A stretch of 64,000 nucleotides of DNA. Source: Macrostomum hystrix. Taxonomy: Eukaryota > Animalia > Platyhelminthes. The position numbers and the translations under genes are program-made. The DNA is taken from the NCBI GenBank assembly GCA_950097015.1, contig CATNEN010000024.1, positions 5,952,001 to 6,016,000 of the forward strand, read 5' to 3'. The notes below the pieces were generated by a model. That model had not been told where the DNA came from. It worked only from the letters and a program-made list of their open reading frames with translations, and ran no database searches. Shown piece after piece: positions 1 through 64,000 of this stretch (its first letter is position 1; every line of letters starts with the position of its first letter).

Positions 1-530
1 ACGGTCACTAGTTAGGGTCATGAGTCATGTCACTGGTGGGGATCATAAGTCAGGGTCACTGGATGGGGTCATGAGTCAGGGTCACTGGTTGTGGTCGTGA
101 GTCACGGTTACTAGTTAGGGTCATGAGTCAGGGTCACTGGTTGGGGTCATGAGTCAGAGTCACTGGTGGGGATCATGAGTCGGGGTCACTGATTGGGGCC
201 ATGAGTCACGGTCACTGGCTGGGGTCATGAGTCGGGGTCACTGGTTGGGGCCATGAGTCACGGTCACTGACTGGGGTCATGAGTCAGACTCACTGGTTGG
301 GATCATGAGTCGGGGTCACTGGTTGGGATCATGAGTCAGACTCACTGGTTGGGATCATGAGTCGGGGTCACTGGTTGGGATCATGAGTCGGGGTCACTGG
401 TTGGGATCATGAGTCGGGGTCACTGGTTGGGATCATGAGTCGGGGTCACTGGTTGGGATCATGAGTCGGGGTCACTGGTTGGGGCCATGAGTCACGATCA
501 CTGGCTGGGGTCATGAGTCAGAGTCACTGG
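1..530. repeat. Minisatellite, 26-bp unit CGGGGTCACTGGTTGGGATCATGAGT (runs off window start)
   Basis: Direct tandem periodicity, e.g. GATC at 301 and 327. Confidence 0.95.
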
Positions 531-884
531 TTCACTTCGAGTAGTAATGCACGTGAAAGAGTTAGTTAAATAGAATGGTTCATTTATATTCTTTTATACC
601 TTGATATTATTTAAGTCCAAATAAAAAAAAATTAATTTATTAAAAATTTATACTTTGCTTGTGAGATGCAAATCAGACCAAATTTACAGGATCATGTGCA
701 AGCAGAAAGTATGTAAAATCTGCACCTTGAACAGAAATTGCAGTATATTTACTGTTCTTCTGTTTCCATCATTTACATAAATAAAAATTTGCGCATCTTA
801 TTCGCTAATTATTCCAAAAATCGCGGAAGAAAGACTTGCACAGATTTTCTCGTTAGCAATCGCCAAGGGAACAGACAGAGGTTA

Positions 885-1285
885 GAGTGACCTGTGCGGT
901 GGAAAGTGGAGTAGCGTGAGGGTTGGAGAGTGGGGTAGCGTGAGGGGTGGAGAGTGGAGTAGCGTGAGGGTTGGAGAGTGGGGTAGCGTGAGTGGTGGAG
1001 AGTGGAGTTGCGTGAGTGTTAAAGAGTGGAGTAGTGTGTGTTGAAGAGTGGAGTAGTGTGTGTTGAAGAGTGGAGTAGTGTGTGTTGAAGAGTGGAGTAG
1101 TGTGTGTTAAAGAGTGGAGTAGTGTGTGTTGAAGAGTGGAGTAGTGTGTGTTGAAGGGTGGAGTAGCGTGAGGGTTGGAGAGTGGGGTAGCGTGAGGGGT
1201 GGAGAGTGGAGTAGCGTGAGGGTTGGAGAGTGGAGTAGCGTGAGGGTTGGAGAGTGGAGTTGCGTGAGTGTTAAAGAGTGGAGTA
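885..1285. repeat. Minisatellite, 22-24-bp G/A-rich units (GAGTGGAGTAGCGTGAGGGTTGGA / AGAGTGGAGTAGTGTGTGTTGA)
   Basis: Visible tandem copies; explains ORF 853..1332. Confidence 0.9.
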
Positions 1286-1503
1286 TGTAGATGAGTGGCG
1301 TAGTCCAAAATGACTACGAAGATTGAATGCAATTGTTATTCAAGTAACAAATGATAGGGTTAGATAGTGCAGCATTAGTATCGATCAGTACTAGACCATG
1401 GTTAAGAATTGACCATACAGAAGCATTAAAATGTAGCAGTCTCTTTGACTATACACAGCAAAGGCTTTCTACAGCGAGTAATAACAAAGAAAGTCCATCC
1501 CGC

Positions 1504-2229
1504 TCAGCCAATCGGCTTGGAGAACTGGAAGATTTCGTCCGCAGTCAGCTCTCTGTCGCGTTCCAGAATCTCTGGATTTCTGCCGCGCAGGTAGCGCGCC
1601 TTCTTCGCCTCCTGGAGCAGCGTCTTGAAGTCTCGCTCCAAACGGTCCAGCTCCACCGTCTTCTGGCCGGCCGACGCGGCTGCATCTGCCGACGGCTCCT
1701 CCTTCGGCTCCTCCAACGGGACTCGTCGACCAGCGCCGGCCGTCTTATTGCGTCGTCGCCGATTTCGCCGCTGAAGTTCGGCCAAGTCGCCGGTATCGCC
1801 GCGCCAATCATCCACGAAGGTTTCGGCTCTCTCGATGGCGGAGTCCATGAGGTGACGCGAGCGGCACTTCTTCATGAACTGCTCCAGGCTGAGCCCGTTG
1901 ATCAGGACTCGCGGCGTGCCCGCAGCCCCGCTGGCGCCCGCCGCCGCATCGTCGCTAGCTCGCTGACGCTCGAGAAAGTCGGTGAGCAGTTCATCCTCGG
2001 ACTCGGTCAGCTCGAACAGTTGCCCAGTGGCGGAGGCGATAGAACGGCGAGGCGTCGAAGACGCGGCGATGCCGGGCGAGGTGCCGGGCAGGCGGGAGAC
2101 GAAGATGGGCGGCTGCATCGGCTCCGGTGTCTCGTTGTCGTCGTCGGGCTCCGACGGTTCGTGAATGACGAACTCGAACTGGGCGGACTGGCCTTGATGC
2201 TGCGGAGCAAGTGGGGAATGACTGCGTGG
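1504..2229 (-). CDS. Last coding exon of an unrecognised coiled-coil/charged protein
   Basis: GC-rich open frame PRSHSP...FSKPIG*; acceptor ttgtggttcctcag| at 2230-2231, phase 0, matching the phase-0 donor at 2970. Confidence 0.75.
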   Translation of the reverse strand, partial: PRSHSPLAPQHQGQSAQFEFVIHEPSEPDDDNETPEPMQPPIFVSRLPGTSPGIAASSTPRRSIASATGQLFELTESEDELLTDFLERQRASDDAAAGASGAAGTPRVLINGLSLEQFMKKCRSRHLMDSAIERAETFVDDWRGDTGDLAELQRRNRRRRNKTAGAGRRVPLEEPKEEPSADAAASAGQKTVELDRLERDFKTLLQEAKKARYLRGRNPEILERDRELTADEIFQFSKPIG

Positions 2230-2241
2230 CTGAGGAACCAC

Positions 2242-2790
2242 AATCCAGAAATTATGAATCCACAATTTCGGAATCCACAATTTCGGAATCCAGAAATTCG
2301 GAATCCAGAAATTCGGAATCCAGAAATTCGGAATCCAGAAATTCGGAATCCAGAAATTCGGAATCCAGAAATTCGGAATCCAGAAATTCGGAATCCAGAA
2401 ATTCGTAGTTCAGAAATTCTGAAACCAGAAATTCGGAATCCAAAAATTCGGAATCTAGAAATTCGGAATCCAAAAATTCGGAATCCAGAAATTCGGAATC
2501 CAGAAATTCGGAATCCAGAAATTCGTAGTTCAGAAATTCGGAATCCAGAAATTCGTAGTTCAGAAATTCTGAATCTAGAAATTCGGAATCCAGAAATTCT
2601 GAATCCAGAAATTCGGAATCCAGAAATTCTGAATCCAGAAATTCGGAATCCACAATTTCGGAATCCAGAAATTCGGAATCCAGAAATTCGGAATCCACAA
2701 TTTCGGAATCCAGAAATTCGGAATCCAGAAATTATGAATCCACAATTTCGGAATCCACAATTTCGGAGTTCAGAAATTTGGAGTTACCTA
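2242..2790. repeat. Intronic minisatellite, 15-bp unit CAGAAATTCGGAATC
   Basis: Tandem copies inside intron 2230-2970; source of the RNPEI/DSEFL ORFs. Confidence 0.95.
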
Positions 2791-2970
2791 ATATGGAAAA
2801 TCTGGAGATGCAGAAAATTCTGAGAATCGCAGAATTCGGGAAATCGAGAAATCCTGAATATTGTAAAATTGAGAACTATGAGCTAAAACTTCTTGCCAAG
2901 TTGGGAAATTCGGAGAAAGGTCAGTCCAGAAAACAGATATCAGGCAAGTCACTGATTCTTCGCGTCAAAC

Positions 2971-3326
2971 CTTCGAGGCGGCGGGGTTGCCGTGCAGGTG
3001 CTGGCCAGTCTCCGGGTCCGTCTCACAGGCGCCGTCCATGTGCCGCATCAGCTGATGAGATTTAATCTTGGCCAGCTCGCTGTTGTACCTGACAAGTCGG
3101 TCCTCCATCACGCTGCGCTCCCGCTTCAGCCGGCCCATCACGGCGTCGGTGTTGATCACCTCGAAGTACAGCCGCTTCTTCAGCTGCTCACCGTCCAGGC
3201 GTTGGTGACGACGCTGATCGTGAGAAAGCTTGTAGGACCGCTCTCTGACCGCTTTGCGCCATTCCACCTGCATCCTGCTCTGTGGCTGGCGTCTATGGTA
3301 AATCCGCTTGATTTTGGGATCTGAGT
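2971..3326 (-). CDS. Internal exon of the same unrecognised coiled-coil gene
   Basis: Open frame DSDPKIKRIYH...MQVEWRKAV...AASK; acceptor ttccctccatag| (alternative at 3321-3322), donor AAG|gtttga at 2969-2970. Confidence 0.7.
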
Positions 3327-4289
3327 CTATGGAGGGAAGATTTCGATTCTGTAACTGAACTACTATGAGCTTTTAAGACTGATGCCGCCGGCAGATGCTC
3401 AGCAACAGAAATACAGAGAGAGAGAGAGCTAATATTGTTCTTTTTTTCTCTCTCTCTCTCTTAAATCTGTTTTAGCCAAAGGCTTTTAAACAATGAGCCC
3501 GGCAGGTTGGTGAATCTTTGCTAGACTTAGACTGCAAAGTAAACACTGCTTGGAATAGGGGAGGCGGAGGGGTGGGCGTTTGAGCTCATATACGGTTTTT
3601 TTACACACTCTCAAAACAGACATATGTCGGCCCTGGAGCACTCGCCGTCTGTCTACCTATCCCCTATATAGCCGTGTCCATGACGCCATCATCATTGTAT
3701 TTTTGCTTCAGCTCTGCTGTCTGTGTTTATGTACCTATGGCTCATTGTTCAAAGCTGTCACAAGAGCAGCATAGGCTAGCGCTCGAAAATAATTTGAAAC
3801 TCTTTTGAAAGAGATAATATATGGACAATGTCATGATGAATTTGTGCACAATATACGAGGCCAGGTGGGTACGACTCAAGCACCCACATCATTCACTATT
3901 TCTTTTGTCTTCTCTTCGCAAACAATTTCGAGATTGAAGATCGAGGGGCTACATTGTTTATCATTTGTTTATCATTTGTTTCTCATTTGTTTTACCGTTT
4001 TTGGACCACTGCACAAACACCAGCTGACTGAGAAGCCGAAAGAGAATTTTATATGAAACAATGTGCAGTAAATAAGACGTAACTTCATTAAACTAAGGAA
4101 TGCTTAGGTTTAGGCTAATGAGTTTAAATAAATGCGACAGTTTAGGACCAACCAATTAAATCTTTGTACAGATGTGGCTCAGGGAGAAAAGCAAAAACTG
4201 TGAAAGTTAGCAAGATACTAAAGAGACTGGAGGAGAGATTCTCTCAGTCTCTCATTATCTTAGTAGCTTAGTGGTATCTTGAGGTTACA

Positions 4290-4955
4290 GGAGAGATGAG
4301 GAGAGACAGAGAGACTGATAGACTGATAGGCTGAGAATGATAATGAGAGACTGGGAGAGATAATGAGCGACTCGGGGAGATAATGAGAGGCTGAGAGAGA
4401 TTATGAGAGACTCAGGGAGATAATCAGAGGCTGAGAGAGATAATGAGAGACTCAGGGAGATAATGAGAGGCTGAGAGAGATAATGAGAGACTCGGGGAGA
4501 TAATGAGAGGCTGGGAGAGATAATGAGAGACTCGGGGAGATAATGAGTGGCTGAGAGAGATTATGAGAGACTGGGAGAGACAATGAGAGACTGAGAGAGA
4601 TAATGAGATTTGATATTAACAGCCAGGGAGAGATAATGAGAGACTGGGAGAGATAATGGGAGGCTGAGAGAGATAATGAGAGACTCGGGGAGATAATGAG
4701 AGGCTGGGAGAGATAATGAGAGACTCGGGGAGATAATGAGAGACTGGGAGAGATAATGAGAGGCTGAGAGAGATAATGAGAGACTCGGGAGATAATGAGA
4801 GGCTGGGAGAGATAATGAGAGACTCGGGGAGATAATGAGTGGCTGAGAGAGATTAGGAGAGACTGGGAGAGACAATGAGAGACTGAGAGAGATAATGAGA
4901 GACTGGGAGAGATAATGGGATTTGATATTAACAGCCAGGGAGAGATAATGAGAGA
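4290..4955. repeat. GA-rich minisatellite, ~20-bp unit (GAGAGATAATGAGAGGCTGA / GAGACTCGGG variants)
   Basis: Tandem periodicity. Confidence 0.9.
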
Positions 4956-5869
4956 CATTTGCTCACAAAATAGCAATTAAAGCGCATCGCACGCTACTGC
5001 AGTTTGCATAGAGTGAGTAGTATTATGAGAAAATGAAACTTAAACGTTTCCAACCGATGTAAGGCGCAGAAAAGCTTGTCGAGAAATCGATGGTGTATCT
5101 TGGATCGAATATATCTGTCCAGCTGTGGGAGCATCGCCGTCCGCTATCTGCCATTCAATCTGTCTCTCTCTTATCTCTCCCCCCTATTTTTTATTCCCTT
5201 TATAGGATTCTAGCTTTAGCTTCAAAAGCGCTTTACTCGTTGTCATAAGGCGAAAAGGCTTTGATTCTCTTCTTGGAATACAACTTGCCTTTCCTGTAGC
5301 TCGCTCCGACCCATAGCTGGCTATACTACAGAGCCCGGTCCATTGTGCGCACGACTTGGCCCTCGGGAGGGCAGTGCTATCTAATCTGAGGGACTCCTCC
5401 CTCCCCACCTCCTGGCCCCTCAATACCCCAAATGGCCCGCTCCCAGCCAGCGCCTGTCGTGTCCTGATTTTACCTCCAGCCTCGAGCTTTAACCCTTCGT
5501 TAGGAGAGGGGAGGGGGGCCTGGCCTCTCTAAGCGTACAGTAAAAAAGCTCCTTGGAGCAGCAATATCGCAAACGTCTCGCAGCAATAATGCATAATTAA
5601 TAGCCCAACATTTGTGGACAGAAGAAGCAGCTGCAGAGATGGCAATTAAACTGGAACCGGTCAACTGACAACATGCCGATTTGAGGTACCGAAACACGGC
5701 TAATCCATCAGAAGTCTTGTCTCACCGGGTCATTAGCATTCGGACAAGCAAATGCATTGATTTCGAGAATTCAGAATCAGAACTATCAGAAGAACTGGGT
5801 GCAGACAGATTTTGAGATCTGGGTTAACAGAGTGACCTTTCCAGATCAAAATAAGGACGCTGAGATTTT

Positions 5870-6520
5870 GAGATCAGAGTTCAGACGTTGAGATTTTGAG
5901 ATTGAGGTTAGAAGAGTGAGATTCTGAGATTGAGGTTAGGAAAGTGAGATTCTGAGATTGAGGTTAGGAGAGTGAGATTTTGAGATTGAGGTTAGGAGAG
6001 TGAGATTTTGAGATTGAGGTTAGAAGAGTGAGATTCTGAGATTGAGGTTAGGAGAGTGAGATTTTGAGATTGAGGTTAGAAGAGTGAGATTCTGAGATTG
6101 AGGTTAGGAGAGTGAGATTCTGAGATTGAGGTTAGGAGAGTGAGATTCTGAGATTGAGGTTAGAAGAGTGAGATTCTGAGATTGAGGTTAGGAGAGTGAG
6201 ATTCTGAGATTGAGGTTAGGAGAGTGAGATTCTGAGATTGAGGTTAGGAGAGTGACATTTTGAGATTGAGGTTAGGAGAGTGAGATTTTGAGATTGAGGT
6301 TAGGAGAGTGAGATTTTGAGATTGAGGTTAGACGGTAAGATTTTGAGATTCAAGTTGGGAAGGTGAGATTAAAAAAATTGAAGTTAAGAGTGAGATTTTG
6401 AGATAGAAGTTATGAGACTGAGATTGTGAGATTGAGATTAGGAAAGTGAGACTTTGAGATTGAAATTGAGACGGTGAGACTTTGATGTTGATGTTAAGAG
6501 AGTGAGATTTTGAGATGACG
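5870..6520. repeat. Minisatellite, 28-bp unit GAGATT(T/C)TGAGATTGAGGTTAGGAGAGT with degenerate 3' edge
   Basis: Tandem periodicity. Confidence 0.9.
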
Positions 6521-6626
6521 GTTTCGAAGAAAGTCTTCATCAAACGAGTGCATCCCAGCTTCTTTTAGCATTTTAAAAGACGATATATAAGAAACTGCGC
6601 AACAAGAAATTGAAAACGGCGCTGAC

Positions 6627-6754
6627 CTTCGGCCATTGCATAGGTCAGCAGTTGCTTTGCTTTGAAATTCAAAGGACTGTGGGTGTGCGAGTAGGTTTGT
6701 GTGCATCTTTTCGAAGCATAGAATCCTTCGAAGTCGAAGTGCAAGAATTCGGTT
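6627..6754 (-). CDS. Candidate upstream exon of the coiled-coil gene (TEFLHFDFEGFYASKRC...LLTYAMAE)
   Basis: Pyrimidine tract plus ttatag| acceptor, GAAG|gtcagc donor; the phase-1 end fits the phase-1 acceptor at 3326; a second frame is also open, so the frame is uncertain. Confidence 0.4.
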
Positions 6755-7131
6755 CTATAAGGTCACAGGGATTTTGGTTGGGCACAGAGGAAAATGTAGG
6801 GAAAATGGGATTTCGACCTCGACTGTCAGTCTAGGAGAAGAATTATCGATTTTTTTGTCGGCTGCAAGGAAGGGAAATGTGCTGGACTGTGCAGCAATGC
6901 GCACTGACGCACCGCAGTTGCTGTCCAGGCGAAGCCAAAGCTGTGCGGCTTAAATCTAGACTTGGCAGCCAACTTTTCTTTCAGCTTTCGTTCTTTAATA
7001 GTTTGTTTTGCCATCCTCGCATTGTTAGAGGATTTGCCGGAGAATTCTTGACTTGGGAGACCAGTGGTTTGTGGGGTTACAGCTGGATAAGCATCCCATT
7101 TAATTATAATCACTTCTTTTTTAAGTTGGTA

Positions 7132-7371
7132 GGGGTTGTAGCCTAGTGGTTAGAGCGTCGGACTCACGACTTGAAGGTCGGGGGTTCGATTCCGGATTCG
7201 ACTGGAACAATGTATCGTTTAGCAAGACACTTAACCCTGCATTGCTTCAGTTCACCCAGCTGTTAAATGGGTACCAGCATTGGCCGGGATAACTGAGGGT
7301 GGGTGGGACTGAACAGCCGTACGCAGCCTTCAGATGCGTACAAGTGTAATCAATGATTACTAATTATTATT
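7132..7371 (+). mobile_element. tRNA-derived SINE with CORE-like central domain
   Basis: A box TAGCCTAGTGG (7139-7149), B box GGTTCGATTCC (7183-7193), then GCAAGACACTTAACCCTGCATTGCTTCAGTTCACCCAGCTGTTAAATGGGTACC resembling the CORE/MIR domain; AT-rich tail. Confidence 0.8.
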
Positions 7372-7829
7372 GAAGCTAGGAGAATCTGAGATTAATACAT
7401 ACTTTGTAGATGGGAGAGCCAGGAAGCATATTTTGTGACTCATGTTGCAATGGCCCGGCCAGCTCTATTGATTGATTTTGTTTTGCTTGTATTGACAGGC
7501 GTGTCCAAAGCAAAATCTGATGCCAAGGAAGTGAGATGAGCATGTCTAGATTAGAAGAAGAATGCTACATGAAGATCTATCTACATAGATAAGATACCCG
7601 ACCGGGTGTTAGTAGCTTAGTGGTATCTTGAGGCTAGACTAAAACTGCATTAAAGTAAGCCAGCAATCTACAATAAAATTCTGCCACATCTACGAGGCAA
7701 AGCAGCAAACATTCAGCTCAATGGCTTCGATGCTTTGCACAATGTTGAGGAATTTATTATGCACTGTGCGATACCATGCGCGCTCGTATGAACTATTGCG
7801 CTAGAAAATACAAGCATTATGATTGAAGA

Positions 7830-8050
7830 GAACGAAGGAAGAGAACGAAGGAAGAGAACAAAGGAGAATGGGGAGAGAACGAAGGAGAATGGGAAGAGAA
7901 CGAAGGAGAATGGGAAGAGAACGAAGGAGAATGGGAAGAGAACGAAGGAGAATGGGAAGAGAACGAAGGAGAATGGGAAGAGAACGAAGGAGAATGGGAA
8001 GAGAACGAAGGAGAAACAGGAGAGAACGAAAGGGAAAGGGGGAGAAACGA
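7830..8050. repeat. Purine-rich minisatellite, 21-bp unit GAAGAGAACGAAGGAGAATGG
   Basis: Tandem periodicity. Confidence 0.9.
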
Positions 8051-9119
8051 AAGAAGAAGAAAAGGGGGAGAAATTAAAAGAGAAAGGGTAGAAGGAAGGT
8101 AAGGCGGATTCACAATGATGTGCAGAGCTGAGCAGATGAGTAGAGAATAACAGAGGACGCATAAGAGCTAACAAGGCAAACAAGAGCCCAGGTGAGGTCG
8201 GTGAGCAGCGGCAGGCAGAGTCGAAGCAGAGGAATCAGACTGACCTAAAAGCAAATAGCCGCCCAAGACTATGCCCTAGGTCAACAGCATGCAGTGTGGA
8301 AGCATTTTTACCAGAATACTGAACAAGAACAAGAGCCCGAGGAAGAGGCAAACAGGTAAGTACTAACTAGGCCAGAGAGCGAAATAGCATTAAGAGAGAG
8401 GCGGGCACACACACACACGGAGCTCGGTCATGCATACGCATGCATATGCATAAATGCATTAACTGCTTTAACGAAACTGCAGCATACAATTTTAGTTGGC
8501 ATAGTTTTCATTCTAAATGGCGCTCAACTAGTGTGAAATAACCGGCAAAATGACTTGGCCGAGAACTGGGCGCGTGGGAGAGAAAGAGAAATATATAGGA
8601 ATTAGTGGTGAGAAATGAATGAATGCGAGCCAATTCAATAGCTGTGCGAGACTTTAGAAGTTGGAATAGAAATACTAGCTGACTGACTGAGAAGCGACTC
8701 GCATGGAGCAATGCTAGGTCACTTTGGAACTCAATAACGGTTCTCGACTCGAATGCATTCCAATTACTCGAAGCCAAACAGATTATAGCTGTGAATCTCT
8801 TTATATAAGTGACCTCAAATTAACTGTATAATACAAGGGCCAAATATGCAATCGTTTTAGCTTTACTTTCGCTTTGGCTGGGAGAGCACGATTACACAGA
8901 CCAGTAAGCCATAGACCAACTGGCAGGAAGTGCAGTGCAGCGCCGAGGTACTGCTGAGAGCGCATGTTTATTTGATTATTTTATATACAGCAATTTCCTG
9001 TGTGACCCGGATGGCTTACTCAGCTTGAATTGCTTTTAGTACAATGCGCGATGCGCAGCAAGCTAGTTTTACACGGCCACGAGCAGCTCATAATTAAATC
9101 CATACATGAAACAGGATTG

Positions 9120-9250
9120 TCGTCCACTGGTTAGGAGTTTCGGATTTGACCGAGAAGTCAAAAGTACGAATCCCATCTCTAGAGTTGCGCACAACACTTG
9201 AATTCCGATCTCAGCCTAGTTCACACTGCAGTAAAATGGAGCAGTACCTG
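9120..9250 (+). mobile_element. Diverged, truncated SINE copy
   Basis: Degenerate A/B boxes; shares TTTGACCGAGA-GTC with the copy at ~39556; CAGTAAAATGG...GTACC end of CORE-like domain. Confidence 0.5.
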
Positions 9251-9575
9251 ATGATTGAAGGTTATGACTCACACCTGATGATCGATGCCAAATGACTCAC
9301 ACATGATGTTTGATGCTAATGGAATCATACCTGATGATTGATGCTAAATGACTCACACCTGATGATCGATGCTAAATGACTCACACCTGATGATCGATGC
9401 TAAATGACTCACACCTGATGTTTGATGCTAATGGAATCATACCTGATGACTGACGCTAAATGACTCACACCTGATGTTTGATGCTAATGGAATCATACCT
9501 GATGATTGATGCTAAATGACTCATACCTGATGATCGATGCTAAATGACTCACACATGATGTTTGATGCTAAATGA
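9250..9575. repeat. Minisatellite, 28-bp unit TGATCGATGCTAAATGACTCACACCTGA
   Basis: Tandem periodicity. Confidence 0.9.
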
Positions 9576-12500
9576 CCTATACCAGGTAATACCAGGGAAT
9601 GACTCATTCCATATCAATAGCTAGTCATTGCAGAAGGTGATTACAAAAACTAGATAATCGAAATCATTTAGGCAATGAAAAAAGCTAGCAGATAAAAACC
9701 TCTTATATAAAAAACGATGTAAGAGGGATCATATCGTATTATATATCGATCATATAATAGAAGAGTTGACATTACAAAACAAAATATAAATCTAGCAGAC
9801 ACGAAACAAATTAAATTAGCATAAGTTGTACAGTCAACGGACATGTGTGATTAACTGCATAATACACTAAGATTATTAACTAGGCTGGCTGCCTAGGCAG
9901 TGCTTAAAGCATCAAGACATCAATGCATTATGCAGTGAAACCACGCAGTCACTGATGATAATTTCACAAACAAGGGGCAAATCTGGGATAAGGAAGGTAG
10001 GAAAAATTGTGCAGCTTAATGACACGAATTTCGTGAACAACCTGCATAATAGATAGTAAAATTTTGGATAAAACAAAATGGCAATCTATTTCTGCAAGTT
10101 GTTAAACACGCCACTCGTGCCAGATCATTAGCTTTGTAAACACAAAAACAATAGACAACTTCAAGTTAACTTACCCAAAAGGCTGCTAAATAAAATCTGA
10201 AAAAAACACATTTCTTAATGTTTGCATCATGACTAAGAAGCAATCAGATCTTAATTTAGATTTCTGCATAGACACTAGCCATATATTAAAAGTGAACTGC
10301 AATAAAACTTTTTGTGATGGTAAGAAAATGTGAAAATCTAAATTTATATGAACCTATGCAATTCAAACAAAAGTGGAGTTGTTAAATTTACCTATTTGAA
10401 AACAAACTGGCTGAAAATAAAATTTTTGCCAAAATGTTTCACCTAATTGAAAGACTAATATATCAATAAAATGTTGTAAATATATTATTTGGAATTAGAT
10501 AATTTGGCTTTTATTAAAAACCCTTAAAACTTGCTAATTGTAATGTAGATGCGGTCATATAGAGCATTAACCAGGTCCTACCCCTCAAGGCAAGTAGCAA
10601 ATCTACTTCATGGAAATGTGAGGCTTTTATAGTAGCTCTACTTATATATTTTAAACTGAATTTATTGAAATAAACTGGATTTTATTGTAAACTAACCATA
10701 TCCACTGGGAAATAACTTGATTTGCACTTGGAAACTAAAAATAAGCAGAAGCTACTACAAAAAAACTATTTATATTGAGTGCTCTACAGTGAAATTTTCA
10801 CTGAGACAAGCAAAGGAGTTGATTCAACAAGAATATAGAATTATAAAACAAAGCTAAAAAACTGAAATATAATTATAATTAAGCGTATTAAATATTGCAA
10901 AGCTAATTTAAACTCCTATAATTTTGACAATCTACTTCTATGATGTGCAAGAAGTAAAAAAACTAAAAAAAATAACTTTATACAAATGCTTTTTATCAGA
11001 TATATAAGAAAACTAGATTTTGATTAGGATGAGATTCAAGATTGAACAATACAACAAAATAAAAGCAAAAATGTTTTAACTATCTTTAAAAAATAATAAT
11101 ATGATTTTTCTTTATGATTTTTACCTTGCTTTTTTCTCTTTAGAGTTAAATTCGTATGGCATAACTTTTTATTTTTCACATAATTTTGTTTTGTCTTGAC
11201 TTTCTTGAAAAAAATATTTTTCTATAAAGCTGAGATCTTGTTATACCTCTAACTTAGAATGTATAAATTACATTAATATAAGAGGCTAGACAATACCTAG
11301 TAGGCCTAGATCTTTCTTGCAGTAGCTAGTTAGGGCCTACCATAATGCTAATAAGACAATGGTAAACATGTTTAACAATTACATCTAGGCTAGAAACAAG
11401 TTTAATTAACCTAGCTAATACTTACAAAATCTGCTATTTTAGGTTTGTATTATTTTAGTTTTTGCAAAAAATGATAATATATGCCTATTTGACACTTCAT
11501 ATGAATATAGTAGTATAAAACAATTATATTATACAATCAGCTCTTATAGGATATGACAATTATCGCTTAGTTTTCCACATAAAACATGTATCTAACTTAT
11601 CTTAAACAAATGTGTACAATTTTCAACACAAATCATACACACCCACAGTTAAAACTTTTTGTCAAGAGGAGCTACTTGCTACTCCAGTGATAGATAATGG
11701 GTCTGTGAAAACACTGAAATGGACTGCAGCAGACTGCAATAGAATAGACTACAGTCGGATTTTTTATCAGTAGACACAAAATTGATGTTTCATGTTTCAT
11801 TTTCTGATCCCCTTCAATACAATTTCCCCATTTAAAATATAATATAACAAAACAAAAGTGAATATAGGGTGGTGTGGCACACCTGTAAAAACTAAAGAAT
11901 ATTTGCTTGTTCCTACAAAACATTCTATTCACTTTCTCATGATCCCCTCCTAACAATATCCTATTTCGGTGATAAAATTTCGATATTGATGAAAATGCTA
12001 AGTTTCGTTTTCTGATCTTTATCAAAATAGTTTTCCTGCATTTAAAAGATAGTGATTATTGAAACGTCACTAGTCTGCGATGAATCGTATTTTTACCAAT
12101 AAACAGTAACTCGTCTCTTTAATATACATCATTGAAACACAAAAAGACCCGATCGTATCTTTTACATACGGGAATTGTATTAACGGAAGGCCCAGGTTCA
12201 ATAGGACAAATAAAAAAGGCGTCTACACTCAGTCTGCCATTGCTTGGCCTAGCTAAAAAATGAAAGTAATTTAATTTTTTACTTGATTTTTGGACGAGGA
12301 GAGTGATATCTTTTTTGCAATTAAATTATTAATATAAAGTGCAACAATTGATTATATTTGTCCGAAAAGCACCACTTACTAAAGTTTAAGTTTTTTCCAA
12401 TGATATGCACTAGTACCTTTCATTTTGTGGGATGTCGCGCAGTCAGTCAGGAAAAAAAATCGAAATGACACTATAATATCTTAGCAATCGCTACACACTC

Positions 12501-13169
12501 ACACAGGACAGACACACGGGTCAGTAGTCAGCTAAATCAGATAAATTGTAAACATATTTTGAAGCAGAGTAAAAAAGCACCCTAATAAATTTTATGCTTT
12601 GTAGGTAATTTTGAATAAAATGATTATTTTTATAGAATTTAAACACACTTAATGCGATTATAATATAAGAATAGCTATGTTGTACTTTTTATTAAGCATT
12701 TGTTTAGATATAATGAAACAAAACCACCGTTGATTTTTCTACTTTTGCATCCCGTAGAGATAAAATGAAAATTTTATTTCATGGTAAATTTCACACTTAA
12801 AATCTATTGGCTAAGATCATTAGTTTATTTTATGGTTTCAACTTGTAACAGCAAATAGCAAGCAAAAAGGGACCTGGAAAGAAGGGAGGCAAAAGGACTA
12901 CGTAACTAGCGAAAACTAGCATTTTACAACCACATCATTAACCGACCAAAAGCTGACCGCAACTCAGCAGCACCGTTTTTTAACGCCAGGCCCAGAGAGA
13001 TTCTGATTAGGTAAATAAAATTTGATAATTTTTTTTGGTGGCCCAAAAAACGATGCGGCTGAGGTGCGGTCAGCTTTTGGTAGGTCATCATTATGCTTTT
13101 AATAAAGGAAGCAGTAGCATATATTGAGCCAAACTTCGAGATCTGTATGCTTAAATTTTAAAGCTCGCT

Positions 13170-13900
13170 AATCCTCGAAGGGCATGGCGAAGTTAGCTAA
13201 TCCTTGAAGGACATGGCGAAGCTCGCTAATCCTTGTAGGACATGGCGAAGCTTAGCTAATCCTTGTAGGACATGGCGAAGCTCGCTAATCCTTGTAGGAT
13301 ATGGCGAAGCTCGCTAATCCTTGTCGGACATGGCGAAGCTTAGCTAATCCTTGTCGGACATGGCGAAGCTTAGCTAATCCTTGTAGGACATGGCGAAGCT
13401 CGCTAATCCTTGTAGGACATGGCGAAGCTCGCTAATCCTTGTCGGACATGGCGAAGCTCGCTAATCCTTGTCGGACATGGCGAAGCTCGCTAATCCTTGT
13501 AGGACATGGCGAAGCTCGCTAATCCTTGTAGGACATGGCGAAGCTCGCTAATCCTTGTCGGACATGGCGAAGCTCGCTAATCCTTGTAGGACATGGCGAA
13601 GCTCGCTAATCCTTGTAGGACATGGCGAAGCTCGCTAATCCTTGTCGGACATGGCGAAGCTCCTTGTAGGACATGGCGAAGCTTAGCTAATCCTTGTAGG
13701 ACATGGCGAAGCTTAGCTAATCCTTGTAGGACATGGCGAAGCTCGCTAATCCTTGTAGGACATGGCGAAGCTCGCTAATCCTTGTAGGACATGGCGAAGC
13801 TCGCTAATCCTTGTAGGACATGGCGAAGCTCGCTAATCCTTGTCGGACATGGCGAAGCTCGCTAATCCTTGTAGGACATGGCGAAGCTCCTTGTAGGACT
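13170..13900. repeat. Minisatellite, 29-30-bp unit CTCGCTAATCCTTGTAGGACATGGCGAAG
   Basis: Tandem periodicity. Confidence 0.95.
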
Positions 13901-14649
13901 AATCCTAGCCAATCCTTGCATTAATTGGCTTTGTCATTTTGTATATTGAGAAACTAATGGTGTTTGTCTATTGATCTAGAAAAAGACAAAGGAATACAAG
14001 ACGACAGAAGAGACAGTAGAAAGCTAAAATAATTTTTTATATTCTCCAATGAGGTAGAATCTTGAGCGACATGAGCAGTATAGTGCAGATGTTTTTATTC
14101 TTGACGATCAGTATAAATCAAGCATTAATGGTGGGTCACAATAACTAGACCATTGTTTTTGTTATTGCATATGGGTTTTTGCTTAAAACGTTATCTTTAA
14201 AGCCTTATTGAGAGCAATAAAGTTTAGAATAGAAGATAATTTACATCCAATTTTGAACAGTAAATAACTTTGTTCTTTAGTTTAATCTATGAATGATAGC
14301 AAAATGCTGAATACATATTCATTAGATTCTTAACGTCACCATTCGCCGTGACGTTCAGTGCAAGGGGGCAATAGAAATCTAACGCAAAGTAGTTCGCTGT
14401 AAATCTCTATCTATAGTACCTTTGTCGCTTTTGAATATACTGACAAAGTAGGATACAAGTATTAAGAATTACAGAGGTGTTAAAAATTGTTGGGCATGTA
14501 AATTGTACAGTATGGACATGTATACGCATCACCGGATGATGGAGCCAGAGGGAGAGACAGCTAGAAACATAAGTGCTTCAGGTTTGCAGCATCAGGAACT
14601 GACAGACATTCAGGTATTCTACCTTCTGTCGCTAACAAAACTTCTGCCA

Positions 14650-15025
14650 TAGAACCTTCAACCTTCAGGGGTCGCAACAATCCTTCAGGCTCTCAAACTT
14701 CAGGGGTCACCATCAATCCTTCAGGCAATCAACCTTCAGGGTTTACAGTCAATCCTTCAGGCACTCGGCCTTCAGGGTTTACAATCAATCCTTCAGGCAC
14801 TCGGCCTTCAGGGTTTACAATCAATCCTTCAGGCAGTCAACCTCCAGGGTTTACAATCAATCCTTCAGGCACTCGGCCTTCAGGGTTTACAATCAATCCT
14901 TCAGGCACTCAACCTTCAAGGTTTACAATCAATCCTTCAGGCACTCAACCTTCAGGGTTTACAATCAATCCTTCAGGCACTCAACCTTCAGGGTTTACAA
15001 TCAATCCTTCAGGCACTCGGCCTTC
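14650..15025. repeat. Minisatellite, 36-bp unit CAATCAATCCTTCAGGCACTCAACCTTCAGGGTTTA, just 3' of noggin
   Basis: Tandem periodicity. Confidence 0.9.
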
Positions 15026-15155
15026 AGAGGGAGCCAACAATAATTGAATCCTTCGCACTTAACAGTCGCAGACAGGTCCCTCTGGCCCACCCAGTGAGCC
15101 GACCTATTTGAGCCGGTCAGACTAAATAGTGGAAAATCTGCTCAATCGGTTCAAA

Positions 15156-15619
15156 TCAGCACCTGCAGGCGCAAGACTGCAGCACGCTGACGCTCTGCTT
15201 AACCCAGCGGCACTGCGACCTGCGCCAGTGCTTCAGGCACAGGTAGCGCAGCACCTGCAGCTGGCGGTGCCTCTCTGGCCGGCAGCGCATTCCGGGAGGC
15301 ACTGAGCAGCTGCCGCCGCCGTCAGCTCCGGCGCATTCGCCGACACGAAGCCAGCGCGGCCAGAAGGCTTTGCCGAGGTCGCGCCACCACAGGCGGACTG
15401 GGCAGGCCGAATAGGCCCAGAGAAATTTGCGCAGCTGGCGCTTCTGCTGGCGCTGGAGGAAGCGCAGGCGCAGGTGCCGGCCGTAGGGCAAGCGGACTGA
15501 GCGCCGCGGCAGCAGCTGGCCGAGGCGGGGCAGGAGGCGCGGCATGCGCGGATAGTCGAACTCCTCGGTGTCCTCGGGTGCGTCAACGCGCATGTAGCTT
15601 GGCTGGTAGTTGGCGAATC
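15156..15619 (-). CDS. NOG: Noggin (BMP antagonist), exon 2, cystine-knot domain
   Basis: LWAYSACPVRLWWRDLGKAFWPRWLRVGEC...SCSVPPGMRC...LRYLC...C...SCACRC* matches the noggin C-terminal 9-Cys pattern; acceptor gcttttttcccag| phase 1. Confidence 0.92.
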
Positions 15620-16269
15620 CTGGGAAAAAAGCAACACTTTTACTTACATTTCTACTGTCAGTAGACGATTTCTAAGGAAAGCATTTTTCAAGCCGTTGTC
15701 CGTTCTCAATGCAGGGAAGTGAAGGAGTTGGAACTTCAAAACACGAGTCTGTGAATGTCTCCGCATGGTTATTTCCATCAGTGCAAAATGTGAGAGCAAA
15801 GCAAAATGTCAACCTGCAGGTAACTTTGTTTCTAGCATTTAGGATCCTTTTAAAAGACTAAATGTGGGGCCTTTGCTCCGTGGGGTCTCTCTCGGTCTCA
15901 GGAAATGGCTCGCTAATGCACTCGGCACTGTGGCTGACCGAAGGAAAGAAAGAATGAAAAATTAGGACGCAAAAGACTGAAATGTTCTGTTTTGAAATCC
16001 AACCTAGGTCAATAAAGCCGGCCTCCATAGTGTTACCGTGGGAGTCTGGCTATTAGCAGTCAGCATTGGGTGCAGGGCAGGTGACATAGAGACTGGGCTT
16101 TCAGAAGGCATTCCAGCGCACGGCTCTTCTAAAGGGTTAAAGCATGTTGGTGAAGATCCTTGAACTAGACTATTTTTGGACATTCAATGGTTCAAAAAAT
16201 TATGCCGCAACTTCCAATGAAATCATCTGAGATTTCAATGTCTTCCTTGAATCCCGTATTGGATAACTC

Positions 16270-16585
16270 GACATCATTCACTGAATCCCCAGATGGGATT
16301 CTGCAGGGTTCCGACATCATTCACTGAATCCCAGATGGGATTCTGCAGGTTTCCGACATAATCCACTGAATTCTCAGATGGGATTCTGCAGGTTTCCGAC
16401 ATCATTCACTGAATCCCCAGATGGGATTCTGCAGGTTTCCGACATCATTCACTGAATCCCCAGATGGGATTCTGCAGGTTTCCGACATCATTCACTGAAT
16501 CCCCAGATGAGATTCTGCAGGGTTCCGACATCATTCACTGAATCCCCAGATGGGACTCTGCAAGTTCTCGACATCATTCACTGAA
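16270..16585. repeat. Noggin intron minisatellite, 43-bp unit CGACATCATTCACTGAATCCCCAGATGGGATTCTGCAGGTTTC
   Basis: Tandem periodicity. Confidence 0.9.
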
Positions 16586-16740
16586 TCATTCACATCACAT
16601 CATTCACTGAATCATTCACATCACATCATTCACTGAATCATTCACATCACATCATTCACTGAATCATTCACATCACATCATTCACTGAATCATTCACATC
16701 ACATCATTCACTGAATCATTCACATCACATCATTCACAGT
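16585..16740. repeat. Noggin intron minisatellite, 26-bp unit GAATCATTCACATCACATCATTCACT, abutting the splice donor
   Basis: Tandem periodicity. Confidence 0.9.
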
Positions 16741-16748
16741 TAGCTCAC

Positions 16749-17052
16749 CAAGCAGCTCGAGCATTTGTCCGGGTCTCAGCAGCACATCGTCTCGGTCGAA
16801 TTCCTGTTCGTCGATCATCACGGAATTCGGCGGCTGCGGCTGCGGCGGCGGCAGGGGCAGCCTATCGTACCGACTCGCCTGGTTGCTTCGCAGGCGGCGC
16901 CACATCGCCTCAGCCAGTCCCAGGCTGCTGTTGTTCGGCTCACTGACAGCCTGTGATGGCGGCACAGTTGGAAGGTTCGCACCCACTCCAGATAGGCAGC
17001 TGCAGCAGCAGCAGCAGCAGCAGATTAGCACATAGGACAGAATAGACTGCAT
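16749..17052 (-). CDS. NOG: Noggin exon 1 (signal peptide plus N-terminal region)
   Basis: ATG at 17052, hydrophobic/Cys-rich leader, LPL...DEQEFDRDDVLLRPGQMLELLG resembling noggin LPLVDLIE...LLRSLLG; donor CTTG|gtgagc phase 1; joined CDS 768 nt = 255 aa. Confidence 0.88.
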
Positions 17053-17653
17053 TTTTAATCTCAGGTATGCAAAATTTCTCTAAAGCAGACTGGGGCTATC
17101 CCTATGCGGTGAGTCTATGCGTCCCGCATCTTTCATCCTCGTTTTCCTGCTTTTTAAAATCAATCTCTCTATCGCTGCCGCCAACCAATCACAGAGCGAG
17201 GGAAGTGGAGTTTGTGCCCAGAAGTGTTAGCAGCCTATAGACCAGCGCGGAGTCTGTGGCCATTCGCCAATTTGCTCCAAACTCCTCCCATTAATTGCCG
17301 TCGGCAATTAACAACACCTGCTGCCTATCCCTGAGCCGCGAGGTCAGGTAAACCCAAGCTTTACGGGCTGGCGAGTATAAAGCGAAACGACAGGGCCAGT
17401 GGGTTTTTGGATGGGGAGGCGTGTTTAGTGGCGATCGTCGCCAGGTCCTTGGTGACACATTTTATGCATCAAGTCGGCGGCGACGCCGCGTGCTTGTTGG
17501 CGCCTCTGGCGGAGTCGAGGCTCGGTGGGCAACCAGTCCAGCTGTCCCGTGGCGCCAAGGAGACGTTTTGAGGGCAGTCAGAGGAGAAAGTGAGTGAGAG
17601 AGAGGGGGACAGGAGGGTTAAGGGAGACTGTTCAAACCGAGCTGCCGGCTCCC

Positions 17654-17668
17654 AGACGTCTGGGCGTC
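17654..17668 (-). promoter_or_regulatory. Candidate BMP-responsive element GRCGNC(N5)GTCT (Smad1/5-Smad4-Schnurri type)
   Basis: Minus strand reads GACGCC-CAGAC-GTCT, an exact consensus match ~600 bp upstream of the noggin ATG; GGCGCC also at 17499 and 17551. Confidence 0.4.
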
Positions 17669-18169
17669 TATTAGATCCGCAGCCTCTTGAAGCCATGCAA
17701 ACACAGGCGCGCACAGAGGGCCTGCAGGCGGCGGCATTCCTTTGTCTCTAGCGAAGCCGCTGCTTTGCGGGGGAGTGGCGTGTCGGCCAACACAAACGGC
17801 TAATTCAGGCGGGCCGAGAATTTTCACGCCTCTTCAGTGCAGACCCGCGCGGCCCGTCGTTGAGTCAGGAATTTTTTTAACAGCCTTGAATCTCCTTGAA
17901 GATGGCGAAGGCGAGAGCTCTCGAGTGTGGAAGGCGAGGATCCGTGGCAGTCGTGTCGCCGCTCTAAGGACAATGAAAAATGAAACAATTAGAGCCAGGA
18001 GACTGACATGAGGAGAGACCAGCTTTGCATATTTTAGTGGGTCAACCAGCCCAAGCCGTCAAATTCCAGACAGTCGAAGGAGGAAGAGGCGACTCAATCT
18101 CTCAGCTCACGCGACCGATAAAAAATTACCTATTCAAATTTTTGGTCCTATTGTATTGCGCCATCGGTC

Positions 18170-19440
18170 ATCATTTAAGATGAGAATCGGGCATCATTTA
18201 AGATGAGAATCGGGCATCATTTAAGATGAGAATCGGGCATCATTTAGGATGACAATCGGTCATCATTTAAGATGAGAATCGGTCATCATTTAAGATGAGA
18301 ATCGGTCATCATTTAAGATGAGAATCGGGCATCATTTAAGATGAGAATCGGTCATCATTTAAGATGAGAATCGGGCATCATTTAAGATGAGAATCGGTCA
18401 TCATTTAAGATGAGAATCGGGCATCATTTAAGATGAGAATCGGGCATCATTTAAGATGAGAATCGGGCATCATTTAGGATGACAATCGGTCATCATTTAA
18501 GATGAGAATCAGTCATAATTTAAGATGAGAATCAGTCATAATTTAAGATGAGAATCGGCCATCATTAAAGATGAGAATCGGTCATCATTAAAGATGAGAA
18601 TCGGTCATCATTAAAGATGAGAATCGGTCATCATATAAGATGAGAATCTGGCATCATTTAAGATGAGAATCGGTCATCATTTAAGATGAGAATCGGTCAT
18701 CATTTAAGATGAGAATCGGGCATCATTTAAGATGAGAATCAGTCATAATTTAAGATGAGAATCGGTCATCATTTAAGATGAGAATCGGTCATCATTAAAG
18801 ATGAGAATCGGTCATCATTTAAGATGAGAATCGGTCATCATTAAAGATGAGAATCAGTCATAATTTAAGATGAGAATCAGTCATAATTTAAGATGAGAAT
18901 CGGTCATCATTAAAGATGAGAATCGGTCATCATTTAAGATGAGAATCGGTCATCATTTAAGATGAGAATCGGTCATCATTTAAGATGAGAATCGGTCATC
19001 ATTTAAGATGAGAATCGGTCATCATTTAAGATGAGAATCGGGCATCATTTAAGATGAGAATCTGGCATCATTTAAGATGAGAATCGGTCATCATTTAAGA
19101 TGAGAATCGGTCATCATTTAAGATGAGAATCGGTCATCATTTAAGATGAGAATCGGTCATCATTTAAGATGAGAATCGGTCATCATTTAAGATGAGAATC
19201 GGTCATCATTTAAGATGAGAATCTGGCATCATTTAAGATGAGAATCGGTCATCATTTAAGATGAGAATCGGTCATCATTTAAGATGAGAATCGGTCATCA
19301 TTTAAGATGAGAATCGGTCATCATTTAAGATGAGAATCTGGCATCATTTAAGATGAGAATCGGTCATCATTTAAGATGAGAATCGGGCATCATTTAAGAT
19401 GAGAATCGGGCATCATTTAAGATGAGAATCGGGCATCATT
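18170..19440. repeat. Minisatellite, 23-bp unit CATCATTTAAGATGAGAATCGGT
   Basis: Tandem periodicity, about 55 copies. Confidence 0.95.
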
Positions 19441-20009
19441 TTAGAAAATCTAACACAAAAATGAAATTTCGAATATGAATCCAGTGAGTCAGCATCAACA
19501 CGGGGTGAGAAAAACTGTCGCGTTTGACAACAAATGTTGCGAAGCAGAAACACGCGCCCAAAAACGCACAGGCCTGGAAATGATTTATTACGCAATTCTC
19601 GCTGATCGCAAGCAGCCATTCCAACAACAGCCTATATCGAGTTATTTAATTGCACCTGTCCACACTTGGCTTCGCTTCTCTTTCGCGAGAAGAAAGCGGT
19701 CAGGAAAAAAGCACTCAAAGCAGAAAGAAAATTCTAAAACTTTACACCTTTGGGTTGACAAATTCTATCCAATGACTGCCATAAATTGTATCCTGCACAA
19801 TTAGGATGACATGCCTAACAGTAAAATGGGTTTTTGCTTAAAACGGACAGGTTCAATCAATGGTGGAACGTTTGCTAGAGAATGAGGTCAGTAATGCATT
19901 CAAGTTTCCTGCAACACAATTCAGAGCACTAATGCTTTAATCTCATGTCATAATGACTGAATCTCCTCTTCTAATGACAGAATCTTCTTTCAAGTGACAA
20001 TCCGCAGTC

Positions 20010-20290
20010 AAAACGACTGAATCTGCTGTCTAAATGACTGAATCTGCTGTCTAAATGCCTGAATCTGCTGTCTAAATGACTGAATCTGCTGTCTAAATGA
20101 CTGAATCTGCTGTCTAAATGACTAAATCTGCTGTCTAAATGCCTGAATCTGCTGTCTAAATGACTGAATCTGCTGTCTAAATGACTGAATCTGCTGTCTA
20201 AATGACTGAATCTGCTGTCTAAATGCCTGAATCTGCTGTCTAAATGACTGAATCTGCTGTCCAAATGACTGAATCGTCTGTAAATAACAG
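20010..20290. repeat. Minisatellite, 21-bp unit TGACTGAATCTGCTGTCTAAA
   Basis: Tandem periodicity. Confidence 0.95.
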
Positions 20291-20929
20291 TGTCCGACAT
20301 AAATGACTGAACATTCTTCATGATCTAAATATAGCTGAGTCAAAGTATTGGACGTGAAAGCGGGCACCATATATACGCTTTCGCTTGTACAAGCGCGTAA
20401 TTAGTTAAACAATGCTGAGTACTAAAACTGTCATGTTCGGTTTCCTTTAACTTGCATTAAGAAATGCTTCAAAAATAGAAAATAATGTTGATGAATGCAA
20501 CAAATGACTTTGCATCCAAATTGACAGGTCGAAAAATTGTATGACATGTGTCAGCCGAGATTAACGTTCTAATCAGTAAGGATGCTGACCCAGATGTGGT
20601 TAAATTATTGTCCAAATTGAGACACCATTTACCAATTAATGGCTTCTTTCGTCTTGCTCTGACATTCGCATCACCAGATGCAGACACCTGGATGACAGCG
20701 ACTATATATATATATGATTAAGGATATGACGAAACATAAAACCGCAAAGAACCAATATAAGCAACAATAACAATGGGCTATATGCACACGAGCGAGTATG
20801 AGTTAGCTTAATCCGCAAAAATGTGAGCACACATCTACTGCTGAGGAGAGACAGAATCAGAGTACAATGTTAATCCATTACCGATTCAAGAAATATTCGC
20901 TTTTTATCCGAGTTACAGCTGGTATCGTT

Positions 20930-21490
20930 GGGTTTAACTCTGCTCTAAGGACCAGTTTGAGTAGGGTTTAGCTCTGCTCTAAGGACCAGTTTAAGTAGGG
21001 CTTAAATCTGCTCTAAGGACCGGTTTGAGTAGGGCTTAACTCTGCTCTAAGGACCAGTTTGAGTAGGGCTTAACTCTGCTCTAAGGACCGGTTTGAGTAG
21101 GGCTTAACTCTGCTCTAAGGACCGGTTTGAGTAGGGCTTAACTCTGCTCTAAGGACCGGTTTGAGTAGGGCTTAACTCTGCTCTAAGGACCAGTTTGAGT
21201 AGGGCTTAACTCTGCTCTAAGGACCAGTTTGAGTAGGGCTTAACTCTGCTCTAAGGACCAGTTTGAGTAGGGTTTAAATCTGCTCTAAGGACCGGTTTGA
21301 GTAGGGCTTAACTCTGCTCTAAGGACCAGTTTGAGTAGGGCTTAAATCTGCTCTAAGGACCGGTTTGAGTAGGGCTTAACTCTGCTCTAAGGACCAGTTT
21401 GAGTAGGGCTTAACTCTGCTCTAAGGACCAGTTTGAGTAGGGCTTAACTCTGCTCTAAGGACCAGTTTGAGTAGGGCTTAAATCTGTTTT
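20930..21490. repeat. Minisatellite, 34-bp unit CTCTGCTCTAAGGACCAGTTTGAGTAGGGCTTAA
   Basis: Tandem periodicity. Confidence 0.95.
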
Positions 21491-21939
21491 AAAGTTTAGA
21501 ATAAACTCAAAATAAAGTCATCTAGAATGCAACGCACAGAACAATCAGAGAAGAATAAGGAGAGTTATTTCATTTACTTCAATCCAAAAATTATCAAATA
21601 TTCGACTCAATACCAAGCAGTCAGTAGAGAGTAAAACAGCAATGATAATAAGTCAAGGAAATATTGGAATTAGTCAATTTGGAATAAGACACACGAAGCC
21701 TATTTTATGAAGACTAGATGGCTGCTTAGCGAGATACTAAATATCATAATGAAAAATATATATTTACTGCGAATATCAAGCATATACCTTGTTCCGAAAG
21801 ACATTGACAAATAATTGAAAAAAATAATTGACTTTTTAAAATATGCAACAATAACATACAATAGAATGGCTTTGGAGACAGGCCCAGAGAATTAAAGAAG
21901 GCTGATAGGAAAAAAATAAGTTATATTTCTAACATAAGA

Positions 21940-22010
21940 GTGGAGTAGGTGATTCTGCAACTCTCATATCAAGGGTCCCGGGTTCGAATCCGCAGTGAGG
22001 CCGAGTTACA
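21940..22010 (+). mobile_element. tRNA-like/SINE head fragment
   Basis: Perfect B box GGTTCGAATCC at 21981-21991 preceded by GGTCCCG; no good A box or cloverleaf. Confidence 0.4.
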
Positions 22011-22259
22011 CTGAGTCATAATGGTCATAATGCCCAAATTGGAAAAACAGTACCAAAATAAGCATTGGCTAGTAAAAGCATTGATTAAAAAACTTTGAAA
22101 ATAATTTTTTTTCCTCACACAGAGTTTTCGAAACTAGCCTATATGTATTGAAAATGTTGAACAAAGTACAGACTCGAGCGAATAAACTCACCAAGAAGAA
22201 CTAAAAAGAGTAAGGGAAGATGAAAGCAGAGCAAGCATAGGGTATGGAGAGTGGCAGGC

Positions 22260-22604
22260 TCAGTGGCAGGCTACAGGCACCGCATCGGACGGGCCTGTCG
22301 GAACCGAGGATCGCCAACGCCTGAAGCAGTTCCAGAGCGCCAGTTCGCACAGTCCGGTGGCCAACGGTATGATCCCGGCCAGGCCGAGAACAACCGAGCG
22401 GCCGTCCGAGGAGGGCCGACCGGTGACGGGAGAGCCGCCAGCTTGGCCAATATACGGCGCCAGCAGGTGGACGGTTAGCATCGACTGCAGATTGAACGCT
22501 TTGGAGGCCAGGATGAGATAAAGTGAGGCGATGAGGGCGCTCAGCGGCCGGTCGCGGCCCCAGCGACGGCGATCGCGCTCAGCAACTTCGACTACGGCTA
22601 GGGA
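22260..22604 (-). CDS. MFSD13A: MFSD13A/TMEM180-like MFS transporter, exon 3 (last)
   Basis: SLAVVEVAERDRRRWGRDRPLSALIASL...LAGIIPLATGLCELALW parallels the MFSD13A C-terminus; acceptor ctgttcccgcag| phase 0. Confidence 0.75.
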   Translation of the reverse strand, partial: SLAVVEVAERDRRRWGRDRPLSALIASLYLILASKAFNLQSMLTVHLLAPYIGQAGGSPVTGRPSSDGRSVVLGLAGIIPLATGLCELALWNCFRRWRSSVPTGPSDAVPVACH

Positions 22605-22654
22605 CTGCGGGAACAGCGATGCGGGGGACGAGATTGGATTCTGCTAGTCCTTAA

Positions 22655-24145
22655 TCACTGTCCCCTGCCTGAATCAATGCCCCTGCCTGAATCACTGCCC
22701 CTGCCTGAATCACTGTCCCTGCCTGAATCACTGTCCCCTGCCTGAATCACTGTCACTGCCTGAATCACTGTCCCTGCCTGAATCACTGTCCCTGCCTGAA
22801 TCACTGCCCCTGCCTGAATCACTGCCCCTGCCTGAATCACTGTCCCTGCCTGAATCACTGTCCCCTGCCTGAATCACTGCCCCTGCCTGAATCACTGTCC
22901 CTGCCTGAATCACTGCCCCTGCCTGAATCACTGTCCCCTGCCTGAATCACTGCCCCTGCCTGAATCACTGTCCCTGCCTGAATCACTGTCCCTGCCTGAA
23001 TCACTGCCCCTGCCTGAATCACTGCCCCTGCCTGAATCACTGCCCCTGCCTGAATCACTGCCCCCCAGCCTGATTCACTGGCCCCAGCCTGAACTCTGCT
23101 GACCCTGAATCACTTTCCAAGCCTGAACTAGCCATCAATCACTGTCCCAGCCTGAACTAGCCCTGAATCACTGTCCAAGAATGAACTCTGCTAGCCATCA
23201 ATCACTGTCCTAGCCTGAACTAGCCCTGAATCACAGTCGAAGCCTAAACTAGCCCTGAATCACTGTCCCAGCCTGAACTAGCCCTGAATCACTGTCCAAG
23301 CCCGAGCTCTGCTAGCCCTGAATCACTGTCCAAGCCTGAACTAGCCCTGAATCACTGTCCCTGCCTGAATCACTGCCCCTGCCTGAATCACTGTCCCTGC
23401 CTGAATCACTGTCCCCTGCCTGAATCACTGTCCCTGCCTGAATCACTGCCCCTGCCTGAATCACTGTCCCTGCCTGAATCACTGTCCCCTGCCTGAATCA
23501 CTGTCCCCTGCCTGAATCACTGTCCCTGCCTGAATCACTGCCCCCTGCCTGAATCACTGTCCCTGCCTGAATCACTGTCCCCTGCCTGAATCACTGTCCC
23601 CTGCCTGAATCATTGTCCCCTGCCTGAATCATTGTCCCCTGCCTGAATCACTGCCCCTGCCTGAATCACTGCCCCCCAGCCTGATTCACTGGCCCCAGCC
23701 TGAACTCTGCTGACCCTGAATCACTTTCCAAGCCTGAACTAGCCATCAATCACTGTCCCAGCCTGAAATAGCCCTGAATCACTGTCCAAGAATGAACTCT
23801 GCTAGCTATCAATCACTGTCCCAGCCTGAACTAGCCCTGAATCACAGTCGAAGCCTAAACTAGCCCTGAATCACTGTCCTAGCCTGAACTAGCCCTGAAT
23901 CACTGTCCCAGCCTGAACTAGCCCTGAATCACTGTCCAATAATGAACTCTGCTAGCCATCAATCACTGTCCCAGCCTGAACTAGCCCTGAATCACTGTCC
24001 AAGCCTGAGCTCTGCTAGCCCTGAATCACTGTCCAAGCCTGAACTAGCCCTGAATCACTGTCCAAGCCTGAACTAGCCCTGAATCACTGTCCAAGCCTGA
24101 GCTCTGCTAGCCCTGAATCACTGTACCAGCTTGAACTCTGCTAGG
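22655..24145. repeat. Intronic minisatellite, 18-19-bp unit CCTGAATCACTG(T/C)CCCTG, with a higher-order block duplication
   Basis: Tandem periodicity; variant block at ~23063 recurs at ~23676. Confidence 0.95.
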
Positions 24146-24714
24146 CCTGAGTATTATAATTTCTTAAGCCGATTATTTATACAAACTAAAATATTGGCCG
24201 ATCCTGGCTGATGGTATACGATGAAAAGCCCATGCCATTTTAGCAGACGTGCAGAAAAAACTCAGCAGATGACAATATTCGATAAAATTCCATTGCCTAG
24301 CTACTAAGGTTACGATGGTAAGGGCTGAAACTATTGTAAACTAGGAAATTTGATAGCCATGTTGCGGTGGCCCCAAGTCAGTCAAATTATTTCAGTTGGC
24401 AAGTTTTCACTGAGTATTCAATTTCAAACTTGCTTGACCTGTTTAGGATGTCTGCCAATCTGCTTACTATTAAAAACGGTGCAGTTTCTGCAAAATACTT
24501 TGCACTGTTAGCAAACTCCGAAGGCTTGTATTAAAAAAATAAAAGTAAAAACTGAGCTAATTGCTCGTATGTGCAAAACTTCTCTCAGTTGAATTTCTAA
24601 ATATAGCAGATAACTGTTCTTTGTTATTTAAGCTAGTCTTTGAATCAAGAGTGTGAATAAATGCTATTTTCTTGTCTGAAAGTTAATTGTACCATGTGGC
24701 AATTCGTTAGATTA

Positions 24715-26310
24715 ACCCATCTGACAATATTTGATCATATTCGATAATAGATTATCCCATATGGCAATAGAATATCCCATCTGGCAATAGAATATCCCAC
24801 CTGACAATAGAACATACCATCTGAGAATAGAATATCTTATCTGAGAATAGAATATCTTATCTGAAAATAGAATATCCCACCTGACAATAGAACCTCCCAT
24901 CTGAGAATAGAATATCTTATCTGAGAATAGAATATCCCATCTGACAATAGAACATCCCATCTGAGAATAGAACATCCCATCTGAGAATAGAACATCCCAT
25001 CTGAGAATAGAATATCTTATCTGAAAATAGAATATCCCACCTGACAATAGAACCTCCCATCTGAGAATAGAATATCCCACCTGACAATAGAACATCCCAT
25101 CTGAGAATAGAATATCTTATCTGAGAATAGAATATCCCACCTGACAATAGAACATCCCATCTGAGAATAGAATATCTTATCTGAGAATAGAATATCCCAT
25201 ATGACAATAGAACATCCCATCTGAGAATAGAACATCCCATCTGAGAATAGAACATCCCATCTGAGAATAGAATATCTTATCTGAGAATAGAATATCCCAT
25301 CTGATAATAGAACATCCCATCTGAGAATAGAATATCTTATCTGAAAATAGAATATCCCACCTGACAATAGAACCTCCCATCTGAGAATAGAATATCTTAT
25401 CTGAGAATAGAATATCCCACCTGACAATAGAACATCCCATCTGAGAATAGAATATCTTATCTGAGAATAGAATATCTTAACTGAGAATAGAATATCTTAT
25501 CTGAGAATAGAATATCCCACCTGACAATAGAACATCCCATCTGAGAATGGAATATCTTCTCTGAGAATAGAATATCCCACCTGACAATAGAACATCCCAT
25601 CTGAGAATAGAATATCTTATCTGAGAATAGAATATCTTATCTGAGAATAGAATATCGTAACTGAGAATAGAATATCCCACCTGACAATAGAACATCCCAT
25701 CTGAGAATAGAATATCCCACCTGACAATAGAACATCCCATCTGTGAATAGAACATCCCATCTGAGAATAGAATATCTTATCTGAGAATAGAACATCCCAT
25801 CTAAGAATATAATATCTTATCTGAGAATAGAATATCTTATCTGAGATATAGAATATCTTATCTGAGAATAGAATATCCCATCTGGCAATAGAATATCTTA
25901 TCTGAGAATAGAATATCCCACCTGACAATAGACATCCCATCTGAGAATAGAACATCCCATCTGAGAATAGAATATCTTATCTGAGAATAGAATATCTTAT
26001 CTGAGAATAGAATATCTTTTCTGAGAAAAGAATATCTTATCTGAGAATAGAATATCTTATCTGAGAATAGAACATCCCATCTGAGAATAGAACATCCCAT
26101 CTGAGAATAGAATATCTTATCTGAGAATAGAATATCTTATCTGAGAATAGAATATCTTATCTGAGAATAGAATATCTTATCTGAGAATAGAATATCCCAT
26201 CTGGCAATAGAATATCCCATCTGAGAATAGAATATCTTATCTGAGAATAGAATATCCCATCTGGCAATAGAATATCCCATCTGAGAATAGAATATCTTTT
26301 CTGACAAAAG
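24715..26310. repeat. Intronic minisatellite, 20-bp unit ATCTGAGAATAGAATATCTT and variants
   Basis: Tandem periodicity. Confidence 0.95.
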
Positions 26311-26375
26311 AATTCCCTATTGGAAACTAGGTTATCCATCTGGGGAAGAATCCATAGATTTATCAAACGCAGTAC

Positions 26376-26831
26376 CTGCAGATTGCAGTTGAGGCCAACA
26401 ATGGCACCGTCAAGCAGCAGGTAGGCCAGCTGATGCCACAGGGCCAGGTCTGGGGCAACCAGGCAGAACAAGCCACCGGCAGCGACGGTGACCCCGGCCG
26501 CTAGCAAGGCGGCGTCAGCAAGGGGCGCCCTGGCCAGGCAGGGATAGCACAGCATGAATAGCAAGGCTGGCAGCAGCTGTGCGGCCAGGTAAAACAGCGA
26601 CTTGGCGCCGGCGCCCAAGACGGCGTCGGGTCCGGGCGGATCCAGCTGGTCAACTACCATTGGTAGGAAGGCGGCGCCGAAGCCCATGTGGAAATTGTGA
26701 GCGAATTTCAGGGCCAGCACGCACAGGAATAGCCTGTCGGTGAACAGGCGACGCAGATTCTGCAGCAGGCCCGGGTCGGACACGCGGATCGGCTGGCCCA
26801 CGCCGGAGGCCAGGGCGCAGGCGCCACCCGG
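26376..26831 (-). CDS. MFSD13A: MFSD13A-like transporter, exon 2
   Basis: LQNLRRLFTDRLFLCVLALKFAHNFHMGFGAAFLPMVVDQL resembles MFSD13A [35 protein letters not shown]; acceptor ccccgaagcag| and donor CAG|gtactg, both phase 0. Confidence 0.8.
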
Positions 26832-26964
26832 CTGCTTCGGGGTGGAGGTGGGGTGGAGTGCGCGTGTACTTTTAAACTGAGACTCCCACCTGAGCTGCAT
26901 CCTTATAGTTCAACAATAAATCGCGATTTTTATACAAAAAACTTAATGCACAAATTCATTCCAT

Positions 26965-29900
26965 AAATCTGAATCCCATTTCCTAAATCTGAATCTCATT
27001 TCCTAAATCTGAATCTCATTTTATAAATCTGAATTCCATTTCCTAAATCTGAATCCCATCTCTTAAATCTGAATTCCATCTCTTAAATCTGAATCCCATC
27101 TCTTAAATCTGAATCCTATTTCCTAAATCTGAATCCTATTTCCTAAATCTGAATCCTATTTCTTAAACCTGAATGCCATCTCCTAAATCTGAATCCCATC
27201 TCTTAAATCTGAATCCCATTTCTTAAATCTGCATCCCATTTCTTAAATCTGAATCCCATCTCTTAAATTTGAATCCTATTTCCTAAATCGGAATCCCATC
27301 TCTTAAATCTGAATCCCATCTCTTAAATCTGAATCCCATCTCTTAAATCTGAATCCCATCTCTTAAATCTAAATCCCATCTCTTAAATCTGAATCCCATC
27401 TCTTAAATCTGAATCCTATTTCCTAAATCTGAATCCTATTTCCTAAATCTGAATCCCATTTCTTAAATCTGAATCCAATTTCCTAAATCTGAATCCTATT
27501 TCTTAAACCTGAATGCCATCTCCTAAATCTGAATCCCATGTCTTAAATCTGAATCCCATCTCTAAAATCTGAATCCCATCTCTTTAATCTGAATCCTATT
27601 TCCTAAATCTGAATCCCATTTCTTAAATCTGAATCCCATTTCTTAAATCTGCATCCCATTTCTTAAATCTGAATCCCATCTCTAAAATCTGAATCCCATC
27701 TCTTTAATCTGAATCCTATTTCCTAAATCTGAATCCTATTTCTTAAGCCTGAATGCCATCTCCTAAATCTGAATCCCATCTCTTAAATCTGAATCCCATT
27801 TCTTAAATCTGCATCCCATTTCTTAAATCTGAATCCCATCTCTTAAATTTGAATCCTATTTCCTAAATCGGAATCCCATCTCTTAAATCTGAATCCCATC
27901 TCTTAAATCTGAATCCCATCTCTTAAATCTGAATCCCATCTCTTAAATCTAAATCCCATCTCTTAAATCTGAATCCTATTTCCTAAATCTGAATCCTATT
28001 TCCTAAATCTGAATCCCATTTCTTAAACCTGAATCCCATCTCCTAAATCTGAATCCAATTTCCTAAATTTGAATCCCATTTCTTAAACCTGAATCCCATT
28101 TCCTAAATCTAAATCCTGTCTCTTAAATCTGAATCCCATCTCTAAAATCTGAATCCCATCTCTTAAATCTGAATCCTATTTCTTAAATCTGAATCCTATC
28201 TCTTAAATCTAAATCCTGTCTCTTAAATCTGAATCCCATCTCTTAAATCTGAATCCCATCTCTTAAATCTGAATCCTATTTCCTAAATCTGAATCCTATT
28301 TCCTAAATCTGAATCCTATTTCTTAAACCTGAATCCCATCTCCTAAATCTGAATCCTATTTCCTAAATCTGAATCCCATTTCTTAAACCTGAATCCCATC
28401 TCCTAAATCTGAATCCCATCTCTTAAATCTGAATCCCATCTCTTAAATCTGAATCCCATTTCTTAAATCTGCATCCCATTTCTTAAATCTGAATCCCATC
28501 TCTTAAATTTGAATCCTATTTCCTAAATCGGAATCCCATCTCTTAAATCTGAATCCCATCTCTTAAATCTGAATCCCATCTCTTAAATCTGAATCCCATC
28601 TCTTAAATCTAAATCCCATCTCTTAAATCTGAATCCTATTTCCTAAATCTGAATCCTATTTCCTAAATCTGAATCCCATTTCTTAAACCTGAATCCCATC
28701 TCCTAAATCTGAATCCAATTTCCTAAATTTGAATCCCATTTCTTAAACCTGAATCCCATTTCCTAAATCTAAATCCTGTCTCTTAAATCTGAATCCCATC
28801 TCTAAAATCTGAATCCCATCTCTTAAATCTGAATCCTATTTCTTAAATCTGAATTACATTTCTTAAATCTGAATCCCATCTCTAAAGTCTGAATCCCATT
28901 TCTTAAATCTGCATCCCATTTCTTAAATCTGAATCACATCTCTAAAATCTGAATCCCATCTCTTAAATCTGAATCCTATTTCCTAAATCTGAATCCTATT
29001 TCTTAAATCTGAATCCCATTTCCTAAATCTGAATCCAATTTCCTAAATCTGAATCCTATTTCTTAAATCTGAATCCCATCTCTAAAATCTGAATCCCATC
29101 TCTTAAATCTGAATACTATTTCCTAAATCTGAATCCCAATTCTTAAATCTGAATCCCATTTCCAAAATCTGAATCCTATTTCCTAAATCTGAATCCCATT
29201 TCTTAAACCTGAATCCCATCTCCTAAATCTGAATCCAATTTCCTAAATTTGAATCCCATTTCTTAAACCTGAATCCCATTTCCTAAATCTAAATCCTGTC
29301 TCTTAAATCTGAATCCCATCTCTAAAATCTGAATCCCATCTCTTAAATCTGAATCCTATTTCTTAAATCTGAATCCTATCTCTTAAATCTAAATCCTGTC
29401 TCTTAAATCTGAATCCCATTTCTTAAATCTGAATCCCATTTCTTAAATCTGAATCCCATCTCTTAAATCTGAATCCTATTTCCTAAATCTGAATCCTATC
29501 TCCTAAATCTGAATCCAATTTCCTAAATTTGAATCCCATTTCTTAAACCTGAATCCCATTTCCTAAATCTAAATCCTGTCTCTTAAATCTGAATCCCATC
29601 TCTAAAATCTGAATCCCATCTCTTAAATCTGAATCCCATTTCTTAAATCTGAATCCCATCTCTAAAGTCTGAATCCCATTTCTTAAATCTGCATCCCATT
29701 TCTTAAATCTGAATCCCATCTCTAAAATCTGAATCCCATCTCTTAAATCTGAATCCTATTTCCTAAATATGAATCCTATTTCTTAAATCTGAATCCCATT
29801 TCCTAAATCTGAATCCAATTTCCTAAATCTGAATCCTATTTCTCAAATCTGAATCCCATCTCTAAAATCTGAATCCCATCTCTTAAATCTGAATACTATT

Positions 29901-30615
29901 TCCTAAATCTGAATCCCATTTCTTAAATCTGAATCCCATTTCCTAAATCTGAATCCCATCTCTTAAATCTGAATTCCATCTCTTAAATCTGAATCCCATC
30001 TCTTAAATCTGAATCCTATTTCCTAAATCTGAATCCAATTTCCTAAATTTGAATCCCATTTCTTAAACCTGAATGCCATCTCCTAAATCTGAATTCCATT
30101 TCTTAAATCTGAATCCCATTTCCTAAATCTGAATCTCATTTCCTAAATCTGAATCCTATTTCTTAAATCTGAATTCCATTTCTTAAATCTGAATCCCATC
30201 TCTAAAATCTGAATCCCATCTCTTAAATCTGAATCCTTTTTCCTAATTCTGAATCCCATTTCTTAAATCTGAATCCCATTTCCTAAATCTAAATCCTGTC
30301 TCTTAAATCTGAATCCCATTTCTTAAATCTGAATCCCATTTCCTAAATCTGAATCCCATCTCTAAAATCTGAATCCCATCTCTTAAATCTGAATCCTATT
30401 TCCTAAATCTGATTCACATTTCTTAAATCTGAATCCCATCTCTTAAATCTGAATCCCATTTCTTAAATTTGAATCCCATTTCCTAAATCTGAATCCCATC
30501 TCTTAAATTTGAATCCCATTTCCTAAATCTGAATCCCATCTCTTAAATTTGAATCCCATTTCCTAAATCTAAATCCCGTTTCTTAAATCTCAATCCGACT
30601 TTCTAAATCTGAATG
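26965..30615. repeat. Intronic minisatellite, 20-bp unit TAAATCTGAATCCCATCTCT (~3.65 kb, nearly all of intron 1)
   Basis: Tandem periodicity, about 180 copies with recurring variant order. Confidence 0.97.
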
Positions 30616-30675
30616 GTAATTCTCAAATCAGAGTTCAGCCTCTCAAATCCAGGCGCACAGACAAGCAGGCCTCAC

Positions 30676-31395
30676 GTGGCAAAGTGTGACATTGCGGCAG
30701 TCGTACATAGTCCTGCACTGCCAGCCGCAGTACATAACAGATAGCAGGGCCACCAATGCGGCAAGAGAGGCGCAGGCCTGAAAGGCGGATAGGCTGGCCA
30801 GATCGCTGGAGGCCCAGTTGGCCAGCGGCACGGCTAGGCAGGCGGCCATGTAGGGCACCTGGGCCAGCCAGAGCTGAGACAGTCTGGTGGCGGACTGGCT
30901 GGACATTTCAATCAGCAGCGAGGCGTGAGCGAATCGCACGCATTTGTCAACTAGCTGGAACATCAGATCCGTGGCCACCAGCTGCAGGCCAATGTTGACA
31001 GCCGGCAGCCAGCGGAACCAGTGCAGAGCGAACACCAGCGAATAAGCCGGCCCTGCGTACAGTAGCCATTTCCGCCGATCAACTAGCCGACTATCCTGCA
31101 GGTGTGAGACGGCCAAGCTGACCAGCGTGCTCCACAGCATGGCAACCAATTGGGAGGCTTGGAACCAGTTCTCGCTCAGTAGGAACACAGTCAGGTAGAC
31201 TTTGGCGCGGAAGAAGTCTAAAAGGCCGGACACAAGCGACAGGCCGAGGTTGCCGCAGGCGTAGGCCACCGTCTGGCGGGACACCTGCGGCCCGGAGGTC
31301 GGCCGCCTGTCCGGCGTTTCGCGTGACGCAGCCGCCGCCGCCGCAGCTGCAGCTTGTTGCTGCGAAGTTTTGGGTCGTCGGGAAATAGCGTACAT
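30676..31395 (-). CDS. MFSD13A: MFSD13A-like transporter, exon 1
   Basis: ATG 31395; multiple TM helices, FFRAKVYLTVFLLSENWFQASQLVAMLWSTL...RRKWLLYAGPAYSLVFALHWFRW typical of TMEM180; donor CAC|gtgagg phase 0; joined CDS 1521 nt = 506 aa. Confidence 0.82.
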
Positions 31396-32339
31396 ACATA
31401 TTACTAATAGTAGAAAACAGTGGAATGAAATTGAAGGCGGAAAGAATAAATGGCAAGATATATGAAAACTGGAAGAGGAAAGTAAGAAGGGGGAGAGGAA
31501 AGGAAGAAGGGAATAGGAACGGAAGAAGGGGAGGGGGAAGGAAGAAAGGGGGAGAGGAACATAAGAAGGGTAAGAGGAAAGGAAGAAGGGAAAGAGGAAT
31601 GGAGGAGGAGGAACGAACGGAAGAAGGGTAAGAGGAAAGGAAGAAGGGGAAGAGGAACATGAAAAGGGAAAGAAGAAGCAGTAGAGTAATGCAAGAATGG
31701 GATATTAGAAAGCGGCCAATTAAGAGTTCAAATGGCAGAAAGGGGACAATCTAAACAATTATTTGCTTTTTACAAAGTACAAAAACAGACATCAGCTTAG
31801 AAGCTGAAGCTAAACAAAAGCTAGATCTGTTTTGTTAGAGAATTGAAATAAATAAAAAAGAATTTCAAAGAACAGAAGCCCATCACAATGCTTAATTATA
31901 GCTTGTGCTAAAATTTACAAATTCAGACTGAAACTAGGCGGGGGACATGGCGACACGCAAAGCCTTCCCCGCGCCGGTGCACAATGCACACAAATTAGCA
32001 ATTTATTTATATGTATTACATCCAAATGGTGACAAAGGGCTGCAAATGGAAAAAAAACTGCGACCCTATATTTCTTCGCTGTTAAGTTGACGGCACAATT
32101 TTGGGTTTTTAATATAGTTCAGTAATGAAAGCAAGCTAACCAAATATTACAAATTGCCAACCTAACTCTAACTAAGAAACGAACCATAAAAATAATGCTC
32201 GCAAACAATCAACTGACACATTTGGGCGGAAGTTAACATGGGAAATTATAAACTATGGGAATGATTTCCCTGAGTCAATTGAATAACTATGAAGCATCAC
32301 GGAGCATGTGCATCGGCTAGAAATAGTAACAAGGATTGG

Positions 32340-32960
32340 GGATGGTGGAGGCTCATGAACAGGGATGGAGGATAGCGGATGCTCATGAACAGGAATGGGG
32401 GATAGCGGATGCTCATGAACAGGAATGGGGGATAGCGGATGCTCATGAACAGGAATGGGGGATAGCGGATGCTCATGAAAAGGAATGGGGGATAGCGGAT
32501 GCTCATGAACAGGGATGGAGGATAGCGGATGCTCATGAACAGGGATGGAGGATAGCGGATGCTCTTGAACAGGAATGGGGGATAGCGGATGCTCATGAAC
32601 AGGAATGGGGGATAGCGGATGCTCATGAACAGGGATGGAGGATAGCGAATGCTCTTGAACAGGAATGGGGGATAGCGGATGCACATGAACAGGAATGGGG
32701 GATAGCGGATGCACATGAACAGGAATGGGGGATAGTGGATGCTCATGAACAGGGATGGAGGATAGCGGACAGGAATGGGGGATAGCGAATGCTCATGAAC
32801 AGGGATGAAGGATAGCGGATGCTCATGAACAGGAATGGGGGATAGCGGATGCACATGAACAGGAATGGGGGATAGTGGATGCTCATGAACAGGGATGGAG
32901 GATAGTAAAGGCTCAAGATCAGGGATGGAGGATAGTAAAGGCTCACGAAAAGGGATGAGG
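32340..32960. repeat. Minisatellite, 30-bp unit GAACAGGAATGGGGGATAGCGGATGCTCAT
   Basis: Tandem periodicity. Confidence 0.95.
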
Positions 32961-34217
32961 GATGAAGGAATGACTAATGAAGGTAGGGACTGTTCCACTG
33001 GAGTGGAAAAATGCGTTAAGTAAAGTTTGAAATTCTGCCAGATAGAATCTGAATGAATCCGATGCACATTTTTCCTAGAGAAAGCTGGCTTTCATAGACC
33101 CATAGAAAAATGATAATAAAATGTTTACTTTGTTACTCTGATACTATTAGAAAATGTAGGCATGCTTTGACATAGGCAAATAGAGCTTATTTTGGCACAG
33201 AGTGGCACACGAGACACAGTCAATGGTGAGAGAAGGCCTTGTTTTAAGTTACTGGTTTAGCCTTTTGCTAAACAAGTTATCAGAGATTTCAGTGCAAAGG
33301 ACTGGACATTACGTGATACACACAAATTTTCTCAAATTATTACTGCTCTGTGGAAACTATTCTGTGCTTAATTATTCATATAGAATAGCTTAAATCGTTG
33401 AAAACATTTTCAATTAAAGATCGTAGCTCATTATCAATAATAATAAGTCATCCTTAAAAAATCATATAATAATGCATACGGATATTCCACAGTAGCCTCT
33501 GTTATAGTTGATAACAATAAAGAAAATAAAGCAAAGTGTTTATATTTTAACGGACTTGAAGTTAGTTAAAGATTAGGAACAAATGCATTAGCTAATAACT
33601 AGCTTACTTGGAGACCATTGGTGCTAGGTGCATTAGCGTACCCGTTCAATATATATCTACACAGGGGAAGATAAGCATGGCTGTGACAATCTGAATGCGT
33701 ATTTCACTCAGTCACACGTACAGACAATATATAGAATGCGGAATAAAAAATCTAATTATTAAACATACTGAATAAGCTTTGTGCAAATTTAAAAGACACA
33801 ATTTTGTGTAAGAAAGAACTAGCAATTAACAGCTAAGTAGTTGCTATCCGAGCAATCTGAATACCTCTTTCAATTTTTATTCTAATTCACTAATTACGCT
33901 GCTAACTCTACAATTCCTACAGTTTTCAGTCTGATTAGTGTGATTATTATTATAGAAAATGAAAGGACGGGCAGAAAAAGATAGAAGAACAACATAAGCT
34001 AGCAATGACACACATAGCAGTTACAGCAACTGAATAAGTAGCGAGCACAGAACAAGGACACTGAGCGAGGCTCCGCAGATGCAGGCGGGTGGGAGGGATT
34101 GAACGTGTGGAAGGCAGATTTAGCTAGCTGTCACAGGTTAATGTGCCGGCAACTGTTGCCGCAGCACCGGCTGTTGCAGAAGTCGATGAAGAAGAAGCCA
34201 ACGGAAAACTGGAAGAG

Positions 34218-35702
34218 TCAGGGAGGACCGCAGTCGGGTTGTAGCGGCTGCAGCAGCAATCTTTGTTGTTGCTGCTGTTGCTGAAGGAGCTGTGACTGTG
34301 CCTGGTGCGTAGTTGAAGGTGTCTGAGGCTGCTGCATGAGGTGCAGGCTAAGCCGGCGCTGGTCCTGCACTGTGGCTTTGACCTCAGCGATTCGAACCAA
34401 GGAGCGAAGCTTCTTTAGCTGGGCGCTCAGGTCGCAGCAGAAGACGCCGCTAATCCGATTATAAATAGCGGCATACTGGGCAGCCTGATCCAGCATTCTT
34501 TGCGCTTGCCTGTCGTCAAATTTGCCAACAAATCTGTGATCAACAAATGCCAGCAGGTCTGGCGAGTCCAGCTTCGCATGCGCCAGATCCTCGGGCTCCG
34601 GGCTGCGCAGATATTCACGACCTGGCCGGGGCGGCTCGGCTACCACTGCGGGCGTTTGCAGTGGCTGGGCCAATGAAGGCGGAGGAGGCGACGGCCGCGG
34701 CGGCTGCTGCGTCGCTGGCAGCGATGCTGAAGCCGGCGTCGACTGCTGCTGAGACTGCGCCCGAGCAGACGACGTCACTGGCGCCGCCGAAACGGTCGAA
34801 GCTACAGCTTCAGTCTTTGCAGCGGAAGTTGTTGCGGAAGCTGCGCCAGCCCCTGTTGACGCAGTTTTAGCTGACGAAGACGAGGCAGACGACGCTGACG
34901 AAGCAGAGGATCGAACCGGCGCCGGAGCCGCCTCCTTAGCCGGTCTGGAGGAAGATGCGCCTTCGCTAAGCCGCTGCTGCTCTTCGGACGCTTTCCGTTT
35001 CAACGTCTTGGGCGTCCGGCCGGGGTCGTGACGCGGACTGATGTCCATGTCATCTGAGGCCTGGTTCTGCTGCTGCTGCTGACTTTGCCGATTGGCGCTT
35101 GGCATCAGAGAGGAGAAGCCCTCCTGCCGCGCGTCCAGAGTGATCCGAGTCTCCTTAATGCGCTGCAATAAGCGACTGTCGCCAACATTTGCCTGACGCT
35201 GATTCTGAGTCTGATGCTGGCTCTGATGCTGGTTCTGATGCTGGTTCTGATGCTGGCGCTGATGCTGGTTCTGATGCTGGCTTTGATGCTGATTCTGGTG
35301 TGCATGACGCTGTTGCTCTTTCGGCTGATCATTTCGACTGCGTCGGATCGGCGGTCGTCTCTCCTGCTTTAAGAGGGCCTGCTGCTGACGCTGACGAATA
35401 ATGTGCTGCAGCTCGTCCTGGCTGAGGTCCGGCAAACTCCATTCGACTGGCTTCACCCACTGCGAAGTCTCCGTGCGGCAGTTGTAATAATATAAGCGGT
35501 TCTTTGAGCTTAACTGCTCCGACCAGTTGTGCTGAATGCGGACTGCGCTGCTGCGCCACTCGGTTTTGCCTTCGCCGCCACCGTTTCCTCCGGCCCCGCC
35601 GCGGCTGCTACTATTGTGAGTGCTATTCAAGCTGTTGCTATTATTGTTGCCGTCGGCCGCGTTGCCGTTAGTTGGCCGGCTGCAACCGCTGGTCTCGGGC
35701 AT
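34218..35702 (-). CDS. WAC: WW domain-containing adapter with coiled-coil (WAC), single coding exon, 494 aa
   Basis: WW domain [29 protein letters not shown] and C-terminal [25 protein letters not shown] both match WAC hallmarks. Confidence 0.92.
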
Positions 35703-35835
35703 TCAATAGGCCTGCAAAGTGGATTAGCGGTAGCAAGGTCAGCTCCCACAAAAATACTCTTCAGAAATGTATTTAAAAAAATTTAAGCTTTAAAACTAAA
35801 AGCTACACACAGTAAACTGTTTGATATTGAGCTTT

Positions 35836-36115
35836 CGGACTAGTGGTTAGTGTCGTACGTCGTTCGGTGGTTCGATTCCTGACTCCATAGAAACAATCGG
35901 TGTATTTAACAAGACAAATTCACTCTGCATTGTTTCATTGACCCAGCTGCTAAATGGGTACCAGCATTATCTGTGATAATTGAGGGTGGCTGCGGGGTCC
36001 CCCCAGTCCATGGAATGAACAGCCGAGAACAGCATTTAGAGGTGCCTCGCAATAGCTGCGGCTGTGCGTCTGGCTTAATTAGGTCAGGTGTAATCGATCA
36101 ATAATTCCTATTATT
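35836..36115 (+). mobile_element. tRNA-derived CORE-type SINE copy
   Basis: CTAGTGGTTAG A-box remnant, GGTTCGATTCC B box, ACCCAGCTGCTAAATGGGTACCAGCATT and GAACAGCCG shared with the 7132 copy. Confidence 0.8.
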
Positions 36116-36209
36116 GATTTGATATAAAGTCATAGCTTTGCACTTCTGTCAAAAAGATCAGGAGTTCATTGGGTTTTTTATTAGATTATTCAATTTTAAG
36201 TTTAATCTT

Positions 36210-36470
36210 CCTAGATTTCTTACAGCATCAGCTAGTGGAAATTTCCTAGATTTCTCACAGCATCAGCTAGTGGAAATTTCCTAGATTTCTTACAGCATCA
36301 GCTAGTGGAAATTTCCTAGATTTCTCACAGCATCAGCTAGTGGAAATTTCCTAGATTTCTTACAGCATCAGCTAGTGGAAATTTCCTAGATTTCTTACAG
36401 CATCAGCTAGTGGAAATTTCCTAGATTTCTCACAGCATCAGCTAGTGGAAATTTCCTAGATTTCTTGCAA
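36210..36470. repeat. Minisatellite, 35-bp unit CCTAGATTTCTTACAGCATCAGCTAGTGGAAATTT
   Basis: Tandem periodicity. Confidence 0.95.
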
Positions 36471-37914
36471 ATGTAATTTTTTTCATTTAGTAATAATTAA
36501 ATTATAATAATTGGCCCACGGGAGACAATTTGGCTTTGGCTTAGAGGATTTTCCCACGCAATTTAGGCCCTTAAGGGCCAGCCCATATGTCCCAGTGTAG
36601 TATGTCCATTAGCAATAATACTTCTTAGTGCACTACTTACTCATCACTTCAAATATTTCTTACAGCAAGCGAAAAAAGGAATAAAAAGGAAATTCAACTC
36701 CTTGTTTTGCATAGCGCTTTTATTTTAATTTTCATTAACAAATAACAGTTCATTAGCAGATAAGCAAAGACAAAAAAGATGTACACAAACTGACGAACCT
36801 ACTTCTAGTAGATAATGCGGATATTTATTGAAAAGCGAAACGTAACTTCATTAACTCAATTCTTGATTTAACTGTGCGCGCATGAGAGAAAATAACAGCA
36901 TGCAGATCAAAAACTGAGCATTTTAAATACAATAAAAGAAACAACAGAAAGATAGGTTTGAAATATTCCAGTTGAAAATTCAAATTAAACAATATAAACC
37001 CTATACTATGTAAATACGTAAAAATGTAAGGACATTTTAGCAATCATAAAGCATCATAGTTGTATTAACGAGTGTTTATATTTGTTGCAATTATTCGTAG
37101 CTTTGAAAATCATTACTTTTTTGTTAATACGTTGAACATTTGAAAAAAAACACATATTTATAGTGCATAGTTAAGCGATCGAAATTAGTTTTTTTCTGAA
37201 AGCATATAAATTGAACACACAAAACTTTGATCATTACGGGTAGTATGCATAAACTCAATCATTAAAGACGAAAATTATGTTTTTATTTTTTATTTTATGA
37301 AAAGAAGAAGCTTATGTAAGACTGTATTTTTTATAGTCTGTTATCGAAACATAGTCACAAAAACTACACACAGTTTACCTGAAAAAAGCATTAGTACATT
37401 AAAAGTTGCTCGTTAATTAAATTCATCAGCTAAATCCTAGATTACTTGGGTCTTCAATTTGCTATGGCCTTTAATATAAAAGTACAATGTAAGTTTTAAT
37501 GAAAAACCATAAGTGTAATGCTTTATTCAAAATTGACAATGCATCACGACACTTACAAAGAGTAACACAAAAATATATATTTGCGACAATGTCAGTATAT
37601 ACAAGTATTTATCTGCAAACAAAATTATTTTAAAGAACAATCAATTTAAATAGAAGAGTGTGAACTTAAGTTTGCTTGAAATCAGTCTGCATAATTAGAT
37701 TGACCCTGGAAGATTACATTGTTACCATTAGTGCATAATGTCCTCTAGCGAATCCCTATATTACCTAGCATAAGCCTTATAAACACTGCTCACAGTAGTC
37801 TTGAATGAAGTTTTGAACGCTGATTTCTTACCTTGGTACTATGCGCTACAACACAAAGTAGTGAATGCCAAAAAGTACAAAATACTTAGTTTATTAGTAA
37901 ACCTCCGTAATTAT

Positions 37915-38345
37915 ATGCTGGTAGGCTGGACTGGTGCTGGGAGCCGATCTGCTTGGCTGGACTGGTGCTGGGAGCCGATCTGCTTGGCTGGACTGGTGCT
38001 GGGAGCCGATCTGCTTGGCTGGACTGGTGCTGGGAGCCGATCTGCTAGTAGGCTGGACTGGTGCTGGGAGCCGATCTGCTTGGCTGGACTGGTGCTGGGA
38101 GCCGATCTGCTTGGCTGGACTGGTGCTGGGAGCCGATCTGCTTGGCTGGACTGGTGCTGGGAGCCGATCTGCTTGGCTGGACTGGTGCTGGGAGCCGATC
38201 TGCTAGTAGGCTGGACTGGTGCTGGGAGCCGATCTGCTTGGCTGGACTGGTGCTGGGAGCCGATCTGCTAGTAGGCTGGGCTGGTGCTGGGAGCCGATCT
38301 GCTAGTAGGCTGGGCTGGTGCTGGGAGCCGATCTTCTGTAGGCTA
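37915..38345. repeat. Minisatellite, 31/35-bp unit CTGGACTGGTGCTGGGAGCCGATCTGCTTGG
   Basis: Tandem periodicity. Confidence 0.95.
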
Positions 38346-38857
38346 GGCTGTTGCTGGAAGATCTAGTGCTGGTGGTACACAGCTTGGAGTGTTGGCTATT
38401 ACTACGAATATACAGTTGAATTTCCAGGATGTGACGAAGTCGGACAACCCGTCACAGGTAGCACTTTGTCGCTTATTAATTGGGTCGAGTTGGTTGCGTT
38501 GAGGAGACTTTAAGAACAATCGAGTTGATAATGCGAGATGGACGCTGTCATAGCTCACTGGCGCCACAAAAGTTTAGTTGAAATAAATTAGTCCTCATTA
38601 GAAATGAAACTGTTGAACAATGCTTATTAATAAGAGCTAGATGTGAAATAGACCGATGCCGAGCCCCCACAGATTGAAGCTGCTCAGCAGAATACTCCTG
38701 GAGTCGATGGCTCGCGCCTCTTCTCTCACACTCTCTCTCACATGGTAGATTGGGGAGCACGCATTGTAGAAAAGAAAAGCAGTAACTGGGGAAAACACAT
38801 TGGACTGGCTCTCAGGAAAGATTTCTCTCCTCATTTTCTCTCTCTATCTCTCAGCGC

Positions 38858-39032
38858 TCAGGCCGACTGTTGGATAGACTGCACAGGGCAGGTCTTGCAG
38901 TCGATGAGGCCGGCAGCCTGGTCTACTGCTGACTCGGGCACACCCGAGCCGGTTAAGAAGGCCAGACAGGACTCAGTGTCCGGGAAGGCCAGCTCGGACT
39001 CAACGAAGGCAATGGGCACTGTTGGCCGGTAT
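38858..39032 (-). CDS. LENG8: LENG8/THP3 (SAC3/GANP family), last exon
   Basis: YRPTVPIAFVESELAFPDTESCLAFL...IDCK...* matches the LENG8 C-terminus; branch/acceptor cactaacctgcgcccag| phase 2. Confidence 0.85.
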
Positions 39033-39524
39033 CTGGGCGCAGGTTAGTGGGAGAGTGGCGATGTTAGAACGAGTCCGCATAAGCGGCTTCTATTCTATAT
39101 GCCTTTGCCGAAATGTGTAGGAAATAGAAATTGCTTAACTGTTTTGTAAGTTAATAATAATAATAATAATAACCACACTAAACGCTAAAATACGAGATGC
39201 GAAAACTTGAAAGTAGTTGGCTTCGACATACAGGTACACAATTAGCAATATCATTGCATTTTTTGCAATTATTGCAATATTATTGCATATTGCAGTTACA
39301 AGAAAAATGACTAAAGGGACACAGTAGAATTCCGATGTCGACCGCGGCGCAGCTGTGACGCTCGCAATTTTGAACGATGCTCTCGATGCGATTAGTTGGC
39401 ATCTGACTGTTTTGATCTGCTTCTGATGGCTTACGGCTAGCTGAAATGGGTTGGCTTTATGCGACAGTAGACGAGGACACAGCGAGGAGGGACAAGGCAC
39501 CCAGGCGGCCCTGCTGGTAGGGCG

Positions 39525-39760
39525 CTTTTAGAGCAGTTGCTTAAAGCTAAGGACTTTTGACCGAGACGTCGGGAGTTCAAATCCCAACAAAAAAGAAGCA
39601 ATTCGTGTCCTTAAGCAAGGCATTTAATTAGCAAGGCAAATGAGAATACCAGCATTTGGGGTAGAAATCTGGGTGGTTGTGGCGGCCTCCCCAGTCCATG
39701 GATCGGATAGTGGACAGCTTTGAAATAGCCCCCAAGCTGTATTGGGCAAGATGCGGGCAA
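39525..39760 (+). mobile_element. Diverged SINE copy in a LENG8 intron (antisense to the gene)
   Basis: B-box-like GAGTTCAAATCCC, GTCCTTAAGCAAGGCATTTAA, TACCAGCATT and CCCCAGTCCATGG shared with the 35836 copy. Confidence 0.65.
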
Positions 39761-39891
39761 TGCGAATTTCGGAACAGAAAAAATGCATTACTGCAGTATG
39801 AAAACAACTGTCAGTTTTAAAACTCAACCTGCCCTCGTCCGCAATATTTTCGCTTCGTGTCATCATTACATAATATTTTTGTTTAACTCAC

Positions 39892-40099
39892 GACTTCACG
39901 ATCGCCTTCAAGGCCAAGACGCGCTCCCTATCCAAAAACCAGTTCACAATGTGCGCGCAAAAGCCCGGCGCTGAGTTGTAAAGCTTAAAAAATGTGTGAT
40001 AATTGTTTAGAGACCATGCGGAGCGCAATTTTAGAGCAAACTTAATGCACGGGTGACTCTTAGACTCGGGCGTCAGCCGGCCAATGGTCGTGGTCAGGT
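39892..40099 (-). CDS. LENG8: LENG8 exon (PCI-like region)
   Basis: LTTTIGRLTPESKSHPCIKFALKLRSAWSLNNYHTFFKLY...DRERVLALKAIVKS; acceptor ccattgcag| phase 1, donor TC|gtgagt phase 2. Confidence 0.88.
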
Positions 40100-40169
40100 C
40101 TGCAATGGAATTCGGGAGAGGGCAAACTGCTATGCCGCTTTCTGAAGCACTTTATCTACCATGCTGCTA

Positions 40170-41015
40170 TCAACATGAACAATGCCCATATCCTATAATT
40201 CAATGAACAATGTCAATGAACAATGTCCCTAGTTCCCTCAACAATGTCCCTACTTTAATCAACAATATCCCTACTTCAATCAAAAATGTCCCTACTTTAA
40301 TCAACAATGTCCCTACTTCAATCAAAAATGTCCCTACTTCAATCAACAATGTCCCTACTTCAATCAACAATGTCCCTACTTCAATCAACAATGTCCCTAC
40401 TTCAATCAACAATGTCCCTACTTCAATCAACAATGTCCCTACTTCAATCAACAATGTCCCTACTTCAATCAACAATGTCCCTACTTTAATCAACAATGTC
40501 CCTACTTCAATCAACAATGTCCCTACTTCAATCAAAAATGTCCCTACTTTAATCAACAATGTCCCTACTTCAATCAACAATGTCCCTACTTTAATCAACA
40601 ATGTCCCTACTTCAATCAACAATGTCCCTACTTCAATCAAAAATGTCCCTACTTTAATCAACAATGTCCCTACTTCAATCAACAATGTCCCTACTTTAAT
40701 CAACAATGTCCCTACTTCAATCAACAATGTCCCTACTTCAATCAACAATGTCCCTACTTCAATCAACGATATCCCTACTTCAATCAACAATGTCCCTACT
40801 TCAATCAACGATATCCCTACTTCAATAAACGTATCCCTACTTCAATCAACGATATCCCTACTTCAATCAACAATGTCCCTACTTCAATCAACGATATCCC
40901 TACTTCAATCAACGATATCCCTACTTCAATCAACGATATCCCTACTTCAATCAACAATGTCCCTACTTCATTTAACGATATCCCTACATCAATCAACGTC
41001 TCTACTTTAATGAGC
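40170..41015. repeat. LENG8 intron minisatellite, 21-bp unit CTACTTCAATCAACAATGTCC
   Basis: Tandem periodicity between splice sites 40100 and 41104. Confidence 0.95.
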
Positions 41016-41104
41016 AATATCCTGAAGCATTTTGACTGAGCAATGTGTTATAAGCAAGCATTATCCTTTTGTTGCCCCTGACAGTAACAGAGCATGTCAC
41101 TAAC

Positions 41105-41745
41105 GTGTAATGTCGTGGGTAGACATGAAGTAGAGGATACGATAAGCGGTGAACTCCACACTACGACCCGGCACGCCCTCTTCGTAGAGCGTCTTCAGCT
41201 GTGAATTGCACTGATTAAATTCCTCCCGATCATTGGCCTGCAGAGCTACCTCGGCATGGGTCTCGTACACTCGCACAGTTAGGCGATCGCGAATGCACTG
41301 CACAGTTAGATCCTGTCGAATGGATTTGAACTGTTCGCACACGTACAAGTAGTCGGCCGACTTAGTGACCCATTTCTGCACTACCAGGGCCAGCGCTCGT
41401 TCCAGCGTGGCGCGAGACCTTACTACTGAGGGATCCGGAGCGCTTGTTAGGCGCAAGTATTCCTTCTCTAGCTGAGTACTACTACCCACTATGCTCAGAC
41501 GTTTCCAATCAATGTCGGCCGCATCGTCGCCCTGCCTAAGGGCGCAGAGCGAGTCGGCTACGGAGCCCGTCCACTGGCGACGCAGCAGCTGCTGCTTCTG
41601 CTGCTGCACCTCCTCATTCTGGCGCTGGCTGCGGCGGCTGAGTTTCGAATCCGAATTCGGCCAATTGCCAGTCGCCAACTGCTGACCTCCGCGGCCACCG
41701 CGACCGCGGCCTCGGCCTTTGCCACGACCGGCGCCGCCGCGACCC
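41105..41745 (-). CDS. LENG8: LENG8 SAC3/GANP domain segment (frame B of the large exon)
   Basis: IVGSSTQLEKEYLRLTSAPDPSVVR...CEQFKSIRQDLTVQCIRDRLTVRVYETHAEVALQANDREEFNQCNSQL...EFTAYRILY; donor C|gttagt at 41104; the 5' boundary is uncertain (see finding). Confidence 0.9.
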
Positions 41746-42448
41746 GCGGGTACCCTGGCCGGCGGAGCTGGGCTCCTCCTTGACGCCTTCCTCATCGCTG
41801 ATGTCTTTGCTAACATCGCGGCAACGGCCTAGCCGACCGGCCAGGGGACCGCTGCGGCGACCCTTACCACCAACTGGACTGCGGCTCCGGCTCCAGCTGC
41901 GGCTGCGCAATCGCCGATTCTCACCGCGACGCATACCGCGCCGTCTAAGCATTGACGACGTAGCCGAAGCCGACGCCGCAGCCGACGCCGATGATGTTGT
42001 AGGCGAGCTGGAATAGGGCGAACGAGATCTGGACCTAGAAGAGCGAGAGCGAGATCGCGATCGACTAGCCCGCCGGCGCCTCCGCGGTGGAGGCGAGCGC
42101 GAGCGGGATCGGGATCGGGGGGATCGACGACCGCCGGACGAGGCTGCGGGAGATTTGCCTCCCTGTAGCAGCCAAGGCGGTGTCGGACGCTGAATTAGCT
42201 GCGTTGGCGGCGCCGGCAACTTGGCGCCATTGAATCCTGTCGCCGTCGCGGGCTGCTTTTGCTGCTGCTGCTGCGCGCCGAAGCCGCTGCGGCCGCGACC
42301 ACGTCCGCCGCGTCCGCTAAACAGACTGCCGATGGCAGCTGGCGAATCGGTGGCTGCAGGCTTCATTGATGACCAGTAGCCGAAGCCCTGCCTTTGCTGC
42401 TGCTGCTGCTGGTTGTGTTGCTGCTGCTCCGAGGTTTTTGTCGAAAAA
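41746..42448 (-). CDS. LENG8: LENG8 low-complexity RS/RG-rich segment (frame A of the large exon)
   Basis: Acceptor atatttttcag| phase 2 matches the upstream donor; RSRSRS repeats typical of RNA-processing factors; the 3' boundary is uncertain. Confidence 0.7.
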
Positions 42449-42539
42449 CTGAAAAATATCAATATTATTCACAGCATTAAGGACACAATGCTGAAATATT
42501 CGCATATCGCATAGAATTGCTAAGTTCTCTGGTTCTTAC

Positions 42540-42710
42540 CCGGCCCGCATGTCTGCTATATCTAGAGAAGGTAGCGGCTCGACGTCCCAATTAATAGAAT
42601 GGGCCATATTTTTCTCGGAAACATAATTGATCTTTTGCTTTAGCAGCCGTTCGATACTGTCCTTCTCGGCGTCTGAACTAACGGAGTTGAACGCTCGACT
42701 GATATAATGT
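42540..42710 (-). CDS. LENG8: LENG8 exon 3
   Basis: HYISRAFNSVSSDAEKDSIERLLKQKINYVSEKNMAHSINWDVEPLP matches LENG8 EYVERCF...DWSREPLP; cccacag| and GG|gtaaga, phase 2/2. Confidence 0.88.
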
Positions 42711-42959
42711 CTGTGGGTCGGAATAGGCGCAGCGATTGGCGCACTCGTAGTTTAACGCAAAAAAATTACACATGTTGGATAATTAGGCTTGATAGGCGTA
42801 ATGCTATTAAAACATAATTGGCCAATTTTTTTTGTTTTAAAGCTACTGAAGACGCAAGATTATTTTAAGAACTAAGACGCCAGCGTAGCCACTATGAATA
42901 ATTGATTTCGGTAGTTAGAAAAGCGAAACTATTTACTTAAGGCAGCTAAAGCCACTCAC

Positions 42960-43474
42960 TTAAGTGATAGAGGCCAAGTACTGCTGTCGTTCAAAGACAC
43001 CGGTTTCTGATTGGCTGGTGAGGGAGGCGGCGCAGAGAATCTCGGCAGACGCGGAGCGACCCCGCTGGCGCCGGCAATGCCACCTCCGCGAGACTGGCTT
43101 GTTGACGACATAGTCACAGGAGCGAATGTAGGCAGGAATTTACCTACGGGACCGAAGCCGCCGCCTCGCCTAGGACCAATGAGAGGTGGCACTGATCCAG
43201 TTTGAGCAGTAGAAGCTGCAGCTGGCGTAGTCGACCGCTGAGCGTCTTGTTTTGAAGAGTTTTGAAACTGAAAAAATGTCGCCCGATGCGTCTGAGAATC
43301 TGGCGGCGACGGCGAATCCGACGGAGGAGGCGGCGGCGGCGGCGGTGGCGGTGGCGGAGGAGGCGGCGGGGGAGGCACTTCGCCGGGGGGCGGAGGCAGG
43401 GGACCTCCGAAGCGACTCCTTGACTGCAGCTGGCGCGGCAGCAACGGCGAAATTCCTCGAAGAGCATCGGTACG
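42960..43474 (-). CDS. LENG8: LENG8 exon 2 (Pro-rich, ends ...STWPLSL)
   Basis: Acceptor cccatctgtcag| phase 0; donor AA|gtgagt phase 2; WP motif leads into the conserved block. Confidence 0.8.
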
Positions 43475-43652
43475 CTGACAGATGGGAAGCAAAGTGACAA
43501 TAGGGGGCCGATAAAGTTACAAAAGTTAACACACCTTTAACACACCTACGAATCCATATCGAAATCCTTAAACCTGTTTCCTAAAGTCAAAACTCTAGTC
43601 TCAAAATCTCATTGGCTTTCTCTAAAATATAATTAGACAAATGGCGCCTTAC

Positions 43653-43787
43653 CTGATCAGGCATGCGTTGCTCAGAGGACGACTCGTAAGCACTCGGTGA
43701 CTGCTGAAACTGGCTGGGCTGGAAGTACAAATTATTGTACGTCTGCCAGTCCATTGTTTTTGGGTCAACTGATCCGGGGGTAGACAT
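43653..43787 (-). CDS. LENG8: LENG8 exon 1
   Basis: ATG 43787, MSTPGSVDPKTMDWQTYNNLYFQP...PDQ, donor CAG|gtaagg phase 0. Confidence 0.7.
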
Positions 43788-46133
43788 TTTTTAGCTTTAA
43801 GGTGCTTGCTTGCTAGATTCAATCTGGAAACACATTAACAGGAAGGATTGATTGCATTTTACTTGTTTCAAATGCATGACCTACTGTCTTCAATCCAACC
43901 TTAATACCAGCTTAGAATTAGAACTTTGAACCCACTCAAAAGTAAACTGTCGGAAGACATATATAATTAGCATTAAGAACAAAAAAGTATAGTTTCCGAT
44001 GTACTAGGCATATATGGTATATCTGTTTGCTAAAGTACTTGTTGGGAGCTAAGGTGCATGTGACTCACACACACATCGTACAAATATGATTGTGTTAATT
44101 GGGTACTATAATGTTAGGTTTATATAATTCTATGCTTCAACGTCATAGAACACATGCTTAAAAAGAAAAAAAGAAAAATACATAAAATTTTTTTTTCAGA
44201 AATTAAAGCTAAGTCTATAATAAAAAAGCAATACATTTTAACTAACTATAAATATATAAAATTCCTTAGTATTATACCAAATAATAACTAGACCAAGTTT
44301 TAGTTCTACAAATGGAAACATCCCTAAATACCCTATAAACTCCAAAAATGATTGAAAGTACTTAACTGAGTCAACAAGACACTTTTAGTAAAGTATAAGT
44401 TAATACTTCAGCTAATAACCTAATTAGCTTTTTATAGTTTGTTTGTTCAAATAATGTTTCATTCTGTTTAGTTGGCACCCAATTAGCACTAATGTAGAAT
44501 CTAGAATTGCCAAAATTGAACTTCAAATCAATGTATATTGACTGACTAATTCTACATGCACAGATAGCAGATAAATGAAATACAATAAAGTTCTATGATT
44601 ATTTATATATAATTCAGTATAATTGTTTTTCAAACAATTTAGTAAAATCTGACTTTTCTACACTTTATTTACATTAAAACAATCATTAAACTTTGTTAAC
44701 CCATAGCTAAAACTTCCTTTTTTTGGAGCATTGACTTACCTAGAACCCATAGTCAGCAAGGTCACAATGTGTGATCCAGAAAAAATGTACCAAAAAAAAT
44801 TTCACTATGCACCAACACTAAAAGACTAGATACAAATCACAGAACAAATAAAAGTATTGACTGATGACAACATGATAATACTGTTGAATAGTTTAACCCT
44901 AAAACAAACTAAGTATTATTTTTTTAATGTGTCAATATGAAGAAAAAGAAATTCAGTAATGATAAGGGAGACAAGTAGCACACAATAGAAAAATATACAA
45001 TATCAATTGTTATACTGAAATTTAGCTTTTGTTTTTTGGAACAATTATTGACTTAAGTTTGTACTAATCTTGTTTGCTTTCAGAAGCATTATTGTGTATA
45101 TATGCACAAGAGTCAGCATAAGCAAGTCTTGCAAGTTGGACCATGATATGCATTGATTGCACTAATGTGCACAAGTAGCACTAGCATATACATGTATGAT
45201 GTAAATATATACTGATGTGTTTTACATGAAGGTTAATGAGCATGCAACTAATTTTCCTGCTATACAACCACCTTTCTGACTATAGTCTAGAATATATAGC
45301 CCTTTAATTACTTTACCAAGCTACCAAATAGCCATAATCTAGATCATAGCATAGTGTATGCTAAACTAATATTTTTGTACACTAAGAACTACTCTTTTCA
45401 TGCCAACACCCAGAATTTTTGCCAAGTGTATACCAATATGCCAATTCAAAAAAAAAGAAAAAATTAGATTATATATTCATAATAATAACAAAATGAAATG
45501 ATATATTTTATTTTTATAAAAGGTATATTGGATTTATTTAGATAAATAAGAGTAGAATATTTTATTTCACCTAATTATCACAATCTTAAAATTGCTGGCA
45601 TATTTCATTTAAAAGCAAGATTTATTTATTTTATTGATTAATAAGTTCACTTGCAACTTAGTGCTTACATACACTAAGTGGAATCGAAGACCCAAATGTA
45701 CACTAAACTAGTTTGGCATACAGGCTACCTTCTAGATTATAGCCAAATAGTTTACCACTAATTCAATGCATCACTAAATTTAATTTACTAAAGTCACTCA
45801 AATGACTGATTGACTGGTTATTTGACTTTTGCATGAACTACTAAAAAGTAATATGGGAAACTGATAGGGATTGACAAGTGAATAGTAAATCTACAATATA
45901 GCTAATAATGACATAAGAATGATTCAATCTAGCTAAGTTTAGGCCTCATCAAATTTACAATATCACCAATCTAAATATTAAGCTAAAAATGTTTCTAGAA
46001 TATGGCTAATTAGTGGTATAACTTTTTTACAAGGCAATGTGTTTTTTTATAATTAAAAGTGGAACACTAATAATATTGAATCCCAAAAATACAATTTTAA
46101 ACTCCTTTAGTTTAATAAAAAAATTGGCAGGGC

Positions 46134-46818
46134 ATATTCCTATGGTCCTGTGCCGATAATTTTAATTTTATCCACACGGATCCATGCCGATAATTTTCTG
46201 CTTAGGGGGGCCTATCCACATGCCAGCTTGTATGAATAGGTCTAAAACTTTTTATATAAATATGCTGTGCCATTAATTTAAATTTTATCCACACGGTTCT
46301 GTTCTTTGAATTGAGGCCCTTTTGGCTTTCGGGTTTGAATGTTTTGTTGAACCCTTGAGCCAATAGATCAACAAAGTTGCTAGTGTGTTACAACAGTGTT
46401 CTACATTTTGATCTACACATTCATTAACCAACAGTAATGTCATCCTTTTTTTATTGTAATAACAACTTACTAAATCTTTTGTCATTGTTTGTCATGTTTT
46501 CATTCTAATTATATTGACTTACAACAAAGTAAAAAGTCTATCAGAGAAAATCATACAAGTCAACCAGCAGAATTCTAGTCAGCACCAAACTCGTCACACA
46601 TTTTATACATCATTATTATTCTTTTACATTATGCATTGATAGTGTACACTATACACTATACTCCGAAGCAAAAGCCTTATGCTCAGAGAAGAATAGGTAG
46701 GGACTTGAAAGTAGACCTATTCATACAAGCTGCCGTGTGGATAAGCAGAAAATTATCGGCACAGATCCATGTGGATAAAATTGAAATTATCAGCACGGGA
46801 CCGTGGGGCATGGGAATA
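46134..46818. mobile_element. MITE-like element, ~110-bp imperfect inverted repeats around an AT-rich core
   Basis: 46134-46244 is the reverse complement of 46712-46818 (e.g. AGCTTGTATGAATAGGTCTA / TAGACCTATTCATACAAGCT); no clear TSD found. Confidence 0.6.
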
Positions 46819-49234
46819 AGCACTTCCTAAAAAATTAGCTAATCTAGGATGCTCCTAGGTTGTTTTTCTGCTAGGCCTATGTGTAGTGTAGAATGAATTG
46901 AATAAAATGAATTTATGTAAATTGACTTAGTTAAAACTACACTCAATTCAGAAATATGTTAAACCACACTTTTGAGTGAGACCAAATTTTTAGCTGCCCA
47001 TGCAATGTCTCAATCCATTGCATAGGCCTATTGCACATAAGTCAAAATCCACTTGCAGGTTTGAATTGAGGGCTGGAGGGACAAGCAGCAGTGTGATTGT
47101 TGCACATGCACAGCACAGTGTGAGAATAAAAGTGCCTTTCTGAGTGGCCTGAAAGTAATTTGCATTCCAGTATCACACAGTATCACTGGAAGTATGACTT
47201 CCAGTATCACATGAGTGTGCGGTTCAACATGTTTCTGATTATATATTTTATGGGCCTATGCCTATAGTTTAATTTGAACCTTGTATGTCTAGTTGTAAAC
47301 TTATATTCAAAAACTTAGGTCTAGACATCTTGCTTCTGAAATCCCCATGACGAATGACGATGACAAATTTCTAGACTTAAATATGGTTAGGTCCAGGTTA
47401 GGACGTCATCCCAATAAACTCATACTGTCATAGTCATAGATATAATATATATCGATATTCTTGTTCTTGTTCGATATTCATAATCGAAGAAATTACAGAG
47501 CATAAGGCTTGAGATTTGGTACTAAGTTCCAATCGGCATCTAAACAAAATGTTTATAATAGCCTAGCACAACCGAAGTGACAAACTGGTCTGGTCGAATA
47601 AAATAAATGCGCTGTTTAAAAGTTCAAAACGATAGCTCCTGTAAAATCAGCCCAGTCAGTATGATTAAAAATTTTGTTTGGACGACAGTTAAATTTTAGC
47701 TAAGGTACCTCCATAAAACAAAACATAAACATAAAAATGTGTCTGATCTCCTTTTTTTAACTAAAACTTTTTCTCAGATTTTTTTATTTTGTTGTTTTAT
47801 TTTGTAAATCAACTCAGTTAAAGTTTTTAACTTAACTTGCGCGGTATTTTGACGCGGTTAGACTAAGGCTCGTTTAACAGTCATTCAGTTGATTCAAATT
47901 ATTTCGTTTTTGATGCACTTTCATGCGTTGTTTTAAAGAATGGTCGTAAAGAAAGAATGTACGATCGTGTTTTTTGCCTCGTGTAATGACAAGTGTAAAC
48001 TAGCCTTAGCAAAGCAGTCCCACTTGTTAATACATGAATAATAGCATATTTCTGGCCCGAGAAATTTAGAAAGCAACAGTGAACTCTGGTGTGGAACTAT
48101 ATGTAGGACGCAACAGGTAAATGAAGTATTACTAATATTTTAGTATTAAATAGTATAGTAATCCTAGAATAGTTCATTTTTTGTGAATTACCAGAAAATT
48201 GTACAATTTATCAAAAGTATTGATTAGAACATTTTGTAATAAATCGTTCGTAAAGCAACATCTGCTTCTTAAGCTTAAATCGAGCGTTTATGACTCGAAA
48301 AAATATCGATGAGAAATATACGTCGTGAACTTGGTGTTTCAACACTTCGTAATCTAAATGAAGCATTTACTACTGAATTTGTATTTAGTAGTAAGATTGC
48401 ATAGGAAAGTTGCTTAATATTTCTCTTATGCTTTTGATGCTTTCCATTATATGCATAGTAAAGTGATAAAATTAGTAAAGGCATCATCAGGCAAGCAGGA
48501 CCTTTCTGAAAATTAAAAAAGTAATCGCTGTTTGAGTTAAAAATTCCTGATAGAGATTCGTCTGGAACTCCTTTTTTTCTTGCAGCGCTTAGTTATTGAC
48601 GTCCTGGCTCAAAGGGTGTACTAAAAGCTGCTGTGTCTATAAAAAATGGCGTCTTTAGGTGATCAGCGGGAGTGCAGGATTAAGAGAAAATAGCTGCAAG
48701 ACTCCGTATTCCACAGAAGCGGAATTGATTAATGTCGAAGGTAGGACCAGCATTTACGAGTTTTTGGTCGCTTCCCTAAGATAATTAGCTTTGAAACAAT
48801 TTTATAAATGCTTCGATTCATAGACATGGGCATTGTGTGTTTGAGACTGCGATTATCCGATAATCTTCGTACCTAGGTTTTCATTCGTATTTTCTATGGG
48901 TTTCTATACGGCATGAGTTAGCGAATAATTGTCACTGTATGCAGATGATTTCATTAAAAAAATTCCAACTTTACCTGACAGACAAGTCGGGAGACAAAGG
49001 AAACCAATAAACTATAATGGATTAATATTTCCCGAACCGAACTAGAAATCAACCTGTCAATTGGGCACGCAGCCTAAACGGAAATTCAAATTTCTCATCA
49101 ACATGGTAAATTAAAAATTAGAAATGGTCTACAGAATTTCTAATAAACGAAAAGTCTCAAGGGACTGACGCTTGTAGAACTGCATCCTAGTGTAAACTTC
49201 ATTGTATTTTTACAAGGGATCCTTCACCCACTGG

Positions 49235-49370
49235 GTTTTAGAGTTTCTTACTTCCGGGTTGAGAGGTCGGGAGTTCGCATCTCAGCACAAGGGAAAAATC
49301 GTCCTTGAGTAACACAATCTGAATGTTTCAACAACGATATCACCATCAGTAAAGGGTAAAAAAATTGGGT
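49235..49370 (+). mobile_element. Highly diverged SINE-like fragment
   Basis: GAGGTCGGGAGTTCGCATCTC B-box region and CGTCCTTGAGTAACAC remnant. Confidence 0.35.
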
Positions 49371-49734
49371 AGGTGTATAGCAGTAACACATAGCAATTGT
49401 AGTCAATATAGTACCCAAAACGGTTGCTAGTAGGTTTTTACTGTTTACACAGTTTCCTTCTAATTACCAACCTGTAGATATTGCATCTCCTAATGATGGC
49501 TTGTTATCGGAATGTTGCTCAATAGACCAAGACATTGCAGTTAGATAATGCAGTTACAAAATGTCACGCTGAATAATATTCAGGTCGGGCCCTGAACATC
49601 TGCTACGATAATTGACGTGCTTCTTCGCGACTAGTTGAAACTCTAGTCAACACAAGCGTGCATATCTTTCTTAGAACTCTAAATACTTTCATCGTCTTAA
49701 GCCTATGTATCAGTGCGCCTATGTGCACCCACTC

Positions 49735-51000
49735 AGCTATAGGATACATCAGGTGACAAACCCCACACACCTAGGATACATCAGGTGACAAACCCCACAC
49801 ACCTAGGATACATCAGGTGACAAACCCCACACACCTAGGATACATCAGGTGACAAACCCCACACACCTAGGATACATCAGGTGACAAACCCCACACACCT
49901 AGGATACATCAGGTGACAAACCCCACACACCTAGGATACATCAGGTGACAAACACCACACAGCTAGGAGACATCAGGTGACAAACACCACACAGCTAGGA
50001 GACATCAGGTGACAAACACCGCACACCTAGGATACATCAGGTGACAAACACCACACAGCTAGGAGACATCAGGTGACAAACCCCACACAGCTAGGAGACA
50101 TCAGGTGACAAACACCACACAGCTAGGAGACATCAGGTGACAAACACCACACAGCTAGGAGACATCAGGTGACAAACACCACACAGCTAGGAGACATCAG
50201 GTGACAAACCCCACACAGCTAGGAGACATCAGGTGACAAACACCACACAGCTAGGAGACATCAGGTGACAAACACCACACAGCTAGGAGACATCAGGTGA
50301 CAAACACCACACAGCTAGGAGACATCAGGTGACAAACCCCACACAGCTAGGAGACATCAGGTGACAAACACCACACAGCTAGGAGACATCAGGTGACAAA
50401 CACCACACAGCTAGGAGACATCAGGTGACAAACACCACACAGCTAGGAGACATCAGGTGACAAACACCACACAGCTAGGAGACATCAGGTGACAAACACC
50501 ACACAGCTAGGAGACATCAGGTGACAAACACCACACAGCTAGGAGACATCAGGTGACAAACACCACACAGCTAGGAGACATCAGGTGACAAACCCCACAC
50601 AGCTAGGAGACATCAGGTGACAAACACCACACAGCTAGGAGACATCAGGTGACAAACACCACACAGCTAGGAGACATCAGGTGACAAACACCACACAGCT
50701 AGGAGACATCAGGTGACAAACACCACACAGCTAGGAGACATCAGGTGACAAACACCACACAGCTAGGAGACATCAGGTGACAAACACCACACAGCTAGGA
50801 GACATCAGGTGACAAACACCACACAGCTAGGAGACATCAGGTGACAAACACCACACAGCTAGGAGACATCAGGTGACAAACACCACACAGCTAGGAGACA
50901 TCAGGTGACAAACACCACACAGCTAGGAGACATCAGGTGACAAACACCACACAGCTAGGAGACATCAGGTGACAAACACCACACAGCAAGGAGACATCAA
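49735..51000. repeat. Minisatellite, 32-bp unit AGGAGACATCAGGTGACAAACACCACACAGCT
   Basis: Tandem periodicity, about 39 copies, no spacers. Confidence 0.97.
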
Positions 51001-51345
51001 ACAGGTGACAAAGTTTCGCTTAGGTAAATAATTAATTTTAATTAGTTCGATGGGGAATAGACTGGTGGGATTGAGAATAGATTGAAGGGCTGGCAAATAT
51101 ACTATACTTCACGGGAAGATATTTTTTAGACTTTGAGAAGCATTTGAGACAGCTTTCAAGAAAAGAAGATATGAAAATAGGCAGCAGATATTTTATGAGT
51201 GCCTTAAGAGCAGCAAATAGTGCTTTAAAATTTGGTTCCACCATTCTCTTGACCAAGAGATGTGGCAGAAGCATTATTTATTCGTCCGTCATTCATTTCA
51301 TTCATGGACTCCTAGAATACTAGCATTCTAGTGTCAGTGTCAGCT

Positions 51346-52566
51346 TCAATCGTCGGAGATTCCACTGACTCTCAATGGCAGCAGCTGCAGAGTCTCAACA
51401 GTTCTCAGCCGTCTCCGAGAAGGTCCCGCATCGTCAGAATCTGTCATAGCGGCGCTGGCGGCGGCGGCAGCGGCTGCGGTGGCGGCTGCGGCGGTTGAAG
51501 ACTGGCCCGATCTCAGTGCGGTGCGAAAGCTCCGGCTGTACCGGATGAGAACGAAGAAGTTAAGGCAGGAGTCGACTGGTACGACAACTAGGCCCCAGTT
51601 GGCAACGGTCTCTAGCATGCCGACAACCTGCAGGACAGAGCGCCGGCTGCCGCTGCTCACCAGCACGTAGACAGCCGTGACCACGTGCAGGGCAGCGAAC
51701 GGGAACTCGCAGACCACGAAGCCCAGCGACAGGAGCAGGATGAGCCGGCAGGAGCGGTGCCGGGCGGCCCTGTTGAATGCGTGCCGGCGTAGCGCCGCCA
51801 CCATGCGGCCGCCCATCAGCACAATGGCCAGGCCGGGCGCTATTGTGCCTACAGTCTCCAGGGCGGCGTAGCGAATCAGCACCGGCTGCATGGCCGCCTT
51901 GATGCCGACGTCTACGGGCATTGACATGGCGTCAGGCGGCGTCGGGTGGTTGCTATCGTTGCCGTGGGCTGTCGGCGGACCAATCGGAAGCCGCTGTTCG
52001 GTGTCCAGCGCGTCGCTCTCGTCCAGAGAGACGCTGGAGTCCAGCAGGCGAACTGATGATTCGTTGATGAGCCTGACGCCGACAACGTCGGCGGTGAATG
52101 CCGAGCTGGCGTACACAGCGCCGGCTGAGATGGCCACAATGATCACGAGGGCCAGGGCTTGGCGACGCGCACTCAGGAAGCCGCCGCCGCCGCCGCCACC
52201 GCCGCCGCCGCCTGTCGCAGCCGGTGCGTCAACCGCGGAGCCGCCAGTGGCAGCGGCTGCGGCCGCGCGGAATGGTCGGATGACGGCCAGCAGGCGGCAG
52301 GCGGTGATGAACAGCAGCCAGTGGTTGCGCACAGTGTGCAGCAAGTGGAAGCCGGACTGCAGCTCCAGCCGGCCGGCCAGTCGGTAGGTCAGCAGGAAGC
52401 AGGCCAGGAACAGGCAGAGGGCGATCTCGGCGCCAGTCAGCACCAGCAGGCTGCTGGCGCGGCTGCGAGTTTGCTTGCGCACCAGCGCGCCCAGCAGGCA
52501 GGCGTTGAGAGCCACGGCGAACATCGAGAAGGTCAGGGTCACTGACCAGGTCATGAAATCGCGCAT
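51346..52566 (-). CDS. Rhodopsin-like (class A) 7TM GPCR, peptide-receptor-like orphan
   Basis: Seven hydrophobic segments; TM1 AVALNACLL, TM3 ITACRLLAVIRPF, TM6 FVVCEFP, TM7 DSCLNFFVLI; first ATG 52566; the frame is open to ~52620, where an AG acceptor could add an upstream exon. Confidence 0.85.
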   Translation of the reverse strand: MRDFMTWSVTLTFSMFAVALNACLLGALVRKQTRSRASSLLVLTGAEIALCLFLACFLLTYRLAGRLELQSGFHLLHTVRNHWLLFITACRLLAVIRPFRAAAAAATGGSAVDAPAATGGGGGGGGGGGFLSARRQALALVIIVAISAGAVYASSAFTADVVGVRLINESSVRLLDSSVSLDESDALDTEQRLPIGPPTAHGNDSNHPTPPDAMSMPVDVGIKAAMQPVLIRYAALETVGTIAPGLAIVLMGGRMVAALRRHAFNRAARHRSCRLILLLSLGFVVCEFPFAALHVVTAVYVLVSSGSRRSVLQVVGMLETVANWGLVVVPVDSCLNFFVLIRYSRSFRTALRSGQSSTAAAATAAAAAAASAAMTDSDDAGPSRRRLRTVETLQLLPLRVSGISDD

Positions 52567-53125
52567 TGCCTTGACAATGGCACTAAAAGAATCGCAATAA
52601 TTTAGGCCTGTATCCAACGGCTATTGCCGGTGCCTGATTGCATCAGCGCTTTTATAGGGCCGGCCGGATTCTGTTCTGGATTCTTGCCTGCATCTCGCCC
52701 ACCGAAGCACGTGATTCGCCCACGAATCAGGCCCGGTTGGCTGTTGCACTTTGCTTTGCCTGTTCTTGTCTCGCATCGATGCGTCTGCTAGACACAGTTA
52801 GTCGATGTTCACCTCTTGTCTTCTTCAACTTCCTTTGTGCATAGTCTCATAATGACTTCTAGTCACATTTCATCATAATTTCCTTTCGCTCAGCAATCGG
52901 TACCACCTTCTCTTTCTATCAACTGAACAGGGACAACTAAAACCCTCGGGACGCGAAACGAGCCAATTCATGGCAAAAAATCTGAGGGGCTCGCTTAAAA
53001 GTATTGTTCTATGGCTTTTTCGAGTCTTCTCTGCTATCAGGCAAATTAAAATTGCTTTAGCTGCGGCCAGCAGTGAAGCTAAGCTGAACTATACCAAGAG
53101 AAGCATTTTTTATTCACTTGATGAA

Positions 53126-53779
53126 ATGCCAAGAAAGTGCAGCGTATTTCCGTGCTCGTCAAATTACAACTCTGAAGCCGTTCGAACACGGATATTTGCG
53201 TTTCCCAGAGATCCACAGGAGCGAGAGCGATGGAGAAAGGCGCTGCCAAATATTCTCCAGGTAAGAAACCAGATCATTTGCTGTCATTACTGCTGCATAA
53301 TTCCGCTTCAAATCTACATGACAGTCTCGTCCAAACAACTTGAAACCCAAAATGTATAATTTTAGAGAGTGACTGACAATATGGGCGTGTGCGTAAAGCA
53401 TTGGCCAAGCGATGCTCCAATGGTCAAGAAAAACTCTACCGAAAGGCCAATTAATCCTCCTTCTGTTTTTAATGGAGTTCCTAGCTCGTGTTTTGTTCAG
53501 AACCAAGGTACGAAACTTAAAGATTGCTCAACACTTATCGTCTATATCGATTTTGCCGCTCACAATTATCTTACTTTTATTTTTACTCTTTTTTTAGACC
53601 AGGACCGACAGGCCGAAAAGCGCGGTGTTCTTTCTGACGCGAGGTGCGGCGACATCGATGAGATGGACGCTTTTCAGCTGCTTGATGTTTTGCCGGCATG
53701 GGAAAGTTTTCGAGCTGAGGTGAAAAATTCGGATGTCGTATCTCGACATGCACTGAACACAGCTATTCTGAACGAATAA
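53126..53779 (+). CDS. Spliced THAP-domain-only protein (exons 53126-53260, 53366-53507, 53598-53779; 152 aa), truncated transposase N-terminus
   Basis: MPRKCSVFPC...FAFP...W...VCVKHW...PPSVF gives the C2CH THAP signature; CAG|gtaaga, ttttag|, AAG|gtacga, tttttag| with matching phases 0 and 1; TAA at the arm junction. Confidence 0.75.
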
Positions 53780-53875
53780 TAAATTTTGGGTTTCAAGTTG
53801 TTTGGACGAGACTGGCATGCAGAATTGAAGCGGAATTATGCAGCAGTAATGACAGCAAATGATCTGGTTTCTTAC

Positions 53876-54010
53876 CTGTAGAATATTTGGCAGCGCCTTT
53901 CTCCATCGCTCTCGCTCCTGTGGATCTCTGGGAAACGCAAATATCCGTGTTCGAACGGCTTCGGAGTTGTAATTTGACGAGCACGGAAATACGCTGCACT
54001 TTCTTGGCAT
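53876..54010 (-). pseudogene. Second copy of THAP exon 1 in the right arm, with no exon 2 downstream
   Basis: Same MPRKCSVFPC...LPNILQ|gtaaga; intron 1 is cut 12 nt before its acceptor. Confidence 0.8.
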
Positions 54011-54269
54011 TTCATCAAGTGAAAAAAAATGCTTCTCTTGATAGATTTTTCTTCTAGTTAGAGTGTTGCGTTTTAAATGTTGCTGAGTGTAGTTCAGCTT
54101 AGCTTGACTGCTGGCCGCAGCTAAAGCAGTTTTAATTTGCCTGATAGCAGAGAAGACTCGAAAAAGCCATAGAACAATACTTTTAAGCGAGCCCCTCAGA
54201 TTTTTTGCCATGAATTGGCTCGTTTCGCATCCCGAGGGTTTTAGTTGTCCCTGCAACTGAAATTTCTTC

Positions 54270-55025
54270 GTGACTCTGTCCAATCTTCTCCTCTTTTTGC
54301 CCCAGTCTTCTCCTCTTTCTGCCCTAATCTTCTCCTCTTTCTGCCTAATCTTCTCCTCTTTTTGCCCCAGTCTTCTCCTCTTTCTGCCCCAATCTTCTCC
54401 TCTTTCTGTCCTAATCTTCTCCTCTTTCTGCCCCAATCTTCTCCTCTTTCTGCCCCAATCTTCTCCTCTTTCTGCCCTAATCTTCTCCTCTTTCTGCCCC
54501 AATCTTCTCCTCTTTCTGCCCCAATCTTCTCCTCTTTCTGCCTAATCTTCTCCTCTTTCTGCCCCAATCTTCTCCTCTTTCTGCCCTAGTCTTCTCCTCT
54601 TTCTGCCCTAATCTTCTCCTCTTTCTGCCTAATCTTCTCCTCTTTCTGCCCCAATCTTCTCCTTTTTCTGCCCTAATCTTCTCCTCTTTCTGCCTCAATC
54701 TTCTCCTCTTTCTGCCCCAATCTTCTCCTCTTTCTGTCCAATCTTCTCCTCTTTCTATCCAATCTTCTCCTCTTTCAATCCAATCTTCTCCTCTTTCTGT
54801 CCAATCTTCTCCTCTTTCTGTCCAATCTTCTCCTCTTTCTGTCCAATCTTCTCCTCTTTCTATCCAATCTTCTCCTCTTTCTGCCTCAATCTTCTCCTCT
54901 TTCTGCCCCAATCTTCTCCTCTTTCTGTCCAATCTTCTCCTCTTTCTGTCCAATCTTCTCCTCTTTCTATCCAATCTTCTCCTCTTTCAATTTAATCTTC
55001 TCCTCATTCTGTCCAATCTTCTCCC
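54270..55025. repeat. Pyrimidine-rich minisatellite, 21-22-bp unit AATCTTCTCCTCTTTCTGCCCC
   Basis: Tandem periodicity. Confidence 0.95.
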
Positions 55026-55624
55026 CTGTCAACCAAATTTTCCATTCTCTTTATCGAGCTTTCTTGTCTCTGTAGCGGGTACATCATTTCTTCTCCTCGC
55101 ATTTGACATCGCATCGCAACCCATCTGATATTCCGTCTACTAGGTAAAATCTACAATTGGAGAATTTTTAAATCGAGGAGGGCGTTGCGCCCAGGTTAAT
55201 CTCACTCAGTGACAAGCAAGGTCAACCTTTTTTGTTAAAATGCTACTGCAGTGTTTATCGAGTATCTGCCGACAAGTTAACCGTAATTACACCACAGCTC
55301 TCGACTCAACCTTCTGAACTTTCAGGTGTTACCGTTCTAATCTGACTCCATTCCTAATTAATGTTTTGCTGGCCACTGAGCAACATTATTACTCTCATAA
55401 CAAGGCCACAATTTAGAACTTTTTGTCAGCCTTATTGTCTTTTCTATGTATTTGTACTATAAAGTAGCAAAATATACAATTTTCTAAACAGCTGCCTCGA
55501 TCATTCTGTCCGGCTTTGTATCCGACCCAATCCGATCTTGACTGTTACTCTCAGTCCCACATTACATCGAACAAACAGAATCCCTCGAACAAATTCTTTG
55601 AATGCAGTGATTTATGGTGCGTTA

Positions 55625-57800
55625 TTTAAGTCTCTGAATCCCGATTCCCATCCTCTGAATCCCGATCCCCATTCTCTGAATCCCGATCCCCATTCTCTGA
55701 ATCCCGATCCCCATTCTCTGAATCCCGATTCCCATCCACTGAATCCTTATCCACATTCTCAGAATACCGATTCCCTTCCTCTGAATTCTGATCCCCATTC
55801 TCTGAATCCTGATCCCCATTCTCTGAATTCTGATCCCCATTCTCTGAATCCTGATCCCCATTCTCTGAATCCTGATCCCCATTCTCTGAATCCTGATCCT
55901 CATTCTCTGAACCTGATCCTCATTCTCTGAACCTGATCCTCATTCTCTGAATCCTGATCTTCATTCTCCGAATCCTGATCCCCATTCTCTGAATCCTGAT
56001 CCCCATTCTCTGAATCCTAATCCTCATTCTCTGAACCTGATCCTCATTCTCCGAATGCTGATCTTCATTCTCCGAATCCTGATCCCTATTCTCCGAATCC
56101 TGATCCCCATTCTCTGAATCCTGATCCCCATTCTCTGAATCCGGATCTTCATTCTCCGAATCCTGATCCCCATTCTCTGAATCCCGATTCCCATCCACTG
56201 AATCCTTATCCACATTCTCAGAATACCGACTCCCTTCCTCTGAATTCTGATCCCCATTCTCTGAATCCCGATTCCCATCCTCTGAATCCCGATCCCTAAT
56301 CTCTGAATCCGGATTCCCATTCTCTGAATCCCGATCTTCATTCTCTGAATCCCGATCCCCATTCTCTAAATCCTGATCCCGTTTCTCTGAACCCTGAATC
56401 TCATTATCTGAATCCGATCCCCATTCTCTAAATCCTGATCCCGTTTCTCTGAACCCTGAATCTCATTATCTGAATCCGATCCCCATTCTCTGAATCCTGA
56501 TCCCCATTCTCTGAATCCTGATCCTCATTCTCTGAATCCCGATCCCTAATCTCTGAATCCGGATTCCCATTCTCTGAATCCCGATCCCCATTCTCTAAAT
56601 CCTGATCCCGTTTCTCTGAACCCTGAATCTCATTATCTGAATCCGATCCCCATTCTCTGAATCCCGATCCCTATTCTCCGAATCCTGATCCCCATTCTCT
56701 GAATCCCGATCCCTAATCTCTGAATCCGGATTCCCATTCTCTGAATCCCGATCTTCATTCTCTGAATCCCGATCCCCATTCTCTAAATCCTGATCCCGTT
56801 TCTCTGAACCCTGAATCTCATTATCTGAATCCGATCCCCATTCTCTGAATCCCGATCCCTATTCTCCGAATCCTGATCCCCATTCTCTGAATCCTGATCC
56901 TCATTCTCTGAATCCCGATCCCTATTCTCCGAATCCTGATCCCTATTCTCCGAATCCTGATCCTCATTCTCTGAACCTGATCCTCATTCTCTGAATCCGG
57001 ATCTTCATTCTCCGAATCCTGATCCCCATTCTCTGAATCCCGATTCCCATCCACTGAATCCTTATCCACATTCTCAGAATACCGACTCTGAATTCTGATC
57101 CCCATTCTCTGAATCCCGATTCCCATCCTCTGAATCCCGATCCCTAATCTCTGAATCCGGATTCCCATTCTCTGAATCCCGATCTTCATTCTCTGAATCC
57201 CGATCCCCATTCTCTGAATCCTGATCCCCATTCTCTTAATCCTGATCCTCATTCTCTGAATCCCGATCCCTATTCTCCGAATCCTGATCCCCATTCTCTG
57301 AATCCTGATCCCCATTCTCTTAATCCTGATCCTCATTCTCTGAACCTGATCCTCATTCTCCGAATCCTGATCCCCATTCTCTGAATCCTGATCCCCATTC
57401 TCTTAATCCTGATCCTCATTCTCTGAATCCCGATCCCTATTCTCCGAATCCTGATCCCCATTCTCTGAATCCTGATCCCCATTTTCTTAATCCTGATCCT
57501 CATTCTCTGAATCCCGATCCCTATTCTCCGAATCCTGATCCCCATTCTCTGAATCCTGATCCCCATTCTCTTAATCCTGATCCTCATTCTCTGAACCTGA
57601 TCCTCATTCTCTGAATCCTGATCCTCATTCTCCGAATCCTGATCCCCATTCTCTGAATCCTGATCCCCATTCTCTGAATCCTGATCCTCATTCTCTGAAC
57701 CTGATTCTCATTCTCCGAAGGCTGATCTTCATTCTCCGAATCTTGATCCCCATTCCTTGAATCCTGATTTCCATTCCCTGAATCCTGATCCCTATTTTCA
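55625..57800. repeat. Minisatellite, 20-21-bp unit CTCTGAATCCTGATCCCCATT with higher-order blocks
   Basis: Tandem periodicity; variant block CCATCCACTGAATCCTTATCCACATTCTCAGAATACCGA recurs three times. Confidence 0.95.
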
Positions 57801-58099
57801 AAATCCAAATCAAAAGAAATTCTTAGAAAACAATATTCCATTCTAGGAATCAGCATTCACATCTGAATACATCAAGTTCTCATTCTAACAATAAAGATTC
57901 TCACCCAAAGAGACCAAATTCTTATTCCAAGAAAGCAAATTTTCATTCTTAGAAACCAACTACAGAAAGATACTCGTACCATGCATGATTGGCGAATTTG
58001 TAGACGGAACTTTCTAGATATGCAATCTAAATTGCTCATTATGATGCCAATTCTGCAGTTTTCACATTAAAGAAGGACTCATACAGCTCTTATTGACAG

Positions 58100-58730
58100 A
58101 ATCCCACCAAAAGAATGCCATCGAACCCCATCAGTCAGTGATCGAATCCCATCAGTCAGTGATCGAATCCCACCAGTCAGTGATCGAATCCCACCAGTCT
58201 GTGATCGAACCCCATCAGTCTGTGATCGAACCCCATCAGTCAGTGATCGAATCCCACCAGTCAGTGATCGAATCCCACCAGTCAGTGATCGAATCCCACC
58301 AGTCAGTGATCGAATCCCATCAGTCTGTGATCGAACCCCATCAGTCAGTGATCAAATCCCACCAGTCTGTGATCGAATCCCACCAGTCAGTGATCGAATC
58401 CCACCAGTCTGTGATCGAATCCCACCAGTCTGTGATCGAACCCCACCAGTCAGTGATCGAATCCCACCAGTCTGTGATCGAACCCCATCAGTCTGTGATC
58501 GAACCCCATCAGTCTGTGATCGAATCCCACCAGTCAGTGATCGAATCCCACCAGTCATTGATCAAATCCCACCAGTCAGTGATCGAATCCCACCAGTCAG
58601 TGATCGAATCCCATCAGGCAGTGATCGAATCCCACCAGTCAGTGATCGAATCCCACCAGTCAGTGATCGAATCCCACCAGTCAGTTATCAAATCCCACCA
58701 GTCAGTGATCGAATCCCACCAGGCAGTGAT
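58100..58730. repeat. Minisatellite, 21-bp unit GTGATCGAATCCCACCAGTCA
   Basis: Tandem periodicity. Confidence 0.95.
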
Positions 58731-59429
58731 CTCATAAGTTCCAACCCTCCACGAGTTCAAATTCGAAGCACATTTCAGGGGCATTCCTTGAGCTCCGTTT
58801 TAATTCCAGCTGCCGCAGGCTACATTGCCTAACCGGGAGCTGAATTAAGAGAATTTCGAGTGCGCCTCTGCGATCAGGATTTAAAATTAGAAAACTGACA
58901 CGTCTTTCAGAAGACGTCCACATTGTCAGAATCCAGGCCCGCAATCATTGGCTAAATGTTGCATGCGAGTATTTTGCTGTTTATCCTCTGGTTCCAGGGG
59001 ACTTGTTTTTCAGCGTTAGTGAGGCCTCCGTTTTTTGACATCCTAAAATCCTAAATATTCCGCAAATAGGAGCCGCCGTAAACTGGATGGACTGCAGAGT
59101 AAACAGCAGTACACAGCTACAAATGACTAATGATACGACACGGGCAGAGCTGAGCACAGCTCAATGTACTGCTGTGATGTAGAGATTTAGGGAAGGTTTG
59201 TGAGTTAGGGAGACTTTCAGAGGTATGGGATGGTTTAGAGAGTACGGAGTACGGGACGCTTTAGGAGGCAAGGACTACCTAACTAGATAACTACTTATAT
59301 ACGTAATTCCTAGTGGTCCTTGTTAGGAGGGGAGAGTTTAAGGATTAGGGGATAGTTTAGGGAGAAGGGGAAAGATTAGGGATAAAGGGAGAGTTTAGGA
59401 ATTAGGGAGTATGTAAGAGTATATGGAGT

Positions 59430-60450
59430 AGGGAGAGTTTAGGAACAATGGGAGAGTTTAGGAACAATGGGAGAGTTTAGGAACAATGGGAGAGTTTAGG
59501 AACAATGGGAGAGTTTAGGAACAATGGGAGAGTTTAGGGTTTAGGGAGAGTTTAGGGACAATGGGAGAGTTTAGGGACAATGGGAGAGTTTAGGGTGTAA
59601 GGAGAGTTTAGGGACAATGGGAGAGTTTAGGGACAATGGGAGAGTTTAGGGACAATGGGAGAATTTAGGGTTTAGGGAGAGTTTAGGGACAATGGGAGAG
59701 TTTAGGGACAATGGGAGAATTTAGGGTTTAGGGAGAGTTTAGGGACAATGGGAGAGTTTAGGGACAATGGGAGAGTTTAGGGACAATGGGAGAATTTAGG
59801 GTTTAGGGAGAGTTTAGGGACAATGGGAGAGTTTAGGGACAATGGGAGAATTTAGGGTTTAGGGAGAGTTTAGGGACAATGGGAGAGTTTAGGGACAATG
59901 GGAGAGTTTAGGGACAATGGGAGAATTTAGGGTTTAGGGAGAGTTTAGGGACAATGGGAGAGTTTAGGGACAATGGGAGAGTTTATGGACAATGGGAGAG
60001 TTTAGGGTGTAAGGAGAGTTTAGGGACAATGGGAGAGTTTAGGGACAATGGGAGAATTTAGGGTTTAGGGAGAGTTTAGGGACAATGGGAGAGTTTAGGG
60101 ACAATGGGAGAGTTTAGGGACAATGGGAGAGTTTAGGGTGTAAGGAGAGTTTAGGGACAATGGGAGAGTTTAGGGACAATGGGAGAATTTAGGGTTTAGG
60201 GAGAGTTTAGGGACAATGGGAGAGTTTAGGGTGTAAGGAGAGTTTAGGGACAATGGGAGAGTTTAGGGACAATGGGAGAGTTTAGGGACAATGGGAGAAT
60301 TTAGGGTTTAGGGAGAGTTTAGGGACAATGGGAGAGTTTAGGGTTTAGGGAGAGTTTAGGGACAATGGGAGAGTTTAGGAACAATGGGAGAGTTTAGGAA
60401 CAATGGGAGAGGTTAGGGTTTAGGGGAGAGTTTAAGGAGTAGGGGAGAGT
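59430..60450. repeat. G-tract minisatellite, 19-bp unit GGGAGAGTTTAGGGACAAT with TTTAGGGTTTAGGG variants
   Basis: Tandem periodicity. Confidence 0.95.
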
Positions 60451-62080
60451 TTGGGAGTGTGTAGGGGTACGAATTTTTGTACAAAATGTGTAATACTTTG
60501 TCGTTAATTAGAAAAAACACTAGTAAGTCACGAGAGTGAAATTTTAACGTTAGATTTTTTGTTTTGTTTTATATTTAATTTTTTAGCGCAAAACACGAAC
60601 AGAAAAACTGAATTCCGAACCGCAATCTCAACTAACATTTAAAACGAAACACTTAAGATAGAACAAATCGGGGCAGATTGAAACGAGGAAGGCGCTTGAA
60701 GTGATGATAACGAATAGTCGATCATACATCATCAGGATTGTGTAGAGAAGAGAGAAGCCTAGACAGCGTGACAGAAAGGGAATAGAGAAGAGGGGAGGTT
60801 AGAGATTAGGAGAGAACAGCCTGATGCAGCAGTACCCTAGCAACGGTACACAGTAAGCATTCGAGAGTTGAGTCTGAAAATCGACAATGAAGTACATTGC
60901 CGGCGGCCGCTCAATAATACTCAGCGGGCGAGGAGCCACGTGCATTAGAGCGGGGATTTAAATAATTCCCATCCCACACACCCATCTTCTTCCTCCAGCC
61001 GCTTCAAAGCAACGCTTCGTCGGCTCGCTACTTTGCAGCGTCTCAATTAGCAAGCGGATTAAAGCAATCGCTGAAGCGCAAAGGCAAATATACAAAATAA
61101 GATTTAACAACTGAGCAGTGCTCAACAAATGATGATATGGAAATTTTTTACTTCAATGGGAATAACAGCTAAAAAGGATTACAGGAACTGGTAAACAGAC
61201 TTACAGACAGGAAAATAATATGGTTATCAGGGCAGTGCCACAGAGGGAATTTATTCTAGGTGCTGTTTTCATTCACTAGCGAAAAACATATTTGCACACT
61301 AACTGATAGATGCTACTCATAGTAGCGAGTAGCGGGCAAGCGGGCGCCGGTGCAGAGAAAACGGAGAGCAAATTGATGGCATTGTAGATATTTCAAATAC
61401 CCTCATTTTTTCTGCATCTCCCAACATATCCAACCAGTCGCCATGAAAATCCAGAACATGGGCTAAAATTTTCCGCTGTATCCGATGAAACAATTTCCAG
61501 AATCACTAAACATCGGAATCAACGAGATATTCAACGATTCTCGTGGGAGTGTCTGGTGGCATGAACCACAAATATTGGCATATTTTCTGCTCACTAAATT
61601 TCATCATGAAACCATGTCGGCTATCATTGTAAACTATTTTGCATTGATTAAATTAAAGATTACAGATAATCTTCTTTTTGAACAATATGGATTGGCCATA
61701 GAAGTTTACACAGAGCAATGATGGTTGTCCTTGTCAACAGGATCTTTGACAAGAATCGTTGAATATCTCGACGATGCTGACGTCGGATGACTTCGACAGT
61801 TAGTTCATCGTAAAAGGGCGGAAAATTGAGATCCATAAGGTGGACTTTCCCGAAAATCGGTCATTTGGTTTGGGAGCAATCGTGAAGTAGGCAGCGGGCA
61901 TTTGAAATAGCCCAGTGGTCTTCCAGCAAGGGGAAAAAGACAAGGCGTGCTCTTTCTACTGCTAATAGACAGGCAATGAAAAAAGGAAAAATTATTTCGC
62001 TCTTGTACAATGGGCTGCACAGTTGGACTGAATCTCGCCACTGGAATGGCCAAATGTCGGTAAAGGCTGATTTCATTTCT

Positions 62081-62425
62081 TCAGCTCATGTCCATTGGCT
62101 CGGTGGGCGCGAGCGCTCCGTCATTGTCGGCAACGATGGCCACCGTTGTGCTGTCCGCGTCGCCGCCGCTGCAGCAGCCGAATTTGTCGCAGTCGATGAT
62201 CAGTGCCTTCAGCACGTCGGACAGTGATACTAGGCCGGCGACGCGGCCCTCCGAGTCCGTAACAACTAGCCGATGAACCTCGGCCGTGACGAGCTTCTCG
62301 ATGACGCTCTTTAATGAATCCTCGGCACGACAGCTGCTGACGCCTTCGAAACGATCGCGGCGATACTGCAGGGCCTCCTTCACGGAGATGTCCAGGTTGT
62401 TGTAGGTCTTTGTGGCGGCCAGGTT
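62081..62425 (-). CDS. PRKAG: AMP-activated protein kinase gamma subunit (SNF4-like), last exon (CBS4)
   Basis: NLAATKTYNNLDISVKEALQYR...FEGVSSC...AEVHRLVVTD...GLVSLSDVL; acceptor aattgcag| phase 0. Confidence 0.95.
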   Translation of the reverse strand, partial: NLAATKTYNNLDISVKEALQYRRDRFEGVSSCRAEDSLKSVIEKLVTAEVHRLVVTDSEGRVAGLVSLSDVLKALIIDCDKFGCCSGGDADSTTVAIVADNDGALAPTEPMDMS

Positions 62426-62704
62426 CTGCAATTTAATAAGCATTGGAATGTGAGATGCCATTATTAAACCCGTGAAGCATTATTTTATGCAGTCGATATT
62501 TCCTAGAAAATCACTCAACACAAGCCATTTAAAAATTAGTCCACATGCATAATACACTGAATTATAGGAGAACTAATACTTTACCATCTATCATATCAAT
62601 TCAAGATTGTTTCGATTACAGATCCAAGCCCCTGGCAACAGTCATAATCCCATATTCATTAAAGGTTATTGCAGAGCCCTAGAATTCTCCCATTCCAGAT
62701 CCGT

Positions 62705-63060
62705 ATAATAATAATCGCAGGAGGGCTGCGGGCAGTGGCACATCATTTAGTAACACTAGACCCGCAGCCAGCGAGGAGGCAATTCTGCCCATTTCGCTGA
62801 CTCCTGAGCACACACGCACACAGATACTGTACGCAGGCACACGCTCACACAGGTTTGTACGTCTGCCCTGACTTTCTCATCGTCAGGCAGTGTACACTTC
62901 GCTGTGCCTTGGAAGTTGACCCTCAAGGGCATACATTGCACGACAAGCCGCCAAGCCTTCTCTCCGCGGCTGCGCCCCAAATAAATATGGCCTAGCCGTG
63001 GAATCGAACTTAGGAACCGAGGTGCGATGCCAACGCGTTAACCGCTCTGCCACCAACCCC
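62705..63060 (-). mobile_element. tRNA-headed SINE-like element in the AMPK gamma intron, body different from the CORE family
   Basis: Minus strand GGGGTTGGTGGCAGAGCGGTTAA (A box) ... AGTTCGATTCC (B box), ~280-nt body, (ATT)n tail. Confidence 0.6.
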
Positions 63061-63114
63061 ATTCCAGATCTATAGAATCGTCCCTTTTTAGATCCTAGAA
63101 TTCACTCATTCCAG

Positions 63115-63300
63115 TTCATTTTATTCTCCCATTCCACATCCTAGAATCCTCCCATTCCACATCCTAGAATCCTCCCATTCCACATCCTAGAATCCTCCCA
63201 TTCCACATCCTAGAATCCTCCCATTCCACATCCTAGAATCCTCCCATTCCACATCCTAGAATCCTCCCATTCCAGATCCCAGAATCCTCCCATTCCAAAT
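63115..63300. repeat. AMPK gamma intron minisatellite, 23-bp unit CACATCCTAGAATCCTCCCATTC
   Basis: Tandem periodicity next to the donor site. Confidence 0.9.
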
Positions 63301-63351
63301 CCCAAACAGCTGCTCCGTCATCCCCGACCCGACTAAGCAAAAGTGGCTCAC

Positions 63352-63979
63352 AATCACGTCAAACTTGGAATAGATGTCAACTAGCCGGCCGTTTCCGTCC
63401 ACAACAGGCAGAGCGCTGACCCGATTCTGCACGAACAGGTTGAGCACCCGCACTAGTGGCGTACTCTCGCTCACCGTGATGATAGTGGTGTAGGTGCCGA
63501 TGCCCAACTGGCGCACTGGCCTGGCCAGCCAGGCTGGCATCGGCAGCTGGTGAATGTACAAGAAGATGTACTTTAGTATGCGCTTGTGAGTCACAATGAA
63601 TAGCGAGTTGCCAGTAGCCGGGTCGATCACTGGCAGGCGGTGCACCCGAGCCTGGAGCAGCAGGCGAACAGCGTCGAGAAGGGAGGCCTCGGGCGAGATC
63701 CAGATTAGCGGCTTGAGTCGGCTGCTCAACTCGGCGCGCCAGGTGCTGATGCGGTGGGTTTCAAGCTCCTCCATAGGTACCAGAGCTGAGCGATAATAAT
63801 TGTGTAGGATGTGAATAAAGTCGCTAATTGTCAGCATGCCAACAAAGCGCTGTTGCTGGGCGTCCCACAGAGGCGCGGCGCGCAGGCCGTTATAGACTAA
63901 AGCGAAGAAGGCTTTGCGCACATTCAGGCTGTTGTCGAACACCAGTAGCTTGCTGCTGGTGGGAATCAAATCGTAGCAC
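63352..63979 (-). CDS. PRKAG: AMPK gamma subunit, internal exon (CBS1-3); the gene continues beyond the window end
   Basis: CYDLIPTSSKLLVFD...KAFFALVYNGLRAAPLWD...FVGMLTISDFI...VHRLPVIDP...THKRILKYI...VSALPVVD...DIYSKFDVI; ctacag| phase 2, ATT|gtgagc phase 0. Confidence 0.97.
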
Positions 63980-64000
63980 CTGTAGGAGCCGGGCGGGAGT

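Follow-up and report, generated by a model that had tools for sequence, protein, structure and literature searches.

How does a DNA transposon come to carry a transposase 5' end on both of its arms, and could such a locus act on the family to which it belongs? The question is raised by a non-autonomous P-type (THAP) element of 1,326 bp, found at positions 52928-54253 of the window, i.e., the whole stretch of 64,000 nucleotides of Macrostomum hystrix DNA that was analysed.

Structure of the element

The original prediction had described a 1,326-bp element with an exact 8-bp target site duplication (TSD), and this was borne out, with CAACTGAA at both flanks and the two copies matching exactly. 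The element starts with CAGGGACAAC and finishes with GTTGTCCCTG, so that its termini are CAGGG...CCCTG. The features of the locus, with the basis of each in brackets, are as follows.

52920-52927, no strand: left copy of the TSD, 8 bp, CAACTGAA (sequence reading; 8 bp is the family norm)
52928-53043, plus strand: left terminal inverted repeat (TIR), 116 bp, the native TIR of the family (in all other copies the inverted repeat at the opposite end is limited to positions 1-116)
52928-53361, plus strand: left arm, 434 bp, which spans the TIR, the upstream region, all of THAP exon 1 and nearly all of intron 1, 101 of its 105 bp, and belongs to the L002/L003/L014 sub-lineage (repeat search, pairwise alignment, copy alignment, tree)
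53126-53260, plus strand: THAP exon 1, 45 codons, with the start codon at 53126 and the GT donor at 53261 (Pfam PF05485 THAP, 25.2 bits, E 2.9e-5, profile positions 1-38)
53366-53507, plus strand: exon 2, with the C-x2-H half of the THAP zinc finger (CVKH), inside the unique spacer (read from the sequence)
53598-53779, plus strand: exon 3, truncated, its TAA at 53777-53779 being made by the junction (comparison with other copies, whose frame runs on)
53775-53776, no strand: rearrangement junction, at which family position 849 meets position 434 in inverted orientation; the two sides share 2 bp (AA) and nothing has been added between them (comparison with seven copies running past 849)
53775-54253, minus strand: right arm, 479 bp, family positions 1-434 inverted, of the other sub-lineage (nearest copies L012 and L006), plus a 46-bp foreign insert (repeat search, pairwise alignment, tree)
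53876-54010, minus strand: second copy of THAP exon 1, with 2 synonymous differences from the left copy and without a downstream exon 2 (Pfam search, alignment)
54044-54091, minus strand: remnant of an unrelated TA-flanked MITE, a nested insertion, comprising 46 nt of its terminal repeat (54044-54089) and its TA (genome search and the full copy L049)
54138-54253, minus strand: right TIR, 116 bp (genome-wide search and copy comparison)
54254-54261, no strand: right copy of the TSD, 8 bp, CAACTGAA (sequence reading)

Inverted arms were present as proposed, but their lengths were measured as 434 and 479 bp instead of 426 and 471 bp. The earlier values were short because they stopped at the mismatches at positions 427 and 431, both of which are polymorphisms of the family. 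The unique spacer between the arms is 413 bp long and not 430 bp. On the other hand, the content of the arms was described correctly, as each of them includes the upstream region, THAP exon 1 and most of intron 1. This intron occupies 53261-53365 (105 bp) and the arm stops 4 bp short of its acceptor. The pairwise alignment showed 11 substitutions between the left and right arms, together with one homopolymer indel of 1 bp and the 46-bp insert of the right arm at 54044-54089.

The joint between the spacer and the right arm was located from both sides. The parental identity, given by the 7 copies that extend beyond position 849, stops at ...GAACGAA (53776), and the identity of the inverted arm to the majority sub-lineage starts at the same AA. 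The two identities thus meet at one dinucleotide, and the joint is clean, with a 2-bp overlap and no filler. A nested insertion without deletion was also considered and ruled out, as the 849 junction lacks an internal TIR.

The Pfam searches were run exon by exon and not on the joined spliced product. With a cut-off of 23.9 bits for PF05485, exon 1 of the left arm (25.2 bits) was above the threshold, and so was its copy in the right arm (54010-53876, minus strand). Exon 2 searched alone gave no Pfam match; the C-x4-C ... C-x2-H spacing, as read from the sequence, spans exons 1 and 2. Six of the seven other copies that hold the whole of exon 2 keep it open, and the seventh ends at a deletion. 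Exon 3 starts in the spacer, and its parental frame extends farther in other copies. All three exons are individually open in the window copy as well as in L002-L007. The GTP-binding/catalytic region is wholly absent from the window copy, whose coding output would be at most a truncated THAP peptide without a catalytic domain. A KP-like truncated THAP protein made from exons 1-3, whose frame is open, might be a second functional option.

Superfamily and search for an autonomous copy

Membership of the P superfamily had been suggested on the basis of the THAP domain and the TSD. Both the domain and the 8-bp length of the TSD were confirmed, and the GTP-binding insertion domain was found in longer copies of the family. 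Two of these, L046 and L048, match PF21788 (TNP-like_GBD) with E values of 1e-8 to 4e-10 and also give a weak match, below the cut-off, to PF21787 (RNase H N-terminal). Furthermore, the longer copies match the structure of the Drosophila P transposase (PDB 6p5a, E 1.3e-3). The THAP domain, the 8-bp TSD and the matches to PF21788 and 6p5a together place the family in the P superfamily. The RNase H-like domain with a GTP-binding insertion, which defines this superfamily, was accordingly found in the family (L046, L048) and not in the window copy.

The original prediction had also looked to a genome-wide search for the autonomous parent, which was not found. No autonomous copy of the family was detected in the assembly, either with Pfam PF12017 or in a protein search of the whole assembly with the GTP-binding-domain region. 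The latter region is represented by four close copies (at least 90% identity) of the catalytic region, all of which are deleted or truncated. The longest candidate for the autonomous parent, on contig C3, is 5'-truncated and carries a 4.7-kb nested insertion. The next relatives are other P families, with no more than 71% amino-acid identity.

Sibling P families (L054-L060 and L066-L069) have 80-87% identity with the first 70-88 bp of the family TIR. Some of the sibling families have long open frames, e.g., one of 663 aa at contig C38:8682569 with 54% identity in the GTP-binding-domain region. It is conceivable that the family could be cross-mobilised by its siblings. No TIR pairs of related P families were found inside the stretches retrieved.

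The family in the genome

Whole-genome searches, carried out with the element and with the sub-terminal region alone, gave about 35 family loci in the assembly; the 5' region is retained at about 25 of them, and about 8 others have nothing but termini. In the search with the sub-terminal region, all 31 candidates were scored. The copies range in size from 591 to 2,517 bp, except for those with nested insertions. The latter include L047:472-4787 (contig C25), with a nested insertion of 4.3 kb, and L063:4555-9262 (contig C3), with one of 4.7 kb. Of the 19 other copies examined, 17 lie between 8-bp TSDs, so the CAACTGAA duplication is the normal footprint of the family and not a chance repeat. 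The termini are the same in all of these copies, with single-base variants in three.

The internal deletions vary, so that copies keep positions 1-849 and beyond, 1-~705, 1-475, 1-452 or 1-~220. After the retained 5' part comes a 3' region that bears no relation to it, and the 116-bp TIR closes the copy. The 1-475 type is represented by eleven copies with the same breakpoints, which means that this derivative has been amplified. Another rearrangement of the repair type was seen within the same family in L050:157-1006 (contig C29:5809556-5810405), an 850-bp copy in which a 3' sub-terminal piece of about 37 bp is repeated three times in tandem.

Self-comparison of the other copies examined revealed no inverted identity beyond 116 bp, and no second locus with two inverted copies of region 117-434 was present among the 31 candidates scored. 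With TIRs of only 116 bp elsewhere and a single foldback of region 117-434, the native TIR of the family is 116 bp long and the foldback was a single event. The foldback is unique in the assembly and is not native to the family. This agrees with the original prediction on several points. A parent family with native TIRs of about 450 bp, which would have explained the arms without any rearrangement, was not seen, and the other copies have 116-bp TIRs only. The 3' end of the family does differ from its 5' end, since the 3' subterminal region of all other copies examined is unlike the 5' one. The proposal that the foldback arose at the DNA level was likewise upheld. Galileo, a member of the P superfamily in Drosophila, is also foldback-like, but its long TIRs are a family-wide property, whereas in M. 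hystrix long arms occur at one locus only and have transposase exon 1 inside.

Origin of the two arms

The two arms belong to different sub-lineages of the family. While 11 differences separate the arms from each other, only 4-5 separate the left arm from L003, L014 and L002, and the copies nearest to the right arm are L012 (4 differences) and L006 (5). In the tree, the left arm formed a clade with L003, L014 and L002 (support 96/85) inside a clade of seven copies (95/92), and the right arm was placed outside both. Moreover, 6 of the 11 differences between the arms fall at sites (25, 125, 167, 330, 427, and 431) that are polymorphic for the same two states in the 21 other copies. If mutations had simply struck at random after a duplication, this count would have a binomial probability of about 3e-6. 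These comparisons suggest that the arms come from different family copies, and two sources are a simpler reading than an intramolecular duplication later altered by gene conversion from other copies, although the latter could leave the same pattern.

The left arm alone has three private substitutions, all of them to A, at positions 385, 389, and 394 (53312-53321), inside a 10-bp stretch of intron 1. This cluster could reflect error-prone repair synthesis, or it could be due to chance.

The additional ~45 bp of the right arm, which had been reported as absent from the left, was present (46 bp) and is now assigned to the terminal repeat of an unrelated MITE. The insert together with its TA gave at least 40 matches in the genome at 98-100% identity, many of them as inverted pairs 0.8-1.2 kb apart. 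A full copy of the MITE at L049:228-1475 (contig C39:11163227-11164474) is about 1.25 kb long and has 142-bp TIRs beginning with CACTCAGCAAC. The MITE family is abundant, with copies of about 0.8-1.25 kb that are always flanked by TA. The insert is the first 46 nt of the MITE terminal repeat at a TA of the P sequence, left over from a nested insertion of which the greater part has since disappeared. The insert was absent from all 21 other family copies aligned, and the same MITE/P junction was found at no other place in the genome. In a lone family fragment with positions 1-164, L064:3234-3404 (contig C15:356733-356903), the family sequence follows a TA and 7 bp of this MITE end, located where the insert lies in the right arm, and the fragment has the rare 125C variant in common with the right arm. 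This fragment may be a relic of the template lineage. By the MITE end and the 125C variant shared with L064, the right arm is tied independently to a lineage other than that of the left arm.

Formation of the chimeric element

The window copy is a one-off chimeric derivative of a P-superfamily transposon, in which positions 1-849 of one family copy, with the upstream region and THAP exons 1-3, stand head-to-head with the inverted positions 1-434 of another, probably as a result of mis-templated gap repair. The gap left by excision of a P-type element is repaired from the sister chromatid or from ectopic copies. Excision of the Drosophila P element leaves overhangs that bear TIR sequence, and the same is assumed here for the M. 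hystrix family.

According to this scheme, P-type excision at the site would have left a double-strand gap, and its two broken ends would have been repaired by synthesis-dependent copying from ectopic family copies. Since both TIRs consist of the same 116 bp, a 5' TIR in another copy could serve the right-hand end for priming just as well as a 3' TIR, and synthesis would then have run inward through the 5' region. The copy that served as template for the right arm would once have hosted the MITE. The new strands made in this way would be the same and not complementary, so they would not anneal, and the gap would have been closed by microhomology end joining. Such repair would explain why the TSD is retained, why the arms are of two sub-lineages and one of them has the MITE tag, why the joint is of 2 bp and why no second copy is present.

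The many differing internal deletions across the ~35 loci with 116-bp TIRs and 8-bp TSDs are the classic signature of abortive gap repair. Abortive repair and template switching are an accepted source of defective and structurally variable copies in the P superfamily (PMC4168063). The deleted and rearranged P elements of Drosophila, which arise by SDSA, resemble the present element in the THAP transposase, the 8-bp TSD, the varied deletions, the microhomology at junctions and the use of ectopic templates. In contrast to the 31-bp TIR and simple deletions of Drosophila P, the flatworm element has a 116-bp TIR and two 5' ends, and its repair pathway is one that we infer. The window copy is most likely an inert repair scar; if it were transcribed, its RNA would form a hairpin whose stem measures about 434 bp.

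The main rival to gap repair is the transposition of a composite formed beforehand, and the two are not separated by sequence alone, since the same facts would fit both. In this case, two copies would have inserted head-to-head, either side by side or one within the other. A deletion between positions 849 and 434, joined at 2 bp of microhomology, would have followed, and the pair would have moved by its outer 5' TIRs, making the CAACTGAA TSD. Arms of different sub-lineages would be expected from two copies, and a perfect 8-bp TSD does enclose the whole unit. The two TIRs are equivalent in sequence along their 116 bp, but the 5' and 3' ends of the Drosophila P element are not functionally interchangeable, which counts against a composite moving by two 5' ends. 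For Ac/Ds, alternative transposition is on record in which the ends used belong to two neighbouring elements (10.1101/2020.01.07.897926). However, neither a second copy nor a remnant of the donor site is present in the assembly, and more steps would be required (two insertions, a deletion and a transposition). We consider this course of events possible but unlikely.

The simplest picture of a foldback is different from both. Here an intramolecular template switch would have placed a copy of the element's own 5' end at its 3' end, after which the arms diverged in place. This corresponds to the original prediction, in which a template switch during gap repair rebuilt the 3' end from the 5' end. 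An inverted 5' end is indeed found at the 3' side, but the element's own 5' end did not hold up as its source, the right arm being of the other sub-lineage. In the AU test, the topology with the arms as sisters had a lnL lower by 15.7 and was not rejected at 0.05 (p 0.06), with 434 columns and few informative sites. Against it, more than half of the arm differences (the 6 of 11 given above) are polymorphisms of other copies, each arm is 4 differences from another copy and 11 from its partner, and the position of the MITE remnant is common to a fragment elsewhere in the genome. Of these points, the count of shared polymorphisms weighs most. Copying of the element's own 5' end is thus highly improbable.

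The M. hystrix assembly was made from PacBio long reads of an inbred line, and its haplotigs were purged (PMC10468722). A second allele of the site is therefore not expected in it, and neither a second allele nor an empty site was found, the left flank being single in this purged assembly. Inverted duplications are possible with such reads, yet a palindromic chimeric read is an extremely improbable source of this locus, because the arms differ at 11 sites and by the 46-bp insert, 413 bp of genuine family sequence lie between them, and the whole has exact family termini and a perfect 8-bp TSD.

Surroundings of the element

An open frame of 423 codons lies on the minus strand at 51346-52617 and has weak, sub-threshold 7TM/GPCR matches (PF00001, E 0.02). 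Its 5' end is about 310 bp from the left end of the element, which puts the transposon in its upstream region. The upstream region of a gene is a typical target of P elements. Three long tandem arrays were also observed on the flanks of the element, with a 32-bp unit repeated 31 times (50000-50999), a 22-bp unit repeated 34 times (54280-55024) and a 21-bp unit repeated 103 times (55631-57796). The second of them starts 19 bp past the right TSD and keeps long open frames on both strands.

Possible role in silencing

Inverted duplications of transposon ends can also be a source of silencing, and three worked plant examples exist, namely Muk, the Ac/Ds composite insertions and the Tam3 Stabiliser (PMC3440606; 10.1101/2020.01.07.897926). 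As in maize Mu killer, transcription from the THAP promoter in either arm, or read-through from a neighbour, might yield such a hairpin RNA (stem about 434 bp), which would feed siRNA or piRNA and repress the family. The RNA was predicted to fold at -913 kcal/mol into a near-continuous stem, and the region upstream of the transposase start codon is present in both arms. Moreover, silencing of transposons by PIWI and piRNA is described in the genus Macrostomum (PMC4604429). As in a locus of the Mu killer type, the inverted duplication extends from the TIR into the 5' portion of the transposase gene. On the other hand, the active autonomous family member that belongs to such a system was not found in the whole-assembly protein search. 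The four copies of the catalytic region, all defective, leave no autonomous family target in the assembly, and the related P families share exact words of no more than 22 nt with the arm, in the TIR only. Furthermore, the 116-bp TIRs of ordinary copies would already be able to form dsRNA on read-through, so the foldback is not qualitatively special in this respect. Repression of the family by the hairpin is thus very unlikely.

With no intact family member in the assembly, a silencer role would be either historical or hard to demonstrate. In the historical version, the foldback, transcribed from the THAP promoters of the arms or within the 5' region of the neighbouring minus-strand gene, would have been the hairpin source of small RNAs that helped to shut the family down. 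Such a shut-down, if true, would account for the absence of a surviving autonomous copy; we regard it as no less doubtful, and if anything slightly more so.

The comparison with known silencers shows likeness as well as difference. Mu killer, a derivative of maize MuDR, gives a read-through transcript and siRNAs and silences MuDR heritably, whereas the M. hystrix element would be a putative hairpin source in an animal host, with no autonomous target in the assembly. The Ac/Ds composites and the Tam3 Stabiliser (NSt, two Tam3 copies head-to-head) resemble it in that inverted 5' or terminal duplications come from two elements, and theirs generate dsRNA and small RNAs. Unlike it, they are plant hAT elements, they were formed via re-replication or from adjacent intact copies, and their function has been demonstrated. 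We know of no animal counterpart in which an inverted duplication of a DNA transposon starts silencing. The hpRNA loci of Drosophila simulans are an animal case in which the inverted duplication of a selfish gene is a source of endo-siRNA; their targets are meiotic drivers and not transposons, and both expression and function were shown there (PMC10317233). If the silencing reading were true, no transposon-derived silencer locus of the Mu killer type would have been described in an animal before this one.

Significance

Under the preferred reading of mis-templated repair, the element would provide a clean natural case, outside Drosophila, of P-type gap repair joining two copies into a two-headed element. 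The variants of the arms and the MITE tag let its two templates be told apart.
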